Shown here: in pieces, positions 1 through 32,000 of the stretch
How the letters are laid out: the number at the start of each line of letters is the position of its first letter
Position numbering within the stretch: position 1 is the stretch's first letter
From: Staphylothermus marinus F1
Lineage (GTDB): Archaea > Thermoproteota > Thermoprotei_A > Sulfolobales > Desulfurococcaceae
Assembly: GCF_000015945.1 (NCBI RefSeq)
Contig: NC_009033.1
Location: 1,470,001-1,502,000, forward strand
Length of the DNA stretch: 32,000 nucleotides
Direction of reading: 5' to 3'
Notes under the pieces: generated by a model
The model's database searches: none
Told to the model about the DNA's origin: nothing
What the model saw: the letters and a program-made list of their open reading frames with translations, nothing else
Translations under genes and position numbers: made by a program

Positions 1-617
1 CAGACACTAATCTATTCTATCAAGGACTACATATGGTATTGCTTAAAGCAAGTATAAGACAAGGTTCTCCCTGGAGCACTCTACGGAATATCTCGGTATA
101 TATTCCAAGATGTGCTGAAACAGAAATTAACGGTAAAGTTGCAGAGACTAATCCTGATGCAGGGGGATTACAGCGTGTATCATATATTATGGCTTTACTA
201 GCTAATAGAGCATTGCTCGAGACAAAATATTATTATGACGCTAAAACATTATCGGCAACGGCACAGCCTTGCGAAGCATCAATGGCTGTTGAAGCACCGA
301 ATCTCCCGGAACACAGAATATTATTGATAACAGCTGATCACAAAGCATTTACTGCTTGGCAAACACTAAATGTTTGTAGAGGAAAAGTTGCATGCGCATA
401 TATTGGACACAGCGATAAACCATTAGATACAGATACAATATATGGTAGATTCTATGCCAGCATAGCCTCCAGCATATTATTATATGTATCCAGCTTATTC
501 CTCCCAGTAACAGTTAAGGGATCAAGTGGCGAAGCTAGATTAATCGTTAAAAACTTAAAAGGCTCATCAGCACCAATAGTTAGCGTTCATAGAATAAGGA
601 ATGACGAGAAATTATAA
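1..617 (+). CDS. Hypothetical protein, C-terminal part (frame is open to the left window edge; first ATG at 33)
   Basis: ORF track 33..617. The same frame has no stop back to position 3, so the gene probably starts upstream of the window. No family recognised. Confidence 0.35.
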   Translation, partial: DTNLFYQGLHMVLLKASIRQGSPWSTLRNISVYIPRCAETEINGKVAETNPDAGGLQRVSYIMALLANRALLETKYYYDAKTLSATAQPCEASMAVEAPNLPEHRILLITADHKAFTAWQTLNVCRGKVACAYIGHSDKPLDTDTIYGRFYASIASSILLYVSSLFLPVTVKGSSGEARLIVKNLKGSSAPIVSVHRIRNDEKL

Positions 618-641
618 ACATTTTTACTATTCATAAATACA

Positions 642-1148
642 TTGTGTGAGCAAAACATGAAGGAGAAGTATGGTTTCCTGACAAAGATACAGCTATTATC
701 TCTATACTATAAATCTAGAGGCTATAGTTATCGTAGAATAGCTGAGATAATTGGTACAAGCCATCAAAACATAGCAGTAGCTTATAGGAGAGCATTGAAG
801 AACATAGAATTATCTGAAAAAACAATTCTCTACTATAAACTTTCCACAGCAAAATTCATAGCACTTATTAATAAAGGAACACATTTAGCAGAGATACCAA
901 AATTAATTATTGAAGAATGTGATAAGAGAGGAATTAAGCTAAGAGCAGACTTTACATTAATCTTCAAACAAATACGTTTCTACACCCCTCAATGCGTGTC
1001 TGGTTCACGGCTTGCTGGAGAAATAATAGTGGTTGTAGATGAACATGGATTTATCCAAGTATATTCTTACCGGGAAGTAAAAGATATTATTAAGGATATA
1101 GAGAAAACCCTTGGCAAACAAATAATCAGTATAAAGCATGGATACTAG
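642..1148 (+). CDS. Tfx-family DNA-binding protein (LuxR / sigma-70 region 4 type HTH plus C-terminal domain)
   Basis: The N-terminal segment FLTKIQLLSLYYKSRGYSYRRIAEIIGTSHQNIAVAYRRALKNIELSEKT matches the Tfx-type HTH pattern from memory. The start could instead be the ATG at 657. Confidence 0.6.
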   Translation: MCEQNMKEKYGFLTKIQLLSLYYKSRGYSYRRIAEIIGTSHQNIAVAYRRALKNIELSEKTILYYKLSTAKFIALINKGTHLAEIPKLIIEECDKRGIKLRADFTLIFKQIRFYTPQCVSGSRLAGEIIVVVDEHGFIQVYSYREVKDIIKDIEKTLGKQIISIKHGY

Positions 1149-1260
1149 TTAAAACAACACCTTACATAGCCATATATATATTGCTGTGTATTATTAGTAG
1201 TTCTTATAAGAGCATATAATCATAATGGCATAATAAGAAGAACTCTAATGGTGTGTATAG

Positions 1261-2136
1261 ATGAGCTATTCTAAAGAATTATATGATAAAATAATGGAGA
1301 ATCCATGGCTTACTATTTATGATTGTCTTAGAAGCAAATGTGATTTCTCCGAAATAGGAAGAATACTGAAAGATCTCTTATTGAAGCCTATGAATACTAA
1401 GGAATACATAGTTGGTTTAGAATTATTAAAAGCTATTAAGAGCCAAGCACCAGTAGAAATACTGTTTCGATCAATATCTATGGTTGTCGATGATAAAGTA
1501 ATAAAGAAAATTCTAGAAGATACAAAACCAGACAAGATCTTAGAGGAATATAAGAAAAACTATTTCAAAGGAATGGGCCTCATAACTCTATTAGAGATCT
1601 ATCCGTTTCTCAATCTACGGGATGAACTAGCTGAGAGAGTAAAGGAATTATTGAGGGAGGCACCGGAGAAGATAGATAATGAAAAGGATCTTAGGGAATT
1701 TTTGAGAGCACTAACATTTGGTCCATTATCTGTTCTCTCACCAGCTAAGTTAAAAGATGTACTGGTATTTATTAGAAATAACCTCAGCAATAAACCACTA
1801 TGTCTCCAAACAAAAACTGACATCATATCTATGATTGTAGATAATTATCCTCCTCAAATACTAGGTGAAAATATTGAAATAATCGATATCATAGCGGATA
1901 TTCTAAGAGAAGTTGCTGAAAACACTATATTGCTGGCATCAAGTGAACTAGATAGAGCGGTCAATATTTATAGTGATATAAATATATTCATGTCCAAGAT
2001 CAGAAAACTATGCGAAGATCTCGGCAGATTCGATCTATGCAGGAGAGTATGGGATAGAGCAGGCGATGCTTTAAACGAGCTATACGAGAAAATAGGAAAG
2101 ATCATTGTTTCACTAAACGAAATTGCTGAGCAATAA
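1261..2136 (+). CDS. Hypothetical protein, probably alpha-helical
   Basis: 291-aa ORF with host-like composition. The two antisense ORFs inside it look like shadows. No family recognised. Confidence 0.4.
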   Translation: MSYSKELYDKIMENPWLTIYDCLRSKCDFSEIGRILKDLLLKPMNTKEYIVGLELLKAIKSQAPVEILFRSISMVVDDKVIKKILEDTKPDKILEEYKKNYFKGMGLITLLEIYPFLNLRDELAERVKELLREAPEKIDNEKDLREFLRALTFGPLSVLSPAKLKDVLVFIRNNLSNKPLCLQTKTDIISMIVDNYPPQILGENIEIIDIIADILREVAENTILLASSELDRAVNIYSDINIFMSKIRKLCEDLGRFDLCRRVWDRAGDALNELYEKIGKIIVSLNEIAEQ

Positions 2137-2267
2137 TTCAATCTAACATGGAATATACACTATATTGTTAAATCTACTGGTTTCTTGATAGGAATCATTT
2201 TATATACTGGTCTTATTAAGAAGATGATAATGTTCTATACAGGAATTAAAGGAGGTTTAGGTGGTTT

Positions 2268-2804
2268 ATGACTAGGAGAGTATATGTAGCAGTTGCAGCT
2301 TCTAGTGAGGAACCAGATGAAAACATGTTGAAGAATTCTATGTGTTTCATTAATGAATTATCAAAATTTAAGGAGAACATAGTAATTGTTCTAGGAGGTT
2401 ATTGGGGATTAATGAAGAATATCGCTGATTACGCTATTAAAGCTGGTATTCAGACAATGTTCATACTTCCCGATAACCCGCCTATAATGCCTCCAAACAA
2501 TGAATACACTATTATAGTTCAATCTGATCTAGGCTTTCCTACTAGGAGCACTATTATGTGTAAAACAGGCGATATACTAGTAGCTATGGGTGGCAGTATT
2601 GGCTCCATAATAGAGATTATGCTTAGCTATGATTTTTGGAAACCAATAGTTGTTGTCAAATCTGGGAAGGAAACGGATAAGGTGCCTCAGTGTTTTGGTA
2701 AATATATTGATCATAGAATGAAGGCTGAGTTATCATATGCTAGGGATGGATGTGAGGCTGGTAGGATAGTTGCTGATTTTATTAGAGAATTATTGAAAAG
2801 ATAA
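2268..2804 (+). CDS. TIGR00725 / LOG-like Rossmann-fold protein (COG1611 type)
   Basis: Pattern VAVAASS...VLGGYWGLMKNIADYAIKAGIQT...GDILVAMGGSIGSIIE is typical of the family. A GGAGG lies upstream of the ATG. Confidence 0.55.
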   Translation: MTRRVYVAVAASSEEPDENMLKNSMCFINELSKFKENIVIVLGGYWGLMKNIADYAIKAGIQTMFILPDNPPIMPPNNEYTIIVQSDLGFPTRSTIMCKTGDILVAMGGSIGSIIEIMLSYDFWKPIVVVKSGKETDKVPQCFGKYIDHRMKAELSYARDGCEAGRIVADFIRELLKR

Positions 2805-2809
2805 TTTTA

Positions 2810-3286
2810 CTATTGTATCGAGTAGTTTACTATATATGTTTTTCCTCCAACACTTACCTTATAAGCATTATTAGGTAGTTCCTCTACGTCTACAATAATA
2901 TCTTTTCCTCCAAAGCTTACTTTAATCTTTGATTTAAACAATATACCAGCTAATGGTAGGAGCCGGGCTAGTTCGGGGAAATCCTTGAAAAGATCATATT
3001 TTTTCAGCGTAGCTGCTTTGTATTCGTTAAAAGCTGTGATCGTTGCTGAGAGTAGTGCAATCAGTTGTGGATCAGTTTCTCTCCTAGGTTTTTCAGTCTT
3101 AACAGGTTTTTCCTCGACTATAATTCTTGTTTTTCCGGTCTCTTCCTTTTTCATCTTCTTAACTGGTTTGTAAATGGTTTGTTTTAGAACATGTATAATA
3201 ATGACTAGGATAGATAAGATACTGAAAACTATGGCTACACCTATACCTGTTATGTATAAGCCTGTTATTATGGTGTTTATATCCAT
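2810..3286 (-). CDS. Small membrane subunit of a Na+-translocating decarboxylase (OadG/MmdD-like)
   Basis: N-terminal TM helix MDINTIITGLYITGIGVAIVFSILSILVIII. It lies 19 nt downstream of the beta-subunit gene on the same strand. I moved the start from 3334 to the ATG at 3286, because 3334 would overlap the beta gene. Confidence 0.5.
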   Translation of the reverse strand: MDINTIITGLYITGIGVAIVFSILSILVIIIHVLKQTIYKPVKKMKKEETGKTRIIVEEKPVKTEKPRRETDPQLIALLSATITAFNEYKAATLKKYDLFKDFPELARLLPLAGILFKSKIKVSFGGKDIIVDVEELPNNAYKVSVGGKTYIVNYSIQ

Positions 3287-3305
3287 ATTAATCACCCAGA
3301 TACGA

Positions 3306-4403
3306 TCAGCCTCCAAGCATTGATAGGAATACACCTGCTACAACTGCTGTTCCAATTACTCCAGCCACATTGGGCCCCATTGCATTCATTAATAAGTGGT
3401 TTTCAGGATCCTCTGCAGTAGCTAATCTTTGAACTACTCGTGCACTCATAGGTACAGCTGAAACACCTGCTGCTCCTATCATTGGATTAATTTTTTCTTT
3501 AGAGAATAGATTCATTAGTTTAGCGAATAATACTCCTCCAGCTGTTGCAGATGCAAATGCTACCACTCCTAATCCAAGCACTAGTAGTGTCTTATATGTT
3601 AGAAATGTCTCAGCCCTCATAGTTGAGCCCACTCCTAGTCCTAAAAAGATCGTTACAATATTCATTAATTCTTCTCGCGCAGCTTTGCTTAGTCTCTCGA
3701 CTACGCCGGATTCTCTAAACAAGTTACCGATCATGATCATTCCAATTAATGGTGCGGCGCTGGGAACAAGTATTCCGACAGTTATCATTGAAACTATTGG
3801 GAAAAGAATCTTTTCTGTTTTAGAAACAGGTCTTAACTGTTTCATTCTGATTTTCCGCTCTTCTCTCGTTGTTAGAGCTTTAATTATTGGGGGCTGGATT
3901 AGGGGGACTAAACTCATATAGCTATAAGCTGCAACAGCTGTAGCAGCTAACAAGTGAGGGGCAAGCTTAACTGTTAAATAAATAGTTGTAGGACCGTCTG
4001 CTCCTCCAATAATGCCTATACTAGCAGCTTCTTTTAAGTTGAAACCTAATAGTAATGCAGTTAACATTGCAACAAAGACACCGATCTGGGCAGCTGCACC
4101 CAATAATAAGCTTTTGGGATCAGCAATCATTGGTCCGAAATCAGTCATTGCGCCGAGACCAAAAAATATTAAGAGAGGCACAACCTCGGTATCGATCAAA
4201 TAATGTTTTACAAGGTATAAGAAACCATATGGTGCCTCTGTAAGACCTGTCAAAGGAAGATTTACTAAGACAGCAGTGATACCTATGGGTAAAAGGATTA
4301 ATGGTTCATATTCATGTTTTATAGCTAAATATACTAGAATAAGTCCGACGCCAATCATTATTATATTGCCCAAAGTGATATGCATTAAGCCTTCAAACAC
4401 CAA
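3306..4403 (-). CDS. oadB: Na+-translocating oxaloacetate/methylmalonyl-CoA decarboxylase, beta subunit
   Basis: 365-aa polytopic membrane protein with [10 protein letters not shown] and [13 protein letters not shown] segments characteristic of OadB/MmdB/GcdB. The plus-strand ORFs inside it are shadows. Confidence 0.85.
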
Positions 4404-4495
4404 TCATGATCACCGCTTGAAACAAGTGTATCACTACTAGTCATCATATAGTGTCTAGCGATTAAACATCAACATCTTTAGAAATAAAAATATAT

Positions 4496-5344
4496 TTACC
4501 TAAGCCTTTCTTTTAATGCATACACACCATAACCTATGAAAGCTATAAGTTCAATAATTGCTAGTACATTATGTGCACTGTTCGCTTCATATCTAAATCT
4601 ATAAGCATCTATTCTTTCAAGTATATCCCATGTTTCCAGTACATCTCCTAATAATTCATCTCTCAACATTATTTCTACAATATAGGGTTTATCAAGCACT
4701 AATGGTTTTACCTCGCCTTTCCTAAGCCTATTAATTGCTTCAGCAATTCCTTCCCTAAGCTTATCGAGAACATCACCAATGCTTTCATATATTGCTGCAT
4801 AACGTGTTATTCCCTGTTTAAAACCAATGAATACAGCCCATGGAGTATATTTTGAAACCTCATCTCTTAATAGAGAATCTCCCGCAACAAGTATTACTGG
4901 AACCCCTTTTTCACCAGCTACAAGAGCGTTTATCAAGTACTCACTAGCTCTTCTACCATTCAATTTTATTTCAGCAAATACTTTTCCGCTCATAGTATGA
5001 TCGAGGAAACCATGCATTGTTCCAGCAGCTGTATGGTATCCTATAAATAATACAGAATCATATGAGTTATCAAGTCCCGTCAACATAGAGTATGGTCTTG
5101 GAAAGCCTTGTATTAGAGAAGTATTTTTGGGTAGTTCTAAATAATCAATATTGGTCATATATCCATGACTATCCGCAATAACTACTTTATCGAACCCATT
5201 ATTCAGTAATGCCTTAGCTGTCTCCTTAGCGATCATTGTCATAATTCTTGATCCACGACTATACTGGGTATAACCGGGAGAAACCATAGTTGTAGATGCT
5301 ATACCGGGTAACCCCTCAATATCGATGGAAACATATGCCTTCAA
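4496..5344 (-). CDS. dppA: D-aminopeptidase DppA (peptidase family M55)
   Basis: N-terminus MKAYVSIDIEGLPGI and IADSHGYMTN are typical of M55. Length is 282 aa. Confidence 0.75.
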   Translation of the reverse strand: MKAYVSIDIEGLPGIASTTMVSPGYTQYSRGSRIMTMIAKETAKALLNNGFDKVVIADSHGYMTNIDYLELPKNTSLIQGFPRPYSMLTGLDNSYDSVLFIGYHTAAGTMHGFLDHTMSGKVFAEIKLNGRRASEYLINALVAGEKGVPVILVAGDSLLRDEVSKYTPWAVFIGFKQGITRYAAIYESIGDVLDKLREGIAEAINRLRKGEVKPLVLDKPYIVEIMLRDELLGDVLETWDILERIDAYRFRYEANSAHNVLAIIELIAFIGYGVYALKERLR

Positions 5345-5381
5345 TTTTTTCCACCAATTAGGAATTATTTTAGTTCACTAA

Positions 5382-6797
5382 TTAAAGCCTTATAACTCTA
5401 GGAATAATATTCCTGAACAACTCTATATCTCTCGCTTCATGAGCATCTTCAATGATCACGTAGAAAGAACCAGTAATTCTTCGGCTTAATTCTTTATTGA
5501 GTAAAATACTTCTCAATGTAAGATAAGCCCTTCTAACACCCATCATTAAGATTAGGTCTGTCAATGTATTATATAGAACAATTACTTGTTTATCACTATA
5601 CTTATCAACTACCTCGTTAAGTATGCCTAAGATATGAGTAGGCGAAGCAGCAGCTTCATAGTATTCAATAATATTTATGATTTCATCCTTAACCCCTGTT
5701 CTAGAGGTGAACCCCCCATATTCTTTAATATTAACATTAATTACTTGAATATTTCCTAGAGTAGCACGTAAAATGATCTTTTGAAGAGTATTTAGTTCAC
5801 CAATAACTAGTAGGATCTTGTTCTTAACACCTCTTATCTTATCCAAATATAACCGGATCATTGAGAAAATTCTCGAGTTAAAAGTAATGGGATCATCTAT
5901 TGATGTATTAATTAATATATGAAAATTGCTGAGAGTTTTTCTTAGAATAAAGGGTTCTACTGTTCTGAGTAGATTGAATAATCCATTGAAAACTATTGTT
6001 AGTAACGCTAATATCAGTGATAGATCGAATGTAAAATACATATAAATTACCCATAACTGGCTTTTATACAAGAAATTATCAATAATATCTCCAACATTGT
6101 AGCCTATAATTAATAATATCATAGCATTTACAATATCACCATAGTCTTGGAGTTCAATATATAGTACAAAATTGTATACTTTAATCAAGTAATGGGCTAG
6201 AACAATTATGAAAAACAAACCAATAAGTATGTCGCCTATAGTAAAAGCATCTAATGTAATTGGGTTATTTGATATAGTTAAAGTAACAAAGAATACAACA
6301 ATAGGTATTAAAACAATAAATAAAGATAACAAGGTTAAAGGAGATTCTAATAATTTTCTCTTCATCATAGTGCCAGAAATAATCATTAGATCATATACGA
6401 AGTCAAAGAAACTAGCTAAAATTATCACTATTAATACATCATTTATTAATGCATAAGGAAACATATTATACTGGACAATACCTGAATCTTCAAATAACTC
6501 GATCAATACCGCTATACCTAGTGAAGAGAAGAATAAAGCAAAGTATTTCTGATAAAATGATATGTTTGAGATCTTGGTTTGTCTCAATAACTCATAGCTT
6601 ATAATGAATAAGAGAAATAATGTACTTAAAAGAACAATTTCTAAAAACGACTCTAAAGGACTAATAGTACCGCTCTTTAAGAAACCCGTATATCTTCCTA
6701 TAACATAGAACCCTATTGTGCCTAACTCAATAACTATAGTAGTAGCAAGTATTTTTATCCATATTTCTCCATGACTCCAAATATGATGCTCTGACAT
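5382..6797 (-). CDS. Polytopic membrane protein with a cytoplasmic C-terminal DUF835/KaiC-like domain lacking a P-loop
   Basis: About 300 aa of hydrophobic helices, followed by a soluble domain (KILLVIGELNTLQK...VIVLYNTLTDLILMMGVRRAYLTLRSIL) that resembles archaeal DUF835 from memory. No GxxxxGK[ST] motif is present. Confidence 0.45.
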   Translation of the reverse strand: MSEHHIWSHGEIWIKILATTIVIELGTIGFYVIGRYTGFLKSGTISPLESFLEIVLLSTLFLLFIISYELLRQTKISNISFYQKYFALFFSSLGIAVLIELFEDSGIVQYNMFPYALINDVLIVIILASFFDFVYDLMIISGTMMKRKLLESPLTLLSLFIVLIPIVVFFVTLTISNNPITLDAFTIGDILIGLFFIIVLAHYLIKVYNFVLYIELQDYGDIVNAMILLIIGYNVGDIIDNFLYKSQLWVIYMYFTFDLSLILALLTIVFNGLFNLLRTVEPFILRKTLSNFHILINTSIDDPITFNSRIFSMIRLYLDKIRGVKNKILLVIGELNTLQKIILRATLGNIQVINVNIKEYGGFTSRTGVKDEIINIIEYYEAAASPTHILGILNEVVDKYSDKQVIVLYNTLTDLILMMGVRRAYLTLRSILLNKELSRRITGSFYVIIEDAHEARDIELFRNIIPRVIRL

Positions 6798-7182
6798 AAT
6801 ATCAGCAACTTTTTATGTAATCTTCCTATCCACATCTATTCATTATACATTATTAACCATTAGTTGTCTAATATTTTAAACCAGTTCTCCACTTAAAAAT
6901 TATCTGTCTATAGAAGAATATGTTAACCATTATAAAATAAGTATATTTCCTAGAATATATTAATAAACAAATTATTACTCTATTGTTTTTGATGGATTTT
7001 TCTTATTGAAGAAGACTATAATATGTTAAGGTTAGCGTTAATATTTATTGAAGAGATAAATTTGTTGTACATCTTGGATTATTTCTAGGAAGAACATGTT
7101 GCTCCTGCATTATTTAGCATGAACAACCACATAACAACTAAAATATTATTAAACAATCATAGTATTCATGGTTTCCAAAAAG

Positions 7183-7352
7183 AAAAACACCTGAACAAAT
7201 GAACAGTGGTTGCCCGTGCTTTATTTTTTGGTTGTTTTGGAAACTTTGGATGCTTGCACGGGCTTCCCCCTCTTGGGTTGGGGCTTCGCTCCTTCATCGT
7301 GGGGGTTATCGGGTCTCCACCAAGACCACTTTGAGCCCTTCATCCGCATTTC
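7183..7352 (-). ncRNA. Candidate structured ncRNA, family copy 1
   Basis: G+C island in A+T-rich DNA. An 8-bp stem (7212-7219 with 7256-7263) closes a 36-nt A/U loop. GGGCTC/GAG(A)CCC forms a hairpin. AGTGGT (sense) is complementary to the tail ACCACT (7205-7210 with 7325-7330). Two T5 runs on the sense strand lie at 7177-7187. The ends are approximate. Confidence 0.55.
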
Positions 7353-7382
7353 CCAAATCATTAACCATTATATTAGTGAGGG

Positions 7383-7390
7383 TTTATAAA
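7383..7390 (-). promoter_or_regulatory. TATA-box-like TTTATAAA preceded (sense) by GGGTTCGC, upstream of ncRNA copy 1
   Basis: The same GGGTTCGC-TTTATAAA-CCC module is found in all three units. A second A/T box (AATATAAT, sense) lies about 20 nt from the core start, so the exact TSS is uncertain. Confidence 0.45.
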
Positions 7391-7479
7391 GCGAACCCAA
7401 TAATTAAAACAATCATGGTTTCCACAATTTTCCAAAACAACTATAATATCCAAATAAGCGAATAGTCTTCAATGGGTGA

Positions 7480-7878
7480 ATGGGTATGAGTATACGAGTT
7501 GGTTTGAGGAGAGAAATGGATTATGTTGTATCTGAAAATGATGCACCAAAGTTCTTGTTGGATAAGGGGGTTGGTGTTCTTAGTACTCCTAGAATGATCG
7601 CGTTGATGGAGGGGAATTCGAAGAGGTTGCTTGATCAGTTTTTAGGAGAAGAATATACTAGCGTAGGCATACATGTGGATGTGTATCATAAGGCACCAGC
7701 ACCTGTTGGTTCAAGAGTTAAGTTTGTATCGGAAATTATAGAGGTTAAGAAGAATAAAGTTTTGTTTAAAGTAAAATGTGTGCTTAACGACATAGTTGTG
7801 GGAGAAGGTATTCATGAAAGAGCAATAGTTTCTTGGAACAAGTTTATAGAACATGTTAAAAAGATTATGGGAAAATAA
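7480..7878 (+). CDS. Hotdog-fold thioesterase (FlK-like / COG5496 type)
   Basis: SVGIHVDVYHKAPAPVGSRVKFVSEIIEVKKNKVLFKVKC...GEGIHERAIV fits the family pattern. Confidence 0.65.
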   Translation: MGMSIRVGLRREMDYVVSENDAPKFLLDKGVGVLSTPRMIALMEGNSKRLLDQFLGEEYTSVGIHVDVYHKAPAPVGSRVKFVSEIIEVKKNKVLFKVKCVLNDIVVGEGIHERAIVSWNKFIEHVKKIMGK

Positions 7879-7992
7879 AACTCTATTGTTTTTTATAACA
7901 GTTTTCATAATTCTTATAGAATAATTAATATATCTGAAACACAAAAATAAAATATCTATGATAGTATTAAAATTCGCAAATTTAGTAACGAT

Positions 7993-8388
7993 ATGAACGG
8001 GCGAGGAAAAATGAGATCGCTTGTTGACTTATTAATTTTTCTTGGATTACCTGCAGTAGCAGCTTCTGCATTAGCGGTTTTAATAAAGGAATCCATACCA
8101 TTATCACTTAGCGAGCTTTCTGAAAAAACAGGTTATGCTAAGAGTCATCTCTGCACGCATTTAAAGCATTTAGTATTTAATGGTTTAGTTAAAGTTAAGA
8201 AAGTGGGGAGGAAGAAGTTGTTTTATACTGATAGAGACACATTAACCAGACTGATCATTAAGCATCTCAACGAGCTTAAATCTAGAATAGATTTCGTTGT
8301 AAACGAGACAAATAATAGTGAATTCTCAAATATTTTGCTTTCATATTCACGTAAACTTCACGAGGTAATATATCTTGGAAGAATTTAG
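7993..8388 (+). CDS. TrmB/ArsR-like winged-helix transcriptional regulator
   Basis: LIFLGLPAVAASALAVLIKESIPLSLSELSEKTGYAKSHLCTHLKHLVFNGLVKV follows the TrmB-type wHTH pattern. It is the first gene of a tightly spaced three-gene operon. Confidence 0.55.
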   Translation: MNGRGKMRSLVDLLIFLGLPAVAASALAVLIKESIPLSLSELSEKTGYAKSHLCTHLKHLVFNGLVKVKKVGRKKLFYTDRDTLTRLIIKHLNELKSRIDFVVNETNNSEFSNILLSYSRKLHEVIYLGRI

Positions 8389-8391
8389 ATT

Positions 8392-8799
8392 TTGTGTTTA
8401 GAGGTGGCTGTCTTGGAGTATCTTAAAGTTTTAGAAGAAGACAATATCCATGTCGTCGTAGGTGTGGGAGGCGAGGAAAACTCTACTATTGATAGAAGCG
8501 GGGTTATCTATAGTGAGTTGGTGAGGCTTGCAAACAAGTATAATAAGCGTAGATTCACACTACATGTTGTCTCAGATAAGCCGAGGCCATTATATATAGA
8601 GAATATTAGGAGTCTCATACAGAATAATATTGTATATTCTCTTACAATTAGGTATCATAACTTGAACTTCGAAGAGTTGGAGAAGATAATTAATGATCTC
8701 CTAGCTCGGAACAAACTTGTATACGGGGTTGTTGAGGAAGAATTTGCTGAACTAATTAGTTTTCTCAGAAATAAAGGTGTAGAAGTCGTAAAGATCTAG
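8392..8799 (+). CDS. Hypothetical protein (middle gene of the regulator / radical-SAM operon)
   Basis: 135-aa ORF lying 3 nt after the regulator gene and 7 nt before the radical SAM gene. No family recognised. Confidence 0.4.
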   Translation: MCLEVAVLEYLKVLEEDNIHVVVGVGGEENSTIDRSGVIYSELVRLANKYNKRRFTLHVVSDKPRPLYIENIRSLIQNNIVYSLTIRYHNLNFEELEKIINDLLARNKLVYGVVEEEFAELISFLRNKGVEVVKI

Positions 8800-8806
8800 G
8801 TTTGAG

Positions 8807-10339
8807 GTGATACGTATGAAGGGGTTTGAAATAGTTTTAACAACAGATAGAACAATGATGAGTAATCATCATGGAAAAGAATTCTTGGGCTTCATAGCTA
8901 CTGGTCCAGCTATAGGTATGCCTGAGAAACTGTGGATGTGGATTGCAGCTCCAAAAATTGATGTTGACGAGTATGGTAGGCCTAGAGAAGCACCATATGG
9001 TATGAGGAAGGTTGAGGCAAAACTTGTTGATGCAGGATATAATGCTGCAATAATTGATCCTGATCACCTGCATAGATATCTTGACACTATGAAGGTTCTA
9101 ATGATTGGTCACCACGACTACTTCGCCTACGGGCCTCCAAGCAGTGAATGGTGGAGTTTAACAGGGAAGGAACCAGTTAATAGATTGAGTTTTAAGAGAT
9201 TCATGAATAGCCCGGTTATTAGGAAAGCTAAGGAGAAAGGTGTAAAAATAATAGCTGGTGGCCCAGCTGCTTGGCAGTGGTTATGGGAGCTGGAGCTTTG
9301 GAGGAAATGGGGTGTTGACACAGTTATTGATGGAGAAGTAGAGAAGGTAATTGTTGATCTCGTTGATAAAGCATTGAATAATGAGCCTTTACCTGACTAC
9401 ATATATGTTGGTCCAAGAGATGCTCCAAGCATTGAGGAGATACCAATAATTAAAGCTCCAAGTATTAATGGGCTCATAGAGATTATGCGTGGATGCCCGC
9501 GCGGCTGCAAATTCTGTAGCGTAACCCTCAGACCCCTCAGATATATGCCTCTGGAAAGAATTAGGGAAGAGATAAGAATTAATCTTCGCGGAGGAACTAA
9601 AGGTGTTATTCTTCATAGTGAAGACGTACTATTATATGGTGCTGACGGTGTTAAGCCAAGGCCTGAACCACTAATTAATCTCCACAAGACAGTGTTTGAA
9701 GAATTAGGTGAGAAAAAAGAGTTTGCATGGTCTCATGCAAGCTTAGCAGCCATCAAATATGCTGAAGACGAGTATGGGCTTGTATCTAAGCTTATGAATG
9801 AATATATATTATCTGATCATAGACGTTTCCTAGGCGTAGAAGTTGGTATAGAAACAGGTAGTCCAAGGCTTGCAAAAATAATAATGCCTGCTAAAGCAGC
9901 ACCTTATCCAGCGGAGAAATGGCCTGATATAGTTGAGGATGCGTTTAGGATTATGCATGAAAACAAGATCATACCTGCTGCAACCCTTATACTTGGACTT
10001 CCACAGGAGACGCCTGATGATGTAGTTAAAACAGCAGAGTTAATTGATAGGTTAAAACCTTATAGAAGCGTAATAATACCAATGTTCTTTGTTCCAATGG
10101 GTGCTTTAAAGAAGAACACGTGGTTTATGAGAGATCATATTACAAGAGAACATATAGACGTGATGCTTAAAACATTTGAGCACACAGTATATTGGGCAGA
10201 AGATATTATGAACAAGTTCTATTTGAAGGAAACATATCTATACCCTGTAAGACTTGGTTTGAAAATGTTCTTGAGATACGCTAAACACAAAATTAGGAAG
10301 ATAATGAAAGAAGGACTTGAACAATACATTAAAGCCTAG
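8807..10339 (+). CDS. Radical SAM protein with an N-terminal B12-binding-like domain (COG1032 type)
   Basis: CxxxCxxC cluster motif in MRGCPRGCKFCSV. The N-terminal roughly 200 aa resemble the cobalamin-binding-like domain of class B radical SAM enzymes. Confidence 0.8.
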   Translation: MIRMKGFEIVLTTDRTMMSNHHGKEFLGFIATGPAIGMPEKLWMWIAAPKIDVDEYGRPREAPYGMRKVEAKLVDAGYNAAIIDPDHLHRYLDTMKVLMIGHHDYFAYGPPSSEWWSLTGKEPVNRLSFKRFMNSPVIRKAKEKGVKIIAGGPAAWQWLWELELWRKWGVDTVIDGEVEKVIVDLVDKALNNEPLPDYIYVGPRDAPSIEEIPIIKAPSINGLIEIMRGCPRGCKFCSVTLRPLRYMPLERIREEIRINLRGGTKGVILHSEDVLLYGADGVKPRPEPLINLHKTVFEELGEKKEFAWSHASLAAIKYAEDEYGLVSKLMNEYILSDHRRFLGVEVGIETGSPRLAKIIMPAKAAPYPAEKWPDIVEDAFRIMHENKIIPAATLILGLPQETPDDVVKTAELIDRLKPYRSVIIPMFFVPMGALKKNTWFMRDHITREHIDVMLKTFEHTVYWAEDIMNKFYLKETYLYPVRLGLKMFLRYAKHKIRKIMKEGLEQYIKA

Positions 10340-10453
10340 AAATATTTTTATAAACAACGAAGAGATAATTTCATATTTCTCCAATACATTATCTAGATTA
10401 AAACAAGGAGAATCAATAGAGATATGAATAATAAGCACGAGTAAGGGGTATAG

Positions 10454-11956
10454 ATGATGAGTATATTTTACATAACAACACCAATATATTATCCAAACGC
10501 ACCACCCCATATAGGGCATGCTTACACAACGGTTTTCGCCGATGTCTTGGCGAGATATCATAGGCTTATAGGGGATGAAGTATTCTTTATGACTGGTAAT
10601 GATGAGCATGGATTAAAGCTTCAGAGAGCTGCGGAGAAGAAAGGTGTTCATCCTAAACAATTTGTTGATGAAATGGCTGATGTTTATAAGAAGTATTGGG
10701 AATTGCTTGATATAAGTTATGACTACTTTATACGTACAACGGATGATTACCATGAAAAAGTTGTTAAGACAGCTATTCAGAAACTATATGATAAGGGATT
10801 AGTATATAAGGCAAGCTATGCTGGATGGTATTGTGTAGACTGCGAAAAATTCTATAGTCCAGGAGAATACATTGAAATCAATGGGAAACCACATTGTCCT
10901 ATACATAAGAAGCCTCTTGAATGGCTCGAGGAGGAAACATATTATTTCAAACTAAGCGAATTCGAGGATTTCATAATAGATGTCTTGAAAAACAAGGATA
11001 TAGTATATCCTCGTAGCTATGCATTAGAAGTACTCGGCAAAGTTGAAAAGGAGGGATTAAGGGATGTATCAATTGCTCGCCCCAAAGAACGCGTTTGGTG
11101 GGGTATAGAGGTACCCTTTGATAAGAACTATACTGTCTATGTATGGTTCGACGCGCTCCTAAACTATATTAGTGGTATAGGCTACTTAGAAGATATGGAT
11201 CGTTTCAACAAGTATTGGCCGAATGTACACCATGTTATCGGAAAAGATATCTTATGGTTCCATACAGTAGTATGGTTTTCGATACTTAAAGCACTAGATA
11301 TTGAGTTGCCAAAGAAACTGCTGGTTCATGCATTCTTGATTAATAGGGGGTTGAAAATAGGTAAGAGTGCAGGCAATGTTATAGCTATAGAAGATCTAAT
11401 TGATAGATATCAGGATAGTGATGGTGTTAGATATATTTTAATGAGGGTCTTTAACATGGATAAAGATGTTGATGTATCAACAGAGTTGTTCGACTCAATA
11501 TATAATAGTGAACTAGCCGACACACTTGGCAATCTTGTCCGCAGAATTGGTGTATTAGCTAAGAAGAAACTTGGCGGAATAGTTTATAAGCGAGAAGTAG
11601 ATAAAGAGCTCTCAACAAGTATTGTGGAAACACTGAATAAATACAATGAATACATGGAAGCCTATGATGTATCAAGAGCTATCCAGGTAGTAATGGATTT
11701 GTTAAGGAAAGCGAATGCATATGTGAATTTGACAAGGCCATGGGAGAAAATGGATCCAGGAAAAGAACTATATAGCCTACTAGAAACAATTAGAGCATCA
11801 ACTACAATGCTATATCCAATAATACCTAAAGCCGCTAGTAAAGTATCCAAAGCATTTGGATACCGCATAGGTAATCCATCAGAATATGTTATAGGAGAAA
11901 TCGAAAGATATAATATAGTTGATGCACCCATACTTTTTAGGAAAATAAAACAGTAA
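10454..11956 (+). CDS. metG: Methionyl-tRNA synthetase
   Basis: HIGH motif PPHIGHAYT, zinc knuckle CVDCEKF...CPIHKKP, KMSKS-like LKIGKSAGN, and an anticodon-binding helical domain. A TTTTTATAAA box lies upstream at about 10346. Confidence 0.95.
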   Translation: MMSIFYITTPIYYPNAPPHIGHAYTTVFADVLARYHRLIGDEVFFMTGNDEHGLKLQRAAEKKGVHPKQFVDEMADVYKKYWELLDISYDYFIRTTDDYHEKVVKTAIQKLYDKGLVYKASYAGWYCVDCEKFYSPGEYIEINGKPHCPIHKKPLEWLEEETYYFKLSEFEDFIIDVLKNKDIVYPRSYALEVLGKVEKEGLRDVSIARPKERVWWGIEVPFDKNYTVYVWFDALLNYISGIGYLEDMDRFNKYWPNVHHVIGKDILWFHTVVWFSILKALDIELPKKLLVHAFLINRGLKIGKSAGNVIAIEDLIDRYQDSDGVRYILMRVFNMDKDVDVSTELFDSIYNSELADTLGNLVRRIGVLAKKKLGGIVYKREVDKELSTSIVETLNKYNEYMEAYDVSRAIQVVMDLLRKANAYVNLTRPWEKMDPGKELYSLLETIRASTTMLYPIIPKAASKVSKAFGYRIGNPSEYVIGEIERYNIVDAPILFRKIKQ

Positions 11957-11957
11957 T

Positions 11958-12323
11958 CTATTTCTTCTCTAATCCAAAGATCTCCCCATATTTTCTCCCA
12001 ATAAGTGCTTCTAATAATTTCTCGTTCTTCTTAATATAAGATAATAACATGCCTAAAGCATCAGATAAAGAACTATAATCTTTCACAACCAAGTAATGAG
12101 CCATTTTACGTATAGTACCCATTACTTTCTCATCGCTCATCAATGCTTAAACCCCTCTCCTACCTCTTTTACTCAATAAATAGTTACTTATAGCTGGTTG
12201 GCTAACGCCGAGCATTTTTGATGCTTCAACCTGAGTATACTCATATTCCTCAACTAGGATCTTAGCTAGAATAGCTCTAATTGCTGGAAGAATATATTTG
12301 GAGACTATTCGCTTATCTAGATA
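11958..12323 (-). pseudogene. XRE/COG2522-like HTH regulator, 5'-truncated and split by an in-frame TAA
   Basis: The minus frame 12323->12150 reads YLDKRIVSKYILPAIRAILAKILVEEYEYTQVEASKMLGVSQPAISNYLLSKRGRRGV. There is no ATG/GTG/TTG before the HTH, and a TAG sits at 12324-12326. A TAA at 12147-12149 is followed in the same frame by the 61-aa ORF 11958..12143. Confidence 0.5.
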
Positions 12324-12387
12324 CTATAGTTATTTTGGAAGCTATGGAAATAATGGTTGTTTTGGAGGCTTTGGAGCTTGGGTTCAA

Positions 12388-12395
12388 TTTATAAA
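12388..12395 (+). promoter_or_regulatory. TATA-box-like TTTATAAA upstream of ncRNA copy 2
   Basis: GGGTTCAA-TTTATAAA-CCCC module, with the G+C-rich core starting about 35 nt downstream. A second A/T box (CAATATAATGG) lies in between. Confidence 0.45.
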
Positions 12396-12427
12396 CCCCC
12401 TACAATATAATGGTTAATGGTTTAAAA

Positions 12428-12590
12428 CTGCAGATGAAGGGCTCAAAGTGGTCTACGTGGAGCCCCGAGAGCCCCCTCCGTGAAGGAATGAAGCCCCAAC
12501 CCAAGAGGGGGAAGCCCGTGCAGATATCCAAAGTTTCCAAAACAACCAAAAGATAAAGCACGGGCAACCACAGCTTCACACCATGTTTTC
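12428..12590 (+). ncRNA. Candidate structured ncRNA, family copy 2
   Basis: GGGCTC 12439-12444 pairs with GAGCCC 12460-12465. CCCCCTC 12472-12478 pairs with GAGGGGG 12505-12511. GCCCGTGC 12514-12521 pairs with GCACGGGC 12558-12565 and closes a 36-nt A/U loop. GTGGT 12448-12452 is complementary to ACCAC 12567-12571. A T4 run lies at 12586-12589. The ends are approximate. Confidence 0.55.
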
Positions 12591-12723
12591 AAAGTCAATA
12601 GAAAACCCCTTTTATCCAACAACTAATCTATACTTGTTCTGCTTATAACTCTTCTATTTCTATATTATTTAAATTGTTTGTGGGAATAAATATATATTTA
12701 GAGAATCATGTTCTATTTGGGGA

Positions 12724-13335
12724 ATGGTCTTGATCGAGGAATCATATAATGTTGGAAAATATAGGTGCAGGATCATCTATAACAGTGTTCCTGGATTACC
12801 AATAGTCTTCCTTCACGGCTATAGTTTTACAAGTGATGTTTGGAGAGACATAGGTGTACTAGATAAGCTCGAGGAAGAAAAAATTCCATTCATAGCTATT
12901 GATATGCCTTATGGAGCTAGAAGCATATGTAGTCCTCATACACGTAGCGTTGATGAAAACTTATTTGTTCTCAAAGAGATTTATAGAGGTGTATTTGGTT
13001 CTTTAAAACCATTAATTGTTGGAGCAAGCTTGGGAGGATATATTGCTCTAAGATACGCATTAGAAAAACCTGTGGCGGGCTTATTTCTCATAGCTCCTGC
13101 TCATGCTTTAGAAAAGGAACTAGTTAAAAAATATAGATCATTAAGTGTTCCAACAATTATAATCTGGGGATCTAGGGATAGAATTGTTAAGCGTGAAGAA
13201 ATGGAGAAGCTTTCACAACTATTAGAAGCTAAGTTGTTAATATATGATAAAGCAGGTCATCCAGCATATCTAGATTACCCGGATAAATTCATTAATGACT
13301 TGTTATCTTTTCATAAAGCATTAAAGCTTGAATAA
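12724..13335 (+). CDS. Alpha/beta-fold hydrolase (esterase-like)
   Basis: HG oxyanion motif (FLHGYSF), nucleophile elbow GASLGG, and late D (SRDRIV) and H (AGHPAY). Confidence 0.7.
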   Translation: MVLIEESYNVGKYRCRIIYNSVPGLPIVFLHGYSFTSDVWRDIGVLDKLEEEKIPFIAIDMPYGARSICSPHTRSVDENLFVLKEIYRGVFGSLKPLIVGASLGGYIALRYALEKPVAGLFLIAPAHALEKELVKKYRSLSVPTIIIWGSRDRIVKREEMEKLSQLLEAKLLIYDKAGHPAYLDYPDKFINDLLSFHKALKLE

Positions 13336-13376
13336 AATAATGCTTTAAATAATACTATTTAAGAGGTGCTATTGTT

Positions 13377-14351
13377 TTGGCAAATGAATACTATTTAGCT
13401 ATTGATATAGGAGCGACAAATACTAGGATAGCTATTGGTTCTCGGAATGGAATAATAAATAAAATAACCTATAGGACTCCGAGGGAAGGAAACGAGCTGA
13501 GTATTCCTGTTAAAATATATGAGGAGATCAAGAAGAATTATGGGAAATACATTGACCAGATCAAAGCTGTAGGGATCGGGACGATTGGTCCCATAGATTT
13601 GAGGCGGGGAAGAGTTGTAAACACACCTAATCTACCCATACACACTTTTGAACTAAGAGATCCATTGATGGAATGGTTAAAGAAGCCTGTATATGTATTA
13701 AATGATGCAGTCTCTGGTGCTTGGGGAGAGAAATTCTTTGGTTTAGGCAGGAATTATTCCAACATAGTATATATAACTATGAGCACAGGTATTGGTGGAG
13801 GAGCAATTGTTAACGATCATCTCTTGCTGGGGAAGATGGGGAATGCCCACGAGATAGGACATATTGTTGTAAAATATGATTCAGATATTAAATGTGGTTG
13901 TGGAGGATATGGTCATTGGGAAGCATATGCTGGGGGAGCAAATATTCCCAGAACAGCCCGGGTCTTAGCTGAGAAGTATAAGCCATTAATCGAGACAGAA
14001 GCTTATCGAGAAGCGTTGAGAGGAGAACTAACTCCTCCAAAACTATTCGAATACTTTAGAAGAAACGATTTATTCGCAAAATATGTTGTGGAAGAAATAA
14101 TTGATGCATCAGCAGCAGGTCTCGCTACAACGATAAACCTGTATGACCCAGAAGTAGTAACTATTGGTGGAAGCATATATTTATATAATCAAGACATACT
14201 CAAAGAACCAATCATTAGGAAAGCACTTAAACACTTAGTAACTGAGCCACCAATTATTGATACAACACCTCTAGGCGGAGACATAGTATTATATGGAGCT
14301 TTAGCAACAGCAATTAATCCTCCAGAAGACCTATTAAGGTTTTATAGATGA
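13377..14351 (+). CDS. ROK-family sugar kinase (glucokinase or N-acetylglucosamine kinase type)
   Basis: N-terminal ATP motif LAIDIGATNTRIA, DxGxGIGGG-like STGIGGGAI, and ROK zinc motif GHIVV...CGCGGYGHWEAYAGG. TTG start. Confidence 0.8.
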   Translation: MANEYYLAIDIGATNTRIAIGSRNGIINKITYRTPREGNELSIPVKIYEEIKKNYGKYIDQIKAVGIGTIGPIDLRRGRVVNTPNLPIHTFELRDPLMEWLKKPVYVLNDAVSGAWGEKFFGLGRNYSNIVYITMSTGIGGGAIVNDHLLLGKMGNAHEIGHIVVKYDSDIKCGCGGYGHWEAYAGGANIPRTARVLAEKYKPLIETEAYREALRGELTPPKLFEYFRRNDLFAKYVVEEIIDASAAGLATTINLYDPEVVTIGGSIYLYNQDILKEPIIRKALKHLVTEPPIIDTTPLGGDIVLYGALATAINPPEDLLRFYR

Positions 14352-14417
14352 AACCATTTTAAACCCCTTAATACTCCTCGTTAAAATAGATATACTGTAC
14401 ATATGGGTTGTTAAGCC

Positions 14418-16634
14418 TTGGAGAAATGGTGGAAAAAACCTGTTAGAGTAATACAGTTCAATATAGAGGATCGTTATGGTAGGTATGTATCGAAAATAAA
14501 TGGTAAACAACTAGTCGAGCTAGCGAAGAGGCTTCACGCAAATGTCCTCGTAATATTTGCTAGGGATCCTTGGGGCAGAATATTTTATCGTGGAGGTAGT
14601 GTTGGGAAAGAGCATCCGAAAATGATTGGTGATATTGTTAGGGAAGCAGTAGAGGAGGGGCGTAGAATAGGAGTTAAAGTAGTCGTGATGGTTGGTCATA
14701 CTGCTAACAAATACTTATATCATCTACACAGTGATTGGGCACAAGTAAATCGTAATGGAGAAATCATTGTGTTAGAACACATACCTTTCTCCCTTGAACA
14801 CTATGAGCCTGAATGGCCACAGTTATGTATAAACAGCCCGTTCATAGAGCATGTTAAGAAAGAAGTAGTTGAAGCCCATAGCTTGGGAGTCGACGGTGTA
14901 TTCCTGGATAGTTTCCGTTATCAACCAGATATTGAAAGAGCATGTTATTGTGAATGGTGCCGGAGAAGGTTTAGAGAAGAACACGGATATGAGATGCCTA
15001 AAGAGCCGAATTGGCTGGATAAGCGCTGGAGAGAATTATGGGAGTGGAGATATAAGGTAGTTGTTGAAAGAATTAAGGAATTATACAAGTTATCTAAAGA
15101 GACCGATCCCGGAAAAGTATTTATGTATAATAGTCACCCAGGAGGATGGGCTGGTAGAACGAATCGAGTCGTAGAAGAAGCAAGGAACTATATAGATGTA
15201 GTATTCGCTGAGTGTAGCGAAGCAGATCATCAACCACCAGGCTTTATTACTGAAATGACAAAGCTGACACGAGCTATGAGCGGCGGGAAACCAGTGTGGA
15301 GTTCTAGAAACTATTTCCACTTATATAGAACAGTGATGTCAACAACGCCTATAGTTATTAAGCAGGGTTTAAGAGAAGCTGTACTTGGAGGAGGCTCGCC
15401 ATGGGCACTGATCTTCTCGATCAGCTATTTCCAAGACCCATCCTCACTAGATGCTATAGGGGAAGTATTTAAGCAATATGAAGAAATAGAAGAATACCTT
15501 GAAGATACTGAACCATATCGTTTCGCCGGCATACTTGTCTCAAACCATACACGAGATTATTATGGTAGAGGGCATCCTGAAAGATACGTTGATGGAATAC
15601 GTGGAATGTACTATGCATTAATCCATAGCCATATACCAGTAGAGTTTATTTCTGAAAAAGACGCTGTGAATCCAGATTATTTATCAAAATATAAAGTATT
15701 AATTGTTCCAAATACTGTGTGTTTAAGCGAGGAGATCGGTGACTCTATTAAAGAATATGTCCGTAGAGGAGGTAAACTATTATCAACGTATCTATCATCA
15801 ACACGGGATAAATACTGTATTAGAAGATATGATTTCTACTATCCAGAAGTTATAGGTGCTAGGTTTATAGGAGTATTGAGGAAGCCATGGACATATCTAA
15901 TACTTGATCTCGATAAGAAGCATCCATTATTCAATAATGTAAAAACAGAAACTATACTATGGGGAGATATGAGCTATGAATTCATAGCATCTAGGACAAG
16001 ACCTAATATTGGATGGCATACGATGCTAGATGATGTTATTGGAGAGGTTCTAGGATACATTGGATTATCAAGTACTGATTGGGGACATGAATACACTCTC
16101 GGCCGCTCACCCCCCGCACTAGGTGCTCGAACCAAGTTGCCGGGAATAATATTGAATAATTATGGAGAAGGTAAATCACTCTATTTCACAGGCCAGCTCG
16201 GCAGACATTATTGGAGAACAGGATTACCAATATATAAGAAATTGATTGAAAACAGCGTATTATATCTAGGTGGAGAACCAGATATACAAGTAATTGCTCC
16301 AGAAACTGTTCATTCAGAAATATTTGTTCAGGGCGAGAGAATAATTATTCACTTACTTAACCATACATATAATCAGAGAATAATGGCTAAGGGGATCGGT
16401 AGAGTAAAACAGCCTCTCCCACCATATGGTAGTGTAGACGCTGTTCATCCAGCTAGAGAAATTATACCTGTTAGCGGTGTTGAGATAAAAATAAAGAATA
16501 AAATGAACAATATAAAAGCATATACTCTCATATCTAGGAAGAACCTAGAAATAAAAACTACTGGGAACCAATTACAGATAAGGCTAGATAAACTTGACGA
16601 CTACGAAATAGTAGTGGTTGAGCCTAGGAAATAA
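14418..16634 (+). CDS. Putative glycoside hydrolase (GHL6-like TIM barrel plus GH42-type trimerisation/GATase-like domain)
   Basis: The N-terminus (WWKKPVRVIQFNIEDRYG..., CINSPFIEHVKKEVVEAHSLGVDGVFLDS) resembles the hypothetical glycosyl hydrolase 6 family from memory. The middle region (YKVLIVPNTVCLSEE...RRGGKLL) resembles the beta-galactosidase trimerisation domain. Confidence 0.55.
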   Translation: MEKWWKKPVRVIQFNIEDRYGRYVSKINGKQLVELAKRLHANVLVIFARDPWGRIFYRGGSVGKEHPKMIGDIVREAVEEGRRIGVKVVVMVGHTANKYLYHLHSDWAQVNRNGEIIVLEHIPFSLEHYEPEWPQLCINSPFIEHVKKEVVEAHSLGVDGVFLDSFRYQPDIERACYCEWCRRRFREEHGYEMPKEPNWLDKRWRELWEWRYKVVVERIKELYKLSKETDPGKVFMYNSHPGGWAGRTNRVVEEARNYIDVVFAECSEADHQPPGFITEMTKLTRAMSGGKPVWSSRNYFHLYRTVMSTTPIVIKQGLREAVLGGGSPWALIFSISYFQDPSSLDAIGEVFKQYEEIEEYLEDTEPYRFAGILVSNHTRDYYGRGHPERYVDGIRGMYYALIHSHIPVEFISEKDAVNPDYLSKYKVLIVPNTVCLSEEIGDSIKEYVRRGGKLLSTYLSSTRDKYCIRRYDFYYPEVIGARFIGVLRKPWTYLILDLDKKHPLFNNVKTETILWGDMSYEFIASRTRPNIGWHTMLDDVIGEVLGYIGLSSTDWGHEYTLGRSPPALGARTKLPGIILNNYGEGKSLYFTGQLGRHYWRTGLPIYKKLIENSVLYLGGEPDIQVIAPETVHSEIFVQGERIIIHLLNHTYNQRIMAKGIGRVKQPLPPYGSVDAVHPAREIIPVSGVEIKIKNKMNNIKAYTLISRKNLEIKTTGNQLQIRLDKLDDYEIVVVEPRK

Positions 16635-16635
16635 T

Positions 16636-17991
16636 TTATCTCACGGCTACAACGGATAACGCTTCTATAAATGCAGCAGTAAAAAGGATCAATGCACTGA
16701 TCACAAAGTATATTGTAAACTTGGATTCTTTTTCAATAAAGATCCTCATAGATAATGATGCGAAGAATGCGTAAGCTAGTAATTCTAGTATTGCATGAGG
16801 CATTAATGGCAATAATAGAATAGATAGATTACCTTCAGAGAGAGCAATGTTTATTGCAACTCCATAATATAGGGCAGCATTACCTAAGCCTACCCCTAAA
16901 TATAGTGGGCCTATGATTGGGATTGTTGAAATAAAGGATATTATGAAATTGTTTATGAAAATATTCCTCGTCAAATTGAATAGATCATTTGTTCTCAGTT
17001 CAACTAATTGCTTAGATGTCTCTTCATAGAGGCTATAATATGTTTGTGCACTAGTATATCCTATTATTGAGAACAATATAAATGATAAATAAATAAAACC
17101 ATAAACTCTTCCCACCTGCGAAGAAAAACTTTTTCTCCTATAATAAGCAGCTATACCAGCAATTAGCAACCCGTATCCTATTGTGCCCGTTAAATGGTTC
17201 ATGAAACCAATTATTCCCAGTAAACCATATATGCCTGCACCTAGAAAAGCTAGTGATAAAGCTAGTATTGGTATTTCTCCTCCATGTTCACCATATGTTA
17301 GTGTTGTTGTAATGGTTAATGGTGGTTCTGGATGGCTTCCATGAATAATTTTCACATGTCTATTATAGTTTCTAACAATAATGTAGTCCCAAATAATTAG
17401 GAATAATCCTACTGTGAGAAGTGTTGCCGCTACATATACTAGTCCATGTTCTACGTTAATCCTATTAGTAATGTGTATTCCGAGAAACTTCCCCTCTTCA
17501 CCATAGTAGTGATCCCTCATGGTTTTATCCACTACATATAATAGTATAGGATAAGCTATGCCTCCAGACAATAGTGTTGCTATTAATCCTGTTAGGGGCG
17601 AAGGTAAATCTCTCCTCATAACACCTGATCTATATAGTTTTATTATTGAATCATAGTCATCGAGTTTTTTCAGCCAATAATAGGATGTTATACCGCTATT
17701 AACTAGGTGTGTATGGGTTATTTTCAATAATCTATAAATAGATATAGCTGATGCAAGAATATATCCAATATATAGTGTTGCTAAACTAGTGTACCAGCTA
17801 CTGGTTGCTTCTTGGACACCGTGGAACATAATATTATATATTAATGATATATACGCAGGCAATGATATAATCAACATTATCCCTGGGAAAATATGTGGTA
17901 TATATGTTTCTTTTCTGAACTCAAAGCTTCTAACAAGTTTTTCTAAACCATTAGGTATGCTTGTCTTATTTTCTGTCTCCAGAGTACTCAA
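16636..17991 (-). CDS. Polytopic membrane protein with a C-terminal SpoIIM/DUF95-like domain
   Basis: Many TM helices. The C-terminal LLPLMPHAILELLAYAFFASLSMRIF resembles the PHGxxE(I/L)xA signature of DUF95. Confidence 0.5.
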   Translation of the reverse strand: MSTLETENKTSIPNGLEKLVRSFEFRKETYIPHIFPGIMLIISLPAYISLIYNIMFHGVQEATSSWYTSLATLYIGYILASAISIYRLLKITHTHLVNSGITSYYWLKKLDDYDSIIKLYRSGVMRRDLPSPLTGLIATLLSGGIAYPILLYVVDKTMRDHYYGEEGKFLGIHITNRINVEHGLVYVAATLLTVGLFLIIWDYIIVRNYNRHVKIIHGSHPEPPLTITTTLTYGEHGGEIPILALSLAFLGAGIYGLLGIIGFMNHLTGTIGYGLLIAGIAAYYRRKSFSSQVGRVYGFIYLSFILFSIIGYTSAQTYYSLYEETSKQLVELRTNDLFNLTRNIFINNFIISFISTIPIIGPLYLGVGLGNAALYYGVAINIALSEGNLSILLLPLMPHAILELLAYAFFASLSMRIFIEKESKFTIYFVISALILFTAAFIEALSVVAVR

Positions 17992-18069
17992 AGCTTCTGC
18001 ACCGTATTCTTCATATTTCTCAGTATCTGTTAATCTATATTGCTATGTATAAAATAATGTGTTTGGTGA

Positions 18070-19035
18070 ATGCTTATGGCTAAATCCATAATCCTACATG
18101 GTGGAGCGGGTAGTTGGAAGGATTCAAGAGTTAGGGAGAAAGCATATATTGTGATGGAGAATTGTACGAGGAAAGCATGGACAGTTCTGAATAATAGTAA
18201 TAATGCGTTGGAAGCAGTTGTAGAAGCTGTTAAATGCATGGAGGATTCAGGATATTTAAACGCTGGTGTGGGTAGTGTGCTCGATATATTGGGTAATAGA
18301 ACGCTTGATGCAGGCATAATGACTTCTAACGGTTTAATAGGTGCTGTATCAGCTGTTAAAGCTACTCGTAACCCAGTAGTTCTAGCAAGAATAGTTGCTG
18401 AGAAAACACCACATATAATAATCGGTGGTGATGGAGCAGACACTCTAGCCAAATTATATAGTCTACCACCCCTCCCACCCCCGCCAAAACATGTTGTTGA
18501 AAGATACTATGAGAGCCTCAAAAAACTATTGAGTGGAGAAATAAAGAGGGATTATTGGCGAAAAATACTGAGCTTTATAGAAAGCAATGAAAACTATAGG
18601 AGACTAGTTGAATCACTAGCTAGTTTTGCTGATACTGTGGGAGCAGTTGCAGTAGATGATAATGGATTATTGGCAACAGCAGTTAGTACGGGGGGAGTAA
18701 TACTTAAGCTTCCAGGTAGAATAGGTGATTCACCAATACCAGGTGCTGGATTCTACTCATCCAGAAAAGTTGCATGTAGCGCTACAGGCTTCGGAGAAAT
18801 GATTATAAGATCAATGCCCTGCTTAAAACTTGCAGAATACATTGATCAAGGAATGGATTTTGAAGAAGCACTAGACAATGTTATAACATATGTTAATGAG
18901 ACAGTTGGAAAAGACACAATGGGCTTCATTGCAGTGGACTATGAAGGGAGAATTGGGTGGAGATATAATACGGAAGCAATGCTTATAGGGTATATGGATA
19001 GAGAAGGCAGAGTAATAGTAAATCATAAACCATAA
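18070..19035 (+). CDS. Ntn-hydrolase of the asparaginase-2 family (isoaspartyl peptidase / L-asparaginase / glycosylasparaginase type)
   Basis: ILHGGAGS, the autoprocessing/nucleophile motif DTVGAVAVD, and GRIGDSPIPGAGFY. A proline-rich linker (PPLPPPP) precedes the predicted cleavage site. Confidence 0.85.
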   Translation: MLMAKSIILHGGAGSWKDSRVREKAYIVMENCTRKAWTVLNNSNNALEAVVEAVKCMEDSGYLNAGVGSVLDILGNRTLDAGIMTSNGLIGAVSAVKATRNPVVLARIVAEKTPHIIIGGDGADTLAKLYSLPPLPPPPKHVVERYYESLKKLLSGEIKRDYWRKILSFIESNENYRRLVESLASFADTVGAVAVDDNGLLATAVSTGGVILKLPGRIGDSPIPGAGFYSSRKVACSATGFGEMIIRSMPCLKLAEYIDQGMDFEEALDNVITYVNETVGKDTMGFIAVDYEGRIGWRYNTEAMLIGYMDREGRVIVNHKP

Positions 19036-19054
19036 CTCTTCATGGATAAAGAAA

Positions 19055-19738
19055 ATGACCCATAACGCTCAGGAATTCTGCTGGAAAAAATATGGAGACC
19101 TAATGGAGAAAACGATAGAATGGTTTAAAATAAAAGGATCAAGATACCGTGCTAAGCCATGGAAACAACTCTTCATCGAGAAATATACTCATGGAGCAGT
19201 ATTGGATCTAGGTGGGGGAATTGCTTCAACCTCTAGATATTTTTTAGATAAGAAAATCATTGAAAAACTAGTGATCGTGGATTTAGCTGAGACACCACTA
19301 CTAAGTATTAAGAACACCAATGCACTTGCCATAGAGATTTGCGGAGACATATTAGATAATATGTTTTTAGAAAACTATTTCAACACAATATATTTATTCG
19401 CAGTTCTCCACCATATCCTAGGCAGAGAATGCAGAATAGAATTGTTAAAAAATATAAAGCATATGCTTAGGAATAATGGACATGTAATAATTACTGTTTG
19501 GAACCCAGATTTAGATTCTCTAAAGAAGAAATACATGATCAAAACCTTAGAATCCGAGAAAGATGTATTAATATGTGATAGTATAAGTTGTAGATACTAT
19601 TATCTCTATGATATTGAAGAACTATGCAATGAGATAAGATACGTAGGACTCGAAATCATTGAGAAAGGATATTTTTACCAAAACACTAAGCGAAAAAACA
19701 TAACCCGCAACATATATGTAGTTGCCGAGAAAAAATAA
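19055..19738 (+). CDS. Class I SAM-dependent methyltransferase
   Basis: Motif I VLDLGGGIASTS, post-I VIVDL, and a later NGHVIITVWN segment. It lies 19 nt after the asparaginase-family gene. Confidence 0.7.
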   Translation: MTHNAQEFCWKKYGDLMEKTIEWFKIKGSRYRAKPWKQLFIEKYTHGAVLDLGGGIASTSRYFLDKKIIEKLVIVDLAETPLLSIKNTNALAIEICGDILDNMFLENYFNTIYLFAVLHHILGRECRIELLKNIKHMLRNNGHVIITVWNPDLDSLKKKYMIKTLESEKDVLICDSISCRYYYLYDIEELCNEIRYVGLEIIEKGYFYQNTKRKNITRNIYVVAEKK

Positions 19739-19875
19739 TAGGGTATGAGTATAGTTGATTTTGTTTTCTAAGCGTTTTTATTTTATGAAGTCCTTATTGA
19801 TCGCTTTGTAAAATTAAGATAACAAATACTGGTATGTGAGAGTTAATGTAAAATTTAAATGTTTTAATTTATTTC

Positions 19876-21009
19876 TTGTCTATTGGGGTTGTTGAGAGGT
19901 TATGTTTCATGTACATGTATGGTGATCATTTTAAGAGAGCTGTTGGCTTCTCTGAAGCATCCAATATTAGGCGTAATGAGACAACTGATATTGTTCATCG
20001 TCTGGGTGTTATTGCTCCTAATCGTGTCTATTTGAATAATTATCCTATTAGTAATCCCATAGCTGTTTTTAATTCTGCTCTAGCTGTTGATGAGGAGGAT
20101 GCTATATTATATGCTAGGATAATAGTTGGTTATTTCATGTATGTTTCAGCAATTATTGCGATCAGGGTTCCATTAGACGATATTTTCTCGGGTTCAGGAG
20201 ATATTAATATAAACTATTATGCTGGTCAACCAGTGGTTTATCCTTCGACAAAATATGATTTATGGGGCACAGAGGATCCTAGGGTTTACGTGATCGATGG
20301 TAAACTATACATGACATATACTGGTAGAACAGTAAATTATTTTAATCCACGTATTGGTAGGGAGAGGACTCTGCCTGTTACAGCTGTAGAGGAGGAGAAA
20401 TATTATAAGTGGAAGAAGATACACGTATATGTTTTCCCTCCAGGATTAAGAGAGCATGTTGTAAGTAATAAGGATGCTTTCTTAGTGAAGCTAAGCAATG
20501 ATCTATTATTGTTTCATAGGCCGCACATGGATGATGATGGTTTCTATCTGTTAACTAGTAGGATAGGCTTAGAAGAACTATATAGCGTAGCTGAACAGGT
20601 TAGAGAAGTCGTATTAAGGGATACTATATGGGTAACTGATAAAGCTAGTTTTGAAAGCAAAATAGGATGGGCCACGCCACCAATAAAGCTTAGGGATAAT
20701 GAAATAATTGCTCTACTCCACGGTGTAGACTATGAATTAGAAGCATATCGTCTCTTCGCAATGCAACTAGAATACTCGAGGAACGAAGGCATAATTGTGA
20801 AAGCTGTTACACCAACATATATTATGGAGCCCAAACTACTATACGAAATATTCGGTGACAGACCCTACACTATATTCCCCTGTGGATTATGGAGGCTTAG
20901 CAGAGACAAGATACTGATAAGTTATGGAGCCGGAGACTATATGATAGGGCTTGGAGAAATAGATCTAAACGAGCTCTTAAGCATACTTGATAAAGGACGC
21001 ATATATTAG
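19876..21009 (+). CDS. GH130-like glycosidase/phosphorylase (former DUF377, five-bladed propeller type)
   Basis: Segments NPIAVFNSA, WGTEDPRVYVIDGKLYMTYTG, NKDAFLV, LFHRP, IGWATPPIKL, LLHGVD...YRLFAMQLE and ISYGAGDYMIGLG follow the GH130 pattern from memory. The true start may be an internal ATG. Confidence 0.65.
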   Translation: MSIGVVERLCFMYMYGDHFKRAVGFSEASNIRRNETTDIVHRLGVIAPNRVYLNNYPISNPIAVFNSALAVDEEDAILYARIIVGYFMYVSAIIAIRVPLDDIFSGSGDININYYAGQPVVYPSTKYDLWGTEDPRVYVIDGKLYMTYTGRTVNYFNPRIGRERTLPVTAVEEEKYYKWKKIHVYVFPPGLREHVVSNKDAFLVKLSNDLLLFHRPHMDDDGFYLLTSRIGLEELYSVAEQVREVVLRDTIWVTDKASFESKIGWATPPIKLRDNEIIALLHGVDYELEAYRLFAMQLEYSRNEGIIVKAVTPTYIMEPKLLYEIFGDRPYTIFPCGLWRLSRDKILISYGAGDYMIGLGEIDLNELLSILDKGRIY

Positions 21010-21144
21010 TATTTTATGATTAATATCATAGTGATCGATCATAGATTTTTCTAGGTAAATGAATATAGATCGATTTATATGTTTATCATATTTATATCTT
21101 GTCTAGCTAATTATTATTCACTGGATTAATGGTGGTGTAGTTCT

Positions 21145-22971
21145 GTGGGCGGAATATTTGGTGTTGTTTGTAAGGAGAAGATCCGCAGGGGAGTAGTGTT
21201 TGAGGGGCTTAGACGCCTCCTCTACAGAGGCTATGACGGTGTTGGTGTAGCTTTTCTCGATGATGAAGGCAATATAGTTATTAGGAAAAAACCTGGACAT
21301 CTTGAAAAGGTTGCTAATGAAGTAGACCTATTTAATATTCCATCGAGAATAGCTTTGGGGCATACTAGATATGCTAGTCGTGGATGGCCCACGGTTGAAA
21401 ATACTCATCCTCTAACTGATTGTACTGGGAAGATCGCGGTTGTAGGAGATGGTTTAATCGAAAACTATGAAGCTTACAAGGAAAAACTAGTTAGGAAAGG
21501 ACATAGTTTCTCATCTAGAACAGATACAGAGGTTTATGCTCATTTACTAGAGGAATCAGTATTTAGGGAGAAAAAGGATCCATTGGAAGCTATTGCTAGA
21601 TATATGCGTGAGCTTAGAGGTATGTATGCTGTCGCAGCTATCATTGCTGGGAAAGAAGTATTTTATGTTGCCCATAATGGTCAACCACTCATAATTGGGT
21701 TAACACATAATAATGAATGTATTTATTTATCAAGCGATATTCCAAGCCTATATGGTTACGCTGATGAAGCATATATATTGGAGGAGGGTATGGCTGCTGA
21801 GATAAGCATAGATAATATTAGGATAATTAATGCTGAAAACATGGAGCCAATAAGTATTGAGAGATTAATTAAGAAGAGAGTAAAATACCAAGTAGAACTT
21901 GTTGGAAAAGCTGGGTATCCACATTATATGTTGAAGGAAATATATGAAATACCAGACTCTATGATCAAGACAACATATTCCTTAATGGAAAAATATCTAC
22001 GATTAGCAGCAATGATAATTTATGGTGCTAAAAACGTATATGTTATTGGTAATGGTACAAGTCTTCACGCAGGAATGGTGTCATCATATTACTTCACTGA
22101 TCTAGCAAATATAAACGTCAATGTAGTTAGCGCGGCTGAATTCCCCTATTATGCTTTGAAAAATGTTTCAACAGGTACGGTTATCATAGCTATTAGTCAG
22201 AGTGGGGAGACAAGCGATGTCATTAAGAGTGTAAAACTTGCCAAACAATATGGAGCAGTAATTATAGGGGTTACAAACGTTGTAGGCTCTCGTCTCTCGC
22301 TAGAATCAAATGTTTATCTACCAATAGGTGCTGGCCCGGAACTAGCTGTTCCAGCAACAAAAACTTTCGTATCAAGCCTTGTTGCACTAGCATTACTTGC
22401 TGGATACACTGGATTATATACTGGTAAGCTTAGCCAAACCGAGTATGTCGGGATCACTGAAAAAATACGTGAGACAGCTAAAGAGTTAAGAAAAGATCTC
22501 CAGGTCTATGATAATATTGCGGAAAAGATCTCTGAGAAACTGTTAGGATGGAAAAACATGTATGTATCAAGTAGTGGAATAAACTATCCCGTAGCACTAG
22601 AAGCTTCTCTGAAATTCAAGGAAGCATCCATAATACATGCTGAAGGTGTTCAATTAGGTGAGTTAAGGCATGGACCATTAGTGCTTATAAGAGATAAGTA
22701 TCCAGTAATTATTATAAAGCCTGTTGAAGAAGAAGCTTTACCTCTATATAATAAGGTTGCCGAGTATGTATTGTCAAAGAATGGTTTCCTAATAACAATT
22801 ACACATGATGATATAGGCTATGGCGAGGTAGTTAAGGTTAAACCCACCCATAAAATATTATCGCCAATAACCACTATTATCCCCCTACAGCTTATAGCGT
22901 ATCATCTAGGAGTAAAACAGGGATATCCAGTAGATACACCGCCCGGATTAGCCAAAGCAATAACTACATAA
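21145..22971 (+). CDS. GlmS-like protein (glutamine--fructose-6-P aminotransferase fold) with a degenerate glutaminase active site and an intact double-SIS isomerase domain
   Basis: Collinear with E. coli GlmS over its full length: EGLRRLxYRGYD, GHTRY, RTDTEV, SQSGETSD, GELRHGP and a C-terminal LAKAITT. The residue after the start is Gly rather than Cys (GGC at 21148-21150). The HNG motif reads GDG (GAT at 21448-21450). GTG start. Confidence 0.85.
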   Translation: MGGIFGVVCKEKIRRGVVFEGLRRLLYRGYDGVGVAFLDDEGNIVIRKKPGHLEKVANEVDLFNIPSRIALGHTRYASRGWPTVENTHPLTDCTGKIAVVGDGLIENYEAYKEKLVRKGHSFSSRTDTEVYAHLLEESVFREKKDPLEAIARYMRELRGMYAVAAIIAGKEVFYVAHNGQPLIIGLTHNNECIYLSSDIPSLYGYADEAYILEEGMAAEISIDNIRIINAENMEPISIERLIKKRVKYQVELVGKAGYPHYMLKEIYEIPDSMIKTTYSLMEKYLRLAAMIIYGAKNVYVIGNGTSLHAGMVSSYYFTDLANINVNVVSAAEFPYYALKNVSTGTVIIAISQSGETSDVIKSVKLAKQYGAVIIGVTNVVGSRLSLESNVYLPIGAGPELAVPATKTFVSSLVALALLAGYTGLYTGKLSQTEYVGITEKIRETAKELRKDLQVYDNIAEKISEKLLGWKNMYVSSSGINYPVALEASLKFKEASIIHAEGVQLGELRHGPLVLIRDKYPVIIIKPVEEEALPLYNKVAEYVLSKNGFLITITHDDIGYGEVVKVKPTHKILSPITTIIPLQLIAYHLGVKQGYPVDTPPGLAKAITT

Positions 22972-22993
22972 GATCCATTATTCATTTTATAAT

Positions 22994-24175
22994 TCACAAT
23001 ATATTTTCTCCCCGAACATATACGGATTCGACTCTTAAATTATTATTTAAGACTACGAGGTCTGCTGTGTATCCAGGAATTATTGCTCCAGCGTCACGTA
23101 TACCTACTGCTGAGGCTGGATTATATGTTAATGTTCTCACAGCATCTTTTAATGGGATCCCTAACTTGACAAGGTTTCTTAGTGCTTTATCCATTGTGAG
23201 AGTGCTTCCAGCAAGAGCTCCATTTCTAAGCCTACTAACTCCTTCTTCAACAATTATTTCTAATCCTCCCAAACTATATGTTCCATCAGGGAGATCCGTT
23301 GCAATTATTGAATCGGTAACAGTTACTATTCTCTCTATACCAGCATATCTTATCGTGAACTTTATCATAACAGGTGAGACGTGGATAAAGTCACATATAA
23401 GCTCTAAGTATACTTGAGGGCTTTCTAGGAGAGCAACTACAACACCTGGTTCTCGATGATGAATCTGTCTCATCCCATTATAGAGGTGGGTAGCTCTATT
23501 CGCCCCCACATATATGGCGGCTTTAGCTTCTTCATATGTAGCATTTGTATGGCCTATTGAAACATTTATTCCTAGACTCCTAGCATACTCTATAAGCTCT
23601 AACGCCCCCTTAACTTCGGGTGCTAATGTTATGGTTCTTAATTTTCCTCTTGACGTTTCCCAATACTCCTTTAACTCGCTAATACTTGGAGAACGTATAT
23701 ATTTGGGATTCTGTGCCCCCGCCTTCTCCCTGCTTATATATGGTCCCTCCATGTGGAGTCCTTCAATCAATGCCCCCTCGATTCTATCTCTTTGATAATC
23801 CATTGTTTCAGCAACACCCTTAGTAGCTATTAGGAGAGCTTCATGTGGCGCCGTCATAGTAGTTGGTAGAAACCTTGTTACTCCATGAACAGCATAGGCT
23901 TTACTCATTTCTACTAATGTTTCCACTACTTTCTCCACAGATCCTCCTAGAGAGCTTTGTGTAATATCATGTCCTCGAATACCATGGGTATGTATATCTA
24001 TAAATCCGGGAGTCAGTATTTTTCCCTCCAAGTTTTCGCCGCCGCATCTTTTCCCATAGTAGACTTTCTTAATGATCCCGTTCTCTACCTCTACGGTTCC
24101 TGGATATATCTCCTCAAAAGGTGTTATTATCCTCGCATTACTTAGAATAATTCTTCCCATAATCACCACCCACAA
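22994..24175 (-). CDS. nagA: N-acetylglucosamine-6-phosphate deacetylase
   Basis: Amidohydrolase motifs GFIDIHTHG, GLHMEGPYIS, IGHTNAT, THLYNGM and ICDFIHV. Convergent with the GlmS-like gene, 22 nt apart. Confidence 0.85.
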   Translation of the reverse strand: MWVVIMGRIILSNARIITPFEEIYPGTVEVENGIIKKVYYGKRCGGENLEGKILTPGFIDIHTHGIRGHDITQSSLGGSVEKVVETLVEMSKAYAVHGVTRFLPTTMTAPHEALLIATKGVAETMDYQRDRIEGALIEGLHMEGPYISREKAGAQNPKYIRSPSISELKEYWETSRGKLRTITLAPEVKGALELIEYARSLGINVSIGHTNATYEEAKAAIYVGANRATHLYNGMRQIHHREPGVVVALLESPQVYLELICDFIHVSPVMIKFTIRYAGIERIVTVTDSIIATDLPDGTYSLGGLEIIVEEGVSRLRNGALAGSTLTMDKALRNLVKLGIPLKDAVRTLTYNPASAVGIRDAGAIIPGYTADLVVLNNNLRVESVYVRGENIL

Positions 24176-24316
24176 ATATCCGGAGACTATATATTTTCAA
24201 CATCATTTATTATGCTCCCGAGTATTAAGCAGAGCAGAAATGATCTAATATTCTAATTTATATCTCAATAAGTTCATCTACAAACTTCTTATATAATTCC
24301 TCACACTCTTTAGGAG

Positions 24317-24380
24317 AGACTATTCGCTTATTTAAATACTAGGCTTATTTTTAGGGAATTATGAAAAACATAATTATTTG
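24317..24380 (+). repeat. Solo left-end module of the dispersed unit
   Basis: AGACTATTCGCTTATTTAAATACTAGGCTTATTTTTAGGGAATTATGAAAAACATAATTATTTG aligns with the first 60-65 nt of copies 1-3. No G+C-rich core follows it. Confidence 0.7.
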
Positions 24381-24550
24381 ATATGATTAGTTGTTGAATT
24401 CACTTTCAGAAACGAGCTCTTTCATTTCTCATCGTCTTCTCTATGTATTCTCTGCGTCGCAGTACTCTAATATACAATTATTATTACTCTAATTATTTAT
24501 GGTGAAGATTGATTATTAATTATGTAAATAGTACTTGTTGGAGAAGAGCA

Positions 24551-25069
24551 ATGAGCGTGGTCATCATAATTCCTCGCAGAGTTGCAGAGCATGCTAGACG
24601 AGAGGCTGAGAAAAAGGGTATGACGCTTGAAGAGTATATTATTGAGCTATTATCCCATAACCTCGATCCTATGGATAAAGCCATAGAATATGTTGAAGCA
24701 GCACAGGAACTTCTACGAGAAGCTGTGGAGGAGCTTGGAAAAGGCAATCTCAGGCAAGCATCTGAGAAATTATGGGGGGCTACAGCTCTAACAGTGAAAG
24801 CTTATGCACTACATAGAGATGGTAAGCAGTTGAGAAGTCATGGAGAATTATGGGAGTATAAGGATAAATTAGTAATTGAGCTGGGTGAATGGGTATATGA
24901 TGCATGGATGGCTGCAAACGGTATGCATACATGCTTTTATGAAGGATGGTGTAGCGCTAGGGATGTAGAAATAGCGATTAAACATATAGAAAAACTAGTT
25001 AATGCCGTGAAGGAAACTATGAATAAAACAAGACACAGTACAAGCTCGAGGAATCAGGGAACCTCATAA
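24551..25069 (+). CDS. PaREP1-family protein with an N-terminal ribbon-helix-helix-like segment
   Basis: PaREP1 signature EAAQELLREAVEELGKGNLRQASEKLWGATALTVKAYA. The N-terminus IPRRVAEHARREAEKKGMTLEEYIIELL looks RHH/CopG-like. I prefer the ATG at 24551 over the track start at 24509. Confidence 0.7.
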   Translation: MSVVIIIPRRVAEHARREAEKKGMTLEEYIIELLSHNLDPMDKAIEYVEAAQELLREAVEELGKGNLRQASEKLWGATALTVKAYALHRDGKQLRSHGELWEYKDKLVIELGEWVYDAWMAANGMHTCFYEGWCSARDVEIAIKHIEKLVNAVKETMNKTRHSTSSRNQGTS

Positions 25070-25271
25070 TTTATTGAGCTGTTCACTAAGTTGACCCTAC
25101 TATTTCCATCCACAAGTTTATAAGTGTATGAACCACTGGTTTGTTTTATATCTTGGCTGTTTTTAGAACGTTATATGTGGGGCTTGCTTTATAAACCCCA
25201 TATATCCCAAGTTCGTGTTAGGGGAATTTTAGCTTATATTTTTACGTGGAACTTTAAAATGGAGGAGGTTT

Positions 25272-25526
25272 GTGGCTGGTGCTAATGTGATTTATACTAT
25301 GATATCCAAGCATGTTGCTGAAGAACTATGCTTGGAGAAGATTAGTAGGAGTATGTTCAGAATTGCTAATAGTGAAGTAGCTGAATATTCTGTTTCAGAA
25401 GCATATATAGTTGTTGAAGATAGAGATGTTGTTTTTGTTTTCTATCTAGATTTTAAAGTTTATATTGTTATGATGAACTTAATATATATTGGTGTGAGTA
25501 GTCTTGGGTTTTTGGGAATCATATAA
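25272..25526 (+). CDS. Hypothetical small protein (doubtful)
   Basis: 84-aa ORF with a GTG start preceded by GGAGGAGG. No family recognised. It overlaps the symporter start. Confidence 0.25.
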
Positions 25527-26766
25527 GCGGTTCCCTGTTATCTATAAGGTTGCTATTGCTTTTGTTCTAGGTATTGTTGCCGGCGTCATAGTGGGTCCGC
25601 CGATAGCTGTTATTAAGCCTCTTGGCGATGTCTTGATAAGATTATTGAAGATGATTGTTGTCCCAATAGTGTTGTTCTCTCTAGTGGTTGGTTCAGCGAG
25701 TATTTCTCCTCTTAAACTCGGTAAGGTTGGTGTAAAGATTATTGTCTACTATATTGTTACATCGGCTATAGCGGTTTTGATAGGTATAGCGATGGGGTTA
25801 TTGTTTCAGCCAGGTGTAGGAGTACACCTTGCTGGGACAGGTTATAGTGTTAAAACAGTTACTCCACCATCACCTATAGATGTATTACTTAACATTATAC
25901 CTACAAATCCGTGGGCTGCATTAGTTAATGGAAATGTTCTCCAAATAATATTCTTCGCAATAGTACTAGGTATTGCGCTAGCATATCTAAAGGATAGTAA
26001 GGATGAGAGGTTAAGAAATCTTGGCTCAACAGTTCTCAACGTATTTGATGGCCTCGCTGAAGCAATATATAAGATTGTTAGGGGAATTCTTGAATACATG
26101 CCGTACGGTGTCTTCGCACTCATAGGATACGCTGTTGCAATAACGGGGCCCGGAGTCTTAGGACCTCTAGGTGTTGCTGTAGTTGCACTATACTTGGGAC
26201 TTTTCATACATATCTTCGCAACATATGGTAGCATACTAGCAGTGTTTAGATTCAATATAATCAAGTTCTTGGCTAAAGCGAAGGATGCAATGTTAACAGC
26301 ATTCGTCACCAGGTCATCTTCAGGCACACTACCAATTACAATGAGTGTTGCAGAGGAGAAAATGGGTATTAAGAAATCCATTTATGCATTCACACTACCA
26401 TTAGGAGCAACAATAAACATGGATGGAACAGCAATGTACCAAGCCATAGCAACAATGTTCATTGCTAACGCTCTAGGAATACATTTAACCGTAGTACATT
26501 ATGGCATGATAGTTCTCACCGCAGTCCTAGCATCCATAGGAACAGCAGGAGTACCCGGTGCAGGACTAATAATGTTAGCCCTAGTACTACAAGCAGTAGG
26601 ACTCCCACTAACAGAACCCAACGTCGCCCTAGCATATTCGTTAATAGCAGGCATAGATGTAATCCTAGACATGGGTAGAACAATGGTCAACGTAACCGGC
26701 GATCTAACTGGAACATTAATTGTTGCAAAAACAGAGAACGAAACAGACTTATCCAAGTGGAAATAA
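25504..26766 (+). CDS. gltP: Dicarboxylate/amino acid:cation symporter (GltP/DAACS family)
   Basis: [24 protein letters not shown] and [10 protein letters not shown] motifs, with 8+ TM segments. TTG start. The long minus-strand ORFs inside it are shadows. Confidence 0.9.
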
Positions 26767-26949
26767 TACTAAATACCTTTTTATCATCCATAAATAAATT
26801 ATCATCGTTGACAATTCTTTTCTCAGAGAGAATTCTTGTTCTCAAATAGAATTATTTACCTATTCAAGTTATATGTATTGCTACATCCTTATTTTATGGT
26901 GTTGTTGTTGAGGATTACCGCTACCGTTCTTGCTGGCGGTGAGAGTAAG

Positions 26950-27125
26950 AAGTTTAGGCGTTTCCCCACCCTTATTATTTCTGAGTATTTTTGATTATTT
27001 TCCATGGGTGGGGTTAGCTCTTGGTGTGGGATCACCTGCTTCACCCACACCTCATGGGGCTCGGTCGAGCCCAACGCCATGGGGCTCCCATTTGTGGATA
27101 AGTATTTTAAGCCAATATTTATTGC
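26950..27125 (-). ncRNA. Divergent member of the candidate ncRNA family (copy 4)
   Basis: The architecture matches copies 1-3 but with different helix sequences. CCCCACCC 26964-26971 pairs with GGGTGGGG 27006-27013 around a 34-nt A/T loop. GGTGTGGG 27023-27030 pairs with CCCACACC 27044-27051. GGGCTC 27057-27062 pairs with GAGCCC 27067-27072. GGCGTT 26957-26962 is complementary to AACGCC 27073-27078. A/T boxes lie at 27100-27122 on the sense-upstream side. The strand is assigned by analogy only. Confidence 0.45.
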
Positions 27126-27316
27126 ACCTATCACGTCTCTGTCTAGTATTAATCCATTTTTTAGTTTGTTTTAGAGTAACAGTGTGGGGCCGACAAGTCT
27201 ACCTCATACTCGGATGACTTGTCGCTTGGTTGAGTGCCTCGGGAGTGCTAGTCAATATCCGGGTATATTATTTACTGTTTTATCGACTGTTTTGGCTTCT
27301 CGGCGTGTAGCGAATG

Positions 27317-27730
27317 CTAGGTTACTACTAGCTCTAGCAGGTTCTTGGAGATAGCCAGCTTTAACTTTCTCGCCTTCCTCCTGCCCATGCTCATAGGCTC
27401 ATCCCAGTATAGGAGTGAGTAGGGGCTCCCGTGGATGTAGAGGTTGGTGCCCGCAACTATCCTACCCGAGAACTCGAATACTTTAACTTCGAGGTCCTCG
27501 GTTATTATGCTCTCTAGGCTGAAGGGGCCTATAATACCTGGCGGGAGCTTCCTTTTAGTGGCCTCGACGAACCTAGTTCCATACTCGAGCACTTTGGGGA
27601 GGAGACTCTCCCTTAGCACGAGCGGTATGTTCCCCACGACTACGAAGCTGGGCTCGACTTCCCCCGCCAGGGTTGGGGGCAGCCTCTTGGCCCCGTCGAC
27701 GTTGGATTCATACCTTATGTCGGCTCCCAA
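27317..27730 (-). pseudogene. purP: C-terminal fragment of PurP (FAICAR synthetase, ATP-grasp)
   Basis: 137-aa ORF with IRYESNVDG...[24 protein letters not shown]...[13 protein letters not shown]...[26 protein letters not shown], resembling the last third of archaeal PurP. The N-terminal roughly 200 aa are absent. It is markedly G+C-rich (35 of 60 in line 27601-27660 by hand count). Confidence 0.6.
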
Positions 27731-27766
27731 GATTTCGAGCCTGCCCAGGATTGGGCTGTAGAAGAA

Positions 27767-28102
27767 GTGATAGTATGCCGGTGTGCCGATAACATACTCC
27801 TGTACAAAGAGAAACGAGACATACTGCTAAACTCTCTTGAAGAATACGTAGGCTCGGCTAAATTTACGAAGCCTAAGGCTGGTATGTTTGTTATGCTATA
27901 TCTTCCAGAAAAAGCTAGTGGAGAAGAGTTCGCATCCAAGCTCATTGACGAATACAAAGTTGCAGTTGTACCAGGAAGACCATTCTATACTGATGGCTCG
28001 GGAGCGAACACGGTAAGACTAAACTTTAGTAGACCATCAAAGAACGATATACGTGAAGCCGTAAAAAGGATTGGCGAATTATATAAAAGGTTGTATAGTT
28101 AA
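27767..28102 (+). pseudogene. C-terminal fragment of a class I/II PLP-dependent aminotransferase
   Basis: [37 protein letters not shown]...VAVVPGRPFYTDGSGANTVRLNFSRPSKNDIREAVKRIGELY matches only the last roughly 100 aa of roughly 400-aa aminotransferases. There is no upstream PLP-lysine region. Confidence 0.6.
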
Positions 28103-28626
28103 TGTTGAGTAGCTAATTCCTAACTCTCAATGCTAGGAGTTGGTGTCTTAGCGCCCTTAATAGGATTCATAGCATATACCGTTATCGGACTAATCATGAC
28201 ATTAATTGGTATATTAGTAATGAATGATTTTGGAAACCCTTATTAAACGATATATATTTCCAACATGACACACCATGGAGAAGAGGCTGATGTCCGAAGC
28301 ATGAACAACTATACTAACACATAGTACATTAACTGGTAATCCTGCATTCCCATGTTAAAATCTAAAAGTTTAAGTAAGCGTTAAGATCTACGATGGCTTC
28401 CATCCTCTGGGTAAATCCTGTGCTCGCTTCAACTATGAATACTTGTAATTAAATATAATTGGTTCCCAGAATAGATACTAATAAGATCATCCAAACACTC
28501 CTATGAGAAGGTATTGTTAGAAGAATATTCTTGTTCAGAAACCTTAGGATTTATAGGTTTACAGGTATGTAAACATATTATTTTAACATATTATTTTTTT
28601 ACTACTACTACATGGGCGACTGACTT

Positions 28627-28857
28627 ATGAGTAGGTATGTTACTGTTTCAGCTAAGGTTAGGAGGGAGCTCTTAGAGGAGGCTAAGCGTTTAAAAATTAA
28701 TGTCTCAGAGCTTATAAGGAGAGCTCTTGAGGAAGAGGTACGTCGCCGTAAACTAATTGATTTGGAGAAGAGGTTGAAGGAGAAGCGTAACGTGCTCGCC
28801 AAGATAGACATCGATGAGATAGTGAGGCTTATTCGGGAGGATAGGGAGGCTAGATAA
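28627..28857 (+). CDS. vapB: VapB-type antitoxin (ribbon-helix-helix-like)
   Basis: 76-aa charged protein (VTVSAKVRRELLEEAKRLKINVSELIRRALEEE). Its stop overlaps the ATG of the PIN gene (TAATG). Confidence 0.75.
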   Translation: MSRYVTVSAKVRRELLEEAKRLKINVSELIRRALEEEVRRRKLIDLEKRLKEKRNVLAKIDIDEIVRLIREDREAR

Positions 28858-29258
28858 TGAAGCCAAGCTATTTGTTTGATGCTTCTAGCCTTGTAAAAGC
28901 GTTGAAAGAAGCTAAACTAGTACCATTAGGTGGACAGGTTTTACAGTGGCTCACAATATACGAGGTTTTAAATGTTTTTTGGGAGGAGTCCTACTTATTA
29001 CATAGACTTAGTATTGAAGAAGCGGTTTCCCTAACAAGAGACTTCACAGATCTAGTCCTGAACATGATTATACTAGAACCTAGGGGTCTAGAACATGATA
29101 TTCTCCAAATAGCGGTTTCAAGGGGTATAACAGCTTATGATGCATCATATATAGCATTAGCTAGGAAACATGGGCTAACACTTGTAACTGAGGACCAGAT
29201 ACTAGCTAAAGCCTCCACTAATATGGTCAAGACAGTGAGTCTAGACGATATCAAGTAG
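28857..29258 (+). CDS. vapC: VapC toxin (PIN-domain ribonuclease)
   Basis: All four PIN acidic positions are present: LFDASS, TIYEVLN, TAYDASYIALA and LVTEDQ. Confidence 0.85.
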   Translation: MKPSYLFDASSLVKALKEAKLVPLGGQVLQWLTIYEVLNVFWEESYLLHRLSIEEAVSLTRDFTDLVLNMIILEPRGLEHDILQIAVSRGITAYDASYIALARKHGLTLVTEDQILAKASTNMVKTVSLDDIK

Positions 29259-29426
29259 TAGTGAATAGGGGGCTCAATCCATATAATACCCCTAATTAAT
29301 TTCTGCACAAACCCGTATACCCTAATAATGGAAACAGGTAATAGTTAAGTGGGCAATTACTACTAGTAAGACTATTTGCTTATTTGGATACTATAATTGT
29401 TTAGAGGAGCTTATTGTTGGGTTCGC

Positions 29427-29434
29427 TTTATAAA
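29427..29434 (+). promoter_or_regulatory. TATA-box-like TTTATAAA upstream of ncRNA copy 3
   Basis: GGGTTCGC-TTTATAAA-CC module. The G+C-rich core (GCAGATGAAGGGC) starts 23 nt after the box, a typical archaeal TATA-to-TSS spacing. Confidence 0.5.
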
Positions 29435-29455
29435 CCATTTATAATTGTTTGTAAA

Positions 29456-29624
29456 ATGCAGATGAAGGGCTCATGGTGGTTTGTGTGGAGCCCCAATAGC
29501 CCCTTCCGTGAAGATGATGAAAACCCAACACAAGAGGGGGAAGCCCGTGCAAGTATCAAAAATAACCAAAATAACCATAGTTTCTAAAAGATAATGCACG
29601 GGCAACCACTGCCTGTTTGTTTTG
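29456..29624 (+). ncRNA. Candidate structured ncRNA, family copy 3
   Basis: GCCCGTGC 29543-29550 pairs with GCACGGGC 29596-29603 around a 45-nt A/U loop. GTGGTT 29476-29481 is complementary to AACCAC 29604-29609. CCCCTTC pairs with GAGGGGG using a U-G wobble that works only in this orientation. T-runs lie at 29616-29623. Confidence 0.55.
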
Positions 29625-29759
29625 GAAACTATGAAAACCATGGTTGTTTTATGAGTTCTTAAACAAAACTCCTACCATGTTATATTATTATTTATTAGTA
29701 TATGGTCTTGGCTTAGATTTTTATGAAAATATTGTTTATTTAACAGAAATTATTCTTTC

Positions 29760-30181
29760 CTATAGACAGGTTCTTATTCCTAACTTATCAGCTGCGATAT
29801 GTTGTCTAGTATCAAAAGTTGCTAGGCAGGCGTTGTATTGTTGAGCTAAGGCTAGGTATAGAGAATCATATATGGTTGCCTTCTCTTTTATAGCTATATC
29901 TAGGGATTTCCCGGCGATCTCATGTGCTGGTATAACTGTGAAACCATTCCATAAAGATAATAGGTCTTTAAAAGCATTCCTAAAAGAACCTAGATCTAAA
30001 TCCTTGACTAAGATGTAGTGCTTCCATAAAGCATTAGGTGATTCATATAATGCAATATTTGATTTACTGTAGCAATTATTTCCCCGCCCCTAATCCATTT
30101 CCGAAACAGTTTTCTAGCAACCTCAGAATTCTCCCCTCCAATAACTAGTTTTACCGTGAAAGAAGCATCTAATACTATCAT
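29760..30181 (-). pseudogene. vapC: Frameshifted vapC (PIN domain)
   Basis: The minus strand reads MIVLDASFTVKLV...GGEIIA in one frame. It continues as ...NIALYESPNALWKHY...TIYDSLYLALA...LATFDTRQ in another frame, with the shift near 30065-30080. The track ORF 29644..29844 (+) is its antisense shadow. Confidence 0.7.
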
Positions 30182-30400
30182 CTACTATCCCTATCCTCTC
30201 TAATAAGCCTGGTAGAATCTATTCTAACCCTCCTCTTCCCAGCCCTAACACTTATTTCTTCAAAACCTCCAACAACCCGCATCTCTTAATTCTGTCCTCA
30301 ATAAAACTTTCTATCTCCCTACTCTTCAATCAATATATGCCTTCTCCATCTTCTCCTTTAACTCCTTGGGAACCCTGATCGTTAATATTTTAGAGCCCAT
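30178..30400 (-). pseudogene. vapB: Frameshifted vapB-type antitoxin
   Basis: From the ATG at 30400 it reads MGSKILTIRVPKELKEKMEKAYID, then a TGA at 30326-30328. Homology to the intact VapB at 28627 continues in two other frames and ends ...IDSTRLIREDRDSR*. The ATGA overlap with the PIN start is preserved. Confidence 0.65.
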
Positions 30401-30577
30401 ATAGTACAACATGTAATACAGTCATGTAATATAGAGATACAAGGCTTATCAGAAAGTAACATACAATGATAAGTCCTTGAGAACACTCCCAGACTTATGA
30501 GAGCTATCTTATACTACTCTTCCTATCCTATATTTATAAAAGGGGCTGGTAATAGTGTTTGAATAGACCCTGACGCT

Positions 30578-31147
30578 TTGTGGGGAGGAGCGGTATTGGT
30601 TTATGCGACTGTTGTGCCTAGAAGGTTTATACTAGAATCTGGGAGAGTTGTTACTCTTGAAGCATGGGAGGTTGAGGAGAAGCTCACTAGAAGCACATTG
30701 TTCATGCTCTGGGCCCCCGATGTTGAGAAGGTGTATAAGTATCTCGTTCAAGAGCAGGGGTTTGAGCCTGCTATTCCCTCCACTCCTAAGGGGGAGAAGT
30801 ATGGGTTGAGACGCGTCCTTGACCAAGTATGGGAGCTCCACCTCAGGCTATACAGTAATGGCTTCATAGAGGCTGAGGTGGAGGTTAGGAGGGATTTCTT
30901 GGAGCACCTCCAGCCTAGGAGGCTTAACGTGGTCTACGAGGCATATGAGTACTATAGGGGGGTCTACGATAAACTCCATATATGGTACACTCCAGAGAAG
31001 GAATGGATCACGAGGATAATAGACCACTTCAACGTCAAGCTAAGAGACCCCGAAACACTAACCCCCTGGAAACCAATAGTTCTAGGAATAGTTACAACCG
31101 GACTATTCATCTACGCTCTCTCAAGACTCACAAGAGGGAGAGTGTAG
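30578..31147 (+). CDS. Hypothetical protein with a C-terminal membrane anchor
   Basis: 189-aa ORF ending in the TM helix PIVLGIVTTGLFIYALSRL. It is G+C-richer than the surroundings (29 of 60 in line 30841-30900 by hand count). Its stop overlaps the GTG of the following PaREP1 gene. The start (TTG at 30578) is uncertain. Confidence 0.45.
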   Translation: MWGGAVLVYATVVPRRFILESGRVVTLEAWEVEEKLTRSTLFMLWAPDVEKVYKYLVQEQGFEPAIPSTPKGEKYGLRRVLDQVWELHLRLYSNGFIEAEVEVRRDFLEHLQPRRLNVVYEAYEYYRGVYDKLHIWYTPEKEWITRIIDHFNVKLRDPETLTPWKPIVLGIVTTGLFIYALSRLTRGRV

Positions 31148-31545
31148 TGGGTGAGGCTCCAGCAACTCATATAGAGAATCTAAGGAAATGGTTTAGAGAG
31201 GCATTAGAACTACTCGAGAAGGGGGATGCAGTTCAGGGTTCAGAGAAGCTCTACAAGATCGCCGAGGCAGCAATAAAGATACTGGCTAAAGTGAAGCAAA
31301 TACCAGAATATGAGAAGGCTCAAAGAGAAGATAGATGGTGGCCAAGACTGCTACAACGAGCCGCGAGAAGGCTTAGCGAAATCTATGGTAAAGAAGTCCT
31401 AGACGCTTGGAACACAGCATATCACCGTCTCCATATAGATGGCTTCCACGAAGAGAGGCTTTCAGCGGAGGAAGTGTTGGAAGAGGCATATATAATAGAA
31501 GACCTCGTCAAGCTTGTGGAGAGGGAGGCAGGAAATAATAGGTAA
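31147..31545 (+). CDS. PaREP1-family protein
   Basis: REALELLEKGDAVQGSEKLYKIAEAAIKILA is the PaREP1 signature. I start it at the GTG at 31147 (TAGTG overlap). The track ORF from 30982 would run through the preceding gene in another frame. Confidence 0.7.
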   Translation: MGEAPATHIENLRKWFREALELLEKGDAVQGSEKLYKIAEAAIKILAKVKQIPEYEKAQREDRWWPRLLQRAARRLSEIYGKEVLDAWNTAYHRLHIDGFHEERLSAEEVLEEAYIIEDLVKLVEREAGNNR

Positions 31546-31701
31546 AACCGATAATTGAGCCTCCCCAAGTAAAAGCACTGTGTAAATAATAGTGAGCAAT
31601 GATTATACTTGGCTATGGCTGGCAGTCATCATATTATCTGCTTTCAGAGCACTTCTACTCTTCCCTAATTATACTTATGCATATAGTTGTAGATGAATAT
31701 C

Positions 31702-32000
31702 TTAATCAACTAGATGAGTTAGTTCTATCCAGTACTTAGAAGCATCTCTTAACACAATACTCTTGTTTATTCTCTCATAGAATTCCTCACTAGTATATGG
31801 GAGTACTTCTATGAATGGGGTGATGTTTTTTATGAAGATAATCTTGTTGATTATGTCAAGCCTCTTTGAGAAGGGAATGTTCTTGAAGTCTCTAGAAACT
31901 ATTATTAAATCTATATCACTCGTTTTAAGCCATGTACCCTTTGCATAGCTTCCAAACAATATGATTCTATCTATTCTAAACCCTTCTCTCTGGATAGAGT
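31702..32000 (-). CDS. Minimal nucleotidyltransferase (MNT / Pol-beta superfamily), 5' end beyond the window
   Basis: LFGSYAKGTWLKTSDIDLIIV carries the GS...DxD motif. The frame stays open upstream of the track ATG (…SIQREGFRIDRIILFGSYAKG) to the window edge. Confidence 0.75.
   Translation of the reverse strand, partial: SIQREGFRIDRIILFGSYAKGTWLKTSDIDLIIVSRDFKNIPFSKRLDIINKIIFIKNITPFIEVLPYTSEEFYERINKSIVLRDASKYWIELTHLVD

What the first reader, a model, noticed from the sequence alone, without database searches (positions are those of the whole stretch)
7150..7468. Dispersed ~290-nt unit with its own TATA box and a G+C-rich structured core: candidate new ncRNA / RNA-bearing mobile element family (copy 1 of 3+1)
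Read on the minus strand, this stretch aligns end to end with 12301-12590 and 29369-29653 (both plus). All three share the same order of parts:
- Left-end module AGACTATTCGCTTATTTGGATAYTATAGTT
- TTTTGGAAA-type motifs
- GGGTTCGC-TTTATAAA (BRE/TATA-like)
- A sharply bounded G+C-rich core starting GCRGATGAAGGGCTCA
- An 8-bp stem GCCCGTGC/GCACGGGC closing a 36-45 nt A/U-rich loop
- The tail AACCAC, followed by T-runs

Copies 1 and 2 differ by 14 substitutions and no indel over about 140 aligned nt (hand count). Ten of those substitutions sit in one 43-nt patch.

The neighbouring genes differ at each site (thioesterase, truncated HTH gene, VapBC modules). So the unit itself is what has been copied.

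In an A+T-rich hyperthermophile-type genome, an isolated G+C island behind its own promoter is the classical signature of a structured RNA (the GC-bias principle of Klein, Misulovin and Eddy 2002). I do not recognise it as tRNA, rRNA, SRP RNA, RNase P RNA, or a C/D or H/ACA sRNA. GA-rich tandem segments (CGUGAAGGAAUGAAG, CGAUGAAGGAGCGAAG, CGUGAAGAUGAUGAAAAC) are reminiscent of K-turn/K-loop (L7Ae) sites, but I could not verify that by hand.
Basis: partly seen in the sequence, partly recalled or inferred. Interest (0 to 1): 0.85.

Follow-up and report, generated by a model that had tools for sequence, protein, structure and literature searches.

The report
Guide-RNA-carrying miniature IS607 transposon
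The repeated ~265-nt unit is a protein-less miniature copy (MITE) of an IS607-family transposon of Staphylothermus marinus that keeps the transposon's left-end promoter and the guide-RNA (omega RNA) scaffold of its TnpB nuclease; the repeat was already reported as a MITE in 2009, and its RNA content is a known kind of RNA, not a new class.

Summary

It is not a new RNA family. The "left-end module" is the conserved left end (LE) of an IS607-family transposon. The G+C-rich core is the last ~40 codons of tnpB plus the transposon right end (RE), which is the position of the TnpB guide (omega/reRNA) scaffold. Sequence diverges right after AACCAC, where the guide starts.

Full-length relatives carry, between the same ends, an IS607 serine transposase plus TnpB (2.04 kb) or TnpB alone (1.5-1.7 kb). 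About 20 further short elements (237-266 bp) have the same layout in other archaeal genomes.

Three helices and a pseudoknot are supported by compensatory changes. The A/U-rich hairpin loop is an array of 9-nt repeats mirrored in the LE, probably TnpA binding sites.

A related strain lacks copies 1 and 2. Its empty site shows a 266-bp insertion at an AC dinucleotide with no duplication.

The window is from S. marinus F1. Its 2009 genome paper already lists 14 such "MITEs" and five IS607 elements. Only the omega-RNA reading is new. Expression and use by TnpB in trans are inferred, not shown.

The parts
7206..7467 (-). MITE copy 1 (262 bp): LE + promoter + omega-RNA scaffold + RE. This is the finding's copy.
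   Evidence: Bounds come from LE GACTATT (G at 7467) and RE ...AACCAC (C at 7206). No tnpA or tnpB inside.
7438..7467 (-). Left-end terminal module GACTATTCGCTTATTTGGATATTATAGTTG
   Evidence: The same module starts 2.04-kb TnpA+TnpB elements, 1.5-kb TnpB-only elements and 20 short elements in other genomes.
7406..7440 (-). LE subterminal TTTTGGAAA-type repeats, putative TnpA (serine transposase) binding sites
   Evidence: Inverse complement of the RE hairpin loop: 22 nt at 91% complementary in copy 2. 9-nt periodicity as described for IS607-family ends (PMC6188088).
7383..7398 (-). BRE/TATA-like promoter (GGGTTCGC TTTATAAA) facing the RNA
   Evidence: Direct reading. Full-length elements carry a TATA box at +49..57 of the LE driving tnpA (ATG at +88), and the class-A short elements keep that LE and TATA layout. 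The window copies' TATA lies further in (about +70..85 of the LE) and may equally derive from the tnpB promoter. Activity not tested.
7206..7344 (-). omega-RNA (reRNA) scaffold = remnant of the last ~40 codons of tnpB plus the RE
   Evidence: Covariance model R1 scores 114 bits, E=1e-35. In the tnpB frame it reads MKGSKWSWWRPDNPHDEGAKPQPKRGKPVQASKVSKTTKK*, 26/38 identical to the C-terminus of S. marinus TnpB P0009.
7312..7338 (-). Helix P1 (GGGCUC/GAGaCC, one mismatch in this copy). Its loop holds GUGGU (7325-7329).
   Evidence: 8/8 P1 pairs show compensatory changes on alignment A3; 6/8 on A2.
7266..7305 (-). Helix P2 (CCCCCaC/GAGGGGG) enclosing the GA-rich segment
   Evidence: 4/5 modelled pairs have compensatory change. 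Copy 1 has an A.A mismatch here.
7212..7263 (-). Helix P3 (GCCCGUGC/GCACGGGC) with a 36-nt A/U-rich loop made of ~9-nt repeats; the tnpB stop codon lies in the loop
   Evidence: 6/8 pairs compensatory once non-ascertained relatives are included. Loop repeats.
7206..7210 (-). Tail ACCAC, 3' strand of the pseudoknot with GUGGU (7325-7329). Its last two bases, AC, are the recombination core.
   Evidence: Pseudoknot variants are complementary in four lineages: GUGGU/ACCAC, GGCGUU/AACGCC, GGGUU/AACCC, CCGU/ACGG. AC core from the empty site.
7186..7205 (-). Guide position (flanking DNA read into the RNA): UGUUCAUUUGUUCAGGUG...
   Evidence: In 65 related loci, similarity ends exactly after AACCAC. 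Guide length is assumed from known TnpB systems.
7131..7207 (-). Degenerate older left end abutting the RE through the shared AC
   Evidence: Local alignment to the LE of copy 1 starting at ACT(A/G)TTC. The same arrangement follows copy 3.
12303..12571 (+). MITE copy 2 (TATA 12388-12395; RNA scaffold 12433-12571). It splits a Cro/HTH-like gene.
   Evidence: R1 scores 122 bits. 31/41 aa identical to the TnpB P0021 tail. Absent from the syntenic contig L085, where removing 266 bp restores a gapless alignment.
29370..29609 (+). MITE copy 3 (TATA 29427-29434; RNA scaffold 29461-29609), followed by a degenerate LE to ~29665
   Evidence: R1 scores 109 bits. The coding frame is broken but the helices are kept.
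24318..24400 (+). Solo left end (no RNA module)
26958..27092 (-). Diverged fourth omega-RNA-like module behind a decayed tnpB 3' end (a different lineage)
   Evidence: R1 scores 33 bits, E=3e-9 to 3e-11. DRDVIGAINIGLKYL lies upstream.

Best explanation
Each copy is a non-autonomous, protein-less derivative (MITE) of an IS607-family insertion sequence resident in Staphylothermus marinus F1.

An internal deletion removed tnpB (and tnpA, where present). It fused the left end and a TATA promoter to the last ~140 nt of the element. Those 140 nt are the omega-RNA (reRNA) scaffold of the TnpB RNA-guided nuclease and also contain the right end.

Shown:
- Homology of both ends and of the core to full-length elements.
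- Conserved RNA helices and a pseudoknot next to the guide position.
- Insertion at an AC dinucleotide without target duplication.
- Presence/absence polymorphism between related strains.
- TnpB genes of the matching type in the same genome.

Inferred:
- The promoter transcribes scaffold plus ~16-20 nt of right-flank DNA.
- TnpB made by full-length copies loads this RNA in trans.
- If a serine TnpA excises the MITE, TnpB cuts the resealed empty site (a TAM ending in GAC, followed by the guide match). Homologous repair then restores the MITE.
- The 9-nt repeat arrays in the LE and in the RE hairpin loop are the TnpA binding sites used for mobilisation in trans.
For: Relatives and element types.
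- 65 archaeal loci share the RE hairpin plus AACCAC, and similarity stops right after AACCAC.
- In many loci a 410-465-aa ORF runs into the RNA. It hits Cas12f1-like_TNB and OrfB_IS605, guided_TnpB NF040570 at 111.9 bits (cut-off 100) and TIGR01766.
- The 2.04-kb elements also encode a 206-aa protein scoring 203 bits on NF033518 'IS607 family transposase' (cut-off 110).
- The same LE starts the 2.04-kb, 1.5-kb and 237-266-bp elements.
- Full-length elements carry a TATA box in the LE that drives tnpA, and the class-A short elements keep that LE and TATA layout. The window copies also place a TATA box between the LE and the RNA.

Link to the host genome.
- L074 is a full-length element with the window-type scaffold.
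- The window core, read in the tnpB frame, is 31/41 identical to the C-terminus of S. marinus TnpB P0021, with the stop codon in the same place.
- The window is S. marinus F1.

RNA structure.
- 18 of 21 modelled pairs have compensatory changes.
- 91% of cells are paired, against 29-56% when partners are slid.
- Four complementary pseudoknot variants exist.

Ends and mobility.
- The LE repeats and the RE loop are complementary: 22 nt at 91%.
- The syntenic contig L085 lacks copies 1 and 2. Removing 266 bp and leaving one AC aligns without a gap.
- The LE junction is GAC in 32-34 of 34 elements.

Literature.
- S. marinus has five IS607 elements and 14 MITEs of about 260 nt (PMC2678158).
- PATEs 'often encode omega RNAs' acted on in trans (10.1101/2023.03.14.532601).
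- TnpB promotes IS607 retention (PMC10690162).
- IS607 ends carry 9-bp subterminal repeats bound by TnpA (PMC6188088).
Against: - There are no expression data. The promoter is a consensus match only.
- The origin of the window copies' TATA is not settled: it lies further from the LE than the tnpA TATA of full-length elements and may derive from the tnpB promoter.
- The only tnpA in S. marinus F1 is reported truncated (Smar_0846), so mobilisation may no longer occur in this strain.
- Copy 1, the finding's copy, has one mismatch each in P1 and P2. Its fold is no better than shuffles (z = -0.54), so it may be decaying.
- The copies differ by ~10% in the core, so none is recent.
- In copies 1 and 3 the 'guide' is an old degenerate LE, not unique flank.
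- The exchange dinucleotide is AC, not the GG described for IS607 itself.
- No Rfam family matches. The omega-RNA identity therefore rests on position, homology and structure, not on a curated model.
- The A3 covariation counts come from an alignment fitted to the model.
Confidence: 0.85

Rival explanations
1. Same origin (an IS607-derived MITE), but the RNA part is inert baggage. The scaffold is kept only because it overlaps the right end needed for transposition. It is neither transcribed nor used by TnpB.
For: - Copy 1 has helix-breaking substitutions and an unremarkable folding energy.
- tnpA is a pseudogene in this genome.
- There is no expression evidence.
- In copies 1 and 3 the guide position holds an old LE.
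Against: - IS607 TnpA sites lie within ~60 bp of the ends. Yet short elements in two different scaffold classes all retain the full 135-175-nt scaffold fused to a TATA box at a fixed distance.
- W3 has lost the reading frame but keeps the helices.
- P1 and P2, which lie outside the TnpA-site array, show compensatory changes.
Confidence: 0.2
2. An independent cellular structured ncRNA gene family, for example an L7Ae/K-turn RNP RNA, that merely happens to be repeated.
For: - A G+C island behind a TATA box.
- GA-rich segments.
- No Rfam hit.
Against: - The core is homologous to the tnpB 3' end in DNA and in the reading frame.
- The flanking modules are the IS607 LE and RE.
- Copies are insertions absent from a related strain.
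- The K-turn-like arrangement is not conserved in relatives (my reading of the sequences).
Confidence: 0.02
3. A recombinase-guiding 'bridge-like' RNA whose hairpin loop pairs with the complementary TTTTGGAAA motifs of the left end to direct recombination.
For: The P3 loop is 83-91% complementary to LE subterminal sequence.
Against: - The associated transposase is an IS607 serine recombinase, not IS110/IS1111.
- Repeats with 9-nt periodicity at both ends match protein binding sites described for IS607-family TnpA.
- The loop is found inverted in 3 of 71 copies. That destroys RNA-DNA complementarity but keeps double-stranded binding sites.
Confidence: 0.02
4. Domesticated stand-alone guide RNA genes that direct a TnpB-derived regulator or nuclease to fixed host or viral targets.
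For: Own promoter, no adjacent nuclease gene, several copies.
Against: - Guides are simply whatever flanks each insertion.
- Copies are polymorphic insertions, one of them inside a gene.
- The class-B TnpB keeps the RuvC D/E/D residues (my reading of the sequences).
Confidence: 0.03

Closest known systems
S. marinus F1 'MITEs' of Anderson et al. 2009 (BMC Genomics 10:145; PMC2678158)
   Same: The same genome, the same ~260-nt repeat (14 copies reported), and the same link to the region upstream of the four one-ORF IS607 'transposase' (tnpB) genes.
   Different: The paper predates omega RNA. It does not describe the match to the tnpB 3' end and right end, the RNA structure, the promoter, or the AC insertion site.
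TnpB omega RNA / reRNA of IS200/IS605 and IS607 elements (Karvelis 2021, PMC8612924; Altae-Tran 2021; Zedaveinyte 2023, PMC10690162)
   Same: - It overlaps the 3' end of tnpB and runs to the right end.
- The scaffold ends at the transposon boundary and is followed by flank-derived guide.
- A pseudoknot sits next to the guide.
- TnpB is of the Cas12f-like/OrfB type.
   Different: - No curated Rfam model matches.
- Here the RNA sits in a protein-less element behind the transposon's left-end promoter region.
- The last hairpin loop doubles as a repeat array mirrored in the LE.
PATEs of IS200/IS605 (Meers et al. 2023 preprint, 10.1101/2023.03.14.532601)
   Same: Minimal elements without genes that keep the LE and RE and 'often encode omega RNAs' needing TnpB in trans.
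   Different: PATEs have palindromic ends used by a Y1 tyrosine TnpA and move as single-stranded DNA. These elements have IS607-type ends and a serine TnpA.
IS607 family (IS607, IS1535, ISC1926; Chen et al. 2018, PMC6188088)
   Same: - A MerR-HTH serine transposase plus TnpB.
- No long terminal inverted repeats and no target duplication.
- 9-bp subterminal repeats 20-60 bp from the ends.
- Exchange over a 2-bp core.
   Different: The core here is AC (target GAC), not GG.

Membership tests
IS607-family transposon (non-autonomous derivative) | Full-length members encode a serine-recombinase TnpA with an N-terminal MerR-like HTH | tested here: met
   The 206-aa ORF in the 2.04-kb elements with the same LE/RE scores 203 bits on NF033518 (cut-off 110). 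It also hits Resolvase and HTH_17.
IS607-family transposon (non-autonomous derivative) | Accessory tnpB gene ending at the right end | tested here: met
   PF07282, TIGR01766 and NF040570 hits. The ORF ends 18-25 nt before AACCAC.
IS607-family transposon (non-autonomous derivative) | Insertion without target-site duplication, by exchange over a 2-bp core present at both junctions | tested here: met
   At the empty site in L085, removing 266 bp and leaving one AC gives a gapless alignment. GAC is at the LE junction in 32-34 of 34 elements and ..CCAC at the RE. The core is AC rather than GG.
IS607-family transposon (non-autonomous derivative) | Multiple short subterminal repeats at both ends (TnpA sites) | tested here: met
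   ~9-nt periodic repeats in the RE loop. The LE and RE arrays are inverse complements. Protein binding was not tested.
IS607-family transposon (non-autonomous derivative) | The window copies themselves lack tnpA and tnpB | tested here: met
   tblastn finds only the ~40-codon tnpB tail.
TnpB omega RNA (reRNA) | Encoded at the 3' end of tnpB/RE, with the scaffold ending at the transposon boundary and the guide coming from flanking DNA | tested here: met
TnpB omega RNA (reRNA) | Conserved secondary structure with a pseudoknot adjoining the guide | tested here: met
   18/21 pairs compensatory. Four complementary pseudoknot variants.
TnpB omega RNA (reRNA) | Transcribed, bound by TnpB, and directs TAM-dependent DNA cleavage | not testable with these tools
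   Needs RNA-seq, RIP and cleavage assays.
TnpB omega RNA (reRNA) | Match to a curated RNA family model | tested here: not met
   No Rfam 15 hit at gathering threshold on the window; only noise at E<=10 on copy 2. No model for this lineage appears to exist.
Classical MITE | Short, non-coding, multi-copy, with terminal inverted repeats and a target-site duplication | tested here: inconclusive
   Short, non-coding and multi-copy: yes. The inverted repeats are subterminal rather than terminal, and there is no duplication. So it is a 'MITE' in the loose sense used in PMC2678158.
PATE (IS200/IS605-derived) | Palindromic ends recognised by a Y1 tyrosine TnpA | tested here: not met
   The associated transposase is a serine recombinase.
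K-turn / L7Ae-binding RNA | C-stem, 3-nt bulge, tandem sheared G.A/A.G pairs, conserved across homologues | tested here: inconclusive
   In the window lineage, P2 is followed by NNU-GA on one strand but AA (not GA) on the other. The L013-type relatives lack the arrangement (my reading of the sequences). No binding test is possible.
tRNA, rRNA, SRP, RNase P, C/D and H/ACA sRNA | Match to the family model | tested here: not met
   Rfam: 0 hits. ARAGORN: 0.

The most novel reading that the evidence does not exclude
These miniature elements may be self-contained guide-RNA expression cassettes: the transposon promoter driving the TnpB omega RNA, with no protein gene. As such they would parasitise both enzymes of full-length IS607 copies, using TnpA to move and TnpB to be re-copied into emptied sites. 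One stretch of DNA would serve at once as RNA hairpin, protein tail and transposase binding array. Their recurrence in two scaffold classes, and in genomes assigned to several archaeal phyla, would make them a natural intermediate between transposon-bound guides and free-standing guide genes such as CRISPR arrays or TldR guides.
Probability: 0.4. Interest if true: 0.5.

Novelty: new member of a known kind. Interest (0 to 1): 0.3.

Why it matters
It removes a false lead: this is not a new class of archaeal RNA.

It also gives a precise functional annotation to a repeat that the 2009 genome paper could only call a MITE. The repeat turns out to be an omega-RNA module of a hyperthermophilic TnpB, with defined ends, a promoter, a supported secondary structure and pseudoknot, and an AC insertion core.

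The annotation is of practical use in three ways:
- It helps annotate archaeal genomes, where these units break assemblies and split genes.
- It helps define scaffold and TAM candidates for thermostable TnpB editors.
- It opens the question of whether guide-only elements exploit TnpB in trans in IS607, as proposed for the PATEs of IS605.

Tried and rejected
- Rfam at gathering threshold on the whole window, and at E<=10 on copy 2: nothing meaningful.
- ARAGORN: no tRNA or tmRNA.
- Homologue search with the reconstructed split HTH protein, meant to find an empty site: no candidates. The empty site was later found through a MetRS cluster member.
- Viral contig scan for the RE hairpin: 0 hits, so there is no evidence for a viral vector.
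- Look-ups of S. marinus TnpB P0009 and P0021 to read their own right ends: not on record.
- TnpA homologue search: the best 120 hits do not include S. marinus. Whether tnpA is present there rests on the 2009 paper alone.
- Empty site of copy 1: the intergenic region is too diverged from L085 to align. Only the absence of the RNA module could be shown.
- Most metagenome hits to the 19-mer were chance matches in G+C-rich bacteria, as were 4 of the 69 genome hits.
- Bridge-RNA, domesticated-guide and K-turn readings were considered and set aside; see the rival explanations.

Full report

Yes. The minus strand of 7130-7480 aligns along its length with 12290-12640 and 29355-29700.
- The core motifs GATGAAGGGCTCA and AGAGGGGGAAGCCCGTGC each occur exactly three times, with 0.01 matches expected for the latter.
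- The left-end module occurs four times, with none expected. The fourth is a solo end at 24317-24338.
- BRE/TATA, the 8-bp stem with loops of 36, 36 and 45 nt, and the AACCAC tail are all present.
- G+C peaks at 0.48 against 0.22-0.30 around it.

**2. What are the ends and the core?**

I scanned one genome per prokaryotic species for the hairpin plus tail. This gave 69 loci, 65 of them archaeal and mostly hydrothermal MAGs. In all of them, similarity stops immediately after AACCAC.

In many loci a 410-465-aa ORF runs into the conserved RNA region and ends 18-25 nt before AACCAC.
- The ORF is a TnpB: Cas12f1-like_TNB and OrfB_IS605; guided_TnpB at 111.9 bits against a cut-off of 100; TIGR01766.
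- The 2.04-kb elements also encode a 206-aa MerR-HTH serine recombinase. It scores 203 bits on NCBIfam 'IS607 family transposase', cut-off 110.

So the module is the left end (LE) of an IS607-family transposon. The hairpin plus AACCAC is its right end (RE). The G+C-rich core sits where TnpB omega RNAs (reRNAs) are encoded. Twenty loci hold short elements with the same LE-TATA-RNA-RE layout as the window copies.

**3. How does this link to the host genome?**

Window proteins are identical to Staphylothermus marinus F1 entries ABN70600 and ABN70613.

A metagenome scan with a window-specific 19-mer found a full-length, 1695-bp TnpB-only element with the window-type scaffold (L074). Its TnpB has 471 relatives. 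Three of them are annotated in S. marinus F1 (P0009, P0021, P0048).

In the tnpB frame, copy 2 reads MKGSKWSTWSPESPLREGMKPQPKRGKPVQISKVSKTTKR*. This is 31/41 identical to the C-terminus of P0021, with the stop codon in the same place. Copy 3 has lost the frame. The window holds no tnpA or tnpB apart from these tails.

**4. Where does the promoter come from?**

In the 2.04-kb elements the LE carries TTTTGG-type repeats, then a TATA box at +49..57, and the tnpA ATG at +88. The class-A short elements keep the same LE and TATA, now placed about 26-30 nt upstream of the RNA.

In the TnpB-only lineage a TATA box lies about 32 nt upstream of the tnpB ATG. The window copies have their TATA 27-39 nt upstream of GATGAAGGG, at about +70..85 of the LE. 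Whether it descends from the LE tnpA promoter or from the tnpB promoter is not settled. Either way, the "own promoter" is inherited from the transposon. Its activity is untested.

**5. What is the RNA structure?**
- On a MAFFT alignment of 16 scaffolds of the window type, helix P1 has compensatory changes in 6 of 8 pairs. 87% of cells pair, against 38-47% when partners are slid.
- A covariance model (R1) finds the three copies at 109-122 bits.
- It also finds a fourth, diverged module at 26958-27092(-), at 33 bits, behind a decayed tnpB 3' end.
- Relatives fetched through their TnpB proteins were not selected on the hairpin sequence. With them added, the model-fitted alignment shows compensatory change in 18 of 21 pairs. 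91% of cells pair, against 29-56% slid. This alignment leans towards the model.
- The P1 loop and the tail just 5' of the guide are complementary in four different versions: GUGGU/ACCAC, GGCGUU/AACGCC, GGGUU/AACCC and CCGU/ACGG. This supports a pseudoknot next to the guide, as known for TnpB/Cas12 guide scaffolds (my own knowledge of the ISDra2 structures).
- Copy 1 carries one mismatch each in P1 and P2 and folds no better than shuffles. Copies 2 and 3 fold with z of -2.5 and -3.0.

**6. What is the A/U-rich loop?**

It consists of 3-4 repeats with 9-nt spacing. It is the inverse complement of the LE subterminal repeats, 22 nt at 91% complementary. IS607-family TnpA binds 9-bp subterminal repeats 20-60 bp from the ends (PMC6188088).

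The loop is therefore best read as the RE transposase-site array. It is also translated as the TnpB tail in full-length copies. In 3 of 71 copies the loop is inverted between the stem arms.

**7. Is there evidence of mobility, and where does the element insert?**

A syntenic contig from a related strain (L085) lacks copies 1 and 2. It has an intact 126-aa Cro/HTH-like gene where copy 2 splits that gene in the window.

Removing exactly 266 bp and leaving one AC restores a gapless alignment across the site. So the element inserts at AC without a target duplication, consistent with serine-recombinase exchange over a 2-bp core.

The LE junction reads GAC in 32-34 of 34 elements, with a purine before it in 32 of 34. 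The TAM therefore probably ends in GAC; this is an inference.

Downstream of copies 1 and 3, the RE abuts a degenerate LE through the shared AC.

**8. What does the literature say?**
- The 2009 genome paper reports five IS607 elements in S. marinus. Four are one-ORF elements, and one is a two-ORF element with a truncated first ORF.
- It also reports 14 copies of a ~260-nt repeat "likely to be MITEs", similar to the region upstream of the transposase ORFs (PMC2678158). So the repeat itself is already known.
- Omega RNA, TnpB function in IS605 and IS607, and gene-less PATEs that "often encode omega RNAs" are published.
- What my searches did not find described is that these archaeal IS607 MITEs consist of a left end and promoter joined to a complete omega-RNA scaffold. 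I cannot exclude that it is described somewhere.

**9. How does it most likely work, and how sure am I?**
- Identity as an IS607-derived MITE carrying the TnpB omega-RNA scaffold: about 0.9 or higher.
- That the RNA is made and used by TnpB in trans to restore the MITE after excision: about 0.5. This is inferred from the architecture and from published IS605/IS607 work.
- The main doubts are the absence of expression data, a truncated tnpA in this strain, and signs of decay in copy 1.

**10. Verdict**

The feature is real and well explained. It is a new member of a known kind, not a new RNA class. Interest is modest.

Noticed in passing
window 26958-27092 (-), with 27093-~27330 upstream: A fourth, diverged omega-RNA-like module with a different hairpin stem (CCCCACCC/GGGUGGGG) and tail (AACGCC). 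It follows a frameshifted tnpB 3' remnant (DRDVIGAINIGLKYL). This is a decayed element of another lineage.
   Followed up: partly
window 24318-~24400 (+): A solo left end (GACTATTCGCTTATTTAAATA plus TTTT-rich repeats) without an RNA module, just upstream of a PaREP1-family gene.
   Followed up: partly
window 7131-7207 (-) and 29608-~29665 (+): A degenerate left end directly abuts the right end of copies 1 and 3 through the shared AC. The MITE appears to have inserted at the LE junction of an older copy. As a result, the 'guide' of these two copies is old LE sequence.
   Followed up: partly
window 11958-12302 and 12572-~12610 (-): Copy 2 splits a small Cro/HTH_3-like gene that is intact (126 aa) in the related contig L085:6510-6890. 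The window gene also carries an additional premature stop.
   Followed up: yes
L016, L018, L036 (RE hairpin loops): The loop between the 8-bp stem arms is present as its reverse complement in 3 of 71 copies. This is an inversion between the inverted-repeat arms. Cause and consequence are unknown.
   Followed up: partly
L074:2902-3037 (-); also called in L084:1277-1423, L086:475-606, L090:478-624: TnpB-only elements of this lineage carry a conserved antisense ORF of about 43-48 aa between the LE and tnpB (MSYVYNFEAKIIKYGGGRYIIYPPKEYQEKLK...). It has no significant Pfam hit. The window MITEs lack it.
   Followed up: partly
L013, L020, L074 and P0009/P0021/P0048 (TnpB proteins): This TnpB lineage keeps the RuvC D/E/D motifs but has no CxxC...CxxC zinc-finger cysteines. 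The TnpB of the 2.04-kb elements has them.
   Followed up: no
L001-L069: Nearly identical LE and RE occur in MAGs assigned to Thermoproteota, Asgard (Baldrarchaeum, Njordarchaeota), Methanobacteriota, Archaeoglobaceae, Woesearchaeota and Nitrososphaeria. The Baldrarchaeum copies are G+C-shifted. Whether this is horizontal transfer or binning error is unresolved. No viral contig carries the element.
   Followed up: partly
L070 (SRR4046664 contig, = window ~7397-12328): A short-read assembly of this region breaks inside copies 1 and 2. These repeats fragment assemblies.
   Followed up: no
L090:1811-1958 and 2153-2281: Two omega-RNA modules of different lineages lie ~200 nt apart on one strand. 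The second has no full tnpB in front of it, so it may be a neighbouring MITE or a tandem insertion.
   Followed up: no

Follow-up and report, generated by a model that had tools for sequence, protein, structure and literature searches.

The locus and its three gene-less units

The window, meaning the whole stretch of 32,000 nucleotides of Staphylothermus marinus F1 DNA analysed here, contains three related units. They are gene-less MITEs of an IS607-family transposon, 240-269 bp in length, in which only the TnpB guide RNA is retained. Copy 2 is complete: it occupies 12303..12571 on the plus strand (269 bp) and extends from a left end (LE) that starts with GACTATT to a right end (RE) that closes with GGGCAACCAC. 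Positions 12303-12350 match an LE profile built from other genomes only (E=8.6e-9). The left-end motif array lies at 12330..12375 (+) and includes the 22-mer 12354-12375, with TGG at 12337, 12346, 12355, 12364 and 12373, in 9-bp steps; by analogy, these are putative TnpA-binding sites. The motifs sit 5' of a predicted TATA box, TTTATAAA, read from the sequence at 12388..12395 (+), which lies about 30 nt upstream of the start of omega-RNA homology. The TnpB omega-RNA scaffold, a 3' remnant of tnpB, covers 12426..12571 (+). Within it, SL1 is formed by 12439-12444 and 12460-12465, and GUGGU (12448-12452) could pair with ACCAC (12567-12571). The terminal hairpin at 12514..12565 (+) has arms at 12514-12521 and 12558-12565 and a loop at 12522-12557, and the frame of the tnpB remnant stops at the TAA of 12554-12556. 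This loop carries the right-end motif array, including 12527-12548, with CCA at 12528, 12537 and 12546 in 9-nt steps; the LE profile matches it on the opposite strand, at 12549-12526 (E=0.02). The flanking DNA past the right end (12572..12587, +) is unique in the window, is followed by a T-tract and constitutes the putative guide. Deleting 12303-12571 fuses a 17-codon start in frame with a start-less HTH ORF that has weak Pfam HTH matches; no homologue confirming the junction of this small, putatively split HTH gene was found.

The other two units have the same layout. Copy 1 is read from the minus strand (7206..7467, 262 bp), its LE beginning at 7467 (LE profile E=3.3e-9). It has a candidate TATA box at 7383-7390, an omega-RNA scaffold at 7206-7351, a hairpin with arms at 7255-7262 and 7212-7219 around the loop 7220-7254, and the putative guide TGTTCATTTGTTCAGG at 7190..7205, all on the minus strand. 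Copy 3 lies on the plus strand at 29370..29609 (240 bp; LE profile E=7e-5), with a candidate TATA box at 29427-29434, the scaffold at 29454-29609, hairpin arms at 29543-29550 and 29596-29603, a 45-nt loop at 29551-29595 and the putative guide TGCCTGTTTGTTTTGG at 29610..29625. Its LE is without the interior motif block and the frame of its tnpB remnant is broken. Its loop, called remodelled in the initial annotation, encodes the tail RGKPVQVSKITKITIVSKR, which is the exact C-terminus of the S. marinus TnpB P0106. The three copies are 76-89% identical to one another, copies 1 and 2 sharing 146 nt at 89%. A solo left end of the same family lies at 24318..24366 (+; LE profile E=7e-8) and has no right end downstream. 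What marks the units as MITEs is the presence, within 32 kb, of three copies and one solo LE, with both ends present and no intact ORF. None of the three guides has a second target within the window.

The initial annotation had noted that no transposase or nuclease gene is present in the window, and this holds: Pfam searches of the large ORFs revealed neither a transposase nor a nuclease body, and when TnpA and TnpB were compared with the window by tblastn, the only matches were to the C-terminal 43-residue tnpB remnant at each unit.

Two further segments resemble the interior of the LE while lying outside a right end. The first, at 7145..7184 (-) beyond copy 1, has the same orientation as the LE and matches LE positions 27-68 (z=3.2, p=0.012). 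The other, at 29617..29651 (+) beyond copy 3 and likewise in LE orientation, matches LE positions 27-63 of copies 1 and 2 (z=9.1-9.6; LE profile E=0.027); it overlaps the guide and includes both 29620-29633 and the near-palindrome 29634-29650. The two segments are identical at 33 of 42 positions. No such segment lies downstream of copy 2, and no such enrichment occurs at other loci. The block absent from the LE of copy 3 is exactly the block found outside its right end. These segments are possibly the remnant of an adjacent or tandem element, which is conceivable because the LE junction keeps the original target.

The loop-flank inverted repeat

The A/U-rich loop of each unit is matched, in inverted orientation, by sequence in the flanks of the hairpin. 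In copy 2, 12354-12375 (TGGTTGTTTTGGAGGCTTTGGA) can be aligned over 22 nt with the reverse complement of 12527-12548, with 20 matches (91%); the pair scores 17 against 5.6+-0.9, a score reached by 0 of 1000 shuffled loops. The loop 22-mer of copy 1 (7229-7250) is identical to that of copy 2. It has a left-flank partner (arms 7223-7246 and 7426-7449, 24 nt, 83%, p<0.001 against shuffled loops) and a downstream partner, TTTTGGAAAC(CATG) at 7167-7180, which matches the loop exactly (p=0.004, again against shuffled loops). In copy 3 the segment 29576-29589, CATAGTTTCTAAAA, faces 29620-29633, TTTTGGAAACTATG, at 13 of 14 positions with one G-U (p=0.003). The observations from which the initial annotation started are therefore sound. 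The 20/22 complementarity of copy 2 is borne out by the sequence and the shuffle test, the identical loop and two-sided partners of copy 1 and the 14-bp pairing of copy 3 by the p-values just given, and the divergence of the 3' sequences after AACCAC by a reading of all three copies. That annotation had also named an outcome that would count against it, a motif common in the genome and placed at random. Within the window the opposite was found. The 13-mer TTGTTTTGGAAAC, with up to two mismatches, occurs 11 times against 0.84 expected, and 7 of these 11 are inside the three units, so that the motif is neither frequent nor scattered at random there.

Relatives and ends of the element

The hairpin pattern GAAGCCCGTGC-N20-50-GCACGGGCAACC was scanned in one genome per species and identified 77 loci, 72 of them in thermophilic archaeal genomes, often several per genome. 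A scan of viral contigs for the hairpin pattern gave none, as did a metagenome scan for the scaffold variant specific to the window. At a minimum of 13 loci, a same-strand ORF of 413-465 aa has its stop within the hairpin loop, about 40 nt from where the hairpin starts. These ORFs are assigned to TnpB because they match Cas12f1-like_TNB (E=9e-10 and 1e-15, above the cut-off) and, weakly, RuvC_1. Since the TnpB ORF ends in the hairpin loop, the G+C-rich 'RNA' represents the 3' end of tnpB with an overlapping omega-RNA scaffold.

Conservation over some 70 loci stops at CAACCAC (...GGGCAACCAC), and the bases beyond are unrelated; this is the signature that a right end followed by a putative guide would leave. 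The conserved left box GACTATTYRCTTRTTT..., present four times in the window and at many of the loci, is the left end. GACTATT and the hairpin arms served as search patterns, and their invariance is partly by construction. Complete relatives identify the family. Two 2045-bp elements (L043 and L030) have the order LE, 206-aa TnpA, tnpB, RE, and the TnpA of L043 (2283-2903) matches Resolvase (E=3.4e-28) and, at its N-terminus, HTH_17 (E=1.6e-14). The pairing of an HTH-resolvase protein with tnpB in L030 and L043 places them in the IS607 family, which is defined by that gene pair. Across the full-length relatives in other archaea, the same ends enclose tnpA, tnpB or both; some of these relatives contain tnpB alone and are about 1.5 kb long. 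At least 20 loci have no gene between LE and RE, which are separated by only 237-273 bp. An affiliation with IS200/IS605 elements, which have hairpin ends recognized by a Y1 TnpA, was considered and rejected: the LE is without a matching hairpin, and L043 encodes a serine recombinase.

The miniatures, including the three window copies, carry a TATA box about 25-30 nt upstream of where the scaffold begins. In L043 the TATA box lies within the LE, about 30 nt before the tnpA start, and in L073 the same LE-TATA sequence is fused to the scaffold. The promoter of the window variant could instead be the tnpB promoter, because its junction GGATGAAGGG resembles the start region of tnpB. Many archaeal lineages, and both scaffold types, have miniatures in which the deletion has brought a TATA-box promoter exactly to the 5' end of the scaffold, with the putative TnpA-site array immediately upstream.

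Target duplication is absent from 23 of 37 LE/RE pairs and amounts to 1-3 nt, chance level, in the others. AC is common to the two junctions (G-AC-TATT... and ...CAACC-AC), and a purine precedes the LE in 35 of 37 pairs. By analogy, crossover may take place at the dinucleotide AC, and RGAC may belong to the target or TAM. IS607 ends usually have GG at this position, whereas the present family has AC, and details of recombination may differ. The cross-phylum spread suggested by MAG names is uncertain. Binning errors are likely because at least one 'Woesearchaeota' contig has the element and its downstream flank in common with 'Thermoproteales' contigs (loci L012 and L041, and L067 over the length that it covers).

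The omega RNA and its TnpB

Three S. marinus TnpBs (P0106, P0108 and P0111) end in the sequence kept in the units. The remnants match the last 40-43 residues of these proteins at 77% (copy 2, last 43 residues of P0108, E=8e-20) and 68% (copy 1, C-terminus of P0106, E=3e-16). The genes lie outside the window, where the initial annotation had advised looking for tnpB; the match of their C-termini to the units means that a cognate nuclease exists elsewhere in the genome. SL1 is supported in 35 type-A relatives by seven pairs with compensatory changes. The SL1 loop reads GUGGU(G) and is complementary to the terminal ACCAC; these bases are nearly invariant, so no covariation signal can be read from them. 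A stem-loop of this kind, with a possible pairing of its loop to the terminus, matches the published description of omega RNAs (PMC10690162). When copies 1 and 2 were folded as single sequences, the structures disagreed and their weak z-scores were not significant. Rfam returned no family, either at the gathering score or at E<=1, and a tRNA/tmRNA scan found none. By its context, and without a match to an Rfam model, the RNA is predicted to be a TnpB omega RNA. Its guide would be the variable 16 nt after AACCAC and not the A/U loop. We infer that RNA transcribed from the units serves the TnpBs of the genome in trans.

The inverted repeat across the family

LE and RE loop were compared in 36 elements. 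Of the TTTTGG-type cores in the LEs, 27 are on the top strand and one is on the bottom strand; in the RE loops the top strand has four and the bottom strand 49; the flanks hold 6-9 cores per 3.5 kb in either orientation. Counted from the LE terminus, GG runs are most frequent at positions 17, 26, 35 and 44; counted from the RE terminus, CC runs of the loop are most frequent at 18, 26, 35/36 and 44/45. At both ends the half-sites are most often spaced by 9 nt. The two ends are degenerate mirror images of half-sites with 9-bp phasing.

Matches between LE and loop reflect this arrangement. An LE scores 10.4 against its own loop and 7.35+-1.33 against shuffled loops; the score exceeds the 95th percentile in 17 of 36 elements, and 31 of 36 have the match in inverted orientation. 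Against the loops of other elements the score is 9.65, and the own loop beats dissimilar loops in 22 of 36 cases. The LE profile, built from other genomes only, detects all four window LEs (E=3e-9 to 7e-5), and with its positions 24-51 it picks up, on the opposite strand, the RE loop of copy 1 (E=0.004) and that of copy 2 (E=0.02). LE-loop similarity is not above chance in the diverged subfamilies (L022, L025, L035, L045 and L047), and no subfamily-specific co-variation of LE motif and loop, which would have favoured pairing or a co-evolving specificity, was found beyond the window's own subfamily. In L016, L018 and L039 the loop is flipped between the stem arms, an arrangement that a strictly orientation-dependent site would not tolerate.

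A model for the two ends and its alternatives

By analogy with characterized IS607 elements, the 'loop versus flank' repeat is most likely a pair of transposase-recognition repeats at the two ends of the element. The model that we regard as probable describes each unit as a MITE with LE, TATA box, omega-RNA scaffold and RE, in which the repeat consists of subterminal arrays of TnpA sites acting as double-stranded DNA. (i) The predicted layout is LE, TATA-box promoter, TnpB omega-RNA scaffold (the last ~145 nt of tnpB) and RE, with the flanking DNA supplying the guide. (ii) TTTTGG(A)-type half-sites follow one another at 9-bp phasing on the top strand of the LE, and the RE has the mirror array, CCAAAA. 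(iii) The RE array falls within the A/U-rich loop of the last omega-RNA hairpin, together with the last codons and stop of tnpB, and because an 8-bp G+C stem encloses it, it takes the form of a large A/U loop in the RNA. (iv) The half-sites would be bound as double-stranded DNA by TnpA, a dimeric serine transposase with an HTH domain, which would coat and pair both ends for excision and integration. (v) TnpA bound at the LE would modulate the adjoining promoter. (vi) The variable 3' tail, with TnpB acting in trans, would direct cleavage of the empty site; gene-less omega-RNA elements have been proposed to act in this way (PMC10055086). The sequences themselves show the anatomy of the units, their homology to full-length elements, the mirror arrangement across the family and the location of the motifs with respect to the promoter, whereas binding of TnpA to the motifs is suggested by published work on IS607, IS1535 and the C. 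botulinum IS607 element. Given that the LE array directly adjoins the TATA box, transcription is probably affected by TnpA binding as well.

Several observations weigh against the model. It does not account for the LE-like segments outside the right ends of copies 1 and 3, the junctions have AC in place of GG, the LE-loop similarity of the diverged subfamilies is at chance level, and the loop is flipped in L016, L018 and L039. S. marinus F1, according to its genome report, has only a truncated tnpA, and the end sites may be out of use there (PMC2678158).

A different explanation is that the A/U loop pairs with flank RNA or DNA, as a switch or as a second guide resembling that of a bridge RNA. 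The long complementarity of copies 1 and 2 (20/22 in the latter) would suit such pairing, the RNA does belong to an RNA-guided system, and the MFE fold of a read-through transcript of copy 3 pairs the loop with the downstream motif (z=-2.9). However, the LE motifs lie upstream of the TATA box, outside the promoter-driven RNA, which favours a site in double-stranded DNA. The downstream motifs follow T-tracts, accompany two of the three window copies and are not enriched elsewhere. An LE fits its own loop hardly better than the loops of others, so that the consensus and not complementarity is conserved; the loop is flipped at three loci. The 9-bp phasing and the equal, mirrored distances from both termini also fit a protein array rather than an RNA helix. 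Pairing at the RNA level is accordingly very improbable. The same evidence bears on the three meanings offered in the initial annotation. The alternative long helix or riboswitch is not upheld, given LE copies upstream of TATA, downstream copies behind oligo-T and complementarity that is not element-specific. Guide-like recognition of the element's own ends was right in that an omega-RNA scaffold and a transposon derivative are present; the guide itself would be the tail after AACCAC, and no IS110 element is involved. Operator sites for a dimeric DNA-binding protein came closest, with phased mirror arrays at both ends and one of them just upstream of TATA.

The protein concerned might be another one, such as a host factor, a regulator acting only at the promoter or the 48-aa protein encoded antisense. 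The array does abut the TATA box; type-B relatives, like the S. marinus elements, are without tnpA, a conserved 48-aa ORF accompanies the LE, antisense in tnpB-only relatives, and the tnpA of S. marinus is described as truncated in the genome report (PMC2678158). Yet the same LE/RE motifs occur in TnpA-encoding elements without the small ORF (L011, L030, L043 and L057), a promoter-only operator needs no equidistant mirror copy at the far end, and the 48-aa ORF has no recognizable DNA-binding domain, which together make a protein other than TnpA unlikely. The chance that the repeat has no present function, being a relic, for example of an ancestral terminal inverted repeat or of a past duplication or inversion, that persists solely through the recent common descent of A/T-rich sequence, is slighter. 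S. marinus may have no active transposase, the copies at 76-89% identity are not very recent, and significance is weak in the diverged subfamilies. Against a relic stand the strand bias (27:1 and 4:49) and fixed-distance phasing in dozens of genomes whose surrounding LE and loop sequence has diverged, as well as the functional requirement for equivalent motifs in a studied IS607 element (PMC10690162).

The model may be carried one step further. Under such an extension the miniatures would be selected 'guide-only' cassettes rather than decayed copies, and TnpA at the LE would control transcription of a trans-acting TnpB guide, an idea that is rather doubtful. If true, it would couple excision to the supply of homing guides, or gene-less elements would parasitise both TnpA and TnpB; a single stretch would serve as DNA site and as dispensable RNA loop.

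Significance

The units are almost certainly MITEs already reported for S. marinus F1 and are of a known kind. In the library that was searched, no paper links Staphylothermus with TnpB; the additions to the 2009 description are therefore the reading as omega RNA and promoter and the phased, mirrored half-sites. These additions apply known principles and do not amount to a new kind of system. They are useful for annotation: the G+C-rich 'RNA gene with TATA box' of S. marinus and of many hydrothermal archaea is an IS607-type MITE with a predicted omega RNA, and its loop-flank complementarity can be labelled as putative transposase-recognition repeats. One stretch of DNA would here be under two constraints, as a putative array of TnpA sites and as an omega-RNA hairpin. 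Defined ends, a scaffold and candidate promoters are supplied for a hyperthermophilic TnpB system.

Comparison with known systems

The closest precedent comes from the same genome. The 2009 report on S. marinus F1 (Anderson et al., BMC Genomics) describes 14 MITEs of ~260 nt 'flanked by inverted repeats', which resemble DNA upstream of the four IS607 orfB-only elements; it counts five elements of the IS607 family, of which four have orfB only, and a truncated orfA/tnpA (PMC2678158). Genome, size and inverted repeats agree, and these MITEs are almost certainly the same objects as the present units. The description, which predates the discovery of omega RNA, is without RNA, promoter, guide or phased half-sites (PMC2678158).

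IS607 elements are the best guide to the function of the ends. Near their termini lie an imperfect inverted repeat and short motifs to which TnpA binds in ~10-bp units; TnpA dimers bind cooperatively, form a filament on one end and capture the other (PMC6188088). In the IS607 element of C. botulinum, excision requires short inverted motifs at both LE and RE, and the RE, which overlaps the omega RNA, has to serve TnpA as DNA and TnpB as RNA (PMC10690162). Like IS607, IS1535, ISC1926 and the C. botulinum IStron, the present family combines a serine TnpA carrying an HTH with TnpB as the second protein, makes no target duplication and has an imperfect subterminal inverted repeat of short motifs spaced about 10 bp apart, with an RE that overlaps the omega RNA. 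It differs in that the half-site arrays are equidistant from both ends and that the RE array is enclosed by an 8-bp G+C stem. Binding of the end motifs by TnpA and excision of the element as a circle are known for IS1535 and the C. botulinum element, whereas here they are proposed by analogy.

Omega-RNA elements of the PATE-like type (Meers et al. 2023) share a scaffold overlapping tnpB at its 3' end and stopping at the boundary of the transposon, a guide supplied by the variable flank, stem-loops that covary and a possible pseudoknot. Gene-less elements often encode omega RNAs used in trans (PMC10055086), and such copies would depend on TnpB in trans in both cases. The present units, in contrast, are of IS607 and not IS200/IS605 type, without the hairpin ends of TnpA(Y1); the miniatures place a TATA promoter at the 5' end of the scaffold, and the RNA has no Rfam match.

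The IS110 bridge RNA is likewise a structured RNA encoded by a transposon, with a loop complementary to DNA at the element's end. No IS110 (DEDD) recombinase was found in the window or at the related loci. In the present family, unlike the bridge RNA, a consensus recurs at both ends, there are no programmable target and donor loops, and the loop lies within the putative recombinase-binding part of the RE.

Insertions and promoter-like sequences in the window

Copy 2, one of three gene-less IS607-family elements in the window, may have interrupted a short gene for an HTH protein, because its excision in silico (12303-12571) gives an in-frame junction. An HTH ORF without a start (12144-12323, minus strand), which runs into the left end (LE) of the element, is thereby fused to a 17-codon start on the opposite side (12572-12622, minus strand). 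A homologue supporting the joined gene across copy 2 was sought and none was found.

The LE of copy 1 contains a TATA-like CTATAATATCC (within 7441-7480, on the reverse strand of this LE) that reads outward. This box lies approximately 30 nt ahead of the ATG of the gene at 7480-7878, and an outward-facing promoter in this LE is possible. A solo LE of the same IS607-type family, which lacks a right end (RE), is located at 24318-24366 (E=7e-8, with a profile built from other genomes). A PaREP1 gene comes after this solo LE. At 25176-25204, there is a promoter-like box closely resembling that of the three elements.

A candidate structured RNA

The segment at 26997-27100 (approx. 100 nt, G+C-rich, inside a stretch of 49% GC) is a candidate for an unannotated structured RNA. 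It is 82% identical to positions 4609-4708 of L072, a Desulfurococcales MAG locus, and the pair displays at least one compensatory change (GTGTGGG..CCCACAC versus GTGCGGG..CCCGCAC). Folding yields a z of about -2.9, with both strands alike. Rfam returned no match for the segment.

Related elements in other genomes

The genome scan with the hairpin pattern also recovered loci (L numbers), mostly archaeal, with features of their own. In L016 (5989-6048), L018 (1936-1993) and L039 (5759-5830), the RE hairpin loop sits in the opposite orientation, and its T-rich strand is the top one. This looks like inversion between the arms of the 8-bp G+C stem; in L018, the flip alters the TnpB C-terminus. The tnpB-only relatives L018, L013, L022, L025, L036 and L038 share a conserved 48-aa ORF, MSIVYVFEASIVKYTRDRIVIYPPKDYQEKLRKFHGRKVKVQIVIEPE, placed antisense between LE and tnpB (L018 528-674, minus strand). 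Pfam assigned no family to this ORF.

L012, binned as Woesearchaeota, and L041 (Thermoproteales) carry the same element and downstream flank. L067 (Thermoproteales) has the same element and flank up to the end of its sequence, and upstream element sequence is common to L012 and L067. The apparent spread of the element family across phyla, among these and other loci of the scan, may thus be due in part to binning errors.

TnpB sequences of the relatives and of S. marinus were read by eye at the RuvC catalytic site. Type-B and S. marinus TnpB retain ...TRDIVASWNL... at the third acidic position. Type-A TnpB (L006, L030, L053 and others) reads ...FNAQYVACLNL..., with Q rather than D at the expected residue; by this reading, the catalytic site of these proteins may be inactivated or rearranged.

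Follow-up and report, generated by a model that had tools for sequence, protein, structure and literature searches.

A full-length GlmS paralogue without the glutaminase nucleophile adjoins nagA in Staphylothermus marinus: a candidate glucosamine-6-phosphate deaminase

GlmS/GFAT (EC 2.6.1.16; TIGR01135; PDB 2J6H, 4AMV and 3OOJ) consists of a class-II glutamine amidotransferase (GATase) domain, with Cys1 as nucleophile, Asn98 in the oxyanion hole and Trp74 as channel gate, followed by two SIS isomerase subdomains. GlmD of Thermococcus kodakarensis and Pyrococcus and NagB-II of Shewanella (SO3506; PDB 8EOL) are homologous to the isomerase domain of GlmS, but are proteins of ~330 aa with no N-terminal domain, which convert glucosamine-6-phosphate (GlcN-6-P) to fructose-6-phosphate (Fru-6-P) and NH3 independently of glutamine and accompany genes of amino-sugar catabolism. 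The assignment of SIS-type GlmD as a GlcN-6-P deaminase is accepted, and the enzyme is reversible toward synthesis at high ammonium (PMC12385614). The classical GlcN-6-P deaminase, NagB (PF01182), has an unrelated fold. An engineered analogue of the protein described here is E. coli GlmS C1A (3OOJ), a laboratory point mutant that has lost the nucleophile but keeps Asn98 and Trp74, and can still fold and bind both glutamate and sugar phosphate.

The window, the whole 32,000-nt stretch analysed (S. marinus F1, NC_009033.1, positions 1,470,001 to 1,502,000, forward strand), carries a gene for a GlmS homologue with the following features (window coordinates):

21131..21137, + strand: Shine-Dalgarno-like GGTGGTG, 7 nt 5′ of the GTG start (sequence)
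21145..22971, + strand: Cys-less full-length GlmS paralogue (Pfam, TIGR01135, AF2, Foldseek)
21145..21150, + strand: GTG start and GGC (21148-21150) for Gly2, aligned with the Cys1 nucleophile (sequence, alignment)
21445..21453, + strand: GGA GAT GGT, encoding G101-D102-G103 in place of the oxyanion-hole H97-N98-G99 (sequence, alignment)
22954..22956, + strand: AAA, encoding Lys604 of the C-terminal tail, equivalent to E. coli Lys603 (alignment; invariant in both Cys-less and canonical groups)

The orf encodes 608 aa from its GTG start. Upstream, the frame is closed by TAA (21127-21129), followed by W-W-C-S-S with no ATG, GTG or TTG, so that an upstream start yielding an N-terminal Cys is impossible. 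Pfam matches (GATase_6/7 and two SIS) correspond to the two-domain architecture of GlmS/GFAT, with a degenerate class-II glutaminase domain (~1-240) and two SIS isomerase subdomains (~250-608), and the protein shares 31-37% identity with GlmS over 600 residues, scoring 494 bits against TIGR01135 (glmS; cut-off 418) across residues 3-607. It falls far below the cut-offs for the ~330-aa single-module deaminases GlmD (NF041128; 76.6, cut-off 580) and NagB-II (NF046059; 119.7, cut-off 430), which lack its conserved 240-aa ex-glutaminase domain. An Rfam scan of 20500-24600 gave no family match, e.g. no glmS ribozyme. In the AF2 model (pLDDT 93.2), Foldseek matched the N-domain to 1xff (TMt 0.92) and the isomerase domains at TMt 0.86-0.88, with GlmS C1A (3OOJ) among the top structural matches. 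The predicted inter-domain arrangement is unlike that of E. coli GlmS crystals, against which the full-length model gave a TM of ~0.54, versus 0.86-0.92 for single domains.

Alignment with HMMER to the E. coli GlmS structures 4amv, 3ooj and 2j6h was collinear over residues 2-607 (E ~1e-87), confirming the end-to-end match seen by eye in the preliminary description, together with the two losses that it named, Cys1 to Gly (residue 2, GGC) and HNG to GDG (residues 101-103). The substitutions, from E. coli to the paralogue, are C1→G2, W74→Y76, H77→R79 and H97/N98→G101/D102. Retained residues (E. coli numbering) include R26, R73, H86, G99 and D123 of the glutaminase domain and S303, S347, Q348, S349, T352, K485, E488, H504 and K603 of the isomerase, and the motifs HTRY, RTDTEV, SQSGETSD, GELRHGP and LAKAITT, also claimed to be intact, are all found. 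As the Cys1 nucleophile is missing, glutamine-dependent synthase activity is predicted to be absent; the isomerase (2× SIS) domain, judged from its residues, appears catalytically complete, with catalytic and phosphate-binding residues identical to those of GlmS.

Over 100 homologues, of which every named one is from Thermoproteota, likewise begin M-G-G-I-F and bear Asp for Asn98, so that orthologues carry the same Gly and Asp as the paralogue rather than Cys and HNG. A tree placed 42 Cys-less sequences on a single branch (100% SH-aLRT), apart from 48 canonical GlmS of archaea and bacteria, and in a search of a representative set of 1.8 billion proteins bit scores stepped from 727 to 473 to ~390. 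Position 1 is Gly in 41/42 Cys-less sequences, compared with Cys in all 48 canonical ones, and position 98 is Asp in 41/42, compared with Asn in 48/48. In this natural family, unlike in the C1A mutant, Asp98 is fixed and the channel Trp is lost (W74 replaced by Y/F). Isomerase catalytic and phosphate-binding residues are 93-100% conserved across the Cys-less family (98-100% for K485, E488, H504 and K603), whereas the channel/C-tail residues A602, V607 and Y491, invariant in canonical GlmS, are variable, as a loss of ammonia channelling would predict. The α-amino-acid anchors R73, T76 and D123 are retained, and A400→P and a G→S change at residue 476, both near the sugar site, are family-specific. 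Three Cys (C9, C93 and C192) conserved in the close-family alignment were considered as a metal or disulfide site, an idea that was dropped: C9 and C192 are variable in the wider clade, and the D-C pair is also present in the canonical S. marinus GlmS.

Comparison with a same-genus orthologue gave a dN/dS of 0.10 for the whole paralogue and 0.15 for the ex-glutaminase N-domain. This purifying selection excludes both a pseudogene and an error. A sequencing error, mis-called start or decaying glmS, suggested by nothing beyond the unusual residues themselves, is refuted by the closed upstream frame, the dN/dS and the identical N-terminus and Asp of homologues from independent assemblies, and sits poorly with the AF2 pLDDT of 93, making an artefact extremely improbable. 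The paralogue is a member of an old, Thermoproteota-wide, so far uncharacterised family of Cys-less GlmS. A literature search for a characterised Cys-less GlmS or a crenarchaeal NagA pathway found nothing relevant, nor any biochemical or genetic data for a family member. Public pipelines call every member 'glutamine--fructose-6-phosphate transaminase (isomerizing)', a GlmS label assigned because the proteins score over the thresholds of the glmS models.

Elsewhere, the S. marinus genome has a second, canonical glmS (G000:C1:780243-782048; motifs CGIIG and VVHNG), which lies beside a glmU-like gene. NagB (PF01182) was not found in this genome, and no SIS-only deaminase was identified, the other SIS proteins being PGI/PMI and PHI only. 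In place of glmU, the gene adjoining the paralogue is nagA, and the surrounding cluster includes:

13377..14351, + strand: ROK-family sugar kinase, candidate GlcNAc/hexose kinase (PF00480, 178.9 bits)
14418..16634, + strand: 738-aa glycosidase-like protein (GHL6 and GH42 middle domain, faint GlmA second domain)
18070..19035, + strand: Asparaginase_2 family Ntn hydrolase (PF01112, 255.5 bits)
19876..21009, + strand: GH130 family phosphorylase-like gene, immediately upstream of the paralogue (PF04041, 270.8 bits)
22994..24175, − strand: nagA, GlcNAc-6-phosphate deacetylase (TIGR00221, 319.8 bits, cut-off 225.65)

The top NCBIfam model for the ROK kinase is ATP-dependent glucokinase, under cut-off, and the Asparaginase_2 family takes in glycosylasparaginase and isoaspartyl peptidase. 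A dicarboxylate-type transporter gene is also found in the cluster. The paralogue and nagA are convergent with a stop-to-stop gap of 22 nt, just as first described.

The paralogue is probably a glutamine-independent enzyme of GlcN-6-P/Fru-6-P + NH3, acting here as the deaminase of a GlcNAc/N-glycan salvage cluster. We infer that its isomerase site would interconvert GlcN-6-P with Fru-6-P and free ammonia without glutamine, the chemistry of the SIS-only deaminases GlmD and NagB-II. In S. marinus the direction would be catabolic, with the paralogue providing the step after NagA, the pathway position of classical NagB, in a putative route from glycosidases via the ROK kinase, NagA and the paralogue to Fru-6-P. 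The N-domain has kept its Ntn fold and the residues holding the α-amino-acid part of glutamine, but not the nucleophile, oxyanion Asn or channel Trp, and may serve as a non-catalytic structural or ligand-sensing module.

Comparative genomics supports this catabolic direction, which the preliminary description had named, as fitting the nagA partner, alongside work with ammonia. Across 36 loci, nagA is the sole recurrent functional neighbour of the Cys-less family, adjoining the paralogue in 13, in convergent, divergent and co-directional layouts and across deep clades. In S. tokodaii, for example, nagA is divergent from the paralogue, with a Dpp-type ABC ATPase close by (a PDB search with this flanking ATPase returned no S. 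tokodaii entry). Among genomes ≥95% complete, nagA never occurs without the paralogue in the window's family (f1, 13/13 nagA-positive genomes) or in f5 (11/11), and Sulfolobaceae-like f13 includes 14 genomes with both, two with nagA only, none with the paralogue only and 19 with neither. Four nagA-positive, paralogue-less genomes (G055, G256, G006 and G028) have a SIS-only GlmD-like gene instead, adjoining nagA in G055, so that SIS-only genes and the paralogue are complementary in distribution among nagA-positive genomes.

Other observations count against a simple deaminase. The paralogue is found, amid housekeeping genes, in many relatives that have no nagA: genera g39 and g78 and, in the window's own family, 11 genomes. 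A Thermococcus-type Dac route in such carriers was considered and rejected, as a search for a PIG-L deacetylase in four paralogue-positive, nagA-less genomes found none. G166 has a SIS-only GlmD-like gene beside nagA as well as the Cys-less paralogue, and G077 has both types, with the SIS-only gene away from nagA; neither genome would need a second, simple deaminase. The dead N-domain is also conserved (dN/dS 0.15; R26, R73, D123 and G99 kept, Asp102 near-invariant), a domain that a plain deaminase does not need, given that GlmD and NagB-II do without it. Finally, the near-complete genomes G058 and G077 have the Cys-less type but no canonical GlmS, which would fit a biosynthetic role.

These observations bear on a rival reading with identical chemistry but the opposite physiological direction, an ammonia-dependent GlcN-6-P synthase, by which hyperthermophiles would make amino sugars from free NH3 with no glutamine, the link to nagA reflecting only the shared GlcN-6-P node. 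The housekeeping context in genomes without nagA or PIG-L, the lack of a canonical GlmS beside the Cys-less type in G058 and G077, and the reversal of SIS-type GlmD at high ammonium (PMC12385614) would all fit, as would an ammonium transporter gene divergent from and adjoining the paralogue in L165, although this adjacency is limited to that one locus. However, a canonical glmS next to glmU is retained by nearly all carriers, S. marinus included, nagA predominates among the neighbours, and a deaminase-like SIS-only gene substitutes in paralogue-less nagA-positive genomes. The equilibrium at physiological ammonia also favours deamination, and a dedicated synthase is considered unlikely. A further proposal, considered unlikely, is that the ex-glutaminase domain, with its retained α-amino-acid anchors and a near-invariant Asp in place of the oxyanion Asn, has become a new ligand-sensing or ammonia-handling module. 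It might bind glutamine, an amine-bearing amino acid or NH4+ without hydrolysis, thereby gating the site for sugar phosphates. Family members would in that case act as a bidirectional GlcN-6-P/Fru-6-P + NH3 valve under the control of nitrogen status, and as the sole GlcN-6-P synthase in the hyperthermophiles G058 and G077.

A non-catalytic pseudoenzyme, sensing GlcN-6-P/Fru-6-P plus an amino acid and regulating others, e.g. as a heterodimer with canonical GlmS, might explain why ligand-binding residues of the N-domain are kept and catalytic ones lost, and is consistent with the co-existence of canonical GlmS in most paralogue genomes and with the distinct predicted domain arrangement (full-length TM ~0.54). 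The near-complete conservation of K485, E488, H504 and K603 in a very old family would be needless for a pure sensor, and G058 and G077 offer no canonical GlmS as partner, making this explanation very unlikely.

It is also rather improbable that the SIS site catalyses another reaction, such as that of a GalN-6-P deaminase/isomerase (AgaS-like), an Amadori deglycase (FrlB/FraB-like, suited to glycation driven by heat) or an epimerase of amino-sugar phosphates. Such reactions are carried out by SIS-only homologues of the isomerase domain of GlmS, weak NCBIfam FrlB matches were obtained, and A400→P and G→S at 476 alter the vicinity of the sugar site. The window cluster, with its Asparaginase_2 gene, kinase and dicarboxylate-type transporter, also loosely resembles the Salmonella fra locus. 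On the other hand, the sugar-binding, phosphate-binding and catalytic residues of GlmS are all kept, the FrlB, AgaS, GlmD and NagB-II models score far under their cut-offs and the glmS models over theirs, and NagA, the conserved partner, yields GlcN-6-P.

The sole epimerase lead came from S. tokodaii, in which ST2245 is reportedly a GlcN-6-P 4-epimerase (EC 5.1.3.42) and ST2186 is said to have GlmS activity. Identity of the Cys-less family with ST2245 was ruled out by gene positions, given these locus numbers. The S. tokodaii genome (G090; 100% match to P0294) has its two GlmS homologues at 2,185.6 kb and 2,553.9 kb, a separation of 368 kb. With gene numbers that differ by only 59, ST2186 and ST2245 cannot both be GlmS homologues. 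Taking the sole PGM/PMM gene (262 kb) to be ST0242 and a DHDPS gene (2,482 kb) to be ST2479 gives ~1 kb per gene number, which would put ST2245 at around 2,245 kb, a region with no SIS gene. A further calibration point was sought in the hexokinase ST2354, but a ROK-family search of this genome gave no match, and a full-text literature search on the ST2245 epimerase as a possible identity of the family found nothing.

For the family as a whole, the GlmS name appears misleading, as without Cys1 glutamine-dependent activity is predicted to be absent, and this misnaming would distort reconstructions of amino-sugar metabolism in Sulfolobales, Desulfurococcales, Thermoproteales and related MAGs. If the deaminase reading is true, the paralogue would supply a missing step of GlcNAc/N-glycan catabolism in crenarchaea with NagA but without NagB or GlmD, and would represent a natural conversion of an amidotransferase to a deaminase, with a dead glutaminase domain still under selection. 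Family members are present in genetically tractable Sulfolobales, together with nagA in Saccharolobus islandicus or S. solfataricus types, in which the question is directly addressable.

The Cys-less GlmS homolog is the last gene of a same-strand run that is closed by a convergent nagA, with 22 nt between the two stop codons:

12724-13335, + strand, alpha/beta hydrolase
13377-14351, + strand, ROK kinase
14418-16634, + strand, GHL6/GH42M glycosidase-like gene (738 aa), faintly GlmA-like
18070-19035, + strand, Asparaginase_2
19055-19738, + strand, methyltransferase
19876-21009, + strand, GH130
21145-22971, + strand, Cys-less GlmS paralog (GTG start, 608 aa)
22994-24175, - strand, nagA (TIGR00221, 319.8 bits; cut-off 225.65)

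Both glmS models match the paralog over its whole length (NF001484, 505 bits; TIGR01135, 494 bits, cut-off 418), and its Pfam domains are GATase_6/7 and two SIS. The preliminary description had reported Gly for Cys1, GDG for HNG, intact isomerase residues and a convergent nagA 22 nt away, all of which is correct. In a HMMER alignment with E. coli GlmS structures (E ~1e-87), C1 is replaced by G2, W74 by Y76, H77 by R79 and H97-N98-G99 by G101-D102-G103; R26, R73, H86 and D123 of the glutaminase domain are kept, as are S303, S347, Q348, S349, T352, K485, E488, H504 and K603 of the isomerase domain. A Shine-Dalgarno-like GGTGGTG ends 7 nt before the GTG. The N-terminus cannot be extended to supply a Cys, since the upstream frame contains a stop (TAA, 21127-21129) followed by W-W-C-S-S, without ATG, GTG or TTG.

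Relatives were checked for Cys and HNG, which would have pointed to sequencing error. Nearly all of the best 120 homologs (53–74% identity; named members from Desulfurococcales, Acidilobales, Sulfolobales and Thermoproteales) have an M-G-G-I-F N-terminus and G/M-D-G replacing H-N-G, and the 90% cluster includes the S. hellenicus protein. Among homologs excised from genomes of the same order, including deeper branches at 38–45% identity, 35/35 start with [M/L/V]-G-G or, once, M-S-G, and the frame before the start is closed or lacks a start codon. In an exhaustive representative search, scores drop from 727 bits within the paralog’s own 50% cluster through 473 and 451 to ~390 for canonical GlmS; the few representatives scoring in between (Desulfurococcaceae and Caldivirga where named) likewise begin M-G-G. 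A maximum-likelihood tree of 91 sequences, including bacterial sequences and the canonical GlmS of S. marinus and S. tokodaii, separates 42/42 Cys-less proteins from 48/48 Cys-bearing GlmS by one branch (SH-aLRT 100%). Judged by these comparisons, the unusual residues are those of a conserved family and not errors. The feature is genuine and conserved, and carries a wrong annotation: database sources label all family members GlmS, and full-text literature searches found no characterization of a Cys-less GlmS or of the NagA/deaminase pathway in Crenarchaeota.

Column comparison of these 42 Cys-less and 48 canonical sequences gave Gly (41/42) versus Cys (48/48) at the Cys1 position and Asp (41/42) versus Asn (48/48) at position 98. 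R26, R73, G99 and D123 are conserved at 95–100% and isomerase residues at 93–100% in the Cys-less family, where A400 of canonical GlmS is Pro, the Trp74 position is Tyr or Phe (39/42), and A602, V607 and Y491, invariant in canonical GlmS, are variable. Structural work on E. coli GlmS has placed Trp74, Ala602 and the C-tail along the ammonia channel, and relaxation of these positions fits a loss of ammonia channelling.

An epimerase identity was considered for the family. Dadashipour’s work of 2018 reportedly describes S. tokodaii ST2245 as a GlcN-6-P 4-epimerase and ST2186 as its GlmS. The S. tokodaii genome (G090; P0294 match 100%) contains only two GlmS homologs, canonical at 2,185.6 kb and Cys-less at 2,553.9 kb; ST2186 and ST2245 cannot both be GlmS homologs, because their numbers are only 59 apart and the homologs are 368 kb apart. 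The sole PGM/PMM gene (262 kb) and a DHDPS-family gene (2,482 kb), which we take to be ST0242 and ST2479, give ~1 kb per gene number, so that the canonical copy is ST2186 and ST2245 should lie near 2,245 kb. No SIS gene was found there; this locus (G090:C1:2236000-2254000) carries DHDPS-family, TauE, UDG, short-chain dehydrogenase, AAA ATPase and glutamate dehydrogenase genes. Gene positions thus rule out the Cys-less family as ST2245.

The S. marinus genome is a single sequence of 1,570,485 bp. A second, canonical glmS, sought as the preliminary description had proposed, is present at G000:C1:780243-782048 (L-CGIIGVV, VVHNGIIQN; 691.6 bits on TIGR01135), with an archaeal gene of glmU type (nucleotidyltransferase/acetyltransferase) immediately downstream. 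No NagB (PF01182) was found in the genome, where SIS proteins other than the two GlmS homologs are limited to a PGI/PMI (TIGR02128, above cut-off) and a 6-phospho-3-hexuloisomerase; with NagA present, the paralog is the only visible candidate for GlcN-6-P removal. The run at 12724-24175 is plausibly a cluster for salvage of GlcNAc and N-glycans (Man-GlcNAc, GlcNAc-Asn). This block is syntenic in a same-genus genome (81–94% protein identity). Just past nagA lie a PaREP1/PaREP8-family gene (24509-25069; 98 bits) and a sodium:dicarboxylate symporter gene (25504-26766). The genome also encodes a PIG-L family deacetylase (G000:C1:717062-717442; 117 bits), and S. marinus may therefore run a diacetylchitobiose deacetylase route of the Thermococcus type alongside that of NagA.

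Neighboring ORFs were clustered for 36 loci, the window plus 35 fetched loci of ~19 kb around family members. Only NagA recurs as a functionally informative neighbor (13/36 loci); ABC ATPases occur in nine loci, and a TrpRS/TyrRS synteny block in six, from closely related lineages only. The layout varies across deep clades: nagA is convergent with the paralog in Staphylothermus, co-directional in genome G211, divergent in genus g34 and most Sulfolobaceae, and convergent or co-directional in family f5. In S. tokodaii, the paralog and a nagA-like amidohydrolase gene are divergently oriented, and a Dpp-type ABC ATPase adjoins the paralog. Among genomes ≥95% complete, family f13 has both genes in 14, nagA only in two, the paralog only in none and neither in 19; all 11 f5 genomes have both; and the window’s family, f1, counted without G301 (nagA-positive and outside the paralog search), has both in 13, nagA only in none, the paralog only in 11 and neither in about 10. 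The two f13 nagA-only genomes and two f7 genomes have a ~320–360-aa SIS-only, GlmD-like gene in place of the paralog. In G055, which lacks the paralog, such a gene (~320 aa) lies directly beside nagA (L174, G055:C1:1736683-1738709); this gene and another near nagA (L160:11141-13466) match glmS and GlmD models below both cut-offs, and at L160 the SIS-only gene, nagA and the paralog lie within 5 kb. A deaminase role is supported most strongly by this pairing of nagA with either the paralog or a SIS-only gene of deaminase type.

The paralog may instead have an ammonia-dependent synthetic or amphibolic role. The 11 f1 genomes and genera g39 and g78 have it without nagA, and its neighbors there are housekeeping genes and, in one case, an ammonium transporter; a PIG-L deacetylase, looked for in nagA-less carriers, was absent in four. 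G166 has the paralog plus a SIS-only gene beside nagA, and G077 has both with the SIS-only gene away from nagA. A search with a canonical query found no Cys-bearing GlmS in G058 (97% complete) or G077 (99%), both of genus g23. Each of these two genomes encodes the Cys-less type and gives two nagA matches, and might either salvage amino sugars or make them with the Cys-less enzyme. A SIS-type GlmD has been run in the synthetic direction at high ammonium (PMC12385614). In the Desulfurococcaceae-like genome G160, an ammonium transporter gene (L165:10931-12139; PF00909, 348 bits) is divergent from and adjacent to the paralog, with nagA 10 kb from the pair.

A plain deaminase would not need the conserved N-domain, which is predicted to lack glutaminase activity and may sense a ligand. 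Compared with the same-genus ortholog, the whole gene has a dN/dS of 0.10, the N-domain 0.15 and the isomerase domain 0.066; mean identity within the Cys-less family is lower in the N-domain (39%) than in the C-domain (50%), and is about equal within canonical GlmS (44% and 42%). In the AF2 model (pLDDT 93.2, pTM 0.91), the N-domain fits the E. coli glutaminase domain (1XFF; TM 0.92) and the C-domain fits isomerase domains (TM 0.86–0.88). Despite these fits, the full-length model aligns with E. coli and human GlmS/GFAT at TM only ~0.54 (rmsd 11–17 Å), so the predicted domain orientation would differ from the crystal forms; the argument does not lean on this prediction. The paralog is read as a GlmS-derived, glutamine-independent enzyme acting between GlcN-6-P and Fru-6-P + NH3, with a retained dead glutaminase domain, and in S. 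marinus, with moderate confidence, most likely serves as the deaminase of the NagA pathway.

Follow-up and report, generated by a model that had tools for sequence, protein, structure and literature searches.

A decayed IS607-family transposon end in Staphylothermus marinus and its probable TnpB omega RNA scaffold

What kind of element is the folded block at positions 26950-27125 of the window, and how is it related to the three similar copies in the same DNA? The window is the whole stretch of 32,000 nucleotides from Staphylothermus marinus F1 that we analyzed. The original prediction described the block, here called copy 4, as a divergent member of a structured RNA family, in which whole helices had been replaced by different but complementary sequences. 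Its minus-strand sequence is exactly as quoted there.

An IS607-family insertion sequence combines two proteins, a serine-recombinase TnpA and an RNA-guided nuclease TnpB. We conclude, with a probability of about 0.85, that copy 4 is a stub left over from the right end of such an insertion sequence, the remainder of which has been deleted, that the stub encodes the scaffold of a TnpB omega RNA (also called reRNA), and that copies 1-3 are related miniature elements (MITEs). The features are listed in Table 1.

Table 1. Features of the four copies, in positions of the window.
Feature	Position	Strand	Description
Copy 1, MITE of 259 bp	7206..7464	-	omega-RNA-like part 7343-7206; promoter box GGGTTCGCTTTATAAACC around 7381-7398
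Copy 2, MITE of 266 bp	12306..12571	+	RNA part 12434-12571; in the 5' end of the HTH_3 gene
Copy 3, MITE of 237 bp	29373..29609	+	RNA part 29462-29609; M box largely deleted
Copy 4, probable omega-RNA scaffold	26957..27091	-	right end of a decayed IS607-family element
TnpB-like gene remnant	27000..27167	-	last 56 codons (..KLKNGLILDRDVIGAINIGLKYLSTNGSPMALGSTEPHEVWVKQVIPHQELTPPME); tblastn, E=2e-23
P1 hairpin of copy 4	27067..27087	-	GAGCCC (27087-27082) / GGGCUC (27072-27067)
Pseudoknot 5' strand of copy 4	27073..27078	-	GGCGUU, within the P1 loop CAUGGCGUU
P2 of copy 4	27016..27061	-	outer stem AGCCC (27061-27057) / GAGCU (27020-27016), one mismatch; inner stem GGUGUGGG (27051-27044) / CCCACACC (27030-27023), loop UGAAGCAGGUGAU
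P3 of copy 4	26964..27013	-	CCCCACCC (27013-27006) / GGGUGGGG (26971-26964); A/U-rich loop of 34 nt
Pseudoknot 3' strand of copy 4	26957..26962	-	AACGCC, last scaffold nucleotides before the flank

A transposon end behind a destroyed tnpB

In one minus-strand frame the copy 4 region reads ..KLKNGLILDRDVIGAINIGLKYLSTNGSPMALGSTEPHEVWVKQVIPHQELTPP.. The copy-4 peptide is a fragment too short for Pfam, which returned no match. Hence, its identification needed a phmmer search of 1.84 billion representative proteins. This search found 63 protein clusters with the copy-4 tail. Most of them are fragments, and the sole 477-aa member sequence (P0411) carries the same tail as the copy-4 frame at its C-terminus. 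Scanning with back-translated sequence yielded 333 metagenomic relatives of copy 4, and 80 of these loci were fetched.

Members of the family share a block of about 140 nt, located where TnpB-like genes of IS607-type elements have their 3' ends. The similarity ends abruptly after ...GGGGAAACGC, which is the right end of the transposon. Proteins bearing the tail match TIGR01766 (TnpB-related) at 37.7-46.1 bits, above its cut-off of 32, and relatives also match PF07282 and Cas12f1-like_TNB. Full tnpB open reading frames (ORFs) lie upstream of the RNA in two metagenomic loci, L019 and L039. The latter is a complete two-gene element: an IS607 transposase is followed by a TnpB-related protein of 450 aa with the same tail, the gene of which ends in a copy-4-type RNA. 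Its first ORF scores 210.6 bits on NF033518 (IS607 family transposase, cut-off 110) and contains the Pfam domains Resolvase and HTH_17. Intact relatives carry a serine recombinase, and the assignment to a palindrome-associated element (PATE) of the IS200/IS605 type, with its Y1 transposase, was rejected on this ground.

The TnpB-like partner proteins are 430-480 aa long. They score 48.9 bits on the 'guided_TnpB' model, below the curated cut-off of 100, and they lack the usual CxxC zinc-ribbon cysteines. Because these cysteines are missing, nuclease activity is only putative.

In the window itself, the scaffold of copy 4 starts with AUGGGAGCCC... and ends with ...GGGGAAACGCC, which places the transposon boundary at about 26957/26956. 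The scaffold overlaps the final 56 codons of a destroyed tnpB. A tblastn search of the window with a metagenomic TnpB of 429 aa (from L019) aligns residues 367-422 at 77% identity (E=2e-23), and no other remnant of TnpB or TnpA was detected in the window by tblastn. The remnant contains the RuvC-III motif DRD..AINIG, and frame translations show stop codons and frameshifts directly upstream of it. Past the tnpB codons the stub keeps about 40 bases up to the transposon boundary, and roughly two thirds of the RNA doubles as coding sequence, or once did.

These findings change how the block was to be read. The proposed 'A/T boxes', AATAAATATT and CTTAAAATAC, are not promoter boxes; they encode ..AINIGLKY.., which belongs to the RuvC-III motif of TnpB. 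Instead of a free-standing cellular RNA gene with such boxes of its own, we find the right end of an IS607-family element that overlaps a dead tnpB. Finally, the claim that concerted helix changes are 'not expected for coding sequence' no longer holds in this form, since most of the RNA is coding or formerly coding.

We found no cognate tnpB near copy 4. It lacks a tnpB that belongs to it and shows slight erosion. Most likely it is a decaying relic and is probably no longer active. The nearest tnpB is Smar_1546. A pseudogene fragment adjoins copy 4 and matches a protein of S. marinus F1 at 100% identity; further proteins of the window bear S. marinus accessions.

A laterally transferred cluster, Smar_1525-1541, has been described in S. 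marinus (PMC2678158). The position of copy 4 matches this cluster, the first gene of which, by accession order, is the transporter gene immediately ahead of copy 4. The suggestion that copy 4 was imported from another lineage is therefore reasonable: it is the stub of a different transposon in the area of the lateral cluster.

A fold that covaries across the family

To describe the fold we use an alignment of 63 distinct sequences with copy 4 as the first (alignment A5). Its consensus is AUGGGAGCCCnAUGGCGUUGGGCUCGACnGAGCCCCAUGAGGUGUGGGUGAAGCUAAUGAnCCCACACCAAGGGCUAAC-[12-bp P3 with a 31-nt A/U loop]-GAAACGC. Up to AAACGC(T) the columns have an identity of 0.865, and beyond this point 0.35.

The predicted fold consists of three hairpins and a pseudoknot, and copy 4 retains all four parts. 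Its terminal stem P3 differs from that of copies 1-3 and is still complementary, as was claimed. P3 measures 12 bp in the family, and in copy 4 the four loop-proximal pairs have eroded (four non-pairs in the alignment to the covariance model R1, described below). The mismatch in the outer stem of P2 stems from a copy-4-specific change of G to A at alignment column 80 (GGGCU to GAGCU). The landmark CCAAGAG, which had been listed as shared with the other copies, is thus present, but as a mutated form of the family sequence CCAAGGG(CU) that breaks one pair of the outer stem.

A similar correction concerns the first helix. GGGCUC and GAGCCC were said to be retained, and both strands are indeed there, but the wrong pair of segments was assigned to them in copy 4. 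A minimum free energy fold of copy 4 prefers the hairpin GGGCUC-GACC-GAGCCC. In the family, the corresponding GGGCUC-GACN-GAGCCC hairpin shows zero compensatory change and is less paired than in shuffles. We rejected it as a conserved hairpin; the conserved first helix is GAGCCC-loop-GGGCUC. Its strand order in copy 4 is flipped compared to copies 1-3.

Across the five helices (P1, outer P2, inner P2, P3 and pseudoknot) 95.8% of the cells in the alignment are paired. When the partners are slid against each other, only 34-48% are. Both sides have changed in 23 of the 37 pairs, which amounts to 218 cells compared to about 60 in shuffled alignments, and none of 500 shuffles attained the observed value. 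This supports a selected RNA fold in the copy-4 family, with a pseudoknot between the P1 loop and the tail. The part of the original prediction that foresaw such a fold, with whole helices swapped, holds up well.

Compensation is found in every helix. In P1, 97.4% of the cells in the family are paired and five of the six pairs have changed on both sides; GAGCCC/GGGCUC is replaced in concert by GAGGGC/GCCCUC, GAGGGG/CCCCUC or GGGUGG/CACCCC. In P2, both-side changes affect three of five outer and four of eight inner pairs. The outer stem AGCCC/GGGCU occurs as GGGCC/GGCCC or GAUCC/GGAUC, and the inner stem GGUGUGGG/CCCACACC as GGCUUGGG/CCCAAGCC. The main helix of P3 has both-side changes in eight of ten pairs.

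The pseudoknot helix (columns 21-26 with 151-157) is 95.8% paired and nearly invariant, with GGCGUU in the loop and AACGC in the tail. There is little variation, and hence compensatory events are few. They occur in three sequences: L057 (GGCAUU/AAUGC), L088 (GACGUU/AACGU) and the second copy in L086 (CCGUU/AACGG). The loop-to-tail pairing proposed for copy 4, GGCGUU with AACGCC, is thus found in its relatives as well.

Copies 1-3 and their relation to copy 4

The S. marinus genome paper reports five IS607-family elements, four of which have a tnpB-type ORF alone, and a MITE of about 260 nt in 14 copies (PMC2678158). Similarity of the MITE is documented there only to the region upstream of the tnpB-only ORFs (PMC2678158). 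Copies 1-3 are these published MITEs, as follows from the description in that paper: they are about 260 bp long and multicopy, have internal or flanking inverted repeats, disrupt genes and are linked to tnpB-only IS607-family elements (Anderson et al. 2009, PMC2678158). The paper describes no RNA, no fold and no guide-RNA role. Copy 4 does not fit the description; it lacks the left-end box and has no blastn match to the MITEs. It is the stub of a different transposon.

The three MITEs are 76-89% identical to each other and combine four components: the left-end box GAC|TATTCGCTTAT..GATACTATAG, TTTTGGAAAC-type repeats that make up an 'M' box, a strong BRE/TATA box with the sequence GGGTTCGCTTTATAAACC, and a GC-rich segment of about 140 nt. 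In copy 2 this segment reads AUGAA-GGGCUC-[AAAGUGGUCUACGUG]-GAGCCC-CGAGAG-CCCCCUC-[..GUGAAGGAAUGAAG..]-GAGGGGG-AA-GCCCGUGC-[36-nt A-rich loop]-GCACGGGC-A-ACCAC. The pseudoknot pair of the MITEs is GUGGU(U)/(A)ACCAC.

An empty site allows us to map the ends of copy 2. The syntenic site in S. hellenicus reads ..TAGAGAC|GGCTTCACAC.. (with more flank, ..TTTTTAGAGAC|GGCTTCACACAATG..). In S. marinus the junctions are ..GGAGAC|TATTCGC...CAACCAC|AGCTTCACAC.. (with more flank, ..ATTTGGAGAC|TATTCGC...GGGCAACCAC|AGCTTCACACCATG..). Copy 2 is therefore an insertion polymorphism, a clean insertion of 266 bp that ends exactly at ..AACCAC. Compared to the S. hellenicus empty site, it has neither terminal inverted repeats nor a target duplication. 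The HTH_3 gene that it hit is intact in S. hellenicus. At the site of copy 1, S. hellenicus has a decayed remnant in which the P3 loop is deleted and the stems are broken; the element is absent from two more distant relatives (L006 and L007). A blastn search with copies 1-4 found no intact copy in 33 kb of syntenic S. hellenicus DNA, and copy 2 had no blastn match in plasmid and phage collections.

All left flanks of the MITEs stop with ..AGAC, as does the empty site. AC is also the last dinucleotide at either junction of the MITE (..GAC| and ..CCAC|); the empty site has ..GAC|. The AC ends possibly fit the crossover core of a serine recombinase, and ..AGAC may be the transposon-adjacent motif (TAM). 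Within the P3 loop of the MITEs, GTTTCCAAAA is the inverse complement of the M-box sequence TTTTGGAAAC. Likewise, AAGTATT within the P3 loop of the copy-4 type is the inverse complement of the TAAATACTT repeats upstream of tnpA. These repeats were all that an alignment of upstream regions yielded for the left end and the TAM of the copy-4 type. Most simply, the repeats in the P3 loop and at the left end are recombinase-binding sites, the 'inverted repeats' of the 2009 paper.

Are the MITEs homologous to copy 4? We built a covariance model (R1) from 57 metagenomic sequences, excluding every sequence of the window, and searched the window with filters off. Copy 4 is the best match (132.6 bits, E=2e-29, model positions 1-141). 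It is followed by copy 3 (24.9 bits, E=2.7e-4), copy 2 (23.9 bits, E=4.5e-4) and copy 1 (21.4 bits, E=1.8e-3), whereas the next match in the 32-kb window reaches 10 bits (E=0.83). Both versions of the helices can thus be placed in one model. Copies 1-3 all align end to end over positions 1-141, and the 3' end of the model coincides with the boundary of the MITE, for which the empty site had provided independent evidence. Being paralogues, the three MITEs count as a single observation.

The two types share their architecture. In both, P1 has 6 bp, with the strand order flipped between them, and carries a strand of the pseudoknot in its loop. P3 has a long A-rich loop in both types and is joined to P2 by an AA linker, and one or two A residues precede the tail of 5-6 nt. 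The outer stem of P2 has 7 bp in the MITEs compared to 5 bp in the family, and P3 has 8 bp compared to 12 bp. Judged by the model and this shared layout, copies 1-3 are very probably homologous to the copy-4 family.

Alternatively, copy 4 could be a TnpB omega-RNA stub and copies 1-3 could be something else, either a product of convergence or a guide RNA from another, unrelated clade of TnpB. Blastn does not match copy 4 to copies 1-3, the MITEs lack the inner P2 stem, and their R1 scores of 21-25 bits are no higher than the 20-26 bits that an antisense P3 hairpin alone attains at other loci. Yet the three MITEs are the top non-self matches, and they align over the whole model with its 3' end on the mapped boundary. 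Both types also start with CAGAUGRRRGC, have the motif GUGAAG..AAUGAA in P2 and share the AA linkers. A connection of the MITEs with tnpB elements of the IS607 family is drawn in the genome paper (PMC2678158), and the copy-4 type has divergent protein-less copies of its own in metagenomic loci (L019 3578-3699, L086 2412-2556). We consider a separate origin unlikely. A more radical alternative is that no functional RNA exists, and that both conservation and apparent structure reflect coding constraint on the C-terminal tail of TnpB alone. The 5' two thirds of the RNA block do encode the conserved tail ..DGSPMALGSTEPHEVWVKLVNPHRGLTPLTELK of the protein family. However, the excess of both-side changes over shuffles speaks against coding constraint, and non-conservative amino-acid replacements (SP..G to RA..P) accompany the covariation of paired columns: compensatory changes turn GSPMALGS into GRAMALPS or GRGMAFPS. 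Since they alter amino acids, selection acts on the pairing and not on the protein sequence. Furthermore, conservation runs beyond the stop codon through the 3' strand of P3 and the tail, where it is as high as in the ORF (0.865) and then stops sharply, and copies 1-3 fit the structural model although tblastn finds no similarity between the MITE pseudo-ORF and the family loci. Coding constraint alone is scarcely credible.

The four copies might instead be paralogues of a host regulatory small RNA that is independent of transposons, with the A/U-rich P3 loop as an antisense seed. Strong BRE/TATA boxes precede copies 1-3, the P3 loop could pair with TTTTGGAAAC-type boxes in the vicinity, and transposon-derived antisense RNAs are reported from Sulfolobus (PMC3674436). 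However, copy 2 disrupts a gene, and copy 1 is decayed in S. hellenicus and absent from more distant relatives, so these loci are not conserved as host genes. Moreover, the copy-4 type always sits at the 3' end of tnpB and its similarity stops at the element boundary. Intact IS607-type elements also have a P3 loop complementary to their left end, as expected for recombinase-binding repeats. A host regulatory RNA is thus very improbable, and we retain the transposon-encoded scaffold as our reading of all four copies.

Other identities fared no better. A small protein gene, the ORF of 40 aa in copies 1 and 2 (MKGSKWS..), was rejected: its changes are almost all non-synonymous, and the frame shifts in copy 3 after ..FRE. 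The small-ORF peptides of the MITEs had no match in Pfam, and an exact look-up of ORFs overlapping the four copies found none in the protein collection. ORB-like boxes of a replication origin and C/D or H/ACA sRNAs were considered and rejected as well. Rfam 15 gave no match in the whole window at gathering thresholds; a permissive search around copies 4 and 2 returned matches at chance level alone (E of at least 0.47). Scans of the window for tRNA and tmRNA and for viral contigs were negative. The exact pattern GATGAAGGGCTC..AGAGGGGGAAG gave a chance match in one Atribacteria MAG among the GTDB genomes, a searched set evidently without S. marinus.

A probable guide RNA system of archaeal transposons

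Three hallmarks of TnpB omega RNAs or reRNAs are present, namely the position at the 3' end of tnpB, the sharp boundary and a pseudoknot adjoining the flank, and on these grounds we assign the scaffold to this class. In TnpB and Fanzor2 RNAs alike, the core includes a pseudoknot in which the final scaffold nucleotides, adjacent to the guide, take part (PMC11832414), and TnpB reRNAs of IS607 elements with pseudoknots have been characterised (PMC11061315). The scaffold resembles the RNAs of ISDra2 and of ISFba1 (a reRNA derived from RAGATH-18, PMC11061315) in that it lies on the same strand as tnpB, overlaps its 3' end, ends at the right end of the transposon, and combines stem-loops with a guide-adjacent pseudoknot. 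Intact copies also share the IS607 serine-recombinase TnpA. Unlike these RNAs, the copy-4 family has no match in Rfam 15 and its hosts are hyperthermophilic archaea. Another difference lies in the partner proteins, with their score below the guided_TnpB cut-off, their missing CxxC motif and their putative activity.

How would such a system work? In an intact element, the RNA would fold into three hairpins (P1, the two-part P2 and P3), and the pseudoknot would join the P1 loop to the final five or six scaffold nucleotides. By analogy with known systems, TnpB would bind this scaffold, and the guide would be 16-20 nt transcribed from the DNA directly outside the transposon. The flank after ..AACGCC in copy 4, or after ..AACCAC in the MITEs, is the putative guide. 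The complex of TnpB and RNA would cut a copy of the insertion site that is still empty, favouring retention and spread of the element. Such transcription, TnpB binding and guide use are inferred, as is the TAM (possibly ..AGAC). The long A/U-rich P3 loop would probably have a second role as double-stranded DNA, in which it would contain the right-end repeats to which the recombinase binds.

Copies 1-3 would be non-autonomous derivatives of the tnpB elements of S. marinus. Each MITE would keep only the left end with promoters, a related omega-RNA scaffold and the right end, and would need TnpA for its mobilisation and TnpB for its reading, both supplied in trans. The promoter of the MITE would drive the scaffold directly, with a putative transcript start near (C)AGAUGAAGGG.

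Protein-less elements that encode omega RNAs for TnpB in trans have been described (PMC10055086). Like these PATE-like derivatives of IS200/IS605 elements (Meers et al., PMC10055086), the MITEs are non-autonomous, keep the ends and the guide scaffold and would depend on TnpA and TnpB in trans. In contrast, PATE-like elements use a Y1 transposase and single-stranded DNA, whereas a serine recombinase of the IS607 type and double-stranded DNA are involved here, and the MITE has its own strong archaeal promoter directly before the scaffold. Among archaeal non-coding RNAs, the IS1341-type sotRNAs of Halobacterium (PMC4615843) and RNA-257 of Sulfolobus solfataricus (PMC3674436) are reported to come from 3' parts of tnpB-type elements or from transposon remnants. 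They too have several paralogous copies; the likeness is one of description. RNA-257 is unlike our elements in that it is reported to be an antisense regulator of an mRNA.

A bolder reading, which we think distinctly unlikely, is that the cysteine-less TnpB-like proteins and the omega RNA outside Rfam constitute a distinct, thermostable RNA-guided system, and that in S. marinus the MITEs have turned into modules of a promoter and a guide RNA alone, exploited in part by their host. If this were true, the left end of a MITE would serve as the promoter of, for example, the FlK thioesterase gene. Alternatively, complexes of TnpB and omega RNA programmed by the flanks of the MITEs would act as RNA-guided regulators instead of homing nucleases.

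The RNA described here belongs to a known class, the TnpB omega RNAs or reRNAs, and is no new kind of biology. Our literature search found no paper linking Staphylothermus to TnpB. At the probability given above, four GC-rich, structured elements in the AT-rich genome of a hyperthermophile are explained as guide-RNA scaffolds of transposons. The MITEs of 2009 would thereby be linked to the OMEGA/TnpB mechanism that was discovered later. Hundreds of metagenomic sequences belong to the archaeal IS607-type omega-RNA family, for which Rfam has no entry, and its well-supported structural alignment, with strong covariation and an exact 3' boundary, could serve both annotation and the mining of thermostable, compact RNA-guided nucleases.

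Possibly split, partial and solo units

Two solo boxes of the MITE type, a left-end box and a BRE/TATA box, bracket a PaREP1 gene and lie 860 bp apart. No RNA part follows these boxes. They could represent a MITE that was split by insertion, or alternatively promoter pieces that have been re-used. Directly past the right ends of MITE copies 1 and 3, partial second units each contain an M box and a degenerate promoter; the unit at copy 1 additionally carries ..AATGCAGGAGC. S. hellenicus lacks the additional ~105 bp seen at copy 1. These partial units suggest tandem insertion beside a pre-existing right end.

Decayed or protein-less copies are also present at other loci. Among them are two MITE-type 3' ends, one on a metagenome contig and one in S. 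marinus just beyond the window. Two metagenome loci hold solo copies that are divergent members of the copy-4 type and have no tnpB upstream; in one of these (L086) the pseudoknot pair is flipped, CCGUU/AACGG. The TnpB-like proteins that accompany the copy-4-type RNA (P0385, P0383 and P0411, and those encoded in L019 and L039) retain the RuvC D..E..D motifs and score below the NCBIfam guided_TnpB cut-off. In typical TnpB a CxxC..CxxC zinc ribbon forms the TNB domain; these proteins have no cysteines at the usual position.

Coordinates of the features (window positions unless a locus is named)
Feature	Position	Strand	Remark
Solo left-end box	24316-24351		
PaREP1 gene	24509-25069		
Solo BRE/TATA box	25176-25204		
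Partial unit at copy 1	7095-7200	-	
Partial unit at copy 3	29617-29680	+	
MITE-type 3' end	L033 2985-3083		..GAAGCCCGTGAAGTTTCCAAAAGATGAAGCACAGGCAACCAC; metagenome contig
MITE-type 3' end	L012 2951-2988		S. marinus, just beyond the window
Solo copies, copy-4 type	L019 3578-3699; L086 2412-2556		metagenome
TnpB-like genes	L019 1403-2692; L039 1319-2671		metagenome
GC-rich patch	27317-28102		49-50% GC
Stretch compared at the synteny break	24200-32000		compared with S. hellenicus L011 13100-21800
HTH_3 gene	11958-12305	-	downstream of MetRS; S. hellenicus L004 11505-11879
FlK-type gene	7480-7878		MITE left end to gene start, 7464-7480
Site at decayed MITE remnant	L004 ~7000-7024		S. hellenicus

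The region past NagA

Directly past the NagA gene, the synteny of S. marinus with S. hellenicus comes to an end. Beyond it both genomes carry toxin-antitoxin, HEPN/nucleotidyltransferase and PaREP1 gene sets, and these sets differ. Judged by this loss of synteny and the differing gene content, the region is a putative variable island that houses MITE and IS stub.

Two gene fragments lie in the GC-rich patch. One encodes the C-terminal 137 aa of a DUF1297/PurP-type enzyme, with nearest relatives in other Desulfurococcaceae, Ignisphaera and Acidilobaceae (~70% identity). The other corresponds to a class I/II aminotransferase, of which the C-terminal ~110 aa remain. Patch and fragments fit Smar_1525-1541, a cluster that the S. 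marinus genome paper (PMC2678158) reports as laterally transferred.

Genes beside MITE copies 1 and 2

At copy 2, S. hellenicus has an intact HTH_3 regulator gene of 124 aa. The S. marinus gene carries two breaks: the MITE has inserted past ~codon 9, and there is a nonsense change, CAA->TAA. A TATA-like box in the MITE left end is directed at the truncated gene.

At copy 1, an FlK-type thioesterase gene starts 15 nt from the MITE left end, and a decayed MITE remnant in S. hellenicus keeps the same arrangement. From this spacing and its conservation, the predicted promoter of the gene must lie inside the left end. The left end of copy 1 may be an exapted promoter of the thioesterase gene.
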